Assembly: GCA_001823065.1 (NCBI GenBank)
Contig: MHTJ01000003.1
Span: 181,460-245,459 of the forward strand
DNA from: Candidatus Vogelbacteria bacterium RIFOXYD1_FULL_44_32
GTDB lineage: Bacteria > Patescibacteriota > Minisyncoccia > Phycocordibacterales > XYD1-FULL-46-19
Length of the DNA stretch: 64,000 nt
Direction of reading: 5' to 3'
In this document: in pieces, positions 1 to 64,000 of the stretch
Layout: every line of letters starts with the position of its first letter
Numbering within the stretch: the stretch's first letter is position 1
The notes under the pieces: model-generated
The model's input: the letters and a program-made list of their open reading frames with translations, nothing else
Told to the model about the DNA's origin: nothing
The model's database searches: none
Made by a program: the position numbers and the translations under genes

Positions 1-419
1 TGGCAGGTGCAGTGGGGTTGGCTTTGGCTTTGACTATCTGTCAGACCACGGCGACTAATGAGAATAAACGATTGTCGGCCCTAAGAGATTTATTTATTAG
101 ACAAGCCCAGCGCGATTTACCGGGTATTATTTTCCACGGGACCTTGGTTGACCGTTTGCCTAATAATATCAATTTTACTTTGCCGGGGGTGGAGGCCGAG
201 TGGGTGGTGTTGTGGCTCGACAGTCAAAATATTGAAGCGTCCACGGGGAGTGCTTGTGCCAACAACTTTGCCAATGACAATCATATCTTAACCGCTTTAT
301 ATGGGGTGAAAGCGCCTAGCGAGGGTTCGGTCCGGTTATCTTTCGGCCGAGAAACTACCACTAAAGATATTATTAAAATCATTGCGGTTTTGAAAGAAAT
401 ACCTAGATCTAACGTGTAA
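1..419 (+). CDS. Cysteine desulfurase (class V aminotransferase), C-terminal fragment running in from the upstream window edge
   Basis: The translation ...STGSACANNFANDNHILTALYGV...EGSVRLSFGRETTTKDIIKI matches the conserved C-terminus of IscS/NifS (SSGSAC...SIRFSLGRFTTEEEI). The reading frame is open to the window start. Confidence 0.7.
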   Translation, partial: AGAVGLALALTICQTTATNENKRLSALRDLFIRQAQRDLPGIIFHGTLVDRLPNNINFTLPGVEAEWVVLWLDSQNIEASTGSACANNFANDNHILTALYGVKAPSEGSVRLSFGRETTTKDIIKIIAVLKEIPRSNV

Positions 420-441
420 TATAATAGGGAACTTGGGCGCG

Positions 442-450
442 TGCTATAAT
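442..450 (+). promoter_or_regulatory. Extended -10 promoter element (TGcTATAAT) upstream of the SOD gene
   Basis: TATAAT at 445-450 is preceded by TG at 442-443, about 28 nt before the ATG at 478. No clear -35. Confidence 0.35.
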
Positions 451-477
451 GGGACAAATTATTAGTTCTAACCTCAA

Positions 478-1101
478 TTGGCTATGCACAAATTACCACC
501 ATTGCCTTATGATTATTCGGATTTGTCTCCTTATATAGATGAAGAGACAATGCGTTTACATCATGACAAACATCACCAAGCTTATATTGATAAGCTAAAC
601 GGGGCGCTGGAAAAATATCCAGACTGGGCCGAAAAGGCCGTGGCGGATCTGCTTGGTGATTTAGAGGCTGTACCAGCTGAAATTAAAATGGCGGTGCGTA
701 ACCATGGGGGCGGGCATTTTAATCATTCCTTTTTCTGGGAGATAATGCGCCCCGGCCGAACTGACAATGTCCCGGAGGGTGAGCTTTTATTTAAGCTAAA
801 CGAAGTTTTCGGTGATTTACTTTCCTTTAAGGAAAAATTTACCACGGCGGCCTTGGGGCAGTTTGGCTCGGGTTGGGTCTGGTTGGTCCAAAATGGGCAA
901 GGTGAGCTGGCCATCAGCACGACCGCCAATCAGGACTCTCCACTGGAACTAGGGCAGAAGCCCATTATTGGGTGTGATGTCTGGGAGCATGCCTATTATT
1001 TGAAATACCAAAATCGGCGGGCTGAGTATGTCGATAATTTTTTTGCGGTTATAAATTGGAGTGTGGCCGATGCCAATTTTAAACATGCGAAACTGGGGTA
1101 A
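478..1101 (+). CDS. Fe/Mn superoxide dismutase
   Basis: Contains HHDKHHQAYIDKLN, the metal ligands and the DVWEHAYYLKYQNRRAEYV signature. 207 aa is typical. Confidence 0.9.
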   Translation: MAMHKLPPLPYDYSDLSPYIDEETMRLHHDKHHQAYIDKLNGALEKYPDWAEKAVADLLGDLEAVPAEIKMAVRNHGGGHFNHSFFWEIMRPGRTDNVPEGELLFKLNEVFGDLLSFKEKFTTAALGQFGSGWVWLVQNGQGELAISTTANQDSPLELGQKPIIGCDVWEHAYYLKYQNRRAEYVDNFFAVINWSVADANFKHAKLG

Positions 1102-1137
1102 TTTGCGAGGCGGTAAATTAAAAGATATTATTATGAG

Positions 1138-1950
1138 ATGGATATTGAAGAACTAAACAAAAGTCAGATAATTTTACTCACTCTTTTGGTGAGCTTTATT
1201 ACTTCAATTGCCACTGGGATTGTGACCGTGACACTAATGGACCAAGCGCCAGAGGGAGTGACCCGCACTATTACGCAAGTGGTAGAACGAACGGTCGAAT
1301 CGGTCAAACCAGGAGATACTCAAGTCGCGACGGTGATAAAAGAGGTGCCAGTGATTGTGACTGAAGAAGAATTAGTTTTAAAAGCGATCAATATTGCCTC
1401 GCCCGCGGTTGCTACCCTTTCTACTTCTCCCCTTAAAAAATATGAAGGAGTGAGCCAAGTTGGGACCGCCTTTTTAATTGAGGGTAAAAATCGTTTTATC
1501 ACTAGCGGTCGGTTGGTCCTTCCTAAAGTTGTTTATCAAATTCAGCTAGAAAATGGCACTTCCGCTAAGGTGATGATGACCGCCAAAAGTCTCGATGGGC
1601 AAGTGGCTATACTTGATGTCATTGCTGAAGACAGTCTGGCTTTTACGACCGCGACTAAAGAGATTAAACATTTAGTTTTTTCGGATAGCGCAATCTCGAT
1701 TGGCCAATCAGTCATCGGTATTGGCGCCAGCGCTGATGTCAACCACAATGTGGCGATGGGGATTGTATCTAATTTGTCGGGCCAAGCTTCCAGTACCACG
1801 ACGATGATTGTCACCAATGCTTCGGCGGTTAATAATATTGGGGGGCCGTTGATTGATATCCGGGGGAAAATTATTGGTCTAAATGCTGGGGCGGGGGAAG
1901 CAATTAGTAAAAAAAGCATCTTGGCTTTGATTGACGAGCTAAATAAATAG
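1138..1950 (+). CDS. Membrane-anchored trypsin-like (HtrA/S1-like) domain protein, probably a catalytically inactive pseudo-protease
   Basis: N-terminal TM helix. The S1 fold motifs are recognisable (GTAFLIEGKNRFITSGRLV, NNIGGPLIDIRGKIIGLNAG), but the His position reads R (TSGRLV versus TNAHVV) and GNSGGP reads NNIGGP, so Ser is replaced by Ile. Confidence 0.5.
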   Translation: MDIEELNKSQIILLTLLVSFITSIATGIVTVTLMDQAPEGVTRTITQVVERTVESVKPGDTQVATVIKEVPVIVTEEELVLKAINIASPAVATLSTSPLKKYEGVSQVGTAFLIEGKNRFITSGRLVLPKVVYQIQLENGTSAKVMMTAKSLDGQVAILDVIAEDSLAFTTATKEIKHLVFSDSAISIGQSVIGIGASADVNHNVAMGIVSNLSGQASSTTTMIVTNASAVNNIGGPLIDIRGKIIGLNAGAGEAISKKSILALIDELNK

Positions 1951-2009
1951 TTGTAGAATATAATTGGAGTTGGTTTCAAACTCCAAATTCTAATTTTAAT
2001 TTCCAAACC

Positions 2010-4691
2010 ATGCCTCCTTTTCAAAAATTTACATCTAAAGCCCGAGAAGTTATCCGCAAGGCTCATGAGCTGGCCATTGAGCGGGGTCAAAACCATGTCA
2101 GCCCGACTCATTTGTTGGCGGCTTTACTGTTGCAGGAAGACAGCACCACGGTTTCGATTATTGAAAAGCTTGAGGTAGATAGTCTGATGCTGACCGACTA
2201 TATTTTAGACCTAATGGAAACCCCCGAGGGGGCGACCGTGGCCTCGCCCTCCTATCAGATTTATCTAACCCCAGAATTGGTCCGCATTTTTGATTCCGCT
2301 TCCAAGGTTGCTGATAGTTTAAGTGATGAATTTGTTTCGACCGAGCATTTACTTATATCACTACTTGATGTTTCGAGTGATGCCCGCGATATTTTAAATC
2401 GGTTTAAGGTTACCAAAGAGGTGGTGCTAAAGGTGGTCGAGGAACTGCGGGCCGGGGTGGTGAAGGATATTGACCAGCCCAAGAAAAATAAAGCGGTTGA
2501 AAAATTTACTCGTAATCTAACTGATTTAGCGCGGGCCGATAAGCTGGACCCAGTCATCGGTCGTGACCAGGAAATTCGACGGATTATGGAAATACTTTCG
2601 CGCCGGACTAAAAATAATCCGATCTTGATTGGCGAAGCGGGCACTGGTAAAACCGCGATTGCCGAAGGGCTGGCGGTCCGGATTGCTAAAGGCGATGTGC
2701 CGGAGTCACTAAAGGATAAAGAAATTGCTTCTCTGGATTTAGGCTTGCTAATTGCTGGGACTAAATATCGGGGCGAGTTTGAGGAACGATTAAAAAATTT
2801 GATTAAGGAGATTGAACGGGCCGAAGGACGGATTATTTTATTTATTGATGAAATGCATACATTGGTCGGCGCCGGTAGTGCCGAAGGGGCCATCGACGCT
2901 TCTAATATGCTAAAGCCGGCGCTGGCGCGGGGTGAATTGCGGGTGATCGGGGCCACCACACTGAAAGAATATCAAAAACATATTGAAAAGGATCAGGCCC
3001 TGACTCGGCGGTTTCAACCAATTCACGTCGAGGAGCCCACCGTGGAAGACGCGACAGCTATTTTGCGGGGCTTGAAGGACCGTTATGAAATCCATCATGG
3101 GGTACATATTACTGACGATGCTATTATATCCGCGGTCAATTTATCTTCACGTTATATTACCGATCGTTTTTTACCCGACAAAGCCATCGACTTGATCGAT
3201 GAAGCGGCGTCGGCCCTTCGGCTACAGTTAGAAAATAAACCGGCCGCGCTGGAAGACGCCGAGCGTAAAATTATGCGTCTGGAAGTTGAAAAAGAAGCGA
3301 TGAAAAAAGAAGTCGAGATCAATGACGACTCGACCGCTAAAACGCGGATTAAGGATATTGAGCAAGAAATTGGCAATTTGAAAGAAAAAACCTCGGAGCT
3401 GGAATTGCGCTGGAAAAATGAGAAGGAAATAATCGGCGAAGTGCGCGCTGACAAAGAAAAACTAGAGGGACTACGGCTCGAGGCCCAACAGGCCGAAATT
3501 CATGCCGAATTGACCAGAGCAGCCGAAATACGCTATGGCGAGATTCCGGTGCTAGAAAAGGAGATTAAGACCAAAGAAGCCAAATTAAAACGGTTGCAAA
3601 GCCAGCGGCGGATTTTAAAGGAAGAAGTGACCGAGGAAGAGATTGCCCGAGTGGTCGCCCGTTGGACGGGTATACCAGTGGTCCGCATGCTTGAAGAAGA
3701 AGCGGATAAATTGGCGCGGATGGAGGATGGACTAAAAGGTAAAGTGCGGGGCCAAGACGATGCGATTGAGAAAATTTCGGCCGCGGTCCGCCGGAGCCGG
3801 GCGGGTATTTCTGACCCCGACCGACCGATTGGTTCGTTTATTTTCCTTGGGCCAACCGGTGTCGGTAAGACCGAGCTCGCGAAAAAATTGGCGGAATTTA
3901 TGTTTAATGATGAAAAATCTTTAATCAGAGTGGATATGTCGGAATATATGGAAAAATATTCCGTGTCTAAAATGATTGGCGCCGCGCCGGGCTATGTCGG
4001 CTACGATGAGGGTGGGGCGCTCACTGAGCTGGTGCGCCATCGACCATATTCAGTTTTACTCTTTGATGAGATTGAGAAAGCTCATCCGGAGGTGTTTAAT
4101 ATATTATTGCAAGTTCTCGATAATGGCCGATTGACCGACTCGAAAGGACGGGTAGTGAATTTCAAAAATACCGTTATCATCTTGACTTCCAATTTGGGTA
4201 GTCAGTTTATGAACCGGTTTCAAAAGATTGGTTTTGGGACTGGTGGCGAAGAAGCGCAGTTTAGCGAAGTTAAAGAAAAAGTCATGGATACAGTTAAAGA
4301 AAGCTTCAAGCCGGAATTTTTGAATCGCCTCGATGATATTATTATTTTCAACCCGCTAAACGCCGAAGTAATACGCGATATTGTATCGATTCAACTAGAT
4401 ATCGTGCGTAAACGGCTTTTATTGAAAGGAATTAAGCTAGAAATTTCGGATGAGGTAGTTTCCTATTTAGCGAAGGAGGGATTTAATCCCGAGTATGGGG
4501 CCCGACCGCTAAAACGGCTGATTCAAAACCGCATTCTCAATAAAGTGGCGGAGTTTATTATTTCGCGGCGAGTGGAAAATGGGGGGATTGTGAAAGTCTC
4601 CATTCGCGACAACGAACCAGTCATTGAACTCAAAAAAAGCTATAGTGTGCGTGGTGGCAAGAAGACCAATGAGTACACGCAGACGGTGTAG
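2010..4691 (+). CDS. clpB: ClpB chaperone (AAA+ disaggregase)
   Basis: 893 aa. It has the Clp N-domain repeats, a D1 Walker A GEAGTGKTAIAEGLA, a long coiled-coil middle domain, a D2 Walker A GPTGVGKTELAK and the sensor-2 motif GARPLKR. Confidence 0.92.
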   Translation: MPPFQKFTSKAREVIRKAHELAIERGQNHVSPTHLLAALLLQEDSTTVSIIEKLEVDSLMLTDYILDLMETPEGATVASPSYQIYLTPELVRIFDSASKVADSLSDEFVSTEHLLISLLDVSSDARDILNRFKVTKEVVLKVVEELRAGVVKDIDQPKKNKAVEKFTRNLTDLARADKLDPVIGRDQEIRRIMEILSRRTKNNPILIGEAGTGKTAIAEGLAVRIAKGDVPESLKDKEIASLDLGLLIAGTKYRGEFEERLKNLIKEIERAEGRIILFIDEMHTLVGAGSAEGAIDASNMLKPALARGELRVIGATTLKEYQKHIEKDQALTRRFQPIHVEEPTVEDATAILRGLKDRYEIHHGVHITDDAIISAVNLSSRYITDRFLPDKAIDLIDEAASALRLQLENKPAALEDAERKIMRLEVEKEAMKKEVEINDDSTAKTRIKDIEQEIGNLKEKTSELELRWKNEKEIIGEVRADKEKLEGLRLEAQQAEIHAELTRAAEIRYGEIPVLEKEIKTKEAKLKRLQSQRRILKEEVTEEEIARVVARWTGIPVVRMLEEEADKLARMEDGLKGKVRGQDDAIEKISAAVRRSRAGISDPDRPIGSFIFLGPTGVGKTELAKKLAEFMFNDEKSLIRVDMSEYMEKYSVSKMIGAAPGYVGYDEGGALTELVRHRPYSVLLFDEIEKAHPEVFNILLQVLDNGRLTDSKGRVVNFKNTVIILTSNLGSQFMNRFQKIGFGTGGEEAQFSEVKEKVMDTVKESFKPEFLNRLDDIIIFNPLNAEVIRDIVSIQLDIVRKRLLLKGIKLEISDEVVSYLAKEGFNPEYGARPLKRLIQNRILNKVAEFIISRRVENGGIVKVSIRDNEPVIELKKSYSVRGGKKTNEYTQTV

Positions 4692-4716
4692 GGAATGAAT
4701 AATTTAGTTATGAGTC

Positions 4717-4753
4717 AAAAACCCCCGCGAGCCTAGGCTCGCGGGGGTTTTTG
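4717..4753 (+). terminator. Rho-independent terminator after clpB
   Basis: Perfect 12-bp stem CCCCCGCGAGCC/GGCTCGCGGGGG followed by TTTTT. Confidence 0.85.
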
Positions 4754-4793
4754 ACTCAGGACCATTTTTTGTGTAATAATACTCTTGTTTAAT

Positions 4794-4876
4794 GCGTCGG
4801 TGGTGGAGTGGTCAATCACAACAGACTGTAAATCTGTCGCCTTACGGCTACGCAGGTTCGAATCCTGCCCGGCGCA
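4794..4876 (+). tRNA. tRNA-Tyr (anticodon GUA), long variable arm
   Basis: Hand-folded. Acceptor GCGTCGG/CCGGCGC with discriminator A. Anticodon loop CUGUAAA. T-arm CAGGTTCGAATCCTG. 83 nt, no encoded CCA. Confidence 0.85.
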
Positions 4877-4903
4877 CAAAAAATCCCCGTTAGGGGATTT
4901 TGT

Positions 4904-5033
4904 GCGCCGGGAGCAAAGCACCTGCGTGCTTTGCGTCAGGATTCGAAAGACTTTTCGTTATCAAATATTTGCTAAGAATATTTGGTCGAAAAGTACTCGC
5001 CCCCGTAGGGGGAGAATCCTGCCCGGCGCACCA
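4904..5033 (+). ncRNA. tRNA-adjacent structured element E1 (candidate tRNA-mimic RNA ending in CCA)
   Basis: The 5' end GCGCCGG pairs with the 3' end CCGGCGC-A-CCA. The 3' terminal 17 nt copy the tRNA-Tyr 3' end. Internal 9-bp hairpin GCAAAGCAC-CTGC-GTGCTTTGC. Helix CTTTTCG/CGAAAAG. Conserved CGCCCCCGTAGGGGGAGA. It is homologous to E2 at 57844-57963, with compensatory changes in both helices. Confidence 0.5.
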
Positions 5034-5061
5034 ATGATACTTTATGTGTTATTATAAATAA

Positions 5062-5832
5062 ATGAAGAAAATAGTAAAAAGAAGAAAAATACTAATTCTC
5101 GGGTTAGGTATTATCCTTTTCGGATTATTGCTAGGGTACCGATTTATTTCCAGAGAAACCATTCCTTTGTCTATATATAAGGGTGAGTTTGGAGACTCCC
5201 GAGACAATCCTCAAGGGATAAGAAAAGTTCAAGGTAAATACATAAATTTGGATTCTAAAAACAAGCTATACAAAAGCAAGGATTTAGGAATATCAATCAT
5301 TGTCCCAGCAGATTATACTGATTCAACATCTGCAAATGATGATAACTCTGCATACTATGAGCGCCCTAATGGCGATTTTGCTTACACAACTTATAGACTG
5401 TTTCGTCCTTTAGAAAGTCAGAAAGATCAAAATGAGCTTTTATTTGTCTACCAAGGCATCAACATCTATAAAGCGGCTGTTAGGGAAGATAAAAACACAT
5501 TAGCATTGATTCAGAGTGGGGATAATTTTTATGATATTAATAATTCAATGTGGAGTCCTGAAAGACAAAAAATTAATAGTTATCTTAAACAGACAAATTA
5601 CAAAGTCTCATTAGTTAATATTGGAAATAAAAAATTTATTAAAGTAAGCTATGGCTTGTCTTACTGTTATGAAGGACCTTGCCCAGATGAAAACATCCAC
5701 TTCTATACGCTTAATAATAGGGGTGATATTTATTATGATATTAGTTATACGTCCTTCGAGACAAATACACCATGGCTTGTGCAAAAAGCAGAATATGAAA
5801 AAATCATTAAAAGTATTAAAATAATCGATTAG
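5062..5832 (+). CDS. Hypothetical protein with N-terminal signal anchor, AT-rich
   Basis: 256 aa ORF with an N-terminal hydrophobic helix. GC is clearly lower than the flanking genes. It lies immediately after tRNA-Tyr and E1. Confidence 0.55.
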   Translation: MKKIVKRRKILILGLGIILFGLLLGYRFISRETIPLSIYKGEFGDSRDNPQGIRKVQGKYINLDSKNKLYKSKDLGISIIVPADYTDSTSANDDNSAYYERPNGDFAYTTYRLFRPLESQKDQNELLFVYQGINIYKAAVREDKNTLALIQSGDNFYDINNSMWSPERQKINSYLKQTNYKVSLVNIGNKKFIKVSYGLSYCYEGPCPDENIHFYTLNNRGDIYYDISYTSFETNTPWLVQKAEYEKIIKSIKIID

Positions 5833-5906
5833 TATAATTTCAAGGCAGAGTCTTCCTTTTTGTAGCTCTCTATGCTACAGTATTCCGGTACCTAATTTAG
5901 ATATCT

Positions 5907-6062
5907 ATGTCCCAAAATAACCTAATCAAACTAAGCAATAAGGAAACTGGTGAATCTTACTGGACTCGCAAAAACAAGAAAAAGGTGGAGCGGAAAATTG
6001 AGGTCAAAAAATACAGCAAAAAGCTCAAAAAGCACGTCAAATTCACGGAGTCGAAGAAGTAA
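5907..6062 (+). CDS. rpmG: 50S ribosomal protein L33 (non-zinc form), 51 aa. Missing from the ORF track because it is under 60 aa.
   Basis: Manual translation MSQNNLIKLSNKETGESYWTRKNKKKVERKIEVKKYSKKLKKHVKFTESKK matches the L33 pattern (Y.T.KN....R.E.KKY......H..F.E.K). The overlapping 71-aa ORF at 5950..6165 is in another frame and runs across a tRNA. Confidence 0.7.
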   Translation: MSQNNLIKLSNKETGESYWTRKNKKKVERKIEVKKYSKKLKKHVKFTESKK

Positions 6063-6093
6063 AAAACAACCCCAAACAGGGGTTGTTTTTTAC
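6061..6093. terminator. Bidirectional terminator hairpin between rpmG (+) and tRNA-Trp (-)
   Basis: AAAAAACAACCCC-aaaca-GGGGTTGTTTTTT. Confidence 0.75.
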
Positions 6094-6094
6094 T

Positions 6095-6169
6095 TGGCGG
6101 GCCCACGAGGACTCGAACCTCGAACTACGGTTTTGGAGACCGGCGTTTTACCATTGAAACTATAGGCCC
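6095..6169 (-). tRNA. tRNA-Trp (anticodon CCA), CCA encoded
   Basis: The reverse complement reads GGGCCTATAGTTTCAATGGTAAAACGCCGGTCTCCAAAACCGTAGTTCGAGGTTCGAGTCCTCGTGGGCCCGCCA. Anticodon loop CUCCAAA. T-arm CGAGGTTCGAGTCCTCG. Confidence 0.85.
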
Positions 6170-6220
6170 ATATCTTAAAATCTCAATCAACCAATTCTAG
6201 CATTTACGATAAGGTGTCGT

Positions 6221-7186
6221 CTATTGTGACAAAAACTTCCGCACCAACGGATAGGATTGTTCTGGTTCAGTAATCCACCTGATACGATTGTCGCGTTTGA
6301 ACCAGCTCATTTGCCGTTTGGCATATTGGCGGATAGCCTGCTCGAGTTCCGCGAGCATGGTGTCTTTAGAAAATCTGCCATCTAAATATTGGCTGATATA
6401 GCGATATTCGAGGCCAAGCGCTTCTAATCGGGCGGAAGTAATACCAGCATCCTTTAAATTTTTGACTTCCTCAATTAGCCCCACTTTGACCCGCGCGAGA
6501 AGTCGATTGTGAATTTTTTTGAATAATTCGGGTTGGGGCACATAAATACCGATTTGGAGTAGGTCGTAAGGAGAGTTTATTTCTAGTGGTGGGACTTTAC
6601 CGAGGGCTTTGGCGATCTCAATTGCTCTAATCAAGCGGGGGCGGTTTTGGTCATCAATATTACTGGCGCGGTCGGGGTCAATCGTGCGCAAAAGTTCGAC
6701 TAGATCGATAGTGGGGTAGGTGTCTAGCTCTAAACGCAGAGTTTCGTCGGGGGGGACTTCAGGGAGTTTTAAATCATCAACCACTGCCTGAATATAAAAA
6801 CCAGTGCCACCAGCGAGGATGGGCAATTTGCCTTGTTCACTGATATTACCGATAGCTGAGGTCGCCAAACTCTTGAAATCAGCCACCGTAAAAGTATCGG
6901 CTAGGTCGGCCACATCTAACAGGTGATGCATTACCCCACGCATTTCGTCTTCGGTGACTTTGCCGGCGCCGATATCGAGCCCACGATAAACCTGGCGCGA
7001 ATCGGCCGAAATAACTTCACCTGCAAATTCCACCGCCAAGTCAACGGCGAGGGCCGATTTACCCGAGGCCGTGGGGCCAAGGATGACTAGAAGTTTATCT
7101 TTTTTATTATTAGTAGAATCCACGCTAATACGATATACGAAAAACCAGCGCGTCGCCAGCCTGCCTCCGAATTGTTCGGTTGACAA
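6221..7186 (-). CDS. miaA: tRNA dimethylallyltransferase MiaA
   Basis: LLVILGPTASGKSALAVDLA P-loop, ISADSRQVYRGLDIGAGKVT and the overall MiaA architecture. The true start is probably internal to the listed ORF, since the N-terminal 25 aa look non-native. Confidence 0.9.
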   Translation of the reverse strand: MSTEQFGGRLATRWFFVYRISVDSTNNKKDKLLVILGPTASGKSALAVDLAVEFAGEVISADSRQVYRGLDIGAGKVTEDEMRGVMHHLLDVADLADTFTVADFKSLATSAIGNISEQGKLPILAGGTGFYIQAVVDDLKLPEVPPDETLRLELDTYPTIDLVELLRTIDPDRASNIDDQNRPRLIRAIEIAKALGKVPPLEINSPYDLLQIGIYVPQPELFKKIHNRLLARVKVGLIEEVKNLKDAGITSARLEALGLEYRYISQYLDGRFSKDTMLAELEQAIRQYAKRQMSWFKRDNRIRWITEPEQSYPLVRKFLSQ

Positions 7187-7224
7187 GCTGGCGACGCACT
7201 GGTTGAAAGGGAAAGACTAGCTCT

Positions 7225-7530
7225 CTAATACCCCAAGACGGCCCGGCATTCAATATCTGAAATCTCCGGCCAGAAGTGGATTAAAAAAGTCTGCTGGTAA
7301 CAGGTAGTGTGCAGAACATATTTGGCCACTACATGGCCGTCATCCTCGATGAAGGTCTGGAGGTTGTCGCGCCAAATCTTTCTGGCACTCGAATAGGGCT
7401 TTCTGCGCCGGGGTTCAGGGACCACTTCACCTATTTGGACACTTTCCACTTTGTCCAAACTGGCTATGTACCGGACTTTTTTCCTAAACATCCGGTATAC
7501 TTTGGCATTTTGTCTCGTTGCGGTGGCCAT
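7225..7530 (-). CDS. Hypothetical basic protein (101 aa) with a strong RBS
   Basis: AAGGAGGG lies 6 nt upstream of the ATG. Intact ORF between tRNA-Leu and miaA. No family recognised. Confidence 0.5.
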   Translation of the reverse strand: MATATRQNAKVYRMFRKKVRYIASLDKVESVQIGEVVPEPRRRKPYSSARKIWRDNLQTFIEDDGHVVAKYVLHTTCYQQTFLIHFWPEISDIECRAVLGY

Positions 7531-7584
7531 AAACCCTCCTTCTGCTTGGGTTTGTTACACTGCGGTTTAAGGACCAAGGGTCTG

Positions 7585-7666
7585 TGCCGGAGGGGAGACT
7601 TGAACTCCCATGTCTTGCGACACACGATTTTGAGTCGTGCGTGTATACCAATTCCACCACTCCGGC
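7585..7666 (-). tRNA. tRNA-Leu (anticodon CAA), long variable arm
   Basis: The reverse complement reads GCCGGAGTGGTGGAATTGGTATACACGCACGACTCAAAATCGTGTGTCGCAAGACATGGGAGTTCAAGTCTCCCCTCCGGCA. Anticodon loop CUCAAAA. The six-frame ORFs 7484..7675 and 7309..7686 are spurious overlaps. Confidence 0.8.
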
Positions 7667-7726
7667 AGATAACATTGCCAGTTTAGCAATTTTCTAGCCA
7701 AAATCAAATATGATATAATACAAAAT

Positions 7727-8692
7727 ATGGATGACGAGAAAATAGCCGAAGAAGATAAACTTCTCTACAATCATTCTATTTTTTGGATTGAAATAGATAA
7801 AATAAAACCAAATCCGTATCAACCCCGTCGGGATTTTGATGAGGACCAGCTTCGGAGTTTGGCTGACTCTATCCGCCAATATGGCGTGCTCCAGCCCCTT
7901 GTGGTAACCCGTAAGGAAATAGAGCGAGAGGAAGGTGGTCTCTATACGGAATATGAACTGATTGCGGGGGAACGTCGCCTCAGGGCTTCAAAGATTGCCG
8001 GTTTATTTCAGGTGCCAGCGATTATTCGCACCGGTACCCAAACCGACAAAATGAAATTGGAGTTGGCGATTATTGAAAACCTGCAACGAGAAGATTTAAA
8101 TCCAGTTGACCGAGCCGAGGCGTTTATGAAGCTCGCTAAAGAATTTAATTTAAAGCATACCGAAATTGCCAAGAAAGTGGGGATGAGCCGAGAATATGTG
8201 GCTAACTCGGTGCGCATTCTTGGTCTACCCCAGGAAATGCTTGATGCCCTAACTGGGAAAAAAATAACCGAGGGGCATACTCGACCACTACTCATGTTGA
8301 CCGATCGACCGGCCGAACAAACTACTTTATTTCTCGATATTATGACTCGTCGCTTGACCGTGCGTGAGGCCGAGCAAGCAGCTCGGAGGGTGGCGGTGGA
8401 AAAAGTGCGTAAGCCCGGGACGATGACCGACCCGCAGGTGGTAGCTATGGAGGAAAGATTGTCTAATAAATTTGGAGCAAAAGTCCGTCTTGAAAAAAAG
8501 GAGCAAGGGGGCCGGCTCACTATTTCTTTTTTTGCACCGGAGGATTTGGGAAAAATTCTAGCCCTAATTGAGGGGGAAGTAGATGAGGACAATATGACGA
8601 CGGCAGAACCGACCATACCAGAAATTACTGCCCCAGTGGATGATTCCACCGCTGACGATGAGCTGTATTCAATCCATAATTTTTCACTTTAA
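7727..8692 (+). CDS. parB: ParB/Spo0J-family partition protein
   Basis: ParB N-terminal box GVLQPLVV...YELIAGERRLRA. HTH KHTEIAKKVGMSREYVANSVRILGLP. Acidic C-terminal tail. Confidence 0.85.
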   Translation: MDDEKIAEEDKLLYNHSIFWIEIDKIKPNPYQPRRDFDEDQLRSLADSIRQYGVLQPLVVTRKEIEREEGGLYTEYELIAGERRLRASKIAGLFQVPAIIRTGTQTDKMKLELAIIENLQREDLNPVDRAEAFMKLAKEFNLKHTEIAKKVGMSREYVANSVRILGLPQEMLDALTGKKITEGHTRPLLMLTDRPAEQTTLFLDIMTRRLTVREAEQAARRVAVEKVRKPGTMTDPQVVAMEERLSNKFGAKVRLEKKEQGGRLTISFFAPEDLGKILALIEGEVDEDNMTTAEPTIPEITAPVDDSTADDELYSIHNFSL

Positions 8693-8696
8693 GCAG

Positions 8697-8742
8697 AAAA
8701 CCCCTCCCCCGGCTCGCTACGCGAGCCGGGGGAGGGTTTTTG
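8697..8742. terminator. Bidirectional terminator between parB (+) and rel (-)
   Basis: AAAACCCCTCCCCCGGCTCGC-tac-GCGAGCCGGGGGAGGGTTTTTGG. Confidence 0.85.
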
Positions 8743-8744
8743 GT

Positions 8745-10196
8745 TTATTTCTGCAAAAACTGTCGGATATGTCTTTTAGCCATGGTGGTTTTGGCGAAGT
8801 CTAACCATTTTAAACTTGGTTTGGCGATCTTTTTTACCTCAATTTCTACAACATCCTTATTATTTATAATAGTGTCCAAACTGGAAAATTTACCATTAAT
8901 ACGCGAGCCAGCCGCGTGATTGCCAATATCTGAGTGAATAGCGTAGGCAAAGTCGATGACAGTGGCGCCAACTGGCAACTCGATCACATCACCTTTGGGG
9001 GTAAAGGTAAAAATTTGGTCGTGGAAGAAATCAGTTTTTAAGGTGGTTAAAAATTCCTCTGACCCTTGGGTATTTTTTTGCCACTCAATCAAATTTTTTA
9101 TCCAATCAATTTTAGTATTCATTCTGCCCCCTTCCTTGGGCTTGCCAGTTTCGCTATAGACGATATGTGAAGCAATACCATATTGGGCTTCCTCGTGCAT
9201 GGCCGTGGTGCGGATCTGCACCTCCACAATTTGACCGTCAGGGGTAAAAATATCGGTATGGATACTCTGATAGCCATTGGGTTTTTCGTGAGCAATATAG
9301 TCGTTTAAGCGCCCGGGAACCGGTCGGTATAAACCATGGATAATACCCAGGGTTTGATAGCAGATAGGCACCGTGTCCACAATAATCCGGAGGGCGAGGA
9401 TATCGTAAATCCGATCAATATCCATATTATTTTTTTGCAGTTTTTTGTATAGTCCGTACAAATATTTAATTCGATAGTCAATTTGAAAATTAATAATATT
9501 ATGTTCCACTAGAGTTTTTTGAATAGTGCGTGACAATTTTTCAATTCGTTTCAAAGATTCTTTCCCTTTGGTTTTACGAAGTTTTGCAACTCTTTCATAA
9601 GCGCTAGGGTAGACAAAAGGAAAGCTGGCATCTTCTAATGTGCCTTTGAGGCGCCAAATACCAAGTCGATTGGCGATGGGTGCGTAGATATCGATAGTCT
9701 CCCGAGCTATCCGCTCTCGTTTGTCGGGGCGGACATATTGCAGGGTGCGCACATTGTGCAGGCGGTCGGCCAGCTTGATAATAATCACGCGAATATCTTC
9801 AGCGGCAGCCACAAACAATTTGCGGAGACTTTCGGCGTGGCGCTCGATCCCGCGATATTTTATTTTACCCAATTTGGTTACGCCTTCGACTAAAAACAAA
9901 ATATTAGCGCCAAATTTGGCTTGGATTTCTTCGGCCGTGACTGCGGTGTCCTCAATAGTGTCGTGAAGGAGAGAGGCGACTATCATTTCGGAGCTGGCTT
10001 TCATTTCCGCGAGGATTTTTGCCACTTCAAATGGGTGGGTCACATATGGTTCACCGGAAAAGCGGGTTTGACCCTCGTGGGCTTTGGTGGCAAAAATTAG
10101 GGCATCTGAAATAAGTTTTTTATCATCATCGGTTACTTTTTCCATCAAAGAAAAAATCTCCTTGGGGTCAAGTTGTTTAGTAAAAAAGCCGAACAT
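8745..10196 (-). CDS. rel: Bifunctional (p)ppGpp synthetase/hydrolase, short RelA/SpoT homologue (HD + synthetase + TGS; no ACT region)
   Basis: HD motif HDTIEDT. Synthetase region RIKYLYGLYKKL...YDILALRIIV. TGS FTPKGDVIELPVGATVIDFAYAIHSDIGN. 483 aa. Confidence 0.88.
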   Translation of the reverse strand: MFGFFTKQLDPKEIFSLMEKVTDDDKKLISDALIFATKAHEGQTRFSGEPYVTHPFEVAKILAEMKASSEMIVASLLHDTIEDTAVTAEEIQAKFGANILFLVEGVTKLGKIKYRGIERHAESLRKLFVAAAEDIRVIIIKLADRLHNVRTLQYVRPDKRERIARETIDIYAPIANRLGIWRLKGTLEDASFPFVYPSAYERVAKLRKTKGKESLKRIEKLSRTIQKTLVEHNIINFQIDYRIKYLYGLYKKLQKNNMDIDRIYDILALRIIVDTVPICYQTLGIIHGLYRPVPGRLNDYIAHEKPNGYQSIHTDIFTPDGQIVEVQIRTTAMHEEAQYGIASHIVYSETGKPKEGGRMNTKIDWIKNLIEWQKNTQGSEEFLTTLKTDFFHDQIFTFTPKGDVIELPVGATVIDFAYAIHSDIGNHAAGSRINGKFSSLDTIINNKDVVEIEVKKIAKPSLKWLDFAKTTMAKRHIRQFLQK

Positions 10197-10249
10197 TCCT
10201 ATATGTTAGCAGACGGGTAGCTAAAATAAAAATGCCCATTTGGGCATTT

Positions 10250-12442
10250 TTAGTTATCATTTTTATCTAATTTTTGGAGATTATGATTTGGACAAGTCTT
10301 GTCTGAGCAACGCTCGGGAATGGTCTTGGTCCCAGCCATCATCAGGTGCGGGCAGGGGCCGGTTTCGCGAGCATAGCCACAAATTGCGCCAGTCGGTTTA
10401 GATTTAACAATATGTTTACAATCGGGATAATTGGAACAACCGTAGAAGAGACCAAAGCGCCCGCGTTTTTCCACCATCGTCCCTTTTTTACATAAGGGGC
10501 AACCGACCCCCGTGTCACCGGGTTTCTCGGCATTGGGGTCTTGTTCAATATGTTTACACTTGGGGTAGCTACTGCAGGAAATAAATTTACCAAACCTTCC
10601 CTCGCGCTCAACCAGGTTGGCCTTACCACATTTGGGGCATATTCGGCCAGTGTCTTTTGGCCCGGCTTGCACTTTACCTTCCATTGTGCGAGCCCCATTA
10701 CAAGCAGGGAAATTATTACAACTGTAAAATTTACCACCCTTGCCCAGCTTGATAATCATTGGTTTGTCACAAAGAGGGCATTTAATATCTTGGGGGGCTT
10801 CACCGAGGTTGCTAATTTTCTCAATATTCTTTTTAGACTTGATTGCTTTTGTAAATGGGCCATAAAAATCCTGCATGGTTTTAGTGTAAGACCTTTTACC
10901 GCTGGCAATCTCATCAAGCTCATCTTCCATCTCGGCGGTAAAAGTGTCGCTCACATAATCGGCAAAATGTTCGGTGATAAAGTCGGACACCAAGACGCCA
11001 ATGTCGGTTGGCTTGAGCGAGCGGGCCTCTTTCTCGACATAACCACGGTCAATAATCGTTTTAATCGTTGGAGCGTAAGTACTAGGCCGACCAATACCCC
11101 TTTTTTCTAATTCTTTCACTAGACCAGCTTCGGAATAGCGTGGTGGTGGTAAAGTGGTTTTACCCTCGCTATTGATAGAAATTAACTCCAATTTTTCGTT
11201 CGCTTTTAATTTAGGTAAATCGACATCCTCACCGCGTGCGCGGGGGTCGGCCAAGAGCCAGCCAGAATAGAGAACTTGAGAACCATTGGCCAAAAAATCT
11301 GGCACTGATTTATCGGCACAGACGGCGGTGACCTTGGTGCGTAAAATATTGGCGGGGGCCATTTGGCTCGCGACTGTCCTTTCCCAAATCAATTTGTACA
11401 ATCTTTTTTCCTGGTCACTAAACCCCGCTGATTTGGTGGTAACGTGGGTGGGACGGATGGCTTCGTGGGCTTCCTGGGCGTTTTTAGATTTCTTGCTGTA
11501 AATATTAGCGGAAAAATGTTCAGCGCCAAATTCGCGACTGACGATAGATTTGATTTCTGCCTGGGCTTGTTGCGAGAGGTTGGTACTGTCGGTCCGCATA
11601 TAGGTGATGAAACCTTTTTCATAAAGTTTTTGAGCGAGGCGCATGGTCACACTTGGCGAGTAGCCGAGTCGGCTAGAGGCTGTCTGTTGTAAAGTGGAAG
11701 TAGTAAAAGGGGCGCGCGGGTTTCTCTTTGCTTCAGTCTCGCTAATATCTTTTATTTTCCAAGCTTCCTGTTTAGCTTTTTTGGTAATAGTATTGGCCTC
11801 GGCTTCAGTTTTGGGTTCTAGACTGCAGGTAAAGGGAATACTGGTACCACTGGCCGTTTTCATTTCGGCGGTGATAACCCAAAATTGCTCAGGGATAAAC
11901 GCTTCAATTTCTTTTTCCCGTTCCACTAGGATGCGGAGCGCGGGTGATTGGACTCGGCCAGCGGACAAACCATAGCGGAGTTTAGTCCAAATTAGGCCAG
12001 ACAAATCATAGCCAAAAAGCCGGTCAAGCACTCGGCGAGCTTCTTGGGCCTGGCGCAAATCATCATCTATTTGACGGGGATGTTTGATTGCTTCTTGCAC
12101 TGCTTCGGGCGTGATTTCGTGAAAGACAATTCGCTTTGGTTTTTTGAGGCCCAACGCTTCTTTAATATGCCAAGCAATGGCTTCACCTTCGCGGTCGGGG
12201 TCAGTGGCAAGGACTACCTCTTCGGCTTTTTTGGCGAGGGATTTTAGATCAGCGACCACTTTATATTTATCTTTCGAAATTTCGTAGCGGGGAATAAAAC
12301 CACCTTCGATATCGATGGCGTTTTTGTTGGATTTTGGTAAATCACGGATATGACCAACCGAGGCGCGTACAGTGTAGGCACCGTCTAAATATTTAGAAAT
12401 AGTTTTAGCTTTAGCGGGTGATTCAACAATCAGTAATTTCAT
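10250..12442 (-). CDS. topA: DNA topoisomerase I with C-terminal zinc ribbons
   Basis: Toprim start MKLLIVESPAKAKTISKYLG...VGHIRDLP. Active-site region and repeated C4 ribbons at the C-terminus. The terminator hairpin AAAAATGCCCATTTGGGCATTTTT at 10231-10254 follows the stop. Confidence 0.95.
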   Translation of the reverse strand: MKLLIVESPAKAKTISKYLDGAYTVRASVGHIRDLPKSNKNAIDIEGGFIPRYEISKDKYKVVADLKSLAKKAEEVVLATDPDREGEAIAWHIKEALGLKKPKRIVFHEITPEAVQEAIKHPRQIDDDLRQAQEARRVLDRLFGYDLSGLIWTKLRYGLSAGRVQSPALRILVEREKEIEAFIPEQFWVITAEMKTASGTSIPFTCSLEPKTEAEANTITKKAKQEAWKIKDISETEAKRNPRAPFTTSTLQQTASSRLGYSPSVTMRLAQKLYEKGFITYMRTDSTNLSQQAQAEIKSIVSREFGAEHFSANIYSKKSKNAQEAHEAIRPTHVTTKSAGFSDQEKRLYKLIWERTVASQMAPANILRTKVTAVCADKSVPDFLANGSQVLYSGWLLADPRARGEDVDLPKLKANEKLELISINSEGKTTLPPPRYSEAGLVKELEKRGIGRPSTYAPTIKTIIDRGYVEKEARSLKPTDIGVLVSDFITEHFADYVSDTFTAEMEDELDEIASGKRSYTKTMQDFYGPFTKAIKSKKNIEKISNLGEAPQDIKCPLCDKPMIIKLGKGGKFYSCNNFPACNGARTMEGKVQAGPKDTGRICPKCGKANLVEREGRFGKFISCSSYPKCKHIEQDPNAEKPGDTGVGCPLCKKGTMVEKRGRFGLFYGCSNYPDCKHIVKSKPTGAICGYARETGPCPHLMMAGTKTIPERCSDKTCPNHNLQKLDKNDN

Positions 12443-12509
12443 GTTTCGTTACTTTACCATAAATAAGGAGTAATAAGTAGTAACAGAAGTTGGCCAACTT
12501 AGCAACCGA

Positions 12510-13379
12510 TTATCTGGTTAATCTAAATTCACCGCCAGTTTCTTCAATTAAACCTTTTATTTCTAACAGGGATAGTGCCATACTGGCTTCCGTAGCCGAA
12601 AGTTTGGCTTCGATAATAATATCTTCGCGGGCTAGAGGTTCGGTCATTAATAATTCGTAAATTAGTTTTTCGGTTGGTGAAAAATTGGTAGTGACACTGG
12701 GGGCTTCGCTCGGCGTGATGCGTTTTATTTCGAGCGCGTCTAAAATATCCTCGCTGGTAGTCACCGGGCGAGCGCCGTCTTTTAATAGATTTAAAGTACC
12801 GGTTGAGCCATCGTTGAATATGGGGCCAGGTACAACTAAGACCTCGCGGTTGTAGTCGAGAGCTAGCCGAGCGGTGATTAGGGTACCAGACTTGGCGGTG
12901 GCCTCGACAATAAGCGTGGCTGGGCTCATACCCGCCATTAGGCGGTTTCTTTGGGGAAAACTATAAGGAGTAGCTCGAAAGTCACACTCAAATTCAGACA
13001 AAAGACAACCACCACTGGCGACAATTTTTTCTGCTAGGCCACGATTGGATGGAGGATAAAGCACTTCGGGGCCGAGGCCCGACCCGGGTACCGCGATTGT
13101 CGGCAAACCAGCTTCCAGGGCCGCTTGGTGAGCGATACTGTCTATCCCGAGAGCAAGCCCCGAGACAATAGCGACTGGGTAGCTGGCGAGGCCGTGAATA
13201 AGTTCCCGGCAAGCGTCCTTACCGTAGTGGGAATATTTGCGTGAGCCAACAACGGAAAAATAAATATATTTTTCTGGGTCAGGTAAATTGCCGACAATAT
13301 AAAGTTTGTTGGGACCGTCAGGAATTTCGGCCAGAAGGGGTGGCCAATTTTTTTTAGCCAATGATTTTATTTCATACAT
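12510..13379 (-). CDS. dprA: DNA processing protein DprA (Smf)
   Basis: Rossmann-like DprA core VVGSRKYSHYG...SGLALGIDSIAHQAALEAGLPTIAVPGSGL, plus a C-terminal winged-helix-like tail. Confidence 0.85.
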   Translation of the reverse strand: MYEIKSLAKKNWPPLLAEIPDGPNKLYIVGNLPDPEKYIYFSVVGSRKYSHYGKDACRELIHGLASYPVAIVSGLALGIDSIAHQAALEAGLPTIAVPGSGLGPEVLYPPSNRGLAEKIVASGGCLLSEFECDFRATPYSFPQRNRLMAGMSPATLIVEATAKSGTLITARLALDYNREVLVVPGPIFNDGSTGTLNLLKDGARPVTTSEDILDALEIKRITPSEAPSVTTNFSPTEKLIYELLMTEPLAREDIIIEAKLSATEASMALSLLEIKGLIEETGGEFRLTR

Positions 13380-13442
13380 TATTTATCTATTGTACCAAAA
13401 GATTATTTAATGTATGAATATTTAGAGAAAGGAGGGCTCAAT

Positions 13443-13643
13443 ATGCCAAGACGACCATTGGTCAAGCCCCAGTCGAGACGAGACTTGCAACTCTTTGACC
13501 GCGAAGCGAAAGGAATAAAAACAGTGGTCACCAAGGACAGCCAGGCGGATATTTTTCGTCTCCATGATTACCCCTTGGCCAAACTGGCGGTGGACGATGA
13601 GCTGGTAGGGGAGAAAAACCTACTAAATCAACAACAAGGCTGA
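13443..13643 (+). CDS. Small hypothetical protein (66 aa)
   Basis: AAAGGAGGG RBS before the ATG at 13443. Followed by a hairpin and T-run at about 13690-13735. Confidence 0.4.
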   Translation: MPRRPLVKPQSRRDLQLFDREAKGIKTVVTKDSQADIFRLHDYPLAKLAVDDELVGEKNLLNQQQG

Positions 13644-13764
13644 GTAAATACTCAAGCCCTTGGGACAAGTTTTGATGGCGATGGTGGTGGAGCCGGAAGC
13701 GCCCAGTGGTGCTTTCGGCTTTGTTTTTTTAGTCGTTTTTGCTATTCTATAGCTAACAAAACAT

Positions 13765-15033
13765 ATGCTTGATATAAAATTTATCCGGGAAAACAAGGAT
13801 CTAGTGCAAGATGGTGCTCGCAAAAAACGAGTAGATATAAATATTGAAGAAATAATTACTTTAGACGACAGACGCCTAGTGCTTTTGCGAGAAGTTGAGG
13901 ATAAGCGAAGCCAACAAAACGAGGCTAGCACCAAAATAACTAGTACCACTGATGTGGTAGTGCGTGAGCAACTAATTGGTGAAATGAAGGCTGTTAAGAC
14001 ATCTATGCAAATTAAGGAAGAGGAATTAAAAGGAGTTATTAAGGAGTGGCAAATGTTAATGTTGCGAGTACCTAATATACCTGACATGTCGGTGCCAGCT
14101 GGCGAGAGTGAGGAAAATAATGTTACCGCTAAAGAGTGGGGACAAAAGCCCCAGTTTGATTTTGAACCGAAAGATCATGTCGAGCTAATGGTTAAAAATG
14201 GGATGGTTGATTTTGAGCGGGGGGTCAAGGCCCATGGTTTTCGTGGCTATTTTTTAAAAGGAGACGGTGCTCGCTTGTCTTGGGCAATATGGAATTTTGC
14301 GCGAGAGTTTTTTGAAGCCAAAAATTTTGAACCATTTATTGCGCCAGCCATATTAAAGAAAGAACATTTTTTTGGTACCGGTCATTTACCTGGTGATGCT
14401 GAAGATTTGTTTAAAACGCAGGACGATGACTATTTGTCTGGGACAGCGGAGGTGGCTATGATGGCTTATCATGCTGATGAAATATTAAAAAAGGAAGAAT
14501 TACCTAAACGTTACTTGGCTTTTTCTCCCTGTTATCGGCGTGAAGCCGGTAGTCATGGTAAAGATACTCGGGGCCTGATTAGGGTTCATGAGTTTTATAA
14601 GCTTGAACAGTTAGTATTATGTGAAGCTAGTCATGAAATGTCGGTGGCTATTCATGAAGAATTAACTAGAAATAATGAGGAATTTATCGAAGCATTAGGC
14701 CTACCTTACCGGCGGCTAACGATTTGTACTGGTGACCTAAAGGGGGCACATGTAAAATCATATGACACGGAATTATGGGTGCCATTGGAAAATAAATATC
14801 GTGAGATTGCTAGTTCTTCTTATTACCACGATTTTCAAACCAGGAGGTTTAATACTCGTTATGATGACAATGGCCAAAAGCGTTATGTGCATTCTCTTAA
14901 TGCTACCGCTATACCAACGCCAAGAATTCTTGTTTCTCTGGTTGAAAATTATCAGCAGGCCGATGGTTCAATAAAAGTACCACTAGCTTTGCAGCCTTAT
15001 GTCGGTCAAGAAATTATCCGTTCGAATAAATAA
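13765..15033 (+). CDS. serS: Seryl-tRNA synthetase
   Basis: MLDIKFIRENKDLV start, N-terminal coiled coil, class II motifs (FRRE-like YRREAGSHGKDTRGLIRVHEF), 422 aa. Confidence 0.95.
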   Translation: MLDIKFIRENKDLVQDGARKKRVDINIEEIITLDDRRLVLLREVEDKRSQQNEASTKITSTTDVVVREQLIGEMKAVKTSMQIKEEELKGVIKEWQMLMLRVPNIPDMSVPAGESEENNVTAKEWGQKPQFDFEPKDHVELMVKNGMVDFERGVKAHGFRGYFLKGDGARLSWAIWNFAREFFEAKNFEPFIAPAILKKEHFFGTGHLPGDAEDLFKTQDDDYLSGTAEVAMMAYHADEILKKEELPKRYLAFSPCYRREAGSHGKDTRGLIRVHEFYKLEQLVLCEASHEMSVAIHEELTRNNEEFIEALGLPYRRLTICTGDLKGAHVKSYDTELWVPLENKYREIASSSYYHDFQTRRFNTRYDDNGQKRYVHSLNATAIPTPRILVSLVENYQQADGSIKVPLALQPYVGQEIIRSNK

Positions 15034-15910
15034 AGAGCCAGCGCAGAAACCCGCCCCTCACGCGCGGGACGATTTGCGACGGCAAAAAGTGGCCGCGACT
15101 CGTCGGGCTCGTCGGGTGCGGGGCAAGATTTTGGCTGGCTTTCTGATTCTGTCTATCGCCGCGCTGGTGTGGCTTATGAGGCACCCTAGTCTACAAATCA
15201 AAGAGATAATAATAACTGGCAACCAAAAAGTTGAGACTACTGACATTAGGCGGGCGGTCGAAGCCAATTTAACTGGGAGCTATTTTTATATTTTCCCCAA
15301 AAATAATTTTTTACTTTATCCGCAAGCGGAAATTAGACGGCAGATTTCCCGGATATCGGGCTATATTTATGATGCCGATATTGGGGTGAGTAATTTTCAT
15401 ACTTTAAATATAAAAATTTCCGAACGGCAGGCTAAATATATTTGGTGTGGTGACTCAGCTTCAACTTCTAGTTGCTATTTGGCGGATCAAACCGGCTTGA
15501 TATTTTCCTCCGCCCCGGGGATTTCTAAGAACATTATGTTTACTATTTATAGCCCATTGCCTACCAATCCCCAAGGGAAAAAACCGCTGACGACCGCTGG
15601 CTTTGCTAAGTTAGACGAAGCCGTGGGAGCACTGCCGGCGATTTTAGATTTTGTTGGGCTCAAGCGCTCGGATGTGGGGGCGGTGCGAGTGTCGGGAGAC
15701 AATGACTATTTCTTTATTATTGAAGATATTGCTAGTCGTGGACCCGAAGAGTGGGAATTACGTTTTAAAGCCGAAAGCCAGTTGTCGGCGATTGCCTCCT
15801 ATTTAAAAGCTTTGTGGCAGTCGGCTGAGTTTCAGGCTGAGCGGTCCAACTCGGCTTTAGATTATGTTGATTTGCGATTTGGTAAAAAGGTTTACTATAA
15901 ATTTGATTAG
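14999..15910 (+). CDS. FtsQ/DivIB-like cell-division protein (TM + POTRA)
   Basis: Basic N-terminus, one TM (ILAGFLILSIAALVWLM), then a POTRA-like LQIKEIIITGNQKVETTDIRRAV. It sits in the serS to amidase cell-wall context. The start may be downstream of the listed one. Confidence 0.55.
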   Translation: MSVKKLSVRINKEPAQKPAPHARDDLRRQKVAATRRARRVRGKILAGFLILSIAALVWLMRHPSLQIKEIIITGNQKVETTDIRRAVEANLTGSYFYIFPKNNFLLYPQAEIRRQISRISGYIYDADIGVSNFHTLNIKISERQAKYIWCGDSASTSSCYLADQTGLIFSSAPGISKNIMFTIYSPLPTNPQGKKPLTTAGFAKLDEAVGALPAILDFVGLKRSDVGAVRVSGDNDYFFIIEDIASRGPEEWELRFKAESQLSAIASYLKALWQSAEFQAERSNSALDYVDLRFGKKVYYKFD

Positions 15911-15913
15911 TTT

Positions 15914-16852
15914 ATGTTTGGTTACTTCGCCACGGCCGGCAAAATTTTAGCAACCACTGTGGTTGTGTTTTTGGTCGCATTGGCTTGGCAACCAAGAGAA
16001 TTACCTGATACAGCCGAAATAAAATTAGCGTCAACAAATACTGTGCCAGTCGTGGCTGAAAAGGTGTCCTCTGAATATTCGGTGTTGGTTGAACCAATCA
16101 CGATTCTTTTAGTACCTGGGCATGACTTGTATTCAAGTGGGGCGGAATTTAAAGGGGTGAAAGAAGAAACCTTGACGAGGCAACTAGCGGAAAAAATTGA
16201 CGACTTGCTGACTACTGATGGGCGGTTTCAGGTGATACGGGTGAGAGATTATAATAGTGGTGAATATACCGAGGAGTTTGCTGTCTATTTTTCTGGGGCG
16301 GAAACTCAAATTAAACGTTTTCGTCAAACGGCCCGAGAGACGATGAAAAATTTGTTGGGCACCGGGAAAATTGAAAAAATAAACAATGGTATAGAACACA
16401 ACTATGCCAGAGATGATGTGTCGTTTCGTCTTTATGGTCTAAACAAGTGGGGTAATGACCATGAGGTAGATTTATCACTACATTTACATTTCAACGATTA
16501 TCCCCGTAAAAATTTAGGTTCGCCGGGTAAATACAAAGGTTTTGCGATGTATATTCCCGAAAGGCAATTGGCTAATGGGGCTACTAGCCGGGCCCTAGCG
16601 GAAGATATTTATGATCGTTTGCAGTGGGTGAGTGCGACTAGTACTTTTCCGTTAGAAGCGGAGACTATTATTGAAACTCAAGATTTGATTGCCACTGGCT
16701 CTTATAATTCGCAAACCCAACCGGCGATGCTGGTGGAATATGGTTATATTTATGAACCAAGAATATATTTGGATAATAAAAGAATGCAGACACTCGATGT
16801 TTTAGCTGAGGCCACCTATCGGGGGATTGTGCGGTATTTTTTTGGGCGGTAG
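15914..16852 (+). CDS. N-acetylmuramoyl-L-alanine amidase (Amidase_3-like)
   Basis: N-terminal TM. LLVPGHDLYSSGAEF and DLSLHLHFND resemble the metal-binding motifs of the AmiC/CwlD family. Confidence 0.55.
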   Translation: MFGYFATAGKILATTVVVFLVALAWQPRELPDTAEIKLASTNTVPVVAEKVSSEYSVLVEPITILLVPGHDLYSSGAEFKGVKEETLTRQLAEKIDDLLTTDGRFQVIRVRDYNSGEYTEEFAVYFSGAETQIKRFRQTARETMKNLLGTGKIEKINNGIEHNYARDDVSFRLYGLNKWGNDHEVDLSLHLHFNDYPRKNLGSPGKYKGFAMYIPERQLANGATSRALAEDIYDRLQWVSATSTFPLEAETIIETQDLIATGSYNSQTQPAMLVEYGYIYEPRIYLDNKRMQTLDVLAEATYRGIVRYFFGR

Positions 16853-16863
16853 TTTAAATATAA

Positions 16864-16907
16864 AAAGAAAGCTCCGGTTCGCGTTTACGCGAACCGGAGC
16901 CAAAACC
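16864..16907. terminator. Bidirectional terminator between the amidase gene (+) and a GC-rich ORF (-)
   Basis: AAAGCTCCGGTTCGCG-ttta-CGCGAACCGGAGC flanked by A/T runs. Confidence 0.75.
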
Positions 16908-16920
16908 AGTCGGGTGAGAA

Positions 16921-17358
16921 TCAATTTCGCCGGGCCACATCGTTAGCCAGGTGCTCGGCGTAGTCGATGAAAGATTGTGCTACCCACATCAGGTAGTAAG
17001 TCCTAATGGCTCGGCAGACGCCCATCAGGTGCTTCCACCCCAGCTCCCAGGAAGCCCCAATTTCCTTGGGCTCAATAGGGAAAGTCTTTTCCGGAAAAAG
17101 GGGATTGTCGCCAACAGCAACGAGCAGCTGGTTCCTTTCCGGAACATACATAATGTGAGTGTAGTACCGGTCTCGACGGATGTCGGCGGGGAAAATCCGA
17201 TATCCATCCATATCATTGACCACGACCGGCATGGCAAGAGCAAAGCCATTGTTGGCACGCATGGCTTCGTGCTCGGGTGTGATATGTTCTGTCTCCTCCG
17301 GTTGGATGGTGAAGCTTTTCACGTCCACCAAAAGGTTTGGTCTCCCGTCAATAAACAT
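16921..17358 (-). CDS. Hypothetical protein, GC-rich orphan (145 aa)
   Basis: GGGAGGAAAAAGG RBS before the ATG. About 53% GC, above the local average. No family recognised. Confidence 0.5.
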   Translation of the reverse strand: MFIDGRPNLLVDVKSFTIQPEETEHITPEHEAMRANNGFALAMPVVVNDMDGYRIFPADIRRDRYYTHIMYVPERNQLLVAVGDNPLFPEKTFPIEPKEIGASWELGWKHLMGVCRAIRTYYLMWVAQSFIDYAEHLANDVARRN

Positions 17359-17467
17359 CCTTTTTCCTCCCGTGTTGTTGATTCACTCTGAGTACTATTA
17401 TATCACAGGTCCCGTAAAAGTCAAACGCAACCTGGCAAATATCGCAATTTTCCGTTAAGCTTTACCG

Positions 17468-18526
17468 ATGTCAGCTAATTTTTGGCAAAACTTACCCAAA
17501 CCAATATTTACCCTCGCCCCCATGGCCGATGTCACTGACGCGGCTTTTCGGCAGATTATCGCTAAATATAGTCGACCTTACGGTCCCCATATTTTTTATA
17601 CCGAATTTGTCTCGGCTGATGGGCTAATGCATCCAGCTGGTCGAGCCAAACTTTTACGCGAGCTTTACTTTACGCCCGCCGAGCAACCGATCGTGGCCCA
17701 ACTTTTTACATCTAAACCAGCCAAAATGCGCGAAGCAGCCGCCTATGTGGCTGAACTTGGTTTTGCCGGAGTGGATATTAATATGGGTTGCCCAGACGAA
17801 GGAATAGAAAAACAAGGTTGTGGTGCCAGTCTCATTAAACACCCGGAACTCGCCCAAGAACTGATTTTGGCCGCCAAAGATGGGGCTGGTGACCTGCCAG
17901 TGTCGGTCAAAACGCGTATTGGCTACAACAAAGTAGAATTGGAAACCTGGGCGGCGGCACTTTTAGCAACCAAACCCGCTTCAATTACTTTTCACTGGCG
18001 CACCCGTAAGGAAATGTCTAAAGTGGGAGCGCATTGGGAACTAGCGGAAATTCCGGTCCAAATGGCCACAGGTTCGGGGGTGTTAATTTTAGGCAATGGC
18101 GATGTTGCTGATTTGGCCGACGCCCGCGCCAAAGTGGCACAGTCTGGTGTCGATGGCGTGATGATAGGCCGGGCCATCTACGGTAACCCATGGTTGTTTG
18201 CCGAAACTATACCAACCACAACGGAAAAATTGCAGGTTTTAGTTGAACACACTAAACTATTTTCTGATTTATTTTTGGCGGGCGAAACCAATGAAAAATT
18301 ATTTAATAGTCTAAATCAATCCTCCGGATTGATCGACCGAACAGACTCTGAAAGAAAGTCTGTTTTAGGTCATACCAAAAGTTTTGCCATGATGAAAAAA
18401 CATTTCAAGGCCTACGTTGATGGTTTTGCTGGAGCTTCGGAATTGCGGGCCAAATTAATGCTTCAGGACTCGGCGACGGGAGTGGCCGAGGTGGTCAAAC
18501 ATTTTTTGACAGATTTTGTCGGTTAA
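17468..18526 (+). CDS. tRNA-dihydrouridine synthase
   Basis: FTLAPMADVTDAAFRQI, the FMN-binding TIM barrel motifs (DINMGCP, catalytic Cys region), 352 aa. Confidence 0.9.
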   Translation: MSANFWQNLPKPIFTLAPMADVTDAAFRQIIAKYSRPYGPHIFYTEFVSADGLMHPAGRAKLLRELYFTPAEQPIVAQLFTSKPAKMREAAAYVAELGFAGVDINMGCPDEGIEKQGCGASLIKHPELAQELILAAKDGAGDLPVSVKTRIGYNKVELETWAAALLATKPASITFHWRTRKEMSKVGAHWELAEIPVQMATGSGVLILGNGDVADLADARAKVAQSGVDGVMIGRAIYGNPWLFAETIPTTTEKLQVLVEHTKLFSDLFLAGETNEKLFNSLNQSSGLIDRTDSERKSVLGHTKSFAMMKKHFKAYVDGFAGASELRAKLMLQDSATGVAEVVKHFLTDFVG

Positions 18527-18587
18527 GAAACAAATTAGATCGCTCTGATTGTGGCTTTAATGACAGTCGGGGCAGTATATATTACAA

Positions 18588-18983
18588 TTGAAGTTAATGA
18601 ATTGGCTGACCTTAGCCCCCCAGTATTTTTATTGGCACTATACTAAAGGTGCAAAGGATTTTATTGCTGTCTGGAGTAATTTGCTTTGGTTTGAATTTCA
18701 CTTTTTTTCCGTACCCATAATGGTAAGAACACTTTTTGTCCCTTTTCGCCGTTTAGGCGAAAGTTATCCCAAATTTGCCAATATCTGGGAGTATTTTTCG
18801 GCCTTCATTGTCAATACCCTAATGCGGCTGGTGGGGGCGGTCCTGCGGTTTGTTATCATTATTATTGGTCTGGTAACTTGGATTTTATTGTTTTCACTTG
18901 GTCTGCTGGCTTTTCTGATTTGGTTAATTTTACCAGCATTACTGGTATTTATGTTTATTAAGGGGGTTTATTATCTCACCTAG
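18588..18983 (+). CDS. Small polytopic membrane protein, hypothetical
   Basis: Three or four predicted hydrophobic helices. Lies immediately upstream of the membrane AAA+ protein. Confidence 0.45.
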   Translation: MKLMNWLTLAPQYFYWHYTKGAKDFIAVWSNLLWFEFHFFSVPIMVRTLFVPFRRLGESYPKFANIWEYFSAFIVNTLMRLVGAVLRFVIIIIGLVTWILLFSLGLLAFLIWLILPALLVFMFIKGVYYLT

Positions 18984-18987
18984 CTTT

Positions 18988-21447
18988 ATGGCTCACCCCC
19001 TCCGTCACATAGTCGTCGGCACTGAATTTTATCCGGCCTATCATCTGGAAAGTCTTTTTTCGCACCATCGGCGCCATCAGATTTTGAGGATTTTTACTAC
19101 TGTCACAACCATCCTAATCATCGTGGCGATTTTGCAATTTTTTCTAGCCTCTTTGTCACTACTGCCGACTGACCATTTCTTTATTTCTTGGTTGGCGGAA
19201 AAAGTTTTGGCTCTAATATTTATTTTTTTACCCTTAGCTACCGCCCTCTATTGTCTCGAAGCCTTTTTTCGCTCGTATTTTATGACGGAAGAAAAAAGAG
19301 TAGGTCAAACTTCACCTTTTGTTTATGAAGTTGGTCACATTTTATATACAGCCAAGAGTGAAGATATTTTGACCGCTTTCTTGTCAGCCATCTATGGTCG
19401 GAGGATTATGCTTAGACTAGGTCTGGGGCCGGCCGAGATTAAAAGTCTAATTATTGGTCGGGCTCTAACCAAAAGTGATTTACCAGTAGGCACGGCCGGG
19501 CCTCTAACCCTGGTTGAGCTGACTCAATATCTTTGGTCAACCAATAAAGATTTTTCCGATTTACTGTTTACGGCTGGAGTGCAGGCCACTGACCTAGTTG
19601 GGGCCAGTGCTTGGGTGGAGCGGGATCTAGAGGAAGAAAAGGAGGCAGAGTGTTGGTGGCGCCGGGATAAACTTGAAGCCATACCCAGTCTTGGCCGTGA
19701 TATGGCCTATGGTACAGTCTACACTCTAAAGCGCTATGGCGCGGAAATGAAGGTGCCAGCTAGTCTTATCCGCTTTGCGGCCACTCTGCGCCAAAAAGAA
19801 GTTAAACAACTAGAGACTACTTTACAGCGGGGGCGTGAGACCAATGCTCTGCTAGTGGGGGAGACGCATGAGGCCGCTTTAGAAACTTTACGGCAGTTGG
19901 CTAGTCGGATTAAGGCTGGCGTGGTTGGCCACGAGCTTGAACATCGGCGGGTTTTTGTTTTTGATACAGCTCTTTTTCTGTCTAGTTTTAAAAATAAAAG
20001 TGAAATGGAGTTGGAATTTCAAAAGGCCATGACCGAAGCGGTGCAAGCCGGCAACTTGATTTTAGTTCTAAACTCGCTGGAAACTTTACTTCATGGTTTT
20101 GAATCTATGGGCAGTGAGGCCGTGGCTTTGCTAGAGCCCTACTTAAAATCTTCTCGGCTCCAAATTGTGGGCATAGTTGAAAACGCTGTTTTTCAGCAGG
20201 CGATCGGGCCCGGGAGCGTCTTGTCTTCTTTATTTGAAAAAATTGTAGTCGCTAATCCGGAGCCGGCTGATTTGGTTTGGCTGTTGGAGCGAGCGGCAGG
20301 CCAGGCGGAAGTTGAACATAGTTTGTTTTTCACTTATCAATCACTGGTGACGATGATTGAGAGTGCCGTCCAATATTACAGTGGTGATAATATTTTAGAT
20401 AAAGCGCTTGATATTTTAACGGAAGTGTCTATTGCCCTAGCTAAAGCCGGTAAAACTGTGGTGAGTAAGGCCGATATTTTAGAGTTTGTCGGTAAAAAAA
20501 CCAATATCCCCCTCGGTGTAATTTCGCCTGAGGAAAAAACTAAGTTGTTGGATTTGGAAAAGATTTTACACGAGCGGGTTATTGGCCAAGACGAGGCGGT
20601 AAGAGCGGTAGCCGAAAGTTTACGACGGGCCCGCGCCGCCACAACCAATCCTAGCCGGCCCCTCGGGACCTTTCTTTTTCTTGGCCCGACTGGGGTGGGC
20701 AAAACCGAAACAGCCAAGGCCCTGGCCGCTGTATTTTTTAATGATGAAAATAAAATGTTGCGACTAGATATGTCCGAATATCAAGGGACCGAGGCCCTAG
20801 GGGCATTGGTCGGCTCCTTTGCCTCCGGCAAAGCGGGCTTGCTTTCCACGATGTTGCGGGAAAAACCTTATGCGGTATTACTTTTAGATGAATTTGAAAA
20901 AGCCTCAGCCGAAGTGCGTAATTTATTTTTGCAAATTCTCGACGAGGGGCGGTTTGCCGATGGGAGTGGTAAGCCAGTCAATGCCCGTAATACTATTATT
21001 GTGGCCACTTCTAATGCTGGCGCCGATTATATCTGGGAGAAAATAAGTGGCGGTGAAAGTACTGCTTCGATTAAAACTGAACTCATAGATCGGTTGGTCA
21101 AAGCGGGGACCTATACGCCAGAGCTTCTAAACCGCTTTGATGCCGTGGTGGTTTTTCATCCGTTGGTGGGCGAAAATTTGCAACAGGTGGCCGGTCTGAT
21201 GCTCGGCAAGCTGGCCGAGCGTCTGGCCAAGCAGGGGCTTAAACTTATCGTTACGCCCGAGCTATCTTTATATGTGGCTCAAAACGGGGCTGATCCAAAA
21301 TTTGGGGCCCGGCCAATGAATCGTTTTATTCAAGACAAAATTGAAGCGGTGATAGCGGAGGCAATTATTCGTGACAGCTTAGGGGCGGGGACCACCATTA
21401 CCATTACTGGTTTTGCGACTGGAAAATTGGTAGTGGCTAGGGTCTAA
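18988..21447 (+). CDS. Membrane-anchored Clp/Hsp100-like AAA+ ATPase with a degenerate D1 and an intact D2
   Basis: N-terminal TM helices. The D1-like region has lost Walker A (LLVGETHEAALETL instead of GEPGVGKTA). D2 is canonical: GPTGVGKTETAKALA, LLLDEFEKA, sensor-2 GARPMNR. Confidence 0.75.
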   Translation: MAHPLRHIVVGTEFYPAYHLESLFSHHRRHQILRIFTTVTTILIIVAILQFFLASLSLLPTDHFFISWLAEKVLALIFIFLPLATALYCLEAFFRSYFMTEEKRVGQTSPFVYEVGHILYTAKSEDILTAFLSAIYGRRIMLRLGLGPAEIKSLIIGRALTKSDLPVGTAGPLTLVELTQYLWSTNKDFSDLLFTAGVQATDLVGASAWVERDLEEEKEAECWWRRDKLEAIPSLGRDMAYGTVYTLKRYGAEMKVPASLIRFAATLRQKEVKQLETTLQRGRETNALLVGETHEAALETLRQLASRIKAGVVGHELEHRRVFVFDTALFLSSFKNKSEMELEFQKAMTEAVQAGNLILVLNSLETLLHGFESMGSEAVALLEPYLKSSRLQIVGIVENAVFQQAIGPGSVLSSLFEKIVVANPEPADLVWLLERAAGQAEVEHSLFFTYQSLVTMIESAVQYYSGDNILDKALDILTEVSIALAKAGKTVVSKADILEFVGKKTNIPLGVISPEEKTKLLDLEKILHERVIGQDEAVRAVAESLRRARAATTNPSRPLGTFLFLGPTGVGKTETAKALAAVFFNDENKMLRLDMSEYQGTEALGALVGSFASGKAGLLSTMLREKPYAVLLLDEFEKASAEVRNLFLQILDEGRFADGSGKPVNARNTIIVATSNAGADYIWEKISGGESTASIKTELIDRLVKAGTYTPELLNRFDAVVVFHPLVGENLQQVAGLMLGKLAERLAKQGLKLIVTPELSLYVAQNGADPKFGARPMNRFIQDKIEAVIAEAIIRDSLGAGTTITITGFATGKLVVARV

Positions 21448-21510
21448 GCTCTAAAAAAATACAAAATAAGCTGTTTTTCGGCATAGCTAAAAACTGCTAT
21501 ACTACAGTCG

Positions 21511-22557
21511 ATGTCGCACGAAGTTCTCTATCGTAAATATCGTCCCCACACTTTTGCCGAAGTCGCGGGGCAGGAGCATATTGTCTCGGCGCTCGAAAAC
21601 CAAGTTAAAACTGGCAATTTTGGGCATGCCTATCTTTTTTATGGCAGTCGGGGTACTGGCAAGACCTCGGTGGCGCGGATTTTTGCCCGGGCGCTCGGTT
21701 GTACCGATAAAGACCTATACGAAATAGACGCCGCTTCCAACAATGGAATCGATGATGTCCGTGAGCTTCGTGATGGGGTACGGACTTTGCCTTTTGAGTC
21801 ACCGCTTAAGGTTTATCTCATCGACGAGGTTCATATGCTGTCCAAGCCCGCTTTCAATGCTTTGCTAAAAACGCTAGAAGAGCCACCGGCCCATGTGGTG
21901 TTTATTTTAGCGACCACCGAATTGCACAAAGTGCCCGACACTATTATTTCCCGTTGTCAGATGCAGACTTTTTATCGCCCGTCGTCAGAGGTACTGGCGG
22001 ATGTAGTCAAAAAAATCACTAAAAAAGAAGGATCAAAGATAGATACCGAGGGGGCGCGACTGGTGGCTTTTTTAGGTGATGGTTCTTTTCGGGATACGCT
22101 TGGGGTTTTACAAAAAGTTTTGGCGGGAACAGGGGAGGGCGAGATTACAGTTGAAATTGTTGCCAATATTACTGGCGTGCCCGAAGTCAGCCAGATTCAC
22201 AGTTTTTTGTTGGCGCTTTTAGATGCACGGGCGGCTGAAGCGCTCGAGATTTTGGAAAAGATTGCGACTCACAATCGTGATATTAAAATCTTTAGTCGGC
22301 GCGTGTTAGACGAGCTACGTCTCGCCATGCTGATTAAATATGCGCCGGAGATGAGAAAAGAGATTGAGCAAATTGCTGATAAAGAACGACTAGCTTTTTT
22401 TACCCAATTGGCCACGCACCCTAACTCGACCAAAATCTCGGCCGTACTCAAAGAACTACTTGAAAGTCACGATTTAATTGGTACAACTTCTTTAGCCCAA
22501 ATTCCGCTGGAGCTCGCGGTGGTGAGTATCACTGAAAAACTAAAGCATGCGCAATAA
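21511..22557 (+). CDS. dnaX: DNA polymerase III subunit gamma/tau, short form
   Basis: FAEVAGQEHIV...GHAYLFYGSRGTGKTSVARIFARALGC, DEVHMLS, SRC motif TIISRCQ. 348 aa. Confidence 0.85.
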   Translation: MSHEVLYRKYRPHTFAEVAGQEHIVSALENQVKTGNFGHAYLFYGSRGTGKTSVARIFARALGCTDKDLYEIDAASNNGIDDVRELRDGVRTLPFESPLKVYLIDEVHMLSKPAFNALLKTLEEPPAHVVFILATTELHKVPDTIISRCQMQTFYRPSSEVLADVVKKITKKEGSKIDTEGARLVAFLGDGSFRDTLGVLQKVLAGTGEGEITVEIVANITGVPEVSQIHSFLLALLDARAAEALEILEKIATHNRDIKIFSRRVLDELRLAMLIKYAPEMRKEIEQIADKERLAFFTQLATHPNSTKISAVLKELLESHDLIGTTSLAQIPLELAVVSITEKLKHAQ

Positions 22558-22987
22558 TTTACTAATTCTGGTGGTGGTTATTATTTTGGTCGCCATTTGG
22601 TGGTTTAGTTTACGGGCTCCAACGGCCGATAAAGAAATAGTCAGTCTAGGTAAAGTTAATATTCCCGTGGAAGTAAGTCGGACACCCACCGAGTGGGGCC
22701 AAGGTTTGTCGGGGCGGAAGTCACTACCGGCTGGCGAGGGGATGCTCTTTGTTTTTCCGGCCCCCGCAATTCAAGAATTTTGGATGCCCGATATGCATTT
22801 CCCGCTGGATATTGTCTGGATTACTGGTGGCCAGGTGGTGGGGATAGAGGCCAATGTCAGCAATGATTTTGACCCCCAGCACCCCAAGTATTACCACTCG
22901 CCCGTGCCGGTGGAATATGTGCTTGAGTTGAACGCGGGGTTTATGGCCAAAAATGGGCTGAAGGTAGGGACAGAAGTAAAAATTTAA
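22547..22987 (+). CDS. DUF192 family protein (COG1430-like)
   Basis: Signal/TM start and the conserved DMHFPLDIVWI motif. Confidence 0.55.
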   Translation: MRNNLLILVVVIILVAIWWFSLRAPTADKEIVSLGKVNIPVEVSRTPTEWGQGLSGRKSLPAGEGMLFVFPAPAIQEFWMPDMHFPLDIVWITGGQVVGIEANVSNDFDPQHPKYYHSPVPVEYVLELNAGFMAKNGLKVGTEVKI

Positions 22988-23046
22988 ATTTGTAATTTGC
23001 CCCGTTAGATTGCGTTAAGCCCTTAAATATTGCAGAATATCGATAT

Positions 23047-23117
23047 TGCCGGATCGTCTAAAGGTAGGACATGAGCCTTTGAAGCTCAGTATCTTGGTTC
23101 GATTCCAAGTCCGGCAG
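23047..23117 (+). tRNA. tRNA-Gln (anticodon UUG)
   Basis: U1:A72 acceptor (TGCCGGA/TCCGGCA, discriminator G). Anticodon loop CUUUGAA. T-arm TTGGTTCGATTCCAA. Confidence 0.8.
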
Positions 23118-23140
23118 CTAGGAGTTTTTTGTAAAAAACG

Positions 23141-23262
23141 ACGAGACTGTCCGGCTTGGAATCGAACAGGAGTGGGGTCGGGAGAACATATGGTCTCCCG
23201 TGGAGGAAGGATTGGGAAAACCGAGGGTTTCCCAGGGGTGAGATATCCAAGTCCGGTAGCCA
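23141..23262 (+). ncRNA. Diverged tRNA-adjacent structured element E3 (same family as E1/E2), ending ...TCCAAGTCCGGTAG-CCA
   Basis: The 5' part GTCCGGCTTGGAATCGAAC is the reverse complement of the tRNA-Gln 3' end. The 3' part copies the tRNA-Gln 3' end plus CCA. Internal GTCGGGAG... and GGGAAACC/GGTTTCCC-AGGGG-GAGA-ATCC resemble the E1/E2 core. Confidence 0.3.
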
Positions 23263-23279
23263 ACTCGCGCTAGCACAAA

Positions 23280-23630
23280 ATGCTTAGCTTAAATACAATC
23301 ATGAAAAATAATTATGGTTTACCAAAAACAGAATTGCAAAAAATCTTTGAAAGAGACAAGGTTTGTGTCTACTGTAAAAAGAAAATGCTTGGACACATTT
23401 CAGATAACCCTCGTAGCGATTGGTATACTATTGAGCATTTAAATTATTTGCCACCATGGAATAACCCAAGCACCGTTACTATTTGTTGTTGGGGTTGTAA
23501 CTCTAGTCGTGGAAATAAAAAGATTAGGGATTGGTTTAAAACCCCTTATTGTTTAGATAAAAATATTAATGAAAAAACCGTATCAAAGTTTGTGTATAGA
23601 TATATATCAGATGTTGAGGATAGGAAATAA
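23280..23630 (+). CDS. HNH endonuclease, AT-rich
   Basis: CVYCKKKM...TIEHL...ICCWGCNSSRGNK gives the CxxC...H...N...CxxC HNH pattern. About 33% GC. Confidence 0.6.
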   Translation: MLSLNTIMKNNYGLPKTELQKIFERDKVCVYCKKKMLGHISDNPRSDWYTIEHLNYLPPWNNPSTVTICCWGCNSSRGNKKIRDWFKTPYCLDKNINEKTVSKFVYRYISDVEDRK

Positions 23631-23833
23631 GGAGACGATCGAAGACAACAAAATAATGATGAAATTATTAGCTTTTACACTTAGAAAGAGTCATTCCGAG
23701 GAGGGTCAAAATGGTAGAATTAGAATAGCTAAAAAATCTTTGTGGGGTAAGGTATAAAAATATCCGAATCCGATGAGGCCAGCCAACGCGAGCCAGGTTT
23801 AACCCCAAAAATCATCGCAATCTATATTAATTC

Positions 23834-24763
23834 ATGTCGACACACAAAACTACAGTAGATGAGAAGGTCGTGTTAGATTTTCTACAAGAGAATTTTTCTA
23901 ATCAAATTTCTAATTTTGAAGTTATTGTTGGTGGCGAGGGTTCGCAAGCTTATAGCTTCAATGTATTGGCAGACCAATACGTCATTAGAATAAATAAACA
24001 TTGGACCCGAGGATTTAAAAAAGACGAGTATGCTTTTACTCATTTTGTCTCACCTTCACTACCTATTCCAAAAGTAATAAAAATTGGAAAAATCAATGAA
24101 AATCTGCGTTTTTGCATATCACAAAAAGTAGGGGGAAAAATTTTAAATGAATTTTCTAGTGGAGAACTAGTCCCGCTATTACCCCAATTGTTTCAGGTTT
24201 TGGACACCATCCATACTATAGATATAAGCCAAACAACAGGCTACGGAAAATGGGATGCCGAAGGAGTGGGAGAAAAAACAAGTTGGAAGGAATATATTTT
24301 GAGTGTTGATACTTTTGCAAAGGGTGAGGATGGCAAGCCGAGTCTGTTTGAAACGACTTTTCTGGAAAAAGATTTTTGGGATAAAACTTATACTAGACTT
24401 GCCGACTTGGTAAAATATTGTCCTAAAGAAAGATTTTTAGTCCATGGTGATTATGGCTTTAATAATGTTTTGTCGGATGGCAATAAAATCACCGGAGTAA
24501 TTGATTGGGAAGGTTCGATATATGGGGATTTTCTTTTTGATATAGCTTGGCTCAGTTTCTGGTCTTACAATCTAGATTATCAGAACTTGTATTTGGAATA
24601 CTCAAAAAATAAAGGGGTTGAGATTCAAAATTTTAATGAACGGATGCTTTGCTACAAGTTGCATATTGGCCTAGGGAGCTGTAGTTTCTTTGCATATTCG
24701 GGCCAGGAGGAAAAGTACAGAAAAGCCAAGGATGCTATAGAAAAATTGTTGAATTTGAATTAG
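23834..24763 (+). CDS. Aminoglycoside phosphotransferase, hygromycin-B 4-O-kinase (APH(4)/Hph)-like
   Basis: Block-by-block similarity to E. coli Hph as I recall it: GEGSQAYSF/GEESRAFSF, YVIRIN/YVLRVN, FKKDEYAFTHFVSPSLPIPKV/FYKDRYVYRHFASAALPIPEV, CISQKVGG/CISRRAQG, FLVHGDYGFNNVLSDGNKITGVIDWEGSIYGD/HLVHADFGSNNVLTDNGRITAVIDWSEAMFGD. Confidence 0.8.
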   Translation: MSTHKTTVDEKVVLDFLQENFSNQISNFEVIVGGEGSQAYSFNVLADQYVIRINKHWTRGFKKDEYAFTHFVSPSLPIPKVIKIGKINENLRFCISQKVGGKILNEFSSGELVPLLPQLFQVLDTIHTIDISQTTGYGKWDAEGVGEKTSWKEYILSVDTFAKGEDGKPSLFETTFLEKDFWDKTYTRLADLVKYCPKERFLVHGDYGFNNVLSDGNKITGVIDWEGSIYGDFLFDIAWLSFWSYNLDYQNLYLEYSKNKGVEIQNFNERMLCYKLHIGLGSCSFFAYSGQEEKYRKAKDAIEKLLNLN

Positions 24764-24792
24764 TCTAAATAATATTAAATAAATTAAACCTT

Positions 24793-25317
24793 ATGATCAC
24801 CCCCGAACAAGAAGCGTGGATAAATACTCTGTCCGACCGGACTATTTCTATTTTCCCATATGACCCAAAAGCAGAAGAGCTGTTTAAGGTGGTTAGCGAT
24901 AAAATACACGATCTGTTAGGGGAAGATGTGCTAGTAGAACATAGTGGTTCCACTATTTTCGGTATTGCCGGCCAAGATGAAATAGATGTCGCGGTGGTGG
25001 CGTCTAAGGCCCAATTTGCCGACTATATTCCCAAACTTGAAACGATATTTGGTCCAGTGCGCTCAAGCTACCCCGACCGGGCACGATTTGAGGTGAAAGA
25101 GGCTGGCAAGAAAATAGATTTGAAAATTGTTGATGTGGACCACCCCAACTACAGAGAGGGAAAAATTTTTGAAGACTATCTCAAGACCCACCCCGCCGAC
25201 CTTGAATACTACAAAGTTTTCAAAGAGGAGTCCGATGGTCTCACCTTAAAAGAATATTACCGCCGAAAAATCGAATTTACTAATGAAATATTAGCTAAGG
25301 CGGGAGTTCAGATTTAA
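24793..25317 (+). CDS. GrpB-family nucleotidyltransferase-fold protein
   Basis: VEHSGSTIFGIAGQDEIDVAVV matches the GrpB (COG2320) hGSTxxxGxxxxxxIDI motif. 174 aa. Confidence 0.55.
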   Translation: MITPEQEAWINTLSDRTISIFPYDPKAEELFKVVSDKIHDLLGEDVLVEHSGSTIFGIAGQDEIDVAVVASKAQFADYIPKLETIFGPVRSSYPDRARFEVKEAGKKIDLKIVDVDHPNYREGKIFEDYLKTHPADLEYYKVFKEESDGLTLKEYYRRKIEFTNEILAKAGVQI

Positions 25318-25409
25318 TTTGTTTTTTATATTTTTTCTCGACATTTTTATAAATAGTTTTACAATACAACCAGAGCTCTGATACTTGGGCAAAAGTAAAG
25401 GAGGATGTC

Positions 25410-25631
25410 GTGGGCAGATATAAGAAAATTGTGGTGGATGCAGCGGCGCGGATGCAGGCCCAGCTAACGGAAATGCTGGGTGACTTAAACCGCTGGTTTA
25501 CGGGGATTGCGGTCGGTCACGACCCCAATCCGCACGAAATGGTCATGCACTACATCCACAGTGGCGGAGCCGAGGATTTTGCTCGGCGCCACGAAAATGA
25601 CTTCCTGGTGGAAGTCGAAGAGGAGGAATGA
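25410..25631 (+). CDS. Hypothetical protein (73 aa), GC-rich, GTG start
   Basis: AAGGAGG lies 9 nt upstream of the GTG. Followed by a strong terminator. Confidence 0.4.
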   Translation: MGRYKKIVVDAAARMQAQLTEMLGDLNRWFTGIAVGHDPNPHEMVMHYIHSGGAEDFARRHENDFLVEVEEEE

Positions 25632-25641
25632 ATTTGGGTTA

Positions 25642-25682
25642 CCTGAGCGCCGCCCCCGGCGGCGCTCAGGTTTCTTTTTTCT
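25642..25682 (+). terminator. Rho-independent terminator
   Basis: CCTGAGCGCCGCC-cccg-GCGGCGCTCAGG followed by TTTCTTTTTT. Confidence 0.8.
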
Positions 25683-25740
25683 TAATTTTCTGGTTTAATC
25701 TTGGCAGAAAAAGCGCTGTGGCGCGGAAAGGAGAGCAGGT

Positions 25741-26158
25741 TATGTTTTGGTATTTATTATTTGGGTGGGTGTTGCCGGATACCTACGTCATGGACCGATG
25801 TTTGGAAGGTGTCTCGCATTTTGCTTATCTTCTTGACTGGGCTAAGGACCAGCGGTTTATCCTCAATCGTGAGGATATTAGAGCGGCTAAAGACTGGATG
25901 CGCTGGGAGAAGAGGGCAGTGGAGCGAGGGTATATTCCAGTGGCAGCGGAAAATTATCATGACCACCTGGAAGAACATGGTTACTGTCTCCTAGAGTTTG
26001 ACGGTCCCATAGAACCGCAAACCTATGCCCTTCCATTTTGGAACACTCATCGGCTGTGGGAGAGTAAACCGTGTTTGTATCCGGGAGTGGCTACGGGAGA
26101 GCCCTTTTCTCGAGAAACTGCCCAACAAGGGGCTGAGTTTTCAGTGCCAAAGCGGTAG
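25741..26158 (+). CDS. Hypothetical protein (139 aa), GC-rich
   Basis: GGAAAGGAGAG RBS before the ATG at 25741. The listed longer ORF would start inside the upstream terminator. Confidence 0.45.
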
Positions 26159-26171
26159 ATAGGCTAATAGT

Positions 26172-26208
26172 GGGGGCGGGGTGCGCGAAGCGCGCCCCGC
26201 CCCTTTTT
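26172..26208 (+). terminator. Rho-independent terminator
   Basis: GGGGGCGGGGTGCGCG-aa-GCGCGCCCCGCCCC followed by TTTTT. Confidence 0.85.
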
Positions 26209-26456
26209 ACAAAATACATCTGTTGATAAGCCAAGTAGGCAAAAATAATAAGGGGTATATAATTTTAAATATGAATTCAAACGAATTATTTGAAGATTCT
26301 GCCGTCGCGGTTTTAGAGCAAGAAAGAGGTATTGAATTTGCTCTGGCGGAAATGGAATCAACCCTCGAACACCCTCGGTCCCAGCATAGCCATGTGTGGG
26401 ATAGGCTGGTGGAGCAAGCTATGAATGAGCTAATGAGTGGTAAATAATTTTAAAAA

Positions 26457-26768
26457 ATGTCGACTTTTCTAGCGGATATTCCCCAACTAATTAAGGAACT
26501 AGGCTTTACTTCTCTTCCTAATGACAAACAAGCGGATTATTTGTCACGACTGGAGGAAATAATTTCTAGCCGGATCAACGTCGCGGTGCTCGAACGTTTG
26601 TCGGAAGAAGGTCATACCTATTTTATTTCCTTGGTCGAACAGGGTCGAGACGACGATGCTCTCGCTTATGTGCAAAATCAAATTTCAGATTTAACAGACT
26701 TGGTCAAACAAGTGACCAAGCAGGCCATTGAAGATTTTCTTTTTTTACGAAAGAAAGAGCAAAGCTAG
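26457..26768 (+). CDS. Hypothetical protein (103 aa)
   Basis: Intact ORF, no recognised family. Confidence 0.4.
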   Translation: MSTFLADIPQLIKELGFTSLPNDKQADYLSRLEEIISSRINVAVLERLSEEGHTYFISLVEQGRDDDALAYVQNQISDLTDLVKQVTKQAIEDFLFLRKKEQS

Positions 26769-26801
26769 GCAATTTGTAATAAAACTAATATTAGGCCATC
26801 T

Positions 26802-27665
26802 ATGACCGCCGATTTTGTGGTAATTCTTTTTTATAAATTTGTTGATATCGCTAAACCCGAGGAACTTTTGGCTAGTCAGCGAGCTTTGGCCGGAAGCTTG
26901 GGTCTAACCGGGCGGGCCCTTATCGCCGAGGAGGGGATCAATGCTACTTTTGAGGGTACGCGCGAAGCCGTGGAAAAATATAAGACAGCGATGCGCCAGG
27001 ACCCACGTTTTGCTGATATCAAATATAAGGAAAGTGTGGGCACTGGCCAAGCCTTTCCTAAATTAAAAATCAAAGTCCGACCAGAGATTGTTACTTTGGG
27101 TGCGGGTCGGTTTAAGGTGGCCGAAGAAACTGCCACCAATCTTTCCGCTACTGAACTAGAGCGTTGGTATGAAGCTGGAGAGGATTTTGTCGTCCTTGAT
27201 CTACGTAATAGCTATGAACTAGCGTCTGGACAATTTGACCAGACGGTTGACCCAGAGCTGGTCAATTTTCGTGACTTAGGTGGCAAACTGCCGGAATTAG
27301 AAAATCTGAAAAACAAAAAAGTGGTGACAGTGTGTACTGGTGGTATTCGTTGTGAAAAAGCTACTTGTCTGCTTAAGCGAGAAGGATTTAAAAATATTTA
27401 TCAGTTGCAAGACGGCATTCATACTTATATGGCCCAATTCCCCAATCGACATTTTAAGGGGACATTGTTTGTGTTTGATAATCGGATGACCACTGACGTG
27501 GTAGCTTTGCCAGCCAAAGAAATTATTGGACGCTGTTTGTATTGTGCTGGTCAAACCGAAAATTATGCCTGTGACGACTCGGTGCGACCATCGCGTAAAA
27601 TATTATGTTGTGTTGATTGTTTTGAGGACAGAAAAGATATCCTGCGGGCAAGTGTGGCGGTCTAA
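26802..27665 (+). CDS. Rhodanese-domain protein of the UPF0176/YceA (TrhO, tRNA U34 hydroxylase) family
   Basis: N-terminal YceA-like region. Rhodanese active-site loop CTGGIRCEK. C-terminal Cys cluster. Confidence 0.7.
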   Translation: MTADFVVILFYKFVDIAKPEELLASQRALAGSLGLTGRALIAEEGINATFEGTREAVEKYKTAMRQDPRFADIKYKESVGTGQAFPKLKIKVRPEIVTLGAGRFKVAEETATNLSATELERWYEAGEDFVVLDLRNSYELASGQFDQTVDPELVNFRDLGGKLPELENLKNKKVVTVCTGGIRCEKATCLLKREGFKNIYQLQDGIHTYMAQFPNRHFKGTLFVFDNRMTTDVVALPAKEIIGRCLYCAGQTENYACDDSVRPSRKILCCVDCFEDRKDILRASVAV

Positions 27666-27746
27666 GTTGGTCCCAGAATAGACTTTTTTGGGCTTGTGGG
27701 GTAGTAATATGGCTAGAATAGATGTTCAACCACAGGAGTTTGACTG

Positions 27747-28661
27747 ATGAAAGTTATTGTTGAATCAGCGGGTGGGCATACTCACCCAATCCCAAAAGGG
27801 ACAGATGAACTAATCAAGGCCCTACTCATCGAGTGTGGGTTTGCCGAGACATCGGAATGGATTGTGGTTCACGGCCCCGTGGTCAAAGGTAAGGCATCAA
27901 TGCCAGCCATCAAGGTCCTAGATCTGGACAGTGGACATAGTTCGATTCGTCTGCGGACCAAACCAGGCAACAACACCACCGCTCGGATTTGCTATCTTCG
28001 TCCACCTACAGGGTCAGGTATTTTACTGGAGGATTTGTATGACAAAATCAAGGGTAGGAATGGTTTTGTTTTGCCGCCATTAGTTACTTCGGCTGTGAAG
28101 AACCGCAGTAATTTGGTGACAAAGGAATCAAGCCAAGCCAACTCCGCTGAGCTGGCTAAGTTTTTGAGTAACCAGGTTTGTCTTCACGGGTTGCTTTCTA
28201 CTTTGTGGCCCGACGGCTACCTTGAAGATAAACTCCAAGTCGATGAGATCCGTAGTGCTATCGGCATTGCCTCCGGTCTGGAGCTTTCGTGGGCCCAACT
28301 GGTACAAGCAAGTAAGAAGCTCATTGACTTAGACTTTATAGCCAAGGTGCCAAAGTCAGGAGGAAAGGAGGTTCGGCTTGGTGTGGTGGGCAAAAAGTTG
28401 CTAGACGGCGCCGGCGAGATACAAAAGATAGTCAAGGTCGAACCCAGACCGGTTGTTTTGGCAAGCCCAGATCCATCTCCTGCTAAAGAGGATGCCAAAG
28501 TGGATCTGACGGCCGAACAAATGATGCTGGTCGAAATAAGTGGGCTGGAAAAAAAGCTTTCCCTGATTGAGGCCGAGAAAGAGGCCCTAGAGGAGAAGGC
28601 CAGGCCTGATCGCGAGCGACTCGAAAAGCTTCAGCGTGCTCTGGCGGTGCTTCGAGGTTAA
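27747..28661 (+). CDS. Hypothetical protein with C-terminal coiled coil, GC-rich
   Basis: AGGAG RBS. 304 aa. No family recognised. Confidence 0.5.
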   Translation: MKVIVESAGGHTHPIPKGTDELIKALLIECGFAETSEWIVVHGPVVKGKASMPAIKVLDLDSGHSSIRLRTKPGNNTTARICYLRPPTGSGILLEDLYDKIKGRNGFVLPPLVTSAVKNRSNLVTKESSQANSAELAKFLSNQVCLHGLLSTLWPDGYLEDKLQVDEIRSAIGIASGLELSWAQLVQASKKLIDLDFIAKVPKSGGKEVRLGVVGKKLLDGAGEIQKIVKVEPRPVVLASPDPSPAKEDAKVDLTAEQMMLVEISGLEKKLSLIEAEKEALEEKARPDRERLEKLQRALAVLRG

Positions 28662-28737
28662 TTATAACCGTGTAGGTCCCTTTGGGGTCTACGCGGTATT
28701 TTTGTGGCTAAACAAAATTTAAAAGTCGGTGTAGAAT

Positions 28738-28890
28738 AAACCAGTCCGCCCGTCTATCCTCGAGGCAGAGCCTCGGCGTATTGAGCGGACGGCAACAGGG
28801 CTGGTTTTTTGGAAGAGGAAGCGGCTCCGCCACTTCGTTTGTTAGTGCCTTACATTCCCGCCGCAAGCGGACCGGGTATTACGGCACACC
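28738..28890 (+). repeat. Intergenic hairpin/repeat element, copy A (shares ends and an internal motif with copy B at 55956-56030)
   Basis: AAACCAGTCCGCCCGTC...GGACGG...GGGCTGGTTTTTTGGAA, plus downstream CCGCAAGCGGACCGGGTATTACGG. Copy B reads AAACCAGTCTGTCCGTC...CGCCAGCGGACGGGGTATTACGCGGACAGC...GGGGCTGGTTTTTTGGAA. Confidence 0.55.
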
Positions 28891-28899
28891 AATAAAGAA

Positions 28900-29262
28900 A
28901 TGAAAAAAAATTTTAATGAAAAAATAGTTGGTCTTAGTATTCCAGATAGTGATATAAAAGGTTGGATGCAGGAATTACGGCAGTCTAAATTGACCCAAGC
29001 AGAAATTGATGATTTTCTGGCAAATTTAAATTTAACCTATGCGAACAAGCTTATGACTAGGGCCACTAAAGTAGAAAATGAGTTAAAAGGTTCGGTTGAA
29101 TATTTAGAGGATAAATATGGCCATCAAATTACTCCCGAAGCTGAGGATTGTTTAAGACAAATGATTGATAAAATGCTTTCCGATCATGAAAATAAAATAA
29201 ATATCGACAGGGGTGAAGAACTAAAACTCGAAGATGGTGATTATGAGCACGAACGGGGTTAA
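28900..29262 (+). CDS. Hypothetical protein (120 aa)
   Basis: Intact AT-rich ORF. Confidence 0.4.
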   Translation: MKKNFNEKIVGLSIPDSDIKGWMQELRQSKLTQAEIDDFLANLNLTYANKLMTRATKVENELKGSVEYLEDKYGHQITPEAEDCLRQMIDKMLSDHENKINIDRGEELKLEDGDYEHERG

Positions 29263-29350
29263 AGTTTGCGAGTAATAAATTGTCGTTATATACTCGTGGT
29301 AGGCATTTGGTCCAGGTGAAAAACTGTGCCCAAGCGGTGGAGGTACTAGA

Positions 29351-29614
29351 ATGCGTAGCCAACACGGTGTTTGCCGAAAATGTTTATGTACTCTAACCAG
29401 AACAAACTCCAACTACAAGGGGAGACGCAATGGTTTTTGTTTGGGGTGTCACGCAATTCACCAAGTCTTGTTGAAAGAGAAAAAGCAGAGTGTTAACAGT
29501 AACACTGCTAACCAGTCGGCGAAGGAAGGGCTAAACCGCCCCATGCCGGCCTTTTTTCGGGATATGGATTGGGATTTGTCCCTGAAGTATCCCGATTTCG
29601 GGGAGAAAAAATAG
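29351..29614 (+). CDS. Small zinc-ribbon protein (CRKC...GFCLGC)
   Basis: GGAGG RBS. Cys pattern CRKC-x17-GFCLGCHA. A paralogue follows. Confidence 0.45.
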   Translation: MRSQHGVCRKCLCTLTRTNSNYKGRRNGFCLGCHAIHQVLLKEKKQSVNSNTANQSAKEGLNRPMPAFFRDMDWDLSLKYPDFGEKK

Positions 29615-29620
29615 AACACT

Positions 29621-29660
29621 AAAGACCCGGGCGCGCGAAGCGCGCCCGGGTCTTCCTTGC
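29621..29660 (+). terminator. Hairpin terminator (weak T-run)
   Basis: AAAGACCCGGGCGCGCG-aa-GCGCGCCCGGGTCTT. It has the same GCGCGAAGCGCGC core as the terminator at 26172. Confidence 0.5.
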
Positions 29661-29706
29661 TATTTCAGCTGGAAACAGCTAAAACATATTTAGAAAGGAG
29701 GACAAG

Positions 29707-30072
29707 ATGTATGCAAAGCACCTTTGGTCAAGGGTTTGGCATCGCTACTTACCATATTTTCGTTGCCGAAAATGTCGGCGGTCATTATTTGGTTTAAGGC
29801 GAGATGCCAGTCCACGCTATTATGGCTATTGTGGTTATTGCTTTGCCGCGCGGTGTGAGGAATCATGCCTTCGTTGTTTAAAATCTCTGCACCAAAAAAA
29901 TACGGGGCGTCTAGGGCTATGTGCAGACTGTTTTATTTCGGAAATGGAACAAGGTCGCCTGGGTTTATATCTAACAAACCCAAGCGTCGAAGCGGACAGT
30001 ACTATGACTCCCTGGGATGAGTATGAACTGGAACGCGAGCTTGAGGAAGGGGAAGATGATGACGATTTTTAA
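29707..30072 (+). CDS. Zinc-ribbon protein with an acidic tail, paralogue of the preceding gene
   Basis: CRKC-x19-GYCGYCFA aligns with CRKC-x17-GFCLGCHA. Additional CxxC pairs. The C-terminal end reads EEGEDDDDF. Confidence 0.45.
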   Translation: MYAKHLWSRVWHRYLPYFRCRKCRRSLFGLRRDASPRYYGYCGYCFAARCEESCLRCLKSLHQKNTGRLGLCADCFISEMEQGRLGLYLTNPSVEADSTMTPWDEYELERELEEGEDDDDF

Positions 30073-30105
30073 TACCTGGTCGCTGGTCGACCAGGTATTA
30101 ATTTT
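30071..30105 (+). terminator. Terminator hairpin
   Basis: ATACCTGGTCG-ctg-GTCGACCAGGTAT followed by TAATTTTTA. Confidence 0.65.
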
Positions 30106-30110
30106 TATAA

Positions 30111-30143
30111 GAAAAAACCCACCATTAGGTGGGTTTTTTCTTT
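30111..30143. terminator. Bidirectional terminator
   Basis: AAAAAACCCACC-atta-GGTGGGTTTTTTC. Confidence 0.8.
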
Positions 30144-30145
30144 AA

Positions 30146-30373
30146 TTATTTAATACTACAGGATTTACAGCGACAGCCAGTGAGGGAGTAGATAGCCGAG
30201 AGGCCAACTAAAATATAGACAATGGCTTCAACTGTTGACCAACGACTAAATAGCCGTTCGACGACATTCCAGTTGCTACCTAAAAGCATTCCCAGACCAT
30301 AAAGACCCCAGTTAATAGCACCAATGATGACCAAAATCCAGGCCACACCAGCGGCGGAACATTTTTTGTGCAC
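30146..30373 (-). CDS. DUF378 family small membrane protein
   Basis: GAINWGLYGL motif and two TM helices. 75 aa. Confidence 0.65.
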   Translation of the reverse strand: MHKKCSAAGVAWILVIIGAINWGLYGLGMLLGSNWNVVERLFSRWSTVEAIVYILVGLSAIYSLTGCRCKSCSIK

Positions 30374-30473
30374 GTTTTTGAAAGGTTGAAATAATAAATA
30401 ATCGACCTTTTCTAACTATATGCTATATTATACTTTCGTTATTATTATTAGCGAAATAAGTTTTACACATCAT

Positions 30474-31178
30474 ATGTCAAAATCTATAGTTATGACGATA
30501 GTTATTCTAATTGTGATTATTTTGGGCGGTATCTGGTTTGCTTCTAAAGCCAAGACCCCTAGTATTATTGATAATACAGATAATGCCACTTCTACGACTG
30601 ATACATTGGTTAGTACTATGCCAGCTGACGGCAGTTATGAGCTAATCGCGAGTGCCACAAAAGTGGAATGGACTGGCACCAAATCCTTGATTGCCGATTA
30701 TAAAGATGTGGGCACAATTGGCCTCAAGGAGGGATCTTTTGCAGTGGCCGAGGGGAAAATTACCACTGGCAAAATTGTTTTTGATATGAAAACAATTGCT
30801 GGCGAGGAAACTTCAAACAAAGTAATGCCAATTGCTAATCTAGGTAAACATCTCCAATCGGCTGATTTTTTTGATGTGGTAAAATTTCCCACAGCGACCT
30901 TTAATTTAACTAGGGCCGAGGTGGTGGGGGGCTCAAATGGGGGCACTTTTATCTTTACCGGCGATTTGGAGTTGAAAGGGGTAAAAAATGAGGTCCAGTT
31001 TCCTGTAAAATTTAGCCAAAATCTGTCTGGCCAGACTCTTATGACTGGTGAATTTGAAATTGACCGCACTAAGTGGGACATAAAATACGGCTCAACTAAG
31101 TTTTTTCAGGATTTAGGGGATAATGTGATTGCGGATGAGGTAAATGTCAAGTTTGAAGCCACGGCGGAGGTAAAATAG
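30474..31178 (+). CDS. YceI-like periplasmic/lipid-binding domain protein
   Basis: Signal anchor, then a YceI-like beta-barrel segment (TKVEWTGTKS...FTGDLELKGVKNEVQFPVKF). The start was chosen at the ATG 54 nt inside the listed ORF. Confidence 0.6.
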   Translation: MSKSIVMTIVILIVIILGGIWFASKAKTPSIIDNTDNATSTTDTLVSTMPADGSYELIASATKVEWTGTKSLIADYKDVGTIGLKEGSFAVAEGKITTGKIVFDMKTIAGEETSNKVMPIANLGKHLQSADFFDVVKFPTATFNLTRAEVVGGSNGGTFIFTGDLELKGVKNEVQFPVKFSQNLSGQTLMTGEFEIDRTKWDIKYGSTKFFQDLGDNVIADEVNVKFEATAEVK

Positions 31179-31231
31179 GTTTAGTTTCTTTATCCACAAC
31201 GAGATTAGATGGTTTGTGCTAATATTAGAGT

Positions 31232-31561
31232 ATGCAAGATGTTGTTAATTCTCCGCTCTTTGTTATTATATCGGGCTTTGCTGATATTATTATTGTTGTC
31301 ATTTTTATTGCTGTCCTGATTTATGTGCTCCGCATTGTGCATAATCTGCAGGTTATTAGTAAAATTGCCAAGGACGAAACGGAAAAAATAGTCAAGGATG
31401 TTGAGAAAGCTCGTGATGATATTAAAGACGGTGTTGATATGACGAAAAAGCAAATTGGTGTTTTGGTCAGTGGTTTGGCGGCTCAAAAAATGATAAAATT
31501 TTTTATGAGTGCTAGTCGTCCAACTAAATCTGGTACCAAAAAAACTAATCGCCAGAAGTAG
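31232..31561 (+). CDS. Small membrane protein, hypothetical
   Basis: One TM helix plus a charged tail. Confidence 0.4.
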   Translation: MQDVVNSPLFVIISGFADIIIVVIFIAVLIYVLRIVHNLQVISKIAKDETEKIVKDVEKARDDIKDGVDMTKKQIGVLVSGLAAQKMIKFFMSASRPTKSGTKKTNRQK

Positions 31562-31600
31562 AATTAAGTTTAATTATTGTAAATTAACCCAATAACTTAT

Positions 31601-32017
31601 ATGGCAGAGAAGAAAATTTCCGCAAAAAATAGCTCAAATTTAGGTGCTGGCATTGCGATGGGGGTGGGTTTGGTGGCGGCCGCCGCCGGAGGCTATTTCC
31701 TCTATGGTCCACAAGGTAAGGCAAATCGTAAAAAAGTTAAGGCCTGGGGTATAAAAGCGCGGGGCGAGGTTTTGCACGAATTAGAAAAAATGAAAGACGT
31801 GTCGGCCGACAAGTATAATGAGACAGTGGAGAAAGTGATGGCCAAATACGGCAAGGTCAAAGGGGTGAGTGTCGAAGAAGTAGTTGAGCTTGGTGGTGAG
31901 CTTAAGCGCTATTGGAAGAAGATATCGGCCGATTTAAAAAAACAAACCGGCGCGGTGAAAAAAAAGAGCAATACTGTCCGTAAACTTGTCGCCAAAAAAA
32001 TTGCTCCTAAAAATTAA
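31601..32017 (+). CDS. Hypothetical lysine-rich protein with an N-terminal hydrophobic segment
   Basis: Intact ORF. Followed by (TAAT)x4 and a terminator hairpin. Confidence 0.45.
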   Translation: MAEKKISAKNSSNLGAGIAMGVGLVAAAAGGYFLYGPQGKANRKKVKAWGIKARGEVLHELEKMKDVSADKYNETVEKVMAKYGKVKGVSVEEVVELGGELKRYWKKISADLKKQTGAVKKKSNTVRKLVAKKIAPKN

Positions 32018-32039
32018 TTAATTAATTAATTTTCGCTCG

Positions 32040-32072
32040 CCCCACCCCACTTCGTGGGGTGGGGCTTTGGTT
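32040..32072 (+). terminator. Terminator hairpin
   Basis: GCCCCACCCCAC-ttc-GTGGGGTGGGGC followed by TTTGGTT. Confidence 0.65.
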
Positions 32073-32074
32073 AA

Positions 32075-32614
32075 ATGCTAAAAACTATTGATACTAGCCT
32101 TACTAATATAATTATCAATCTTCGCAGTAGCTGGCTGACGGATTTTTTCCTTGGTGCCACCTATTTGGGTAATCCCTGGCCTCTGGCTGTTATTTTAGTT
32201 GTTACCGTCTTACTTTTTTGGCAGGGGGGTAAAAAACGGGCTGGAATTGCAATTTTTCTAGGCACCAGCTTGGCGGTTTCACTTCAATATTTATTGAAGG
32301 TACTAATTGTAAGGGCTAGACCCGATAGTTTGGGTTCATTGATAGAGGTGACTGGCTATTCTTTTCCCAGTGGCCATGCCGCAGTCACTACCACTTTTTT
32401 TCTTCTGGCTGGCTTCTGTCTTTCAACTCTTAAACCACTTAAAAAATATCGTGGGTATATTTATGGCTGTGCATTTTTTCTAGCAATTACTATATCCTTG
32501 TCTCGGGTGTATTTAGGGGCTCATTGGCCATCGGATATTTTCGCTGGTTTTATTATTGGTTTAGCGGTCTGGCAATTTATTATCTGGCTTTTTTATCGGA
32601 GTAAGCTAAAATAA
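32075..32614 (+). CDS. PAP2-family phosphatase (undecaprenyl-diphosphatase/PgpB-like)
   Basis: PAP2 motifs SFPSGHAAVTTTFF and SRVYLGAHWPSDI. Multi-TM. Confidence 0.85.
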   Translation: MLKTIDTSLTNIIINLRSSWLTDFFLGATYLGNPWPLAVILVVTVLLFWQGGKKRAGIAIFLGTSLAVSLQYLLKVLIVRARPDSLGSLIEVTGYSFPSGHAAVTTTFFLLAGFCLSTLKPLKKYRGYIYGCAFFLAITISLSRVYLGAHWPSDIFAGFIIGLAVWQFIIWLFYRSKLK

Positions 32615-32621
32615 AATAATA

Positions 32622-33485
32622 ATGGATAATACACCTAGTAACCGTTTTTTGCGTCAGTTAGTTCATGAGTATCGAGGAGATAGAGTTGGTCTATATTCAG
32701 CTGCGTCTGCCTATTATGCGATTTTTTCTTTAGCCCCAATTATTGTCATTATCTCATTTATTTATACGTTTATTTTAGGCGAAACCAAAGCTAATTATAT
32801 TGGTCTAAATACGGCCTATCAATTTTTTGGTGCCAACGGGGTTCAGTTTTATACTAGCGCCACCGAGGCTCCCTTAAGTGGGACCTTGGGACTGATTGCG
32901 ATTTTGGCTTTAGGCCTTTTTATTTATGGTATTAGTCGGTTGTTTTCCAGTATTCATTCTAGTTTTGCAGATATTTTTAATTTTGCCATTGCCGGTGAAT
33001 CAGTTGTGGCGAGAACAGTCAAAAAGCACCTGTGGGTGGTCCTATATCTGAGTTTTTTATTGCTATTTATTCTAATTCTAGCCCTTAGCAATATTATGGT
33101 TAGTCTATTTGGAAATATTATTACGGCCGTATTTTTAATAAATTTAACCGGGGTTAAAGTGGTGTCTAGTAATTTTATTGCTACCCTTTTAGGGGCCACT
33201 TTCTGTTTAGCTATTATCTATCGGGTTGTTTCCGACCAAAAAATTGCCTGGCGCAGTGCTTTTATTGGCGGTGTGGCTGGGGCGAGCTTATTTACTATCA
33301 TCACGACTTTTTTTGGTCTGTTTGTATCTCATAGTGTGGTCATACCACTTTATGGCGCTGGGAGCTTTTTAGTGGCTTTAGTTTTATGGATTTATTATTC
33401 TGTACAGACCATGTTTTTAGGGGCGGAAGTGGCCAAAGTCTACCAATGCCGTTATCCGCGTCACCGGCAAAAGGTTTGTTTGTAG
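32622..33485 (+). CDS. YihY/BrkB-family membrane protein
   Basis: AASAYYAIFSLAPIIVI and a six-TM topology typical of YihY. Confidence 0.7.
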   Translation: MDNTPSNRFLRQLVHEYRGDRVGLYSAASAYYAIFSLAPIIVIISFIYTFILGETKANYIGLNTAYQFFGANGVQFYTSATEAPLSGTLGLIAILALGLFIYGISRLFSSIHSSFADIFNFAIAGESVVARTVKKHLWVVLYLSFLLLFILILALSNIMVSLFGNIITAVFLINLTGVKVVSSNFIATLLGATFCLAIIYRVVSDQKIAWRSAFIGGVAGASLFTIITTFFGLFVSHSVVIPLYGAGSFLVALVLWIYYSVQTMFLGAEVAKVYQCRYPRHRQKVCL

Positions 33486-33525
33486 GTTTGGGTAGCCACC
33501 GCTACTTTATGCTATAATTCTGATT

Positions 33526-34602
33526 ATGAATAATGAACTAATAAAAAGCCACAGTCTCCAACTATATTTTTTTGGATTATTGTTTATTTTAGCTACTTTT
33601 TTGGCTACCATGGTTTTATGGCCGTTTTTTAATAGTATTGCGATTGCTTTTGTTTTGGCAATAGTTTTTAAGCCAGTCTGTCGTTATTTTGAGGATGGAT
33701 TAAATTTCAAAAAAAGTTGGGCGTCAATCATTACGATAATAATTGTCATGATGGCGATTATATTGCCTTTGTCACTACTATTTAATCAGATTTTAAACGA
33801 AGCGCGTGGTGTATCTACCTACCTAGTAAGTACTAATTCTACGTCATATATTATTGATCTGGCTAATCAGGTGGAGGATTATATTGGTAAATTTGTACCG
33901 GGTTATGAATTGGATATTGAAATTTACGCCAAAAATATTTCTTCAGGAATTTTAAAAACGGCTTTACAAAATTGGAGCATAATTACCTCTGGTACCTTAT
34001 CGGTATTACGAGGGTTGTTGTCGTTTATGATTTCAATTGTTACTCTCTTTTTCATTTTTCGTGATGGCTCGGTTTTGCGAAAAAATATAATTCGTTATAG
34101 TCCGTTATCGGAGGATTTGGACCGGAAGATTATGACCAAACTTGAGGATACAATTTCCTCAGTCATTCGGGGGTCCTTTGCTATAGCGCTTATTCAGGGT
34201 ATTTTGGCTGGGATTGGGGTCTTAGCTTTTGGAGTGCCAAATCCAGCCCTGTGGGGGGTAGCCGCCTCCATTGGGGCCCTGATCCCAGGTGTGGGAACAG
34301 CTATAGTCATGATCCCAGCTACAATCTATTTATTTTTAACTGCTAATTTATTTTCCGCCATTGGGCTACTGGTTTGGAGTGTGGTGGTGGTGGGATTGAT
34401 AGATAATTTACTTCGACCATATTTTTATTCTAAAGGGATACATATTCACCCGGTGCTTATATTTTTGTCAGTCCTAGGTGGTATTTCGGCTTTTGGGCCT
34501 TTAGGATTTATTTTTGGGCCGTTGGCATTGTCCCTCTTTTTTACTTTGTTAGAAACTCATCACTCTTTTGTGTCTGATGAGGGTCTGCCAAAAAAGGTTT
34601 AA
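33526..34602 (+). CDS. AI-2E family transporter (UPF0118/PerM)
   Basis: Eight-TM architecture with the conserved C-terminal LRPYFYSKGIHIHPVLIFLSVLGGISAFGPLGFIFGP. Confidence 0.8.
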   Translation: MNNELIKSHSLQLYFFGLLFILATFLATMVLWPFFNSIAIAFVLAIVFKPVCRYFEDGLNFKKSWASIITIIIVMMAIILPLSLLFNQILNEARGVSTYLVSTNSTSYIIDLANQVEDYIGKFVPGYELDIEIYAKNISSGILKTALQNWSIITSGTLSVLRGLLSFMISIVTLFFIFRDGSVLRKNIIRYSPLSEDLDRKIMTKLEDTISSVIRGSFAIALIQGILAGIGVLAFGVPNPALWGVAASIGALIPGVGTAIVMIPATIYLFLTANLFSAIGLLVWSVVVVGLIDNLLRPYFYSKGIHIHPVLIFLSVLGGISAFGPLGFIFGPLALSLFFTLLETHHSFVSDEGLPKKV

Positions 34603-34608
34603 TGTAAT

Positions 34609-35355
34609 ATGAAAAAAATTATTTTATTTTTCGTTATATTACTCGTTGCAATTAGTTTTGTTTACTGGTTTCTAATTAAGGATTGGTTAACTATTGATAG
34701 AGTGCCCGAGACTAAACCGGTATTGTTAAATTTCTCTTTTGATTCTGGGGCTCGTCAATTTGTGGCGGAGGGCCAGGGTTTGTCAGCTGTGGAGGTCAAA
34801 GCCATTCCGACTGGCTCTGGGCTAACAGAGAAGGATCATCTAGCCTTGGGTGAAATGACTATTATTAATGAGGCTGAAAAGCAGACCTGGAATATGGCGG
34901 TACCAAAATACCCAATCTCAGTGTCAGAAATATACGCCGTTGGTTTTGATGAACAGGGTAATAAATTAGAACGGATTGCCTTGTCTATTTTAGGAGCGAC
35001 CGATATTTATGATGCATTGTGGAAGCAGATACCGTTTCAAGAAATTGTTTTAAAAGTTGGTCAAGTCCAAAATTTAGAGTCGATTGCCGTCAAATTGCTC
35101 GATGTTCCGGAGGATAATCGTTGTCCGGTTGGGGTCGAGTGTATCCAAGCTGGACGGATCACGGCTGACCTGGAAATAAATATTAATGGTCGAACAAGTC
35201 TAATCAGTCTAAAAAGTGATGAGGGGGAAAGACGGGTGGGTGGCGACTATTTTCTAAATATTACTAAAGTTGAACCCGAGGCCATTGAGGGCCAGACGAT
35301 TGACAGCACTGATTACAAAATTACATTTTACCTGACTAAAACTCTCAATCAATAG
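34609..35355 (+). CDS. Hypothetical secreted/anchored protein
   Basis: N-terminal TM. No family recognised. Confidence 0.45.
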   Translation: MKKIILFFVILLVAISFVYWFLIKDWLTIDRVPETKPVLLNFSFDSGARQFVAEGQGLSAVEVKAIPTGSGLTEKDHLALGEMTIINEAEKQTWNMAVPKYPISVSEIYAVGFDEQGNKLERIALSILGATDIYDALWKQIPFQEIVLKVGQVQNLESIAVKLLDVPEDNRCPVGVECIQAGRITADLEININGRTSLISLKSDEGERRVGGDYFLNITKVEPEAIEGQTIDSTDYKITFYLTKTLNQ

Positions 35356-35359
35356 AGAT

Positions 35360-35398
35360 AAAAATCCCCCCGCCGGCATAGCTGGCGGGGGGATTTTT
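35360..35398 (+). terminator. Rho-independent terminator
   Basis: AAAAATCCCCCCGCCGGC-ata-GCTGGCGGGGGGATTTTT. Confidence 0.85.
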
Positions 35399-35414
35399 GC
35401 TATACTATATCACT

Positions 35415-37043
35415 ATGACACAAGACGAGGCCTTTGAGCTTCTTACGATGGGGCACAATGTTTTTCTCACCGGGCCGGCGGGCGCTGGTAAAACTCACTT
35501 GATTAGACGTTACCGCGATTGGCTGGAACAAAAAAATATTCCCGTTGCCCTCACGGCGTCTACTGGTATTGCCGCGACCCATATTGGTGGTGTCACTATT
35601 CACTCGTGGTCTGGCTTGGGAGTGAAAGAAGGTTTATCGGCCTATGATTTGGAAAGTTTAAGCGAAAAAAAATATTTAAGCGACCGGATCCGTGGTACGT
35701 CGGTTTTAATTTTAGATGAAATTTCTATGCTCTCGTCTCGGCAGTTTTCGGCCCTAGACGATATTTGTCGGGCTTTCCGAGCGGTTGATCTGCCTTTTGG
35801 TGGGTTGCAATTAGTGGTAGCGGGAGATTTTTTCCAATTACCACCAATCCAAAGTTATTCGCGTCAGCCCAATTTTGCTTTTGAATCTGAGAGTTGGAAG
35901 AATGGGCGGATCAAGCCCTGCTACTTGGAGGGGCAGTTTCGTCATACTGGTGATGGCTTGTCCCAAATTTTGGCGGATATTAGAGATAATACGGTTAATA
36001 AAAATACTAAGAATATTTTATTATCACGTCTAAACAAAAAACCGGCTGGTGGTATATTACCAGTTCGTCTTTTTACCCACAACGAGGACGTTGATGCTAT
36101 CAACAATAATGAGTTGAGTAAGTTAGCTGGCCCAACCAAAATATACGAAATGACTGGGCGGGGCGCCAAAAAACTGCGGGAGGCCTTAGCCCGGTCAATT
36201 TTAGCACCAGAAAGACTAGCCTTAAAACCTGATGCCAAAATAATATTTGTCCGTAATAATTTTGAAGCTGGTTTTGTCAACGGTACCTTAGGTGTGGTCA
36301 TTGGTTTTGACCGCACTGGTTGGCCAATAGTGAGATTGGCTAATAATAAAAAAATTGTTGTCTCCCCTGAGACCTGGCGAGTAGAGGACGAAGGTAAAGT
36401 CAAAGCTGAAGTAAACCAATTGCCCCTACGCTTGGCCTGGGCGATAACTATCCATAAAAGCCAGGGGATGAGTCTCGATGCGGTCGAGATTGATTTATCT
36501 AAGGCTTTTGTGCCTGGTATGGGCTATGTGGCCTTGTCGCGGGCTCGTCGGCTGGAGGGCCTAAATTTACTGGGTTTCAATGAGATGGCCCTTCAGGTGG
36601 AAGAACGAATTCAACTCGCTGAAACAAAAATTAAAGATATGTCTGCTCGTTTTACTACGGGGCTAAAAAATATTATTCAGACAGACAAGGAAAAATTAGT
36701 CCAAAAGTTTATTGCAGAAGCAAAAAAAGACGGACCCAAAAAACCACTTTCAACCTATGAAGAAACCAAAAAATTAATCGACGCCGGTCTAACTCTCGCG
36801 GATATGGCCAAACAACGGCAGTTGACCGAAGAAACTATTATCAGCCATTTGGAAAAATTAGTAGAGAATATTCCTAGTCTAGCTATATCTCAGCTTAAAC
36901 CGGCTCCTAATCGGATGCAAAAAATAAAGGAGGCGTTTAAAAAAACTGGTAACTATAAGTTGGCTGATGTAAAAAAGATTTTACCAGCTAGTTTTAGTTT
37001 TAAGGAAATACGATTGGGCCGATTGTTTTTACATGACCAGTAA
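35415..37043 (+). CDS. SF1B DNA helicase, Pif1/RecD family, with a C-terminal helix-rich extension
   Basis: Walker A FLTGPAGAGKTHLI. Walker B ILDEISML. Motifs QLPPI and AITIHKSQGMSLD. Confidence 0.8.
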   Translation: MTQDEAFELLTMGHNVFLTGPAGAGKTHLIRRYRDWLEQKNIPVALTASTGIAATHIGGVTIHSWSGLGVKEGLSAYDLESLSEKKYLSDRIRGTSVLILDEISMLSSRQFSALDDICRAFRAVDLPFGGLQLVVAGDFFQLPPIQSYSRQPNFAFESESWKNGRIKPCYLEGQFRHTGDGLSQILADIRDNTVNKNTKNILLSRLNKKPAGGILPVRLFTHNEDVDAINNNELSKLAGPTKIYEMTGRGAKKLREALARSILAPERLALKPDAKIIFVRNNFEAGFVNGTLGVVIGFDRTGWPIVRLANNKKIVVSPETWRVEDEGKVKAEVNQLPLRLAWAITIHKSQGMSLDAVEIDLSKAFVPGMGYVALSRARRLEGLNLLGFNEMALQVEERIQLAETKIKDMSARFTTGLKNIIQTDKEKLVQKFIAEAKKDGPKKPLSTYEETKKLIDAGLTLADMAKQRQLTEETIISHLEKLVENIPSLAISQLKPAPNRMQKIKEAFKKTGNYKLADVKKILPASFSFKEIRLGRLFLHDQ

Positions 37044-37107
37044 TTCTTTGTTGCCAGATTAGCTAGTACCAAATATAATAGATGAATTAACTGATATTTA
37101 GATTTTA

Positions 37108-38004
37108 ATGCTCAAGAAAAAAGAAGCGGAGTTATTGTTTAAAATTATTTGCCTGGGGCTCATAATAATTACTTTAGTTTTTTCTAGTCTCGCTTACTAT
37201 CAGACAAACCAAAAATTTAGAGCGGTTAAACTCGCTAGTGCAAAAATCGAGACCAGTCTAAAACAGGAAATAAATGATTTACGTGAGATAGTGACGGCGC
37301 TAACCAATGGTAATGAACAGTTGGCCCAAAATTTAGAAGCCGAAAGGATAAAAAGAGAGGAATCGGAAATTACTACTCAGGCCTCCAATAAAAAGCTGGC
37401 AGAAATTTCAGCCGGTCTCGATGCCTCGGATATCACCAGATTGATTAGTGAATGGAACCCGCGGGTGGTCAAGCTTGAATGTGTGGTTGAATTTGCAGAT
37501 AAAACTACTAAAAAATCCACAGCTTCGGGTGTAGTAAATGTTTCTGATGCAGTGACTAAAATTTATACCAGCAAACATGTGGTAGAGGAAAAAGGGGTAT
37601 TAGCCAAAGATTGTCGGGTTGTTTCTTCTGATGTCACCACCAAATTTGCTACGAGTAATATTACTATTGATGCCAATATTGATTTGGCTTATTTAAATTT
37701 TACTAAAATCCTTGACCTACCAGGTGGGGTCAGTTTACCGGTAAAGAAATGTGCCCAGAAACCAATATTGGGCGACCAGGTGGTAATATTGGGTTATCCA
37801 AGTGTCGGCTCAACCAACGGGGTGACCGCGACCGAGGGCATAATTTCTGGTTTTGACAAAGAATATTATATTACTTCAGCCAAGATCGAACGAGGCAACT
37901 CGGGCGGAGCAGCTATTTTGGTTAAAAATAATTGTTTGTTAGGGTTACCAACCTTGGTGGTGGCGGGACAAATTGAGTCTCTGGCTCGTATCCTTGCGCT
38001 GTAA
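37108..38004 (+). CDS. Membrane-anchored trypsin-like serine protease (S1 family) with an intact triad
   Basis: TM, then coiled coil. His in TSKHVV, Asp in IDLAYL, Ser in ERGNSGGAAIL. Confidence 0.6.
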   Translation: MLKKKEAELLFKIICLGLIIITLVFSSLAYYQTNQKFRAVKLASAKIETSLKQEINDLREIVTALTNGNEQLAQNLEAERIKREESEITTQASNKKLAEISAGLDASDITRLISEWNPRVVKLECVVEFADKTTKKSTASGVVNVSDAVTKIYTSKHVVEEKGVLAKDCRVVSSDVTTKFATSNITIDANIDLAYLNFTKILDLPGGVSLPVKKCAQKPILGDQVVILGYPSVGSTNGVTATEGIISGFDKEYYITSAKIERGNSGGAAILVKNNCLLGLPTLVVAGQIESLARILAL

Positions 38005-38067
38005 TTTATAGCTTGTTATTTGGTAAATATTTTGCTTAGTGTTAGGGTATGGGTGTAGTTTTTACAT

Positions 38068-38910
38068 ATGGCTCAAGATAAATATTCAGCTGTCTGGGTG
38101 TCACACTCCTCAATGGGGGATTTTCTAAAATGCCCGCGGGCCTATTTTCTTCATAATGTCTATAAGGATCCAAAGACGGGACATAAAATAAGTATAGTTA
38201 ATCCGGCTTTGTCCTTAGGCTCAGCCGTCCATGAAGTGGTGGAAGGTTTACTAGATTGGCCAGCCAAAGCCAGGGCCACCCAACCTCTGTTTGAAAATTT
38301 TAATCTCGCCTGGGTTAAAGTGGCCGGTAAAAAGGGCGGATTTGAAAGTTTAGATGAAGAGGAAAAATATAAAACTCGTGGTCGTAAAATGATTGAGAGA
38401 GTAATGGCCCACCCGGGACCGCTTTTAAATAAAGCAATTAAATTGCCGGAACATGAAAATGGGATGCCACCAAATTTTTATTTATCCGAAGAGGAAAACA
38501 TCATTTTGTGTGGCAAAATTGATTGGCTAGAATATTTACCAGCCACAGACAGTCTACATGTAATAGACTTTAAAACTGGTAAAAATGAAGAAAGCGAAGA
38601 TTCGCTTCAGTTGCCAATTTACCTTTTACTTTTAAATAATTTACAAAAAAGAAAAGTAACCAAGGCTAGCTATTGGTATTTAGAAACGGATGATGATTTG
38701 AAGTCGGTTTTGTTGCCGGACTCGACCGAGGCATATGAAAAAGTTTTTGATGTCGCTATACAGGTCAAGAGGGCCAGAGAAAGCAATGATTTTGAATGTC
38801 GCCACGGTGGTTGTTTTCATTGTAAACCGTTTGAAAAAATTCTAGCCGGTGAGGCAACATATTTAGGTATAGGTGGTTATGGTCAAGATATTTATTATGT
38901 AAAAAAATAG
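38068..38910 (+). CDS. PD-(D/E)xK nuclease with four Cys (Cas4/RecB-nuclease-like, PDDEXK_1)
   Basis: CPRAYFL N-terminal Cys. GKIDWLEY...HVIDFKTGK catalytic core. QLPIYLLLL (QxxxY). C-terminal CRHGGCFHC. Confidence 0.6.
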   Translation: MAQDKYSAVWVSHSSMGDFLKCPRAYFLHNVYKDPKTGHKISIVNPALSLGSAVHEVVEGLLDWPAKARATQPLFENFNLAWVKVAGKKGGFESLDEEEKYKTRGRKMIERVMAHPGPLLNKAIKLPEHENGMPPNFYLSEEENIILCGKIDWLEYLPATDSLHVIDFKTGKNEESEDSLQLPIYLLLLNNLQKRKVTKASYWYLETDDDLKSVLLPDSTEAYEKVFDVAIQVKRARESNDFECRHGGCFHCKPFEKILAGEATYLGIGGYGQDIYYVKK

Positions 38911-38968
38911 CCGTCGACGCTAGGGGGATTCGTCGACGGCTACTAGCAGGCAATAGGGAGCCCTGCTA
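38909..38968 (+). terminator. Two consecutive hairpins after the nuclease gene (no clear T-run)
   Basis: GCCGTCGACG-ctagggggatt-CGTCGACGGC, then TAGCAGGC-aatagggag-CCCTGCTA. Confidence 0.4.
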
Positions 38969-39124
38969 ATCTAGGGTGAAGTCCGGCTTGAGCCCAGAGA
39001 ACAAGGAGCTAGGCTCCTCGGGGCTACTGTAGGAATCCGTCCCTCACTGAAAAAATATTACCGTATAATTTATTAATTGTCAAATAATTTTTTCTTGATA
39101 AATTTTGCACTAGATTGTGACTTT

Positions 39125-40318
39125 ATGACTAAAAAACCAATACAATTTAAGACCGAAATAAAAGGTAATAGGTTGGCGCGGGCCGGTGTTATTTCTACAC
39201 CTCATGGGGAAATTGCTACTCCAGCCTTTGTGGTGGTGGGGACCAAAGCCACGGTCAAGGCCCTTGCTCCCGAACAGGTGCGTGATTTGGGTGCCCAAAC
39301 TACTCTTTGCAATACCTATCACTTATACCTCCAGCCGGGGGACCATTTGGTGGCCGAGGCGGGTGGTCTGCATAAGTTTATGAATTGGGATAAGCCGATG
39401 TTTACTGATTCGGGTGGGTTCCAAGTGTTTTCGCTTGGCGCGGCCTTTGGCGAGGGTGGAGTGACAAAATTTGCCAAAGAGGGGACGCAAAATGCCCAGA
39501 CCATGGTCGCCGAGGAGGGGGCGAAGCTAGCTCAAGTTGACGACGACGGCGTGACTTTTAAATCTCATATTGATGGTAGTAAACATCGCTTGACACCCGA
39601 AAAATCAATAGCGATTCAGCACAATTTGGGGGCAGATATTATTTTTGCTTTTGACGAATGTACTTCACCACAAGCCGATTATGATTATCAAAAAAAAGCA
39701 ATGGAGCGAACCCATGTTTGGGCCCTAAGATCGCTCAATTATCATGAGCAATCGGGCAAAGCTGGTACTCAAGGTTTGTTTGGGATTGTTCAAGGTGGTA
39801 AACATCGTGACTTGCGCGAAGAGTCGGCGCGGGTGATTGGCAGTATGGAGGGCCTGGCTGGTTTTGGGATTGGTGGATCATTTAGTAAAGACGATTTGGG
39901 TGAGGCTCTTGGTTGGGTAAATAATATTTTACCGGAAGATAAGCCACGGCACCTTTTGGGAATTGGCGAACCAGAGGATTTATTTATTGGTGTTGAAAAT
40001 GGCATTGATACCTTTGACTGTGTGGCGCCGACCCGTATGGCGCGCAATGGTACCCTGTACACCAAGACTGGCAAAATAAATATTTTTAATACTCAGTATA
40101 AAAATGATTTTACACCGATTGATAGTGGTTGTGGTTGTTACACTTGCCAAAATTACAGTCGAGCATACCTCTCACATCTTTTCCGCGCCAAAGAAATGAT
40201 GGCTGGGACTTTGGCCTCGATTCATAATTTATATTTTATAGTTAACCTGGTGTCAGCGATTAGATCATCGCTAGTTGCTGGTACTTATGAGCAGCTTAAA
40301 AAGGAGTATTTAGGGTAA
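39125..40318 (+). CDS. tgt: Queuine tRNA-ribosyltransferase
   Basis: FMTDSGGFQVFSLG, LLGIGEPEDL, zinc site CGCYTCQNYSRAYLSHL. The start was chosen at MTKKPIQF, 48 nt inside the listed ORF. Confidence 0.9.
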   Translation: MTKKPIQFKTEIKGNRLARAGVISTPHGEIATPAFVVVGTKATVKALAPEQVRDLGAQTTLCNTYHLYLQPGDHLVAEAGGLHKFMNWDKPMFTDSGGFQVFSLGAAFGEGGVTKFAKEGTQNAQTMVAEEGAKLAQVDDDGVTFKSHIDGSKHRLTPEKSIAIQHNLGADIIFAFDECTSPQADYDYQKKAMERTHVWALRSLNYHEQSGKAGTQGLFGIVQGGKHRDLREESARVIGSMEGLAGFGIGGSFSKDDLGEALGWVNNILPEDKPRHLLGIGEPEDLFIGVENGIDTFDCVAPTRMARNGTLYTKTGKINIFNTQYKNDFTPIDSGCGCYTCQNYSRAYLSHLFRAKEMMAGTLASIHNLYFIVNLVSAIRSSLVAGTYEQLKKEYLG

Positions 40319-40380
40319 CTTTGTTTTTATAGATGGCATCTGTTAATCTTGTTTAAGTCTTGAACAATGGAGGATAAATT

Positions 40381-40683
40381 ATGAGTGAGGATATGTCGCA
40401 TGGGGAAAGACAGCAATTTCTACAAAGGGAGCTGGAAGCAGGAGCGGTCGTTACTCTTGGTGACATCAAAACAGGAGTTCAGGAACTTATCTGTGCCATC
40501 GAGAACAACAATCGGCCAAGCTACAACCCGACTAGGATGCAAATGATGTGGTATCTGCTGGCTAAACTGCGAGCGCCACACCTTTTGCAACCACTGCACC
40601 AGAAGTGGTTTCTACCCGAAGGTGGTAGTCCCACCTTCCGACCAGTTGGCTATGAAGTAGCGGAGGTGAAGCGAGTTAGCTAG
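40381..40683 (+). CDS. Hypothetical protein (100 aa), GC-rich
   Basis: TGGAGG RBS. No family recognised. Confidence 0.45.
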   Translation: MSEDMSHGERQQFLQRELEAGAVVTLGDIKTGVQELICAIENNNRPSYNPTRMQMMWYLLAKLRAPHLLQPLHQKWFLPEGGSPTFRPVGYEVAEVKRVS

Positions 40684-40776
40684 ATTGTGATTTGTTAAGC
40701 GCCATAATGTCCGGGTGCGCTAAGCGCGTCTGGACATTTTCATTTTACCCTTGTTTTTGCTACATTTACTGCACCA

Positions 40777-42801
40777 ATGAGTGTATTTAACCTAAAAACT
40801 GAATATACCCCCAAGGGTGACCAGTCCGTGGCTATCGTTAGTTTGGTCAAGGGTTTAAACCAAGGTTTGCGCCATCAGACGCTTTTAGGTGTGACTGGTT
40901 CGGGTAAAACTTTTACCGCCGCCAATGTCATCGCCCAATTTGGCAAGCCGACTTTGGTCATTGCCCACAATAAAACCTTGGCCGCCCAGCTGGCGCAAGA
41001 GTATCGCGATATTTTTCCCGATCACGCGGTGCATTATTTTGTCTCCTACTACGACTACTACCAGCCCGAGGCCTATATGCCGATTACCGATACCTACATT
41101 GAAAAAGACGCAGCTATCAATGAGGAAATCGAGCGTTTGCGCCACGCCTCTACTCAGGCGCTACTCACGAGGCAAGATGTGATTATTGTCGCGTCGGTGT
41201 CTTGTATTTATGGCTTGGGGAGCCCAGCTGAATACCAAAAAGAACATTTGCGGGTGCAGGTGGGTGAAAAAATATCGCGCGAAGGTTTTATGAAGCAACT
41301 TATTGGTCGGCATTTTGAGCGAACCAATGCCGACCTCACCTCGGGTACTTTTCGGGCGGTGGGCAACTCGATTGAAATAATGCCCGCTTCAGCTAAAGAT
41401 ATTTACAATATTAAAATTGTCGGGGGTGAGATTGCGGAAATATTAGAACTAGATGCGGTCACGCGCGCCGTGCGCAGTACTCCCGCCGACTTTTATCTTT
41501 TTCCCGCTAAACATTTTATTACCAACGAAGACGAAAGAAAACGGGCCATCCAAAGTATTTCGCTGGAGCTAGAGAACCAGCTGAAAAAGTTGGCCAAGGA
41601 GGGGAAAAATTTAGAGGCGGAAAGATTAAAGAGGCGTACCCGCTACGATATGTCGATGATTGCCGAAGTTGGCTATTGCAATGGAATCGAAAACTATTCA
41701 CGCCACTTGTCAGGGCGGGAGGCGGGCCTGCCACCAGACACCTTGCTCGCTTATTTTCCGCATAAGCCAGATGGCACCCCCGACTTTCTCACTATCATCG
41801 ACGAGTCGCATGTTAGTGTCTCGCAGATTGGCGGTATGTATGCTGGTGACCAAAGTCGGAAAAAAACTTTGGTGGAATACGGTTTTCGCTTGCCTAGTGC
41901 CCTTGATAACCGACCGCTCAAGTTTGCCGAATTTGAAGAGCGCGTGGGTCAGGTTATCTATACTACCGCCACGCCGGGTAGCTATGAGTTAGAACACAGC
42001 GCGCCACCGGCTGGAAAAATTGTAGAACAAATCATTCGTCCGACTGGCCTTGTTGACCCAGTGTTGGAAGTAAAACCAGTTATTGAAAAAGGTAAGTATG
42101 GTGGGCAGATAAAAGATTTTATTGAGCAAGCTCAAAAAGAAATCGGTCGAGGTTATCGGGCGATTGCCACCACCCTAACCAAGAAAATGGCCGAGGACCT
42201 TAGTGACTACCTAAAAAAAGAGGGGATCAAGGCCGAATATTTACACAGCGAAGTTAAAACTTTAGAGCGGATTCAAATTTTAACGAACTTCCGTAAGGGA
42301 GTGTTTGATGTGTTGGTGGGGGTGAACTTGTTGCGCGAGGGCCTAGACCTACCCGAAGTTTCTTTTATTGGGATTTTGGACGCTGACAAAGAAGGTTTTT
42401 TGCGGTCGGATACGGCCCTTATCCAGACTATTGGTCGGGCCGCCAGAAACAGCGATGGGCGTGTCACCTTGTATGCCGACATTGTGACTGGTTCGATGAA
42501 GCGAGCGATGGAAGAAACCGAGCGCCGGCGAGTTATTCAGCTCTCTTACAACAAAAAACATAATATTACCCCGACGACGATTAAGAAAAATATTAGTGAT
42601 ATTACCGAGAGTCTAATGTCCGAGCGCGACAAAACGGTCAAGCGCCTAGTGGCGCTCGACCGCTCCACCGTGGGTACTAGTGCCAAGGCCCTAAAACAGC
42701 TAATTAAAGACAAAGAACGCCAAATGTCCGAAGCTGTCAAAACCCTCGACTTTGAAACCGCGGCGATTTTGCGGGATGAGATTAAGGGGTTGACGAAATA
42801 A
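40777..42801 (+). CDS. uvrB: Excinuclease ABC subunit B
   Basis: Walker A GVTGSGKTFT. Beta-hairpin region YYDYYQPEAY. Helicase motifs. C-terminal UVR domain AAILRDEIKGL. Confidence 0.95.
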   Translation: MSVFNLKTEYTPKGDQSVAIVSLVKGLNQGLRHQTLLGVTGSGKTFTAANVIAQFGKPTLVIAHNKTLAAQLAQEYRDIFPDHAVHYFVSYYDYYQPEAYMPITDTYIEKDAAINEEIERLRHASTQALLTRQDVIIVASVSCIYGLGSPAEYQKEHLRVQVGEKISREGFMKQLIGRHFERTNADLTSGTFRAVGNSIEIMPASAKDIYNIKIVGGEIAEILELDAVTRAVRSTPADFYLFPAKHFITNEDERKRAIQSISLELENQLKKLAKEGKNLEAERLKRRTRYDMSMIAEVGYCNGIENYSRHLSGREAGLPPDTLLAYFPHKPDGTPDFLTIIDESHVSVSQIGGMYAGDQSRKKTLVEYGFRLPSALDNRPLKFAEFEERVGQVIYTTATPGSYELEHSAPPAGKIVEQIIRPTGLVDPVLEVKPVIEKGKYGGQIKDFIEQAQKEIGRGYRAIATTLTKKMAEDLSDYLKKEGIKAEYLHSEVKTLERIQILTNFRKGVFDVLVGVNLLREGLDLPEVSFIGILDADKEGFLRSDTALIQTIGRAARNSDGRVTLYADIVTGSMKRAMEETERRRVIQLSYNKKHNITPTTIKKNISDITESLMSERDKTVKRLVALDRSTVGTSAKALKQLIKDKERQMSEAVKTLDFETAAILRDEIKGLTK

Positions 42802-42896
42802 ATATTTTTATGTTATAATTAAATTAGTAAAGTGTAATTAGTCTGACGGTGTATTGTCAGGAGAGAGAGTGTCTTGAACCTTGAAAGGGTAAAGCT

Positions 42897-43592
42897 ATGG
42901 AAAATCAAACCCGTGACCAGAAGTTCGCACATCTTTTCGAGTTGTGTGAGAAACTGAAGAAGCAGGTGATTTATGGTAGGAATATTGACGAGGTTATTGG
43001 TGATCTGCAAACCACCATTGATAATCCTCAAGCTTCAACGACATCGCGTTGGCGCATCGCTGAGGATGGCCTCATTCACTTCTCACTCACTTCCACTGGC
43101 GAAACCGGCGCACAGTGGGCCGACTGGTTTACGGTTAACAAGTTTGCAGTTGGTAGCGAGTTTGGGTCTAGATACATACTCCGCTCAGCTTCTTTCAAAC
43201 CGAGCCAGGTCGGAACGGTCTACAAGATTGCTGTTCTACCCGGTAATCTCTTTGAGAAAAAGAGAGACTGGACTAGTATCTCAAATGTTCGCGCTGAGGC
43301 CGATCGTCAGGGTTTAAAGCATGGGGAGGAGATGAATGCTGAAATCGCTTGTCTCCTTCGGCGGGAGTTTGCCAATAAAGAGCTTGAGGCCATGGGACTG
43401 TTTTGGGTTGTGTGTCTACATGAACCCATCGCCGACGGCCATGGGTTTCTGAGCTTGCTCGGTCCTGGTTGTTATTCGGGCGGTCGCTGGTTTTCCGCGT
43501 TCCGTTGCGGGCCAGATGACGTTTTTCCCACCAAATATCACTTTGCCACCTTGGTCTCTGTAATATCACCTCCGATGGTAGAGCAGACCTGA
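42897..43592 (+). CDS. Hypothetical protein (231 aa), GC-rich, between uvrB and uvrA
   Basis: Intact ORF. The overlapping minus-strand ORF (43273..43695) is Arg-rich junk. Confidence 0.5.
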   Translation: MENQTRDQKFAHLFELCEKLKKQVIYGRNIDEVIGDLQTTIDNPQASTTSRWRIAEDGLIHFSLTSTGETGAQWADWFTVNKFAVGSEFGSRYILRSASFKPSQVGTVYKIAVLPGNLFEKKRDWTSISNVRAEADRQGLKHGEEMNAEIACLLRREFANKELEAMGLFWVVCLHEPIADGHGFLSLLGPGCYSGGRWFSAFRCGPDDVFPTKYHFATLVSVISPPMVEQT

Positions 43593-43606
43593 CCATTCGG
43601 GTTATT

Positions 43607-43648
43607 GCGCTCCTGGTTCTGAAACCAGGGCGCTTTTTATTTTTTCCA
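43607..43648 (+). terminator. Rho-independent terminator
   Basis: GCGCTCCTGGTT-ctgaa-ACCAGGGCGC followed by TTTTTATTTTTT. Confidence 0.8.
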
Positions 43649-43690
43649 AAGTCGGTTAAGTGTGGTATACTCCTACTACCCCATAAGGCC

Positions 43691-43757
43691 CACACACTAG
43701 GTTTGGCATTGTCGAGCTATGCTAGACAATTTTGTCTGATACCAAACCTAGTGTGCG
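43691..43757. promoter_or_regulatory. Nested palindrome upstream of uvrA (candidate operator, possibly an SOS-type box)
   Basis: Outer 16-bp inverted repeat CACACTAGGTTTGG...CCAAACCTAGTGTG. Inner near-palindrome TTGTCGAGCTATGCTAGACAA. It lies 20-85 nt before the uvrA start. Confidence 0.35.
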
Positions 43758-43775
43758 GGCAGGGGATTTTGATGT

Positions 43776-46442
43776 ATGTCAGAACAGAAAAAAATAAAAA
43801 TAAAAGGGGCGCGCACGCATAACCTGAAAAATATTGACCTAGAAATACCCCGCGACCAAATGGTGGTTTTTACTGGTCTCTCTGGTTCGGGCAAATCAAG
43901 CCTTGCTTTTGATACTATTTTTGCCGAGGGACAGCGCCGGTATGTAGAGTCGCTGTCTTCCTATGCTCGGCAGTTTCTGCGCCAAATGCAAAAGCCCGAT
44001 GTGGACGAGATCACGGGCCTTTCGCCTGCTATTTCTATTGACCAAAAGTCACGCTCGCAAAACCCGCGCTCAACCGTGGCGACTATTACCGAAATTTACG
44101 ACTATTTGCGCGTTTTGTACGCCCGCGTGGGCAAGCCTCATTGTTTGGTCTGTGGTTTACCGATTGAAAAGCTAACCCATGATGAAATAGTTCAGCTGGC
44201 GCTTGATAAAGTTAAAAAGATTTTAAAAACCCGCCGTTCACATGAAGAACTGGGCGGGCAGGAAATTTTAAGTTTACAGATATATGCTCCTCTCGTGCGT
44301 GGGCGCAAGGGCGAGTATTACCAAATGCTCTATGACCTAATAGACAAGGGTTATGGTGAAGTGCTGATCGACGGCCACCGCTACAACTTACGCGAGCGGA
44401 TTGAGCTGGGGCGGATGAAAAAGCATGATATAGATGTTCTGACCGACGAAATAGATTTGATTGATTTTAAACCTGTTCCCAAAACAAAAAACCTAAAAAG
44501 CAAGGTTGATGAAGCGGTTTATGACAATGCCTATGGTCGTCTCACGGAGGCCATAGAACGCGCCCTAAAAGAAGCCGACGGTTTGGTGCGGATTGTGATT
44601 GCTTCGCCCAAAGTTAAAAAGGGGGTACTGGAAAGCGCGGTGGAACAAAATATCTTGTCCGCCAAGTTTGCTTGCCCGCGCGATGGCTTTTCTTTTCCCG
44701 AAGTGGAACCTCGCTTGTTTTCTTTCAACTCGCCCTATGGCGCCTGTCCCGAGTGCCACGGCTTGGGCACCAAACATTTGTACAGTGAAAAAGCTTGCCC
44801 CGTTTGTAACGGTGCGCGCCTGCGCCAAGAAGCGCTGCATGTTTTGTTGACCACTAAAAATGGTTTGTCTAAAAATATTGTGCAGTTTACGGCGATGTCC
44901 ATACGCGACACGCATGATTTCGTCGCTGATTTAAGCCTAACGGCTAATGAGCAAAAAATTGCCGAAATGGTTTTGCGTGAAATCGAGGCCCGCATTAAAT
45001 TTTTGCTTGATGTCGGCTTAGACTATATTTCACTCGACCGGCGCGCCAACACCCTCTCGGGCGGCGAGGCCCAGCGGATTCGCCTCGCGTCCCAGCTGGG
45101 CTCGCGTTTGGTGGGCACCCTGTATGTTTTAGACGAGCCGACTATTGGTCTGCATAGTCGGGACAATGACCGACTAATTAAAACTTTGCTCAACCTGCGC
45201 GACTTGGGCAACACAATTATTGTCGTGGAACACGACGAGGACACGATTTATGCCTCGGACTATTTGGTGGACATTGGCCCCGGTGCGGGGGTGCATGGGG
45301 GCAATATTGTGGTGGCTGGAGAAACCGAAAAACTACTAACAGCCAAGAAAAATGATTTTGGATCGCTCACTGTCGACTATTTACGTGGTGAAAAAGAAGT
45401 CACCGTGCCAGACAGTAGACGCACCGCCCAAAAAGGGGTGATCCGGATTAGAAATGGCAATATTTTTAATATCAAAAACCTAAATGTTGATATTCCACTC
45501 GGTAAGCTGGTGGCGATTACTGGCGTATCAGGATCGGGCAAGTCGTCTTTTGTGTATGAGATTTTGCACAAAAACTTGCAGGCGCGGTTTGAGCGGAAAT
45601 ATCGCTCCAATGAAATACACAACTGTGGTGAATTTGCTGGTACGGAATATATTGGGCGGGAAATATTGATCGACCAATCGCCGATTGGGCGTACCCCACG
45701 CTCTAACCCCGCCACCTACACCGGCGCCTTTACTTGGATTCGCGATGTTTTTGCTTCTACCGACTATGCCCGCTTGCGGGGGTGGAAGCCGGGCCGGTTT
45801 TCTTTCAATGTTAAAGGTGGTCGCTGTGAAGCTTGCCAAGGCAATGGCCTCATTGCGGTGGAAATGCATTTTTTGCCGACCGTGTATGTGACCTGTGATG
45901 TTTGCAATGGAACTCGCTTTGAAAAAGAAACTTTGGAAGCCAAATATAAAGGCAAGAGTATTACCGATGTTTTGCAGATGACTATTGAAGAGGCTTTAGA
46001 ATTTTTCCAAGACCTACCAGCGATTGCTGACCGGCTAAAAACTTTAAATGAAGTGGGGTTGGGCTATCTCAAACTGGGACAGTCAGCCACCACTTTGTCA
46101 GGGGGCGAGGCTCAGCGAGTAAAAATATCATCCGAGCTGTACCGGCCGTTTATTCACAAATCGATTTATATTTTAGACGAGCCAACAGTGGGTCTACACT
46201 ATGAAGATGTTAAAAATTTAGTGGAGATTTTGCACAAGCTGGTAGAAAGGGGAAATACCGTGGTGGTGATTGAGCACAATTTGGATGTAGTGAAAAATGC
46301 CGATTATGTTATCGATATGGGTCCGGAAGGGGGCGATGGCGGGGGACAGATTGTCGCCAAAGGTACGCCAGAAGAGATTGCCAATACCGATACCCACACC
46401 GGAAAATATTTGCGGAAATTACTTCGTCGGAGAAAAAAATAA
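43776..46442 (+). CDS. uvrA: Excinuclease ABC subunit A
   Basis: Two ABC modules ([14 protein letters not shown] and [13 protein letters not shown]). Signature LSGGEAQR twice. Zinc-finger Cys pairs. Confidence 0.95.
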
Positions 46443-46476
46443 AAAAAGAGTCCCTAGACGCAAGGTCTAGGGACGG
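46442..46476 (+). terminator. Hairpin after uvrA
   Basis: GTCCCTAGAC-gcaag-GTCTAGGGAC, preceded by an A-run. Confidence 0.5.
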
Positions 46477-46500
46477 GTAGGAGATTCAAATCAGAATGCA

Positions 46501-46643
46501 ACGGGGGCAGGGCTTGGTTCAAAAATTGGATGGAGCGGATGGCTTCAACGTTCATATATGGCGAGACACGGGAGTCTCATTGCCTTTCCTGTTGAAGTAA
46601 CAACCTTTATGCGGATACCAAGCCCTTGGCCCCCGCAAACTCT
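46501..46643. ncRNA. Structured intergenic region (candidate small RNA or leader) between uvrA and uvrC
   Basis: 16-bp imperfect inverted repeat GGGGGCAGGGCTTGGT...ACCAAGCCCTTGGCCCCC enclosing about 100 nt. Inside are the helices CTTCAAC/GTTGAAG and GAGAC-acggga-GTCTC. Confidence 0.3.
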
Positions 46644-46763
46644 TCTCCTATGCAGAATTGTAGCCTCTGCTCTTAATGCATTCAGACCGATTTCTCCTCC
46701 CATCAATACTACACAGCTATTTGAATTTAGTCAAGTTTTTTGTAAATATAGTACAATCTACCT

Positions 46764-47978
46764 ATGATTTTGGCTGATTTAAAACAATTTAATCTTCCCG
46801 ATGAGCCGGGGGTGTATTTTTTCAAGCGGGGAAAGAAAACGACCTATATTGGCAAGGCGACTTCACTGCGCGACCGAGTGCGGAGCTATTTTAGCTGCGA
46901 CCTCGCCACTACCAGAGGCGTTGCTATCTTAAATATGGTGGCCGAGTCTGATGGCTTAGAATTTAAAACTACCAATTCGGTGTTAGAGGCGCTGATTTTG
47001 GAAGCAGCGCTCATTCGCAACTTGAAGCCCAAATATAATACGCTCCAAAAAGACGACAAGAGCTACTGGTATGTGGTGGTGACCAAAGAAAAGTGGCCCC
47101 GCGTGCTTATGGTGCGGGAAAAAGATTTGGCGACCGCCATTGAACCCGAAAATATTAAACAGTATTTCGGGCCCTTTCCCAATGCGAGTGAATTGAAGGA
47201 GGCCCTAAAAATAATTCGCAAAATCATTCCGTGGCGCGATAAATGTGAACCCGAAATTGGCAAACCTTGCTTCAATGCCCAACTTGGTTTGTGCCCCGGG
47301 GTATGTGCTGGCACTATTTCTCACCGCGATTATTTAAAAAATATCCGGCATTTTACGCTCTTTTTTTCCGGTAAAACTGAAGTCTTAATAAAAGCATTGG
47401 AAAAGGAAATGGCGGGGGAAGCCAAAAAGAAAAATTTTGAGCAAGCGGGCAAAATTCGCAATCAAATTTTTGCCCTCACTCATATCAATGATATGGCGAT
47501 GATTAAGGAAAACCGCCAGACCCGCGGGGTACGGATTGAAGCCTATGATATTGCCCATTTGGCGGGCAAGGAAACTATTGGTGTGATGACGGTAATCTTG
47601 GGTGGTACTCCGGAAAAGGGGGCTTACCGCAAGTTTATTATTAAGGGGGCGGGGAGTAAGGTGGTCAATGATACTTTGAACCTAAAAGAGCTTTTAGAGC
47701 GCCGCCTAGCCCATAGCGAGTGGCCCCTGCCGGTGTTGTTTGTTATTGATGGGGGCAAGGCCCAGCTAAATGTCGCCAAAAAAGTGCTGGCAGAAGCTGG
47801 TTACCAAATACCTGTTGTGGCAGTAACTAAAGATGAGCACCATCGACCAAAAGAAATTATCGGTGACAATATATCAGCCCGTGATTTTGAAACGGACATA
47901 CTGCTTGCTAATGCCGAGGCCCACCGTTTTGCGATTGCTTTTCACCGCCGGCGCCTCGGCCGTCTTTACCGATCATAG
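46764..47978 (+). CDS. uvrC: Excinuclease ABC subunit C, compact form (GIY-YIG plus RNase-H-like endonuclease half; no UVR/HhH tail)
   Basis: GIY-YIG PGVYFF...YIGKATSLRDRV. Cys motif KPCFNAQLGLCPGVCAG. C-terminal VIDGGKAQLN. 404 aa. Confidence 0.8.
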   Translation: MILADLKQFNLPDEPGVYFFKRGKKTTYIGKATSLRDRVRSYFSCDLATTRGVAILNMVAESDGLEFKTTNSVLEALILEAALIRNLKPKYNTLQKDDKSYWYVVVTKEKWPRVLMVREKDLATAIEPENIKQYFGPFPNASELKEALKIIRKIIPWRDKCEPEIGKPCFNAQLGLCPGVCAGTISHRDYLKNIRHFTLFFSGKTEVLIKALEKEMAGEAKKKNFEQAGKIRNQIFALTHINDMAMIKENRQTRGVRIEAYDIAHLAGKETIGVMTVILGGTPEKGAYRKFIIKGAGSKVVNDTLNLKELLERRLAHSEWPLPVLFVIDGGKAQLNVAKKVLAEAGYQIPVVAVTKDEHHRPKEIIGDNISARDFETDILLANAEAHRFAIAFHRRRLGRLYRS

Positions 47979-48071
47979 TCTTGGTGTCGGGCGGGCTTCC
48001 CCGCCTTCGCTAAAGCTGCGGCGGGGATTACGCTAAAGACAAGTTGGGCTAATAACGATATAATTTAGTCA

Positions 48072-49565
48072 ATGCAAACTGAAGTTGATAGTCTAAAAGC
48101 TATCGCATCTCGGCGTTTTATCTTTGCCCGTTGGTTTTTTCTGTTCGCCGGTATTTTATTTGTTGGTTATCGAGAGGTGGTAGTTGGTAATGCAGAAATT
48201 TTTAGTAACTCAGCCACTGGGCCCATTGTGGGGTTGTTGTTTATGGTGGCGATGCTAAACATTTTATACCTGCTATTTTCCAATATTGCCAGTAAAAAAT
48301 CCTCCTATTTCTTATCTACTATATTAAATATTGGCCAGTTGGGGCTAGATTTTTTACTCGTGGCCTTTTTGGTGGCGGTTTTTCCTAATGCCAGTCCATT
48401 TATTGGCCTTTTATTTATTTTACCAACCATTGAAGCTATTTTACTTTTTGATTCGGCGATCGCCCTAGTTATTTCACTTCTAGGGGCGGGAGTACTCTGG
48501 GGCTGGTCATATTTACCAGCCAGTGAAATTAAGTTACTAAGTGGGTTATTTAGTTTACCAGTTTTTGGAATGTCCGACTTGATGAGGGAATATAGTATTT
48601 ATACCGCGGGGCTAATTATATTATTTGTCGTCTTTTGGTCGTATTTCACAGATTTAATTAGAATTAGGCAGGTCAATCGTAGTTTAGACCATAAATTAGA
48701 AGACATTCCTGTCCTTAGCACAAGACAGACTCAAACCGAATGGGCACGGGGCTTTGGGCGAAAAATGGAAGAAAATTCGCGTCTCCTGCGGTCCAAAGAA
48801 ATCGAGCTGACTCTAGCTAAAGAACAACTGGAAACACTAGAAAATGCCAAATCAGAATTTATTTCCGTTACCACTCATGAGCTACGGACCCCACTGTCGG
48901 CCATCAAATGGACTTTTAATATGATAATGTCCGAGCAACTGGGGCCGATAAATACCGAACAGAAAGAATTTTTAAGCAAAGGTTATCAAAGTACTCTAAA
49001 GATGATTGGGATTGTCAATAATTTGGTTCATATTGACCATGCCACGGCCAAAAAAGAGGATTATAGTTTTGTCGCGACCGATATCGTGAGTTTAATCGAT
49101 AATGCGATTGCTGAATTTTCCAATCAAGCAATAAGTAAAAAAATAAATTTATCTTTTAGTAAGATGGTAACTAATTTACCTCTCATTGAGATTGATAAAA
49201 ATAAAATTAGTATGGTGATGGAAAATTTGATTGATAATGCCATTAAATATACACCAAAAGAGGGGAAAATTACGGTGACGGTCACCGATAGTCGTCTAAA
49301 TTCGGCGCAACCAGCGCTGGAAATTTCTGTTATCGACAATGGGGTGGGTATACCAAAAGACGAGCAGGAGAAAATATTCCACAAGTTTTTTCGGGCCTCC
49401 AATGCTCGGTTGGCCGAGCCAGATGGCAGTGGGATTGGTCTCTATATTGCCAAAGATATTGTAGACCGACATTTTGGTTCGATGTGGTTTAAGAGTGAGG
49501 AGGGTAAGGGTACGGCATTTCATATTGTTTTACCAGTGCATCAGTTAAATAAAAATGTGGTATGA
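48072..49565 (+). CDS. Membrane sensor histidine kinase
   Basis: Six to seven TM helices. H-box ISVTTHELRTPLSAIKW. HATPase N, G1 and G2 boxes (NLIDNAIKYT, DNGVGIP, GSGIGLYIAK). Confidence 0.85.
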   Translation: MQTEVDSLKAIASRRFIFARWFFLFAGILFVGYREVVVGNAEIFSNSATGPIVGLLFMVAMLNILYLLFSNIASKKSSYFLSTILNIGQLGLDFLLVAFLVAVFPNASPFIGLLFILPTIEAILLFDSAIALVISLLGAGVLWGWSYLPASEIKLLSGLFSLPVFGMSDLMREYSIYTAGLIILFVVFWSYFTDLIRIRQVNRSLDHKLEDIPVLSTRQTQTEWARGFGRKMEENSRLLRSKEIELTLAKEQLETLENAKSEFISVTTHELRTPLSAIKWTFNMIMSEQLGPINTEQKEFLSKGYQSTLKMIGIVNNLVHIDHATAKKEDYSFVATDIVSLIDNAIAEFSNQAISKKINLSFSKMVTNLPLIEIDKNKISMVMENLIDNAIKYTPKEGKITVTVTDSRLNSAQPALEISVIDNGVGIPKDEQEKIFHKFFRASNARLAEPDGSGIGLYIAKDIVDRHFGSMWFKSEEGKGTAFHIVLPVHQLNKNVV

Positions 49566-49670
49566 TTAGTCTATTATTGGAGTTGCCAAGAATACACCGA
49601 CGGTTCACCGCGGTGATGAATTGGCGAGAATGAAATAGCCATTGGCGGAGCCAATTTTTTAACCAAAAAA

Positions 49671-49746
49671 GTTTGCCCCGCTGCCTCGCCCCAATCCCCG
49701 CGGCAAAGCCGACGGGGATTGGGGCGAGGACAAACTTTATTGTTTA
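49671..49746 (+). terminator. Very long GC hairpin with T-run between the histidine kinase and receiver genes
   Basis: GTTTG...CCTCGCCCCAATCCCCG-CGGCaaaGCCGa-CGGGGATTGGGGCGAGG-aCAAAC followed by TTTATTGTTT. There is a 17-bp perfect core. A separate hairpin GCCATTGGC-gga-GCCAAT plus TTTTTT lies at 49638-49660. Confidence 0.6.
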
Positions 49747-49757
49747 ATATGTAATAT

Positions 49758-50129
49758 ATGAGTGACAATACCAATAAAAAAATACTAATTGTCGAAGATG
49801 ATGAATTTTTGCGTTCGCTGACGGCTAAAAGACTGGAAAAGGAAAATTATCAGATAGTGATCGCGGCGGACGGTGAGCAGGCCTTGACGACCCTATCCGC
49901 TGACCAGCCGGACTTGGTTCTTTTGGATTTACTTTTACCTGGTACCAATGGGTTTCAGGTTTTAGAAAAAATGAATAAAAAAATGCCGGTGGTAGTTTTC
50001 TCCAACCTTGGTCAAAAAGAAGATATTGAAAAGGCCAAAGGTCTTGGCGCCGACGATTTCCTAATTAAGGCCAATTTTACGCTTGACGATGTGGTGGCCA
50101 AGGTCAATTCCTATCTTAAAAAGACTTAA
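49758..50129 (+). CDS. Stand-alone response regulator receiver (CheY-like)
   Basis: KILIVEDDEF, phospho-acceptor LVLLDLLLP, T and K motifs. 123 aa with no output domain. Confidence 0.85.
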   Translation: MSDNTNKKILIVEDDEFLRSLTAKRLEKENYQIVIAADGEQALTTLSADQPDLVLLDLLLPGTNGFQVLEKMNKKMPVVVFSNLGQKEDIEKAKGLGADDFLIKANFTLDDVVAKVNSYLKKT

Positions 50130-50140
50130 ATTTAGACAAA

Positions 50141-51118
50141 ATGAAAACTCGGGTCGCAGTTATAAGGGGTGGCAAAGGGGCCGAATACGAGGTCTCGCTT
50201 AAAAGTGGCGCGAGCGTGCTCTCCGCTTTGCCCGAAGATAATTACCAACCAGTCGATGTCCTTATTACTCGTGATGGGCAGTGGCATGCCGGTGGCCTAC
50301 CCATTCGTCCCCAAGATCTTAGTAGATTTGCTGATGTGGCTTTTATTGCTCTACACGGTGAATATGGTGAAGACGGCACGATCCAAAAAATATTAGACGA
50401 CCTAAATTTTTCTTATACTGGTTCTGGTCACATTGCTTCGGCTTTGGGTATGGACAAGGTGGCTTCCAAAAAAATATTTGCTGAGGCCGGAATAAAAGTA
50501 CCCTATGGTTTACTACTCTCCCGGGCGGAAATAACGGAAGCGGCCAAAAACATTTTTAATAAAATACCACCACCTTGGGTGATAAAGCCCAATGATAAGG
50601 GTTCTTCGGTCGGGCTATATTTTGCGCGAACTTTTGCCGAGCTGGCCGGAGCTATCGACCAAGCTTTTCGCGAGGCCGACTCGGTCTTGGTCGAAGAATA
50701 TATTCGGGGGCGTGAAGCCACTTGTGGGGTCATTGACGATTTTCGACGTGAAAAATTTTATGCGCTTTTGCCTATTGAGATAGTGCACCCCGCCACTTGT
50801 CCAGTTTGGAATTACCAAGATAAATATTCTGGTGCAACTCAGGAATTGTGTCCGGGGCGTTTTTCTGATGAGGAGAGCCAAGAAATCCAAAAGTCCGCTA
50901 GACTAATTCACGAAGTACTGGCTTTGAGACACTATTCCCGTAGTGATTTTATTATTTCACCTCGCGGGGTCTATGCGCTAGAGGTCAACACCTTGCCCGG
51001 GCTGACTCCAGAATCACTTTTACCCAAGTCTATTTCGGCGGTGGGTTGCGATTATGGCCATTTTTTAGACCACTTGGTTACCCTTGCGCTCTCTGATAGA
51101 AAGGGTATGATGGCATAA
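50141..51118 (+). CDS. ddl: D-alanine--D-alanine ligase
   Basis: KTRVAVIRGGKGAEYEVSLKSG N-domain, ATP-grasp motifs, C-terminal EVNTLPGLT. Confidence 0.9.
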   Translation: MKTRVAVIRGGKGAEYEVSLKSGASVLSALPEDNYQPVDVLITRDGQWHAGGLPIRPQDLSRFADVAFIALHGEYGEDGTIQKILDDLNFSYTGSGHIASALGMDKVASKKIFAEAGIKVPYGLLLSRAEITEAAKNIFNKIPPPWVIKPNDKGSSVGLYFARTFAELAGAIDQAFREADSVLVEEYIRGREATCGVIDDFRREKFYALLPIEIVHPATCPVWNYQDKYSGATQELCPGRFSDEESQEIQKSARLIHEVLALRHYSRSDFIISPRGVYALEVNTLPGLTPESLLPKSISAVGCDYGHFLDHLVTLALSDRKGMMA

Positions 51119-51137
51119 TCATTTTAACTATATACCA

Positions 51138-51443
51138 ATGAAAGCCACTACTAAAAATATAATTATTTATGCGGTTTTGGTTCTTATTATTGCCAGTAGT
51201 TCTACTTATGTGTGGTGGAGGGCGAGGGTCCAACCCGATCAGGTGTTGGCGCGGATTGAGGCCAAATTGGTAACTTTTGAGCAAGAAATAGCTGTCTGTA
51301 AGAAGGAAACAGAGGTAAAAAAACTAGAAAAATGTAGTGACCGGATGAAGGAAATTTCCACAGAGCTTGATAATTTCCAAACTGATTTGACTGGGATTAA
51401 GACAAAAAAAGAAACAGCCAGCACGACAGATAAAATTAAATAA
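51138..51443 (+). CDS. Small anchored coiled-coil protein, hypothetical
   Basis: TM plus coiled coil. Followed by a terminator. Confidence 0.4.
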   Translation: MKATTKNIIIYAVLVLIIASSSTYVWWRARVQPDQVLARIEAKLVTFEQEIAVCKKETEVKKLEKCSDRMKEISTELDNFQTDLTGIKTKKETASTTDKIK

Positions 51444-51446
51444 CCC

Positions 51447-51479
51447 AAAAAAACCGGCTTCGGCCGGTTTTTTTGGGTT
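51447..51479. terminator. Bidirectional terminator
   Basis: AAAAAAACCGGC-ttcg-GCCGGTTTTTTTGGG. Confidence 0.85.
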
Positions 51480-51481
51480 TG

Positions 51482-51553
51482 TGCTCTCGGCCGGAGTCGA
51501 ACCGGCATTACCAGCTTCGGAGGCCAGCGTTCTATCCATTAAACTACGAGGGC
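51482..51553 (-). tRNA. tRNA-Arg (anticodon CCG)
   Basis: The reverse complement reads GCCCTCGTAGTTTAATGGATAGAACGCTGGCCTCCGAAGCTGGTAATGCCGGTTCGACTCCGGCCGAGAGCA. Anticodon loop CUCCGAA. T-arm GCCGGTTCGACTCCGGC. One C:A mismatch and two G:U pairs in the stems. Confidence 0.7.
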
Positions 51554-51568
51554 AAATAGTATTGTTTA

Positions 51569-52345
51569 CTAATTATTAGGTAAATTTTTAAAATCTCCGC
51601 TAGTCAGAATATAAATCAAGAGAATAAAACATACAATAGAAACAATTATTAAACTTATAATCCCTACATTAATTGATAGAATAATTAATAATAATAGATA
51701 AATTATTTGGGTAAATTGTGACCATTTTTTTCTTTTTACAATGCCTATTATTGTTATGATCGAAATAATTAACGAAAATATAATACTAACGAAAATCAAT
51801 AACGGATATAATTCGATACCATATCTAAAACTATAAGTCATCATCGATAAAGCCATAATTAATGAAAATATAAAAAACCAGACATCTAAAACTAAAATTG
51901 CTTTAGCCCCTTTAGGTATGCCGGCATAGGTGGGTATATTTTCACCTATTTTTTCTGCTGTAAATAAACCCCAAAGTAGACATATTAAAGAAATTAATAC
52001 AGAGAATCCGATAAATGGCCAAACAACAAAAATAGCAAGAAATCCACCGCCAAACTCACTAGAGTTAATAATCAATATTGAGAGGAAAGATCCTACAAAA
52101 GACAACCAACAAAACACCATGGAAAGTTTATAGGATAATTTATCAAATTGGATATCAGAAAATAATGCCAGGGAGTATATAATTGTAAAAAAAATCAATA
52201 ATGCCAGGGGAATATTTATATTTGGATTTTCCAGCCACCTCGGTACTGGCTGGGAATGTCCAATAATCTCATAAATAATAGACAAGATAAGTAAAACAGC
52301 AACCAAAAGATAATTAAACAAAAAATTTATTTTACTTTTTAACAT
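51569..52345 (-). CDS. Polytopic membrane protein, very AT-rich (about 28% GC), hypothetical
   Basis: Seven to eight hydrophobic helices. The start was moved to the internal Met (MLKSKINF...), because the listed N-terminus overlaps tRNA-Ala. Confidence 0.55.
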   Translation of the reverse strand: MLKSKINFLFNYLLVAVLLILSIIYEIIGHSQPVPRWLENPNINIPLALLIFFTIIYSLALFSDIQFDKLSYKLSMVFCWLSFVGSFLSILIINSSEFGGGFLAIFVVWPFIGFSVLISLICLLWGLFTAEKIGENIPTYAGIPKGAKAILVLDVWFFIFSLIMALSMMTYSFRYGIELYPLLIFVSIIFSLIISIITIIGIVKRKKWSQFTQIIYLLLLIILSINVGIISLIIVSIVCFILLIYILTSGDFKNLPNN

Positions 52346-52362
52346 ATTTTTTATGTTTCTCT

Positions 52363-52438
52363 TGGTGGACCCTATCGGATTCGAACCGATGACCTCCTCA
52401 TTGCAAATGAGGCGCTCTACCAACTAAGCTAAGGGCCC
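52363..52438 (-). tRNA. tRNA-Ala (anticodon UGC), CCA encoded
   Basis: The reverse complement reads GGGCCCTTAGCTTAGTTGGTAGAGCGCCTCATTTGCAATGAGGAGGTCATCGGTTCGAATCCGATAGGGTCCACCA. Confidence 0.85.
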
Positions 52439-52478
52439 AATTTAATTATAAACCTTTATAATACATCATTTTTAATAC

Positions 52479-52618
52479 CTGGCGCCTCATTTGGCAAATG
52501 AGTGTCACAAGTATTTTTCTGCTGAAAAATCTCGCGACCCCACCTCGCGCCGTCGCGCTCCGGTCTTGCACTTGGGTCCCACCCCAAGCTCACTCTACCA
52601 ACTAAGCTAAGGGCCCAA
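52479..52618 (-). pseudogene. tRNA-derived fragment/pseudo-tRNA upstream of tRNA-Ala(UGC)
   Basis: 52593-52618 is an exact 26-nt copy of the tRNA 5' end (acceptor plus D-arm), followed by an anticodon-arm-like hairpin TTGGG-GTGGGAC-CCCAA. There is no T-arm or 3' acceptor. The internal helix GATTTTTC/GAAAAATAC resembles the E1/E2 core helix. Confidence 0.4.
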
Positions 52619-52683
52619 CTTTTAACCTACACATATTAGCAATCTCGTATTGAAAAATCAATCCTGTTTGGTAGAATTGGGAT

Positions 52684-52998
52684 ATGAAAATATTTAAAGA
52701 ATTTAAAGAGTTTGCTACACGGGGGAACGTGGTGGACCTAGCTATTGGTGTCGTGATTGGCGCTTCGTTTAGCTCTATTACCAATTCTTTGGTGACTGAT
52801 ATTATTAACCCACTACTTGGTTTAGTTACCAACAAAGTAGACCTATCTGAACAGGCGATTGTCTTGCAACAAGCGGGAGCTAGTTCTACCCCCGTCATCT
52901 TGGGCTATGGCAACTTTTTGAGCAATGTTTTAAATTTTTTGATCATTTCTTTCGTTTTATTTTTGGTGATAAAACGGGTTAACAAATTGGCTAAGTAG
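52684..52998 (+). CDS. mscL: Large-conductance mechanosensitive channel
   Basis: MKIFKEFKEFATRGNVVDLAIGVVIGASF... is collinear with E. coli MscL. 104 aa. Confidence 0.9.
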   Translation: MKIFKEFKEFATRGNVVDLAIGVVIGASFSSITNSLVTDIINPLLGLVTNKVDLSEQAIVLQQAGASSTPVILGYGNFLSNVLNFLIISFVLFLVIKRVNKLAK

Positions 52999-53059
52999 TT
53001 GGTTGGGGATATTGTGCCTATTTACAAATAGCTAGATATATATTACTATCTTGGCTGGC

Positions 53060-53315
53060 GTTGATTTGGTCTTGTTTTGTTCCCGCACCGCGGGGGAAGG
53101 ATTTATATGGAGGTTGATATAAGCTCGGAGGGTGGTCAGATGGCTCAACCAGATCTCTCTGGCCACCAAAAAAGTACTCTGGCCTGGCTATTTCACCAGG
53201 TCACAGGTCAATTGGTGGGGCGTCTACATTCAGAGGTCCCACCCCCAGCAGATTGACGACAACTCATATGAGCTGTCGGCAAAAAGCCCCGGACACCCGG
53301 GGCTTTTCTTTTTTC
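53060..53315 (+). ncRNA. Candidate structured RNA or riboswitch-like leader with its own terminator, between mscL and the ABC exporter operon
   Basis: At least four hairpins: GGTGGTCAGA...TCTGGCCACC, GGTCAAT..GTGGGG/CCCCAC..ATTGAC, CGACAACTCATATGAGCTGTCG, and the terminator AAAAAGCCCCGG-acac-CCGGGGCTTTTCTTTTTTC. The overlapping 80-aa ORF is unconvincing. Confidence 0.3.
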
Positions 53316-53407
53316 AATATTTTAGCTATACTCATTTGGTTACTATTTCGATAGTTATTCTCCTCGGGTTTTAGGTCGCCGTTGGTGCGATTATATTCAT
53401 TATTTAA

Positions 53408-54190
53408 ATGAAATTATTTTTTTCTGTTGTTAAATTCAATTGGTTAAAAATCCTTGCTTATCCATTTGAAATAATTGCTTTTTTTGCTTGCCGACTTATT
53501 GCCTTGGGCATGTTGGCTTTGTTTTGGTATGCCTTTGCTCAAAGCACTGGTGGGACCATGGATTTTAAACCACTAGTGGCTTATTTTTTGGTTGCGGCGG
53601 CTATAAAGGATCTTACTTTTTCCACCGATTTTAAGTTTGGCCGTTATATTCAAAAAATAATTATGCAGGGTGAAATAAGTAATTATTTTATTAAACCAGT
53701 TAAAACCGTTCCATTTTTATTTTTTTCCTATGCTGGCGAAAATGGTATGGGTATAGTTTATGCTTTTATATCTCTTACTATTGGCTTAGTGGTTTTGCCG
53801 CCAGCTAGTTGGGTTAATATTTTAGCTTTTATAATATTTCTTTTTATTGCTCTTTTTGTATCGGTGGCCTTCAATACTTTAATTGGCATTATTAGTTTTC
53901 ATTCCACCGAGGGGTCGGGTTTTCGCAACGCAATTAATCATGTCATTAAAATACTATCGGGAGCAATTATACCCCTGACTTTGTTTCCGATTGGTATAAG
54001 GGAAATTATTTTACTTTTGCCATTTCCGGCACTAGTGTTTACCCCAGCCTATGTTTTGCAAAATAATTTGAGTGGTGGAGAAATGTTCTTTACTTTTAGT
54101 GTGTCGCTTGGCTGGGCTATTGTTTTGTTTTTCTTGACTCATTATTTATGGCGTTATTCTGTAAAAAAATATGAAGGAGTTGGTATCTAA
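53408..54190 (+). CDS. ABC-2 family transporter permease
   Basis: Six TM. The operon is shared with a second permease and an ABC ATPase, with overlapping start/stop. Confidence 0.6.
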   Translation: MKLFFSVVKFNWLKILAYPFEIIAFFACRLIALGMLALFWYAFAQSTGGTMDFKPLVAYFLVAAAIKDLTFSTDFKFGRYIQKIIMQGEISNYFIKPVKTVPFLFFSYAGENGMGIVYAFISLTIGLVVLPPASWVNILAFIIFLFIALFVSVAFNTLIGIISFHSTEGSGFRNAINHVIKILSGAIIPLTLFPIGIREIILLLPFPALVFTPAYVLQNNLSGGEMFFTFSVSLGWAIVLFFLTHYLWRYSVKKYEGVGI

Positions 54191-54983
54191 AATTAAAATG
54201 CGTTTGAATATTTTGCGAGTGAATACTGTTAATACCTTTCAGGGTGAGACGGCCTATTTTGGTAATAATTGGGGCAATATTTTATCCACTTTTTTATATA
54301 CCGTGGTGCAAATTTTATTTGTGCAGGTGCTTTATTCACAAATAAACACTTTTGCGGGCTATGATAAAAATCAAATGTATTTCCTACTGTTTGTCAGCCA
54401 GTTAGGTTTTTATACCAATTGGACCTGGGGTGAAGTAAATCACCGGTTATTAATTGAAGATGTGCGGAGGGGAATTTTGGATTTTTTGTTGGTGTTGCCG
54501 GTACCATCTCTCTGGTATGTCACATTTAGAAAAATTCCCTTATTGACCATAGCCAGAGATGCTCTACCAAACCTGGTTTTACTGGCCTGGCTCATAAATT
54601 GGGCGCACCTACCCTTAGTGGTAGGTAATGTCGTGCTGGCTGTGCTCATTTTTATCTTAGGTATAATAGCTTGGGAAAGTTTTTGTTTTCTACTTTTACT
54701 GCCAGTGTTTTGGCATGGTGAATCTAAGCAAATATATTCCTTGTGCTATGTGCTTCGGGATAATGAAAATGTACCATGGGAAGGCTATCGGCCAGTTTTT
54801 CAGTTTACATTTTCAGTGATTGTTCCGACCTTATTCATGGCTATGATTCCAGTTTCAGTAGCTCTGGGTAAGGTTGATGGTTGGCCGATGTTTAGTCTGG
54901 CGGTTGCTGTGGCTACGGTTTTTGTCATTTTGAAAAAAATATTTTGGAAAATTGCTCTTAAAAATTATACCTCGGCTTCTTAA
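54171..54983 (+). CDS. ABC-2 family transporter permease (second subunit)
   Basis: Six TM. Translationally coupled to the neighbouring genes. Confidence 0.6.
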   Translation: MKELVSKIKMRLNILRVNTVNTFQGETAYFGNNWGNILSTFLYTVVQILFVQVLYSQINTFAGYDKNQMYFLLFVSQLGFYTNWTWGEVNHRLLIEDVRRGILDFLLVLPVPSLWYVTFRKIPLLTIARDALPNLVLLAWLINWAHLPLVVGNVVLAVLIFILGIIAWESFCFLLLLPVFWHGESKQIYSLCYVLRDNENVPWEGYRPVFQFTFSVIVPTLFMAMIPVSVALGKVDGWPMFSLAVAVATVFVILKKIFWKIALKNYTSAS

Positions 54984-54992
54984 TCAAAAAAT

Positions 54993-55955
54993 ATGAAAAA
55001 TATAATTTCTGTTAAAAATCTCGGTAAGGATTTTAAAATTAGACAAAACAAAAATGTTATTACCGGCCTCTGGCGACCAGATTTTCGCATCGTTTCAGCC
55101 GTGGCGGATATTTCCTTTAGTGTAAATGGGGGTGAGAGTTTAGCTATCTTGGGCCCAAATGGGGCTGGCAAAACTACCACTATTAAAGCTTTAACTGGAC
55201 TTATTTATCCCACGCGGGGCGAGGTAAGTGTACTGGGTTTTTTACCCTTTGATCGTAACCCGGAATTTTTACAACAAATTGGACTGCTGATGGGCAATAA
55301 GGCTGGTCTAAATTGGGACCTGACTGCTAACCAAAGTTTTTATTTATTACGCGAAATATATCACCTCGAGCCAGCCAGCTGTGAAGCTAGGGTAAATGAG
55401 TTGGCTGAATTGATGTCGGTCAAACATGTTTTAGATGTGCCAGTGCGAAAACTATCACTAGGGGAGAGGATGAAATTAGAATTGATCGGGGCAATTATTC
55501 ACAGCCCACGCATCCTTTTCTTAGATGAACCAACAATTGGCCTAGACATTGTGGCCAAGAAAAAAATTCGTCACTTCCTGCGGGAAATACAGGCTCGTTA
55601 TAAGGTGACAATAATTTTAACCAGTCACGATATGGCCGATGTGGAAAAGGTTTGTGACCGGGTTATTGTTATAAATAAAGGTAATAAAATATATGATGGC
55701 TTGGTGGAGCAACTAGTCGACGACCACAATGAGGAAAAAATGGTTAAATTTTATTTTGAAACCACACCGACTATTTTGCCAGAAATATTGCAGGCGGAAC
55801 TTATTACCACAAGTGATGATGGGGTAGTATTTAAGGTAAAAACCAATCAAATGCCCCAACTCATATCACAAATAACTACCGCCTGGCCAGTTTTAGATAT
55901 TGATATATATGCCACTCCACTAGAGGATATCATCGAAAGCTTGTTCAGAAAATAA
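54993..55955 (+). CDS. ABC transporter ATP-binding protein
   Basis: Walker A GPNGAGKTTT. Signature LSLGERMKL. Walker [14 protein letters not shown]-loop TSHDM. Confidence 0.88.
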   Translation: MKNIISVKNLGKDFKIRQNKNVITGLWRPDFRIVSAVADISFSVNGGESLAILGPNGAGKTTTIKALTGLIYPTRGEVSVLGFLPFDRNPEFLQQIGLLMGNKAGLNWDLTANQSFYLLREIYHLEPASCEARVNELAELMSVKHVLDVPVRKLSLGERMKLELIGAIIHSPRILFLDEPTIGLDIVAKKKIRHFLREIQARYKVTIILTSHDMADVEKVCDRVIVINKGNKIYDGLVEQLVDDHNEEKMVKFYFETTPTILPEILQAELITTSDDGVVFKVKTNQMPQLISQITTAWPVLDIDIYATPLEDIIESLFRK

Positions 55956-56030
55956 ACCAGTCTGTCCGTCGATTCCTCGCCGCCAGCGGACGGGGTATTA
56001 CGCGGACAGCATCGGGGCTGGTTTTTTGGA
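55956..56030. repeat. Intergenic hairpin/repeat element, copy B (convergent-gene terminator region)
   Basis: See copy A at 28738. Ends AAACCAGTC.../...GGGGCTGGTTTTTTGGAA. It contains GCGGACGGGGTATTACGCGG. Confidence 0.55.
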
Positions 56031-56038
56031 ATAGGCTT

Positions 56039-56596
56039 TTACTTGTCTAATAATTTCAGCCTAGGTTTGTATAATTCCCTTAATCTCTTTAAACCGCGAT
56101 GCATTTGCACGGCGATGGCATTTTTGGATTGGCCGGTAAGTAGTGATATCTCGGCAAGGGATAAATCTTGGACATAACGCATGCGAATAACCTTTTGATA
56201 AGTTTTTGGCAAATGATTGATTAATACTACCGCCGCTTTGCCGTCTAAAATATTAAATAACTTCTCCGAGTCCTCACCACCTGGTTCAAATCCCTTGTCT
56301 AATAAGTCGTCCAGAGAGCTGGTTTTATGTTTGCGATATTCGTCAACAATTAGGTTATTTAGCACATGGTATAAAAAGGCCTTCATCATATCAATCTTAC
56401 CCTCGCGGACAAAGTAAGCCCATGTTTTGAGAAAGGTGTCTTGCACCAGCTCCTCGCTGATTTGCCGGTTGTGAACCTTGAAATAGGCATAATTATTTAG
56501 ACCTCTCCCAAAATCCTTATGAGCGGTAGTTAGTAAGGCACTTAGGCGATTATTTTCTTGAGGAGTCATATAGATATGGCCGAGTGAGGGCATCAA
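56039..56596 (-). CDS. ECF-type RNA polymerase sigma factor
   Basis: Region 2 LVQDTFLKTWAYF...DEYRKHK. Region 4 HTH LSLAEISLLTGQSKNAIAVQMHRGLKRLREL. Confidence 0.8.
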   Translation of the reverse strand: MMPSLGHIYMTPQENNRLSALLTTAHKDFGRGLNNYAYFKVHNRQISEELVQDTFLKTWAYFVREGKIDMMKAFLYHVLNNLIVDEYRKHKTSSLDDLLDKGFEPGGEDSEKLFNILDGKAAVVLINHLPKTYQKVIRMRYVQDLSLAEISLLTGQSKNAIAVQMHRGLKRLRELYKPRLKLLDK

Positions 56597-56793
56597 ATAT
56601 TACACTTATATTACAGCTGTCATTAATATCTAGATTTACGGCTTTAAAATTGAAGTTTAGAGCTAACCGGCTATTACCGCGATATTACAGGGCGCTTAGG
56701 GGTAGAAGAAGTAATACTAGACTTTTAGTATAGCATGTTGTCAAACAAACTAAAAGGGCGAAATATTATTGGTTATCTAGCGTCAGTATAATT

Positions 56794-57369
56794 ATGGAAA
56801 CACCCAAGCAAAAAAACAGAACGGAACTCTTTGGCGCCGAGCTTATTCAGCACGTGTGGCGAGACAGCTGGGGCTATATTAAAACAATTGTCGATGTTTT
56901 ACGCGAGCCGGTGCTTATTTTAGACAAAAATTTTTGCGTCATTGCTGCCAATGATCCCTTTTATCGGACTTTTCAGGTGGAAATTAAAGATACAGAAAAT
57001 AAAATTGTCTATGATTTGGGCAATGGGCAGTGGAATATTCCCGCCCTTCGAAAATTATTGGAAGATATTTTACCCAAGAACACTTTTTTCAAGGGTTTTG
57101 AGGTGGACCATGATTTTCCGATTATTGGTCGTAAAATAATGATTTTAAATGCCCGCCAAATTTATTTTAATGACGACCGAACCACCGAGCTTTATCCCCC
57201 AATTATACTTCTAGCTATTGAGGATATAACCGAGATGATGGCGGTAGCCGAGGTTTTGGCCACGCACACGCAGGAATTGGAAACAAAATTTACCACGCAA
57301 ACCCTTAAGTTTGAGTTGCAGGTTAATAAACTTAAAGAAGAAATAGCTGATTTCAAAAAAAACAGGTAA
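56794..57369 (+). CDS. PAS-like domain protein with a C-terminal coiled coil (no output domain)
   Basis: VLILDKNFCVIAANDPFYRTF...GRKIMILNARQI has the PAS fold pattern. It is divergent from the ECF sigma gene. Confidence 0.45.
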   Translation: METPKQKNRTELFGAELIQHVWRDSWGYIKTIVDVLREPVLILDKNFCVIAANDPFYRTFQVEIKDTENKIVYDLGNGQWNIPALRKLLEDILPKNTFFKGFEVDHDFPIIGRKIMILNARQIYFNDDRTTELYPPIILLAIEDITEMMAVAEVLATHTQELETKFTTQTLKFELQVNKLKEEIADFKKNR

Positions 57370-57409
57370 AAACCTAACCAAGTTGGATTAATAAACTAAC
57401 AAAACTAAT

Positions 57410-57682
57410 ATGGGAATAATTCTTTGGATTGTCTTTGGCGCTCTGGTAGGCTGGGTGGCATCAATTATTATGAAAACTAATGCTAAACAGGGGATCTTGT
57501 TAAATATTTTAGTTGGTATTGTGGGGGCTGTTATCGGCGGTTGGTTAATGAGCTTTTTTGGGGGTAGTGAAATAATTGGATTTAACTTTTATAGCTTTGT
57601 TGTGTCACTGATTGGCGCAGTTATTCTAATCGCCGGTTATAAATTTATTACTGGTAGTATGCCAAAAGAGATAGGGATGTAA
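57410..57682 (+). CDS. GlsB/YeaQ/YmgE family small membrane protein
   Basis: MGIILWIVFGALVGWVASIIM... is the family signature. 90 aa. Confidence 0.75.
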   Translation: MGIILWIVFGALVGWVASIIMKTNAKQGILLNILVGIVGAVIGGWLMSFFGGSEIIGFNFYSFVVSLIGAVILIAGYKFITGSMPKEIGM

Positions 57683-57771
57683 TCAAATATTTGTTTGAGC
57701 GTCAACATATATGGGCTAGACTTGCCCCAACAGTTTTCTTACCAAATAGTTAAACTACTAAGTTGGTAATC

Positions 57772-57803
57772 AAAAAACACCGCCTAAGCCCGGTGTTTTT
57801 TGG
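57772..57803 (+). terminator. Rho-independent terminator
   Basis: AAAAAACACCGCC-taag-CCCGGTGTTTTTTGG. Confidence 0.8.
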
Positions 57804-57843
57804 TGGAAGAAACTCTTTTTATTTCTTCCGAGCCAATGTTGTT

Positions 57844-57963
57844 TGGTGGACCCACGGGGAGTCTCCCCCTACGGGGGCGGGTACTTTTCCGTCTCATTTC
57901 ATTCGACAAGGAAAAGTCTTTCGACTTCCCGACGTGAGTGAAGCAGTTCACTCACTTGGGCCC
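57844..57963 (-). ncRNA. tRNA-adjacent structured element E2 (homologue of E1), ending ...CCCCGTGGGTCCA-CCA with a G3:U70 acceptor
   Basis: The reverse complement reads GGGCCCA-AGTGAGTGAA-CTGC-TTCACTCAC-GTCGGGAAGTCGAAAGACTTTTCC-...-GGAAAAGTACCCGCCCCCGTAGGGGGAGACTCCCCGTGGGTCCACCA. The ends are copied from, and complementary to, the adjacent tRNA-Ala(GGC). Confidence 0.5.
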
Positions 57964-58005
57964 ACCCTACAAAAATGGCTCACCGAAAGATCGGTTAGCT
58001 CATTT

Positions 58006-58076
58006 TTGTAAGTGTGGACCCACGGGGAGTCGAACCCCGGACTCGTCCATGCCATGGACGCGTGTTACCACTATAC
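58006..58076 (-). tRNA. tRNA-Ala (anticodon GGC), G3:U70 present
   Basis: The reverse complement reads GGGCCCATAGTATAGTGGTAACACGCGTCCATGGCATGGACGAGTCCGGGGTTCGACTCCCCGTGGGTCCA. Anticodon loop AUGGCAU. Confidence 0.8.
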
Positions 58077-58255
58077 TATGGGCCCTAAAACACCCCTGAT
58101 TTCATTGGGGTGTTCGGGCAAACATTTGGTTACAAATGTTTTAGCCCTAAAACTCCCAGATATACTAAACGCTGTTCGGGCGATCATCTGCAAGGGCAGA
58201 TGATTTAGCCTAAAACATCATTGTTTGAAAAAATAACACATTTCTGTTACATTTC
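58069..58255. repeat. Three tandem roughly 62-nt hairpin units beginning (T)TAGCC(C)TAAAAC, abutting the tRNA-Ala(GGC) 5' end
   Basis: Units at about 58071, 58132 and 58196. Each has the CTAAAAC junction (the first is the tRNA 5' end GGGCCC+TAAAAC). The first two carry GTTCGGGC plus a long hairpin (GGGCAAACATTTG-gtta-CAAATGTTTTAGCCC, and GGCGATCATCTGC-aagg-GCAGATGATTTAGCC). Confidence 0.45.
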
Positions 58256-58260
58256 AAAGC

Positions 58261-58476
58261 ATGTTTAAAGACTTTCTCATGCGTAAGATGCTCAAAAGCC
58301 AAGGGGTACCCGAGGCGCAGATAGACCAGGCTTTATTGATGATCAACAAAAACCCCGATTTATTTAAAAAAATTGCCGACGAAATTCAAATTAAAACTAG
58401 TGCCGGTGGAGACAAGATGGCGGTAACTATGGAGGTAATGAAGAAATACGAGAGTGAACTGAAAGCAATAAAATAA
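58261..58476 (+). CDS. Small hypothetical protein (71 aa)
   Basis: Intact ORF just upstream of ychF. Confidence 0.4.
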   Translation: MFKDFLMRKMLKSQGVPEAQIDQALLMINKNPDLFKKIADEIQIKTSAGGDKMAVTMEVMKKYESELKAIK

Positions 58477-58480
58477 TATT

Positions 58481-59584
58481 ATGGGCTTATCAATCGGCAT
58501 TGTGGGACTACCAAACGTGGGAAAATCCACGCTTTTTAATGCGCTGACTAAAAAAAGTGTGCCAGCCGAAAACTACCCTTTTTGTACTATCGATCCGTCG
58601 GTCGGCATTGTCCAAGTGCCAGACGAGCGACTCTGGAAATTGTCCGAGCTTTCTAAATCGGCCAAGACTATTCCGGCAGCGGTAGAATTTACCGATATCG
58701 CCGGCTTGGTGAAAGGGGCCTCGGAGGGTGAGGGGCTGGGCAACCAGTTTTTGTCGCATATTCGCGAAGTCGATGCAATTGCCCAAGTAGTGCGGGTGTT
58801 TCCCGCCCGAGGCGGGTCCGCCTCGGGCGGAGAGGATGTCATTCATATCTATGGCGATATTAATCCAATGCGTGACGTAGAAATAATAAATCTTGAACTT
58901 ATTCTCGCCGATATGCAGTCGGTAACCAAAAGACGCGCCAATATTTTGCGTGATGTAAAAAGGGGGGACAAAGCCGCGGCCATAGAAGATGGTATTTTAG
59001 CCAAGGTGGAAGTTGAACTGGAAGCGGGAAGACTAGCTTCTACTGTCGCCTTAGATGAAGCGGAAAAAGAAATTTTAAAAAGTATGCATTTACTTTCCGC
59101 GAAACCAATATTATATGTTTTAAACAAAAAAAGCGGAGCGAAGCTTGCCGACACTACCGAACTTATGAAATATATTACCGCTTCGGGAGCGCAATTTGTG
59201 GAAGTGGACGCTGGTATTGAAAACGAGTTGTCGGCCCTGTCCGATGAAGATAAAGGGGTATTTCGGGCAGAATATGACGCTAAAGACGATGGAGTCAATG
59301 ACCTAATCCGCCAAAGCTATAAGTTGCTGGGCCTGATGACCTATTTCACCACCGGCACCGACGAGACCAGGGGCTGGACCGTGAAAGTGGGGGCCACGGG
59401 GCCCGAGGCCGGCATGGCTATTCATACCGATTTTAAAGAAAAGTTTATTCGCGCGGAGGTGGTGGCCTATGACAAGCTAATCGAGGCTGGTTCCTACGCC
59501 ACCGCCCGCGAAAAAGGCTGGGTGCGCACCGAAGGAAAAGAGTATATAGTAAAGGATGGAGATGTAATAGAGTTTAAAATATAA
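58481..59584 (+). CDS. ychF: Ribosome-binding ATPase YchF
   Basis: GIVGLPNVGKSTLFNALT G1. TGS-like C-terminal domain YFTTGTDETRGWT...GDVIEFKI. 367 aa. Confidence 0.9.
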   Translation: MGLSIGIVGLPNVGKSTLFNALTKKSVPAENYPFCTIDPSVGIVQVPDERLWKLSELSKSAKTIPAAVEFTDIAGLVKGASEGEGLGNQFLSHIREVDAIAQVVRVFPARGGSASGGEDVIHIYGDINPMRDVEIINLELILADMQSVTKRRANILRDVKRGDKAAAIEDGILAKVEVELEAGRLASTVALDEAEKEILKSMHLLSAKPILYVLNKKSGAKLADTTELMKYITASGAQFVEVDAGIENELSALSDEDKGVFRAEYDAKDDGVNDLIRQSYKLLGLMTYFTTGTDETRGWTVKVGATGPEAGMAIHTDFKEKFIRAEVVAYDKLIEAGSYATAREKGWVRTEGKEYIVKDGDVIEFKI

Positions 59585-59590
59585 TTTAAC

Positions 59591-60181
59591 ATGTATAAAA
59601 ATAAAATACTGGTGATATTTTCTATAATAGTATTAATAATTGTTGTACTTGGTGGTTACCTTTATACGAGCACATTACAACAATTAGTCTTTGATAACCC
59701 AGAGAATATTACGGAAGTTAAGACAGAATTTTGGGGTGATAATTATTATGGGAAAAGTGAAACATTTATAAATCCTGAATGGAAAACCTATCAAAACGAT
59801 CAATATCACTTTAAATTTGACTACCCTATACTAGGTCAGCATAAAATTAAACCCACTCTTTCAGAGAACGACCTTAGGTTTGAGCTTATACCTTTTAATT
59901 CGTCTCTAAGAGTAAGTAAGGTGGGAAAAGTAGACATAGACGACTATGTTCGTTCTAATAGTTGGGACGAAACGAGCTTCAATAAAGTTACATTTAAAGG
60001 AATTGAAGCATATGAAGGTGTTGATGGTGGTATGGACAGCTCATATATTATTGTTTTTATAAAAGATGACTATTTATACAAATTTAGTTTTACTGGTATA
60101 GGAACAACGATTGAAGAGTTAAAATCTGAGCTTAACCCTGAGCACAAGCGAATATTATCAACGTTTGAGTTTATTAACTAA
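59591..60181 (+). CDS. Hypothetical anchored protein, AT-rich
   Basis: N-terminal TM. No family recognised. Confidence 0.45.
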   Translation: MYKNKILVIFSIIVLIIVVLGGYLYTSTLQQLVFDNPENITEVKTEFWGDNYYGKSETFINPEWKTYQNDQYHFKFDYPILGQHKIKPTLSENDLRFELIPFNSSLRVSKVGKVDIDDYVRSNSWDETSFNKVTFKGIEAYEGVDGGMDSSYIIVFIKDDYLYKFSFTGIGTTIEELKSELNPEHKRILSTFEFIN

Positions 60182-60719
60182 ATATCTTATGCAAACAAAA
60201 TCAATTTTGAAGTGGGTGTTGATCGGATCAATTGTGGTTGTTTTGAACCTGTTTTTCAATTTTGCGATTGATACTGTCTATAATGCGCCGGAGTACGACA
60301 AGTTTTGTGTGGTTAAACAGGTTACTATTCAGCCGGACACCGAAGCAAAATGTGTCGCCGAGGGTGGGGCGTGGACCGCTAATACGGAAAAGCCGGTAAA
60401 TGCCAGCACGCCGGTGATGAAGGGTTGGTGTGATACCAATTTTACCTGTGGTAAAGAGTTTAATGAGGCAAACAGTGTCTACAACCGCAATGTGTTTATT
60501 GCTTTGGTGGTGCTAGGGCTACTGTCATTAGGGGTTGGGCTGTTTGTCACTGCTACCGGCAGTGCGGTGTCACTCGGGCTTTCTCTAGGTGGTCTCTTGT
60601 CTTTCATTATTGCCTCGATCCGCTACTGGTCGGATATGGACGAATACTTGCGGGTAATAGTGCTGGGTATTGCTCTCGTGCTTTTGATTGGGGTGGGGAT
60701 TAAGAAGTTTAAAGAATAA
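60165..60719 (+). CDS. Hypothetical membrane protein (N- and C-terminal TM segments)
   Basis: Intact ORF, Cys-containing central region. Confidence 0.45.
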   Translation: MSLLTKYLMQTKSILKWVLIGSIVVVLNLFFNFAIDTVYNAPEYDKFCVVKQVTIQPDTEAKCVAEGGAWTANTEKPVNASTPVMKGWCDTNFTCGKEFNEANSVYNRNVFIALVVLGLLSLGVGLFVTATGSAVSLGLSLGGLLSFIIASIRYWSDMDEYLRVIVLGIALVLLIGVGIKKFKE

Positions 60720-60725
60720 AAATAA

Positions 60726-60762
60726 ATGCAAAACCGCCCGCACCGTAAGGTGCGGGCGGTTT
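60726..60762 (+). terminator. Rho-independent terminator
   Basis: AAAACCGCCCGCACC-gtaa-GGTGCGGGCGGTTTTGCTTTTT. Confidence 0.85.
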
Positions 60763-60808
60763 TGCTTTTTCAGACTAATGTTGTATAGTAAACGACATCA
60801 AATCTCCT

Positions 60809-63727
60809 ATGAAGTCCTACGATCATAAAAAAATCGAAAAGAAGTGGCAGAAGGATTGGGCTAAGTCTGGTTTGTACGAAACCAAAGATAATTCTAAAAA
60901 ACCAAAGTTTTATTGTTTAGACATGTTCCCTTACCCGTCGGGTGAAGGGCTCCATGTTGGTCACCCCAAGGGCTATATTGCCACCGATATTTATAGTCGG
61001 TATATGCGGATGAAGGGTTTTAATGTTTTACACCCGATGGGTTGGGACGCTTTTGGACTACCGGCCGAAAATTATGCCATCAAAAACAAAGTTCACCCGA
61101 AAATTTCGACCGCTAAAAATATCAAGCACTACAAACAGCAACTAGAAATGCTGGGTCTGTCTTACGACTGGACCAGGGAAATAGACACCACCGACCCTGC
61201 TTACTATCGGTGGACGCAGTGGATTTTCTTGCAGATGTTTAAGCAGGGTTTGGCCTATGAGTCCTATGAGCCGATCAACTGGTGCCCATCGTGCCAGACG
61301 GGCCTCGCCAACGAAGACCTAGAAGACGGCAAGTGCGAACGCTGTGGCTCGGAAATAGAGAAGAAACCTATGCGCCAATGGGTGCTAAAGATTACCGACT
61401 ACGCTGATCGACTTTTAAATGATTTAAGTACGACCGACTACGACCGACCAAAGATTATTGACAAAACAAACCCTCCTATCAAAGGATCGCCTTTTGTTGA
61501 AAGAAATGTTGCTCATGCTATTGTTTTTGATCCTAAAAATAAAAAATATCTCATTATTAGAAACAAAAAACACGGCTGGGACACGTTGGTGATTGGTGGT
61601 ATTGAAAAAGGAGAAACTGCTGAAGAAACCGCTCGGCGGGAAGTAAGGGAAGAAACTGGCTACACCGATCTTGAATTTAAAAAAATATTGGGGGGTGAAA
61701 CCGAAGCTCACTATTACGCTAAACACAAAGGTGAAAACCGGATTGCTTTTGCTACGGCTGTTTATTTTGAATTAAAAAGTAATAAACGGGTGCCGATCGC
61801 CGACGGTGAAGACGCGGCCGATGAAGTGCTGTGGATTGAGGAAAAAGATTTCGTGCCGGGGAAAATGATTAACGCTGAACTGCCGGTCTGGCTCGCGCGA
61901 CTCAAAAATCCAAAACTAGGCTGGCCTAAACCGCTGCTCGAGTGGCCCGAATCAATTAAAGAAGCCCAGCGCAATTGGATTGGCCGAAGTGAAGGTCTGC
62001 TTTTTACTGCCCCAGTTAAAGATACTGACATTAAAATCCAAACATTCAGTGCTCACTTTGAAGCATTTTATGCCGATACTTTTGTAGTTATCGCACCTGA
62101 CCATCCGTTGTTACCCCAACTGGTAGCCGGTACTGCAAATGAAAAAGAGGTTCTAAAATTTTCCCAAGATTTAGTTAAAAAAAGAATCAAGGAAGGTTTT
62201 AATGCCAACAAAGAGCCGGAGGGTATATTTACTGGTCGCTATATTGTGGACCCAATCGGTAACGGTGATCTACCAATTTGGGTGGCCAATTTTGCCATTG
62301 CTGACTATGGCACCGGCATAGTAAAGGCCTCTTGTCACGATGAACGCGATTTTGCTTTTGCTAAAAAATATAATATTAAAATGAAGCCAGTGTTGTTTCC
62401 GGCTGATCCAGCCGAGAAGGCGAAGGTGAAAAATCTGGAAGTTTGTTATTTTGATATGAAAAATGGTCTATTGGCCGAACCAGCCGAATTTGCGGGTAAA
62501 AAAGCGGGAGATATTAGAGCTGATATTGCCAATTTTGCGGTTAAAAAAGGTCTGGCCGTTAAAAAAGTGAGCTATAAACTGCGCGACTGGGTCTTCTCTC
62601 GCCAGCGCTATTGGGGTGAGCCTATCCCACTCATTCATTGCGAGAAATGCGGCGTGGTCGCGGTACCAGAAAAAGATTTGCCAGTGGAACTACCCAAAGT
62701 AAAAAGCTATGCACCGACCGGTACAGGGGAGTCGCCGCTAGCCGATATTAAAAGTTGGGTCAATACGAAGTGCCCCACCTGTAAAGGCCCAGCGAAGCGC
62801 GAAACCAACACTATGCCCCAATGGGCAGGCTCGTCTTGGTATTATTTGCGCTACATGGATCCTAAAAATAAGAAAGCTTTAGTGGATTCAACCAAAGAAA
62901 AATATTGGTCACCAGTTGACCTCTATGTCGGCGGGACCGAACACGCCACTCGTCACCTTATTTACGCCCGCTTTTGGCATAAGTTTTTAAATGATATTAA
63001 AGTGGTTTCCACCAATGAACCTTTTAAGCGCTTTGGCAAAAGTCTGGGCCTCGTTTTAGGTGAAGATGGCCGCAAAATGAGCAAGCGCTGGGGTAATGTC
63101 GTAAACCCCGACGAGGTGGTAGCGACCTACGGTGCCGACACGATGCGCTTGTACGAAATGTTTATGGGTCCGTTTGACCAAGAAATAGCGTGGAATACTC
63201 AAAGCATGATTGGCTCGCGGCGTTTTTTGGAGAAAGTTTGGAAACTGAGTGAAAAAGTAGGCAAGAAAACTACTCCAGAGATAGCGGTTGATTTGCATCG
63301 GACGGTCAAAAAAGTGGGCGAGGATATTGAAAGCTTTAATTTTAACACTGCTGTTTCCAGCTTGATGATTTTGGCTAATAGTCTAGAGAAATGTGAGACT
63401 ATTGCCCGAGCCGATTTTGAGGCTTTAATTAAGCTTTTAGCCCCTTTTTCACCCCATATAGCCGAGGAATTGTGGTCTGGTAAAGGTTCGGTGCATAACG
63501 CGCCTTGGCCAATATATGACGAGGCCAAAACAATATCAGCCATGGTCACGATTATTATTCAAGTGAATGGCAAAGTGAGGGGGAATATTAATGTCAAAAT
63601 GGGTACAGTTGAGACCACAGTGGTAGAAGAAGCGATGTCTTGTGCTAGTGTCGCCATGCATATTTCTGGTAAGGAAATAAAAAAGACTATCTTTATCCCC
63701 AATAAGTTGGTTAATTTTGTGGTGTAA
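60809..63727 (+). CDS. leuS: Leucyl-tRNA synthetase carrying an inserted Nudix hydrolase domain (roughly aa 207-377; nt 61427-61940)
   Basis: HIGH motif (HVGHP). KMSKS motif (KMSKRWGN). CP1 editing motifs (TGIVKASCHDERD). Anticodon-binding and C-terminal domains present. Between LLNDL and EWPESIKEAQRNWIGRSEG, which are contiguous in E. coli LeuRS, lies a full Nudix fold with the box GGIEKGETAEETARREVREETGY. Confidence 0.9.
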   Translation: MKSYDHKKIEKKWQKDWAKSGLYETKDNSKKPKFYCLDMFPYPSGEGLHVGHPKGYIATDIYSRYMRMKGFNVLHPMGWDAFGLPAENYAIKNKVHPKISTAKNIKHYKQQLEMLGLSYDWTREIDTTDPAYYRWTQWIFLQMFKQGLAYESYEPINWCPSCQTGLANEDLEDGKCERCGSEIEKKPMRQWVLKITDYADRLLNDLSTTDYDRPKIIDKTNPPIKGSPFVERNVAHAIVFDPKNKKYLIIRNKKHGWDTLVIGGIEKGETAEETARREVREETGYTDLEFKKILGGETEAHYYAKHKGENRIAFATAVYFELKSNKRVPIADGEDAADEVLWIEEKDFVPGKMINAELPVWLARLKNPKLGWPKPLLEWPESIKEAQRNWIGRSEGLLFTAPVKDTDIKIQTFSAHFEAFYADTFVVIAPDHPLLPQLVAGTANEKEVLKFSQDLVKKRIKEGFNANKEPEGIFTGRYIVDPIGNGDLPIWVANFAIADYGTGIVKASCHDERDFAFAKKYNIKMKPVLFPADPAEKAKVKNLEVCYFDMKNGLLAEPAEFAGKKAGDIRADIANFAVKKGLAVKKVSYKLRDWVFSRQRYWGEPIPLIHCEKCGVVAVPEKDLPVELPKVKSYAPTGTGESPLADIKSWVNTKCPTCKGPAKRETNTMPQWAGSSWYYLRYMDPKNKKALVDSTKEKYWSPVDLYVGGTEHATRHLIYARFWHKFLNDIKVVSTNEPFKRFGKSLGLVLGEDGRKMSKRWGNVVNPDEVVATYGADTMRLYEMFMGPFDQEIAWNTQSMIGSRRFLEKVWKLSEKVGKKTTPEIAVDLHRTVKKVGEDIESFNFNTAVSSLMILANSLEKCETIARADFEALIKLLAPFSPHIAEELWSGKGSVHNAPWPIYDEAKTISAMVTIIIQVNGKVRGNINVKMGTVETTVVEEAMSCASVAMHISGKEIKKTIFIPNKLVNFVV

Positions 63728-63730
63728 TGT

Positions 63731-63758
63731 TTGCATATTGACATAAATTAGATATAAT
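63731..63758 (+). promoter_or_regulatory. Sigma-70-like promoter (TTGCAT-16 nt-TATAAT)
   Basis: -35 TTGCAT at 63731-63736. -10 TATAAT at 63753-63758, about 25 nt upstream of the next ATG. Confidence 0.45.
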
Positions 63759-63783
63759 GGTAGTAATTAATAAACAAAATTTT

Positions 63784-63999
63784 ATGAAAAAAACCCAGGA
63801 AGTAATTACTTTTAAACCAAAAGATATCACTAAGCGTCTTTTGACGGTTCTGTCCGAACGGGCCCAGGATGTTATCACCAAACGATACGGCTTGGGTAAA
63901 AACTCGACCTGCCTTACCTTGGAAGCGATTGGTTCCGAATATGGTATTACCCGTGAGCGGGTTCGTCAGATTGAAAACTTTTCTATCAATGCCATCAAG
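63784..63999 (+). CDS. Protein beginning with a sigma-70 region-4-like HTH (partial; continues past the window end)
   Basis: LSERAQDVITKRYGLGKNSTCLTLEAIGSEYGITRERVRQIE closely matches sigma-70 region 4.2 (RFGL...TLEEVG..FGVTRERIRQIE). Confidence 0.45.
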   Translation, partial: MKKTQEVITFKPKDITKRLLTVLSERAQDVITKRYGLGKNSTCLTLEAIGSEYGITRERVRQIENFSINAIK

Positions 64000-64000
64000 A

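Follow-up and report, generated by a model that had tools for sequence, protein, structure and literature searches.

Bacterial leucyl-tRNA synthetase (LeuRS), as represented by the T. thermophilus (1h3n, 2bte) and E. coli (4aq7, 5omw) enzymes, combines the HIGH and KMSKS signatures with ZN1 cysteines, a CP1 editing domain containing GTG and HDxRD motifs, and anticodon-binding and C-terminal domains. Aminoacyl-tRNA synthetases have classically gained new functions through added domains, and most of the examples studied in depth are eukaryotic and lack catalytic activity. Among bacterial class Ia synthetases, a curated precedent for an extra enzymatic domain is the IleRS that carries GNAT (NCBIfam NF040702, ileS_w_GNAT), which is among the NCBIfam matches of the protein described here; it is likened through its family entry, and both the synthetase and the added domain are different. 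In the NadM-Nudix proteins (NCBIfam NF003786, NMN adenylyltransferase/Nudix), a HIGH-type Rossmann nucleotidyl-transferase is fused to a Nudix domain that acts on a related nucleotide. That fusion is end-to-end and its partner belongs to NAD metabolism, whereas ours is an internal insertion into an aminoacylation enzyme and matches the Nudix part of NadM-Nudix weakly, far below the cut-off. We found no description of a Nudix–LeuRS fusion in the literature, including one comprehensive Nudix review.

The window (the whole stretch of 64,000 nucleotides that was analysed) comes from Candidatus Vogelbacteria, ultra-small Patescibacteria. It contains leuS on the plus strand at 60809..63727, exactly where the first-pass annotation had placed it, and the 972-aa product of the ORF is a bacterial-type LeuRS that harbours a Nudix domain. 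The protein scores 947.4 bits against the bacterial LeuRS model TIGR00396 (leuS_bact; cut-off 548.4) in a match that is broken into two stretches, and its Pfam order is tRNA-synt_1 (aa 12-210), NUDIX PF00293 (aa 233-350) and editing domain PF13603 (aa 388-575). The full-length predicted structure (pLDDT 88.7) superposes best on E. coli LeuRS 5omw (TMt 0.86). Domain order and fold are those of the canonical enzymes, and the synthetic-site signatures had rightly been read as intact: HIGH is present as HVGH (aa 49-52, 60953..60964), which is nearly invariant in alignment A1, and KMSKS as KMSKR (aa 756-760, 63074..63088), which is conserved in the same alignment, both being read from the translation. 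The cysteines of the ZN1 module (CPSC...CERCG, aa 159-180, 61283..61348) include C159, C176 and C179, which are invariant in A1. The CP1 editing domain (aa 388-575, 61970..62533; PF13603 E=3.2e-40) follows the ZN1 module, as is the bacterial arrangement, and an anticodon-binding domain lies at aa 828-935 (63290..63613; PF08264 E=3e-21). All of these features are on the plus strand. Unlike the canonical enzymes, the protein has a 169-aa Nudix domain between the positions of T. thermophilus residues 208 and 210, carries an SAHFEA motif in CP1, and lacks the leucine-specific domain, which is likewise missing from AgnB2 and H. pylori LeuRS (PMC5059758). The gene is a syntenic orthologue of insert-free leuS genes, which argues that it is the housekeeping copy; a housekeeping bacterial-type LeuRS with its synthetic-site motifs intact best explains what the sequence contains.

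The alignment to T. thermophilus LeuRS breaks at the insert, with aa 1-207 corresponding to residues 1-208 and aa 377-750 to residues 210-578, so that the inserted domain comprises aa 208-376 (61430..61936, plus strand; site A, subtype 1a). It stands in for a 2-3-residue loop between ...LLNDL and LEWPE (about one residue by the alignment to T. thermophilus), where insert-free orthologues read YADRLLADLTKLDWPE. The upstream arm of the insert-bearing helical hairpin is the helix ITDYADRLLNDL (aa 195-206, 61391..61426, plus strand; helix 195-207 in the model), which aligns with T. thermophilus LeuRS up to residue 208. The downstream arm LEWPESIKEAQRNWIGRSEG (aa 377-396, 61937..61996, plus strand; model helix 381-391) corresponds to T. 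thermophilus residues 210 onward and leads into CP1. The arrangement is best explained by a Nudix domain grafted onto the tip of the hairpin between the ZN1 module and the CP1 editing domain.

That the insert is a complete Nudix domain, as first proposed from the letters, is borne out by the HMM search: PF00293 matches aa 233-350 with E=4.9e-15 and 56.2 bits in the whole protein and with 60.3 bits in the insert alone, against a gathering cut-off of 21.1. The Nudix box GGIEKGETAEETARREVREETGY (aa 263-285, 61595..61663, plus strand) fits GX5EX7REUXEEXGU exactly and provides the catalytic residues E278, E281 and E282. These three glutamates, together with G263, G264, T283 and G284, are invariant among 29 diverse members of its family, and the box is at least 90% conserved across 50 site-A inserts. 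Downstream lies a family motif, AHYY..HKGENR (aa 300-311, 61706..61741, plus strand), which holds an aromatic pair at +17/+18 after the box and the invariant residues K307, N310 and R311, and which probably contributes to substrate binding. The invariant or near-invariant basic residues of the family (R232, K253, K307 and R311) would be suited to a polyphosphate chain. AlphaFold predicts the domain with high confidence both alone (pLDDT 92) and within the whole protein (pLDDT 86-95), and in these models the insert folds as a Nudix alpha/beta/alpha sandwich with all of the catalytic box residues kept. A 100-aa ORF on the minus strand (61424..61726) had been set aside as an artefact. This is reasonable because it runs antisense to a domain that hundreds of homologues have conserved; the Nudix coding frame that it overlaps is both conserved and under selection, and the ORF is not a gene.

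An exhaustive profile search of 1.84 billion representatives gave 138 matches to the family at E<=1e-30. The 146 new top matches comprise 104 LeuRSs, 30 free-standing proteins, 1 ProRS and 12 'other' sequences that include at least 5 LeuRS fragments. Insertion sites were mapped by hmmsearch domain coordinates. Of 304 Nudix domains compared, site C accounts for 127, site A for 80+27, site B for about 10, site E for 3 and site D for 1. A single-sequence locus scan, the patterns of which are window-specific, returned 11 embedded loci. The survey of orthologues proposed at the outset thus found the same insert at the same site in related LeuRSs, as one of a phylum-wide set of repeated Nudix–LeuRS associations. 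These domains form a dedicated Patescibacteria Nudix subfamily that is mostly embedded in LeuRS, at about five different loops.

Nearest neighbours among the 304 domains cross both insertion sites and the divide between free and embedded forms. This interleaving indicates that fusion happened repeatedly, where any statement on the number of events draws on nearest-neighbour evidence alone. Some of the free-standing members sit beside a synthetase gene. Two (P0139 and P0173) each lie 2 bp upstream of leuS, and the leuS downstream of P0173 has no insert through core position 463; the gene cluster of another (P0160) ends in a Nudix-leuS fusion; and a further one (P0156) adjoins a Nudix-ProRS gene, the subfamily occurring once inside a ProRS, of archaeal type. 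Entry into several loops, an operon partner of leuS and one appearance in ProRS amount to 'Rosetta-stone' evidence, which usually marks a real partnership. Such repeated, independent physical linkage of one subfamily to LeuRS across the phylum points to a working partnership in which the Nudix and LeuRS activities operate together. We consider it very likely, judging from sequence, that the insert is active as a Nudix hydrolase and is coupled to LeuRS in function. A bacterial class I synthetase would then house within its own fold a hydrolase that is conserved and, to all appearances, active.

The substrate is harder to read from the sequence. The domain resembles characterised Nudix enzymes only weakly, and mostly through the Nudix box; ApnA hydrolases and RppH are the nearest. 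The best PDB sequence match of the insert is the Aquifex Ap4A hydrolase (aq_158, 3i7u; E=1.6e-5) and its best profile match is the lupin Ap4A hydrolase (E=2.9e-6). With these enzymes (the lupin structures being 1f3y and 1jkn), and with T. thermophilus Ndx1 and E. coli RppH, the insert has in common the fold, a perfect box and an aromatic residue 17-18 positions past it; they are its best characterised neighbours in sequence and structure. It differs from them in being embedded in a synthetase and in having its own N-terminal extension (..NP..G.P.VER) and K..NR motif; identity is only 13-24%, and the scores are below every curated family cut-off. Tyrosine 16-18 residues past the Nudix box reportedly marks ApnA hydrolases, a rule attributed to Dunn et al. 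1999 and to the McLennan reviews. The window's protein has Y302 and Y303 at +17 and +18, a pair that is aromatic (Y/F/H) rather than strictly tyrosine across the family. The idea of an Ap4A-hydrolase-like activity, raised in the first-pass annotation, therefore stands as compatible with the best, if weak, matches and with the tyrosines, and falls short in that all of these matches are below family thresholds. When 29 members were scored, no NCBIfam equivalog model reached its own cut-off with the insert or its family. The top structural neighbour is an Enterococcus faecalis Nudix protein (2azw, 21% identity), which has no assigned function (PMC5389931) and so gives no functional lead.

The same annotation had also put forward a CoA-related activity, which our reading of the sequence disfavours. 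Pyrophosphatases of CoA, NADH and ADP-ribose are marked, respectively, by a NuCoA motif ahead of the box, SQPWPFPxS beyond it, or proline at +15/16. Within aa 240-303, the upstream segment KYLIIRNKKHGWDTLVIGG contains no NuCoA motif, +15 and +16 are A and H, and SQPWPFP is absent, and we rejected all three activities.

We propose that the Nudix domain is a third, autonomous catalytic module of LeuRS, a pyrophosphohydrolase that would hydrolyse a nucleotide polyphosphate made at, or competing for, the adenylate-forming site. Our best guess at the substrate is dinucleoside polyphosphates (Ap4A, Ap3A or Ap4N) arising from attack of an NTP on Leu-AMP. Their hydrolysis to AMP and ATP or ADP would keep this by-product or alarmone low in a cell with a minimal set of enzymes. 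Class I LeuRS is not known to rank with the strongest producers of Ap4A, and the assignment to the ApnA/NpnN class is tentative, with the odds somewhat against it. For the whole statement, a coupled, active Nudix hydrolase that disposes of dinucleoside polyphosphates, we estimate a probability of about 0.4. Should the substrate be Ap4A or another by-product of the synthetase, this LeuRS would be the first such enzyme to have its own site for disposing of it, and it would offer a handle on the management of nucleotide alarmones or damaged nucleotides in minimal-genome Patescibacteria. A bolder and rather doubtful extension is that patescibacterial LeuRS is a modular platform for repeated grafts, at defined loops, of small-molecule hydrolases (the one dedicated Nudix subfamily, Ham1/ITPase, HAD and alpha/beta-hydrolase). 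The Nudix domain would then be a third, hitherto unrecognised catalytic site of a synthetase, acting in cis on what the adenylation site produces (Ap4A/ApnN, conceivably a mis-activated adenylate or an ATP analogue). If true, the nucleotide economy of ultra-small symbionts would be tied to the fidelity of translation or to the control of alarmones.

The alternative that survives best, although we hold it to be somewhat unlikely, is that the domain is a house-cleaning enzyme, a MutT/ITPase-like pyrophosphatase of (d)NTPs or NDP-X compounds belonging to nucleotide salvage, for which LeuRS is a mere permissive scaffold. The domain would be lodged in a gene that a tiny genome needs and expresses constitutively, with no coupling to aminoacylation. 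Other hydrolases have entered LeuRS as well: Ham1 (ITPase) occurs at exactly the same site A, HAD at site E and an alpha/beta Ser_hydrolase at sites B and D, and these companions fit nucleotide house-cleaning better than ApnA hydrolysis. Certain free-standing members keep similar company, one (P0145) lying 4 bp downstream of fpg/MutM, another (P0165) adjoining a gene of the PRK/uridine-kinase family, and the P0160 cluster also containing TatD and a YfbR-like HD nucleotidase. The fpg-adjacent member, two free-standing members without any aminoacyl-tRNA synthetase link and close syntenic orthologues of leuS that have no insert count against our proposal as a whole. NudB, NudI and MutT1 are among the weak matches of the Nudix domain, but for MutT and NudI the family models fall far short of their cut-offs (MutT 8-oxo-dGTPase TIGR00586, about 20 bits against 97.9). 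A scaffold-only account also leaves unexplained why one Nudix subfamily occurs almost only with LeuRS, why it entered at several loops and why free copies form 2-bp junctions with leuS.

Less probable still is an RppH-like RNA 5'-end pyrophosphohydrolase or decapping enzyme, to which LeuRS would present the 5' end of a bound tRNA or other RNA (a triphosphate, Np4A or NAD cap). Insertion sites A, B and C flank or sit in CP1, which handles the tRNA acceptor end, and up to 24 of the 29 family members weakly match the NCBIfam RppH models. The scores of these matches (PRK00714 models), at 19-22 bits, are nevertheless far from the cut-offs of 116-259, identity to RppH is 13-16%, and Ham1 at the same site is ill-suited to an RNA substrate. 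Mature tRNAs, moreover, already have 5' monophosphates, which are left by RNase P. A non-catalytic role as nucleotide sensor, regulator or spacer, comparable to the Nudix-like domains of NrtR or MutY, is very improbable, given that every catalytic residue of the box is either invariant or conserved to at least 90% from subtype to subtype; in regulatory Nudix domains the box is usually degenerate.

The insert had further been described as AT-rich and for that reason recently acquired, a reading that our data overturn. Its GC content is 0.434 and that of the remaining gene 0.444, a difference smaller than one standard deviation (0.022) of 507-nt windows in the gene; only its first half (0.396) and its GC3 (0.385 against 0.463) are lower. 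The identical 972-aa product is encoded on 8 independent contigs from three assembly sources (ENA, JGI and Logan), and the same junction occurs in dozens of homologues. In LeuRSs with the insert at the same site and a core 53-64% identical to that of the window's protein, the insert is 70-75% identical. Pairwise identity averages 0.716 across 32 subtype-1a inserts and 0.633 across their cores, and the insert is the better conserved of the two in 92% of 495 pairs (r=0.45), so the insert co-varies with the LeuRS core. Comparison with the nearest relative gives dN/dS of 0.083 for the insert and 0.042 for the core, and with distant relatives dN of 0.20-0.22 and 0.33-0.35, respectively. The insert is under purifying selection no weaker than that acting on the core of the synthetase. 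In a coarse test for recombination tracts, the core blocks flanking the insert resemble their own SAHFEA clade rather than the clades with the most similar inserts, which gives no hint that a mosaic segment was imported recently. An assembly chimera or a newly acquired AT-rich foreign segment is refuted by the GC content, the 8 contigs, the co-variation with the core and the low dN/dS, and we give it next to no weight. A neighbour-joining tree of LeuRS cores is star-like, and gain and loss of the insert are not separable on that tree.

The CP1 editing motifs, which had been called intact, are so in part. The GTG motif and CHDERD (aa 509-514, 62333..62350, plus strand), with the editing-site aspartates D511 and D514 invariant in A1, are kept, and the pocket residues (MAVP) differ from the canonical ones. 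The threonine-rich motif reads SAHFEA instead of TTRPDT (aa 414-419, 62048..62065, plus strand), and alignment to 1h3n puts alanine at the equivalent of E. coli T252. Variants of this motif are clade-wide, comprising SAHFEA, NSVPQT and TTRPDT. The divergent motif raises a second question, that of translational fidelity in Patescibacteria. A reduced genome and non-canonical editing-site residues are shared with Mycoplasma LeuRSs (M. mobile, 3ziu), in which CP1 is degenerate or missing according to Li et al. 2011, as that work is cited in PMC5059758; the LeuRS described here does have a CP1, with a variant motif that the clade has conserved.

The leuS gene (60809-63727, plus strand) encodes a 972-aa leucyl-tRNA synthetase (LeuRS) in which Pfam recognizes tRNA-synt_1 (aa 12-210), NUDIX (aa 233-350; E = 4.9e-15; 56 bits, cut-off 21), LeuRS editing (aa 388-575) and Anticodon_1 (aa 828-935) domains, bearing out the proposal in the first-pass annotation that a Nudix domain lies inside this enzyme. 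The NCBIfam model TIGR00396 (leuS_bact) matches at 947 bits (cut-off 548) in two stretches that break at profile position 206/207. In alignment, residues 1-208, 210-578 and 638-876 of T. thermophilus LeuRS correspond to aa 1-207, 377-750 and 757-972, respectively, so that a 169-aa segment (aa 208-376; nt 61430-61936) stands in for approximately one residue. Orthologues that lack the insert have the sequence YADRLLADL-TK-LDWPE here. The Nudix box of the insert, GGIEKGETAEETARREVREETGY (aa 263-285), matches the consensus exactly and is the only one within the 64-kb window. The catalytic HIGH and KMSKS signatures are present as HVGH and KMSKR, as previously indicated. Eight contigs drawn from ENA, JGI and Logan assemblies, including one of 495 kb, encode exactly this 972-aa protein, a result that excludes the chimeric assembly that had been raised as a concern. 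The alignment also places the leucine-specific domain (T. thermophilus residues 579-637) as missing at around 63056-63079 (aa 750-757), as it is from the AgnB2 and H. pylori enzymes (PMC5059758).

The gene order YchF ... leuS - Sigma70_r4/HARE-HTH - DUF8128 - YceG - RNase_T is the same at the insert-free orthologue P0040, and the window gene is the housekeeping copy of leuS rather than a paralogue. The Sigma70_r4 plus HARE-HTH gene (63757-64000) is cut by the window end, and the DUF8128, YceG and RNase_T-family exonuclease genes follow on the longer locus (L001:12949-16357).

All 120 of the best homologues of the window protein are LeuRSs. Most entries are nameless, and every organism name given by the source is from the Patescibacteria (Parcubacteria, Taylor-, Nomura-, Vogel-, Pace- and Magasanikbacteria, to which GTDB genomes add Falkowbacteria). 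When these homologues were placed on an HMM made from 29 members that lack inserts, 30 of the 120 proved insert-free and the remainder carried inserts at five hot spots, prevalences that are biased by the ranking of the lists by similarity to an insert-bearing query. Site A (position ~208 of the LeuRS core, which excludes inserts) is the site used by the window protein and is occupied in 76 of the 120, with a strict Nudix box in 69, answering the earlier call for an orthologue survey. Site-A inserts of ~330 aa are tandem Nudix domains, and that of one homologue (P0050) is a Pfam-confirmed Ham1/ITPase, closely resembled by the insert of P0051. Site C (core ~364-385), within the CP1 editing domain, is filled in 46/120, 36 of them with a strict Nudix box. 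The other sites hold an alpha/beta Ser_hydrolase (PF06821) at site B (core ~237-241; 13/120), an alpha/beta hydrolase (Ser_hydrolase) at site D (core ~448; 7/120) and a HAD domain at site E (core ~493; 6/120). Nudix domains occur chiefly at sites A and C and rarely at B and E. The longest LeuRSs have three or four inserts each and reach 1558 aa.

Twenty-nine diverse inserts, together with two free-standing relatives, went into a subfamily profile in which W257, K307, N310, R311 and W342 are invariant in addition to the box. A search of 1.84 billion representative proteins with this profile returned 388 matches at E<=1e-10, among them 138 at E<=1e-30. LeuRSs account for 104 of the 146 new top matches, free-standing proteins (126-210 aa) for 30, a prolyl-tRNA synthetase (ProRS) for one and other proteins for 12, at least five of which are LeuRS fragments. 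Combined with those of the first set, these make a pool of 304 domains. Site C holds 127 of them and site A 80+27, with ~10 at site B, three at site E, one at site D, 32 free-standing and one in ProRS. Nearest-neighbour pairs in this pool cross between sites (the window's subtype has a site-C relative at 68% identity), and free-standing members most commonly have an embedded domain as nearest neighbour, indicating that fusion, fission or relocation occurred repeatedly. The ProRS, P0253 (L046:2762-4693), is of archaeal type and carries the Nudix domain between its anticodon-binding and C-terminal domains. Such fusions are rare (5 clusters found), and their closest insert-free relatives are labelled as DPANN archaea (Nanoarchaeota or Woesearchaeota).

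We inspected the gene neighbourhoods of seven free-standing subfamily members. Two, P0139 and P0173, stop 2 bp short of a leuS start codon (P0173 at L047:3451-3936, leuS from L047:3939), and the leuS downstream of P0173 is insert-free through core position 463. The 2-bp junction suggests translational coupling and a split version of the Nudix-LeuRS fusion. P0160 lies in a co-directional cluster (L048:482-8549) of genes for MetRS, an unknown protein, TatD, P0160 itself, two small ORFs, a YfbR-like HD nucleotidase, a second unknown protein, a different Nudix protein (145 aa) and an insert-free LeuRS. P0156 (L046:1533-2084) is two genes upstream of the Nudix-ProRS, and P0145 directly follows fpg. 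The neighbourhoods of P0165 and P0181 contain no synthetase link.

The insert had been described as more AT-rich than the rest of the gene, a feature taken to suggest a relatively recent acquisition. Its GC content is 0.434, against 0.444 for the rest of leuS (s.d. 0.022 for same-size windows in the gene), and 45% of same-size windows over the whole 64 kb have GC equal to or below that of the insert. Lower values are confined to its first half (GC 0.396) and to GC3 (0.385 versus 0.463). There is no compositional argument for recent acquisition, and the insert is conserved and under selection. Across 50 homologous site-A inserts, conservation of the residues of the Nudix box is 90% or higher. 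Among 32 sequences of the window's subtype, mean pairwise identity is 0.716 for the insert versus 0.633 for the LeuRS core, with the insert the more conserved in 92% of 495 pairs (insert-core correlation r=0.45). Comparison with the closest relative gives dN/dS values of 0.083 (insert) and 0.042 (core), and comparison with distant relatives gives dN values of 0.20-0.22 (insert) and 0.33-0.35 (core). The closest free-standing relatives reach 37-48% identity to the insert at most.

With its intact box, its conservation under selection and its repeated and specific joining to LeuRS, the domain is probably (at roughly 85%) an active Nudix hydrolase functionally coupled to the synthetase, the coupling being what these sequence patterns imply. 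The subfamily falls short of the cut-off of every curated Nudix family model; the NudB and RppH models are matched weakly by up to 24 of the 29 members, and the best structural neighbour is a protein with no known function. Positions +17 and +18 past the box are both aromatic, and a number of basic residues, invariant or nearly so, would be suited to a polyphosphate chain; the Nudix subfamily motif rules applied here come from the literature. Because the reaction of aminoacyl-adenylates with NTPs yields Ap4N, an established chemistry of aminoacyl-tRNA synthetases, our best guess, a tentative one, is that the embedded domain would hydrolyse, in cis, dinucleoside polyphosphates made by LeuRS. 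Somewhat less probable is a house-cleaning NTP or NDP-X pyrophosphatase for which LeuRS is a mere carrier, in keeping with the Ham1, HAD and alpha/beta-hydrolase inserts of other LeuRSs and with the location of free-standing members near fpg and salvage genes. An RppH-like activity on RNA ends is more doubtful still, and a non-catalytic role is very improbable for a domain with so well preserved a box.

The first-pass view that the CP1 editing motifs are intact holds for GTG and HDERD but not for the Thr-rich motif of the CP1 region (61970-62533), where SAHFEA (62048-62065; aa 414-419) replaces TTRPDT and the equivalent of E. coli T252 is therefore Ala. Neighbouring residues of the editing pocket are also changed in the alignment. 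SAHFEA is conserved throughout a whole subclade, with and without inserts alike, and NSVPQT forms a third clade-wide variant. Between the SAHFEA and TTRPDT clades, identity is 0.32-0.56 in CP1 blocks and 0.7-0.85 in catalytic blocks. The specificity of editing may have changed or disappeared.

Our full-text searches turned up no account of a LeuRS, or of any aminoacyl-tRNA synthetase from Patescibacteria, that contains a Nudix domain, and tRNA synthetases go unmentioned in a comprehensive review of the Nudix clan. Source names, where given, are just 'leucine--tRNA ligase' or 'class I tRNA ligase family protein'. Extra domains on synthetases are already known, IleRS-GNAT (NCBIfam) being a precedent, and Nudix in LeuRS is a new variety of this phenomenon, one that is widespread, has strong support and lends itself to experiment.

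Two ORFs directly upstream of leuS (59591-60181 and 60165-60719, the latter clearly hydrophobic) have no Pfam match, and comparable small genes precede leuS at the syntenic locus L044. GC content at 59600-60200 is 0.29-0.35, far more AT-rich than the Nudix insert. The Rfam scan of the window detected no T-box or other leader ahead of leuS, its matches being seven tRNA genes (4794-4876, 6098-6169, 7585-7666, 23047-23117, 51482-51553, 52366-52438 and 58015-58085). Beyond the window, ~8.6 kb downstream of leuS, AlaRS (L001:18622-20364) has only 580 aa (tRNA-synt_2c and tRNA_SAD); typical bacterial AlaRS is much longer.
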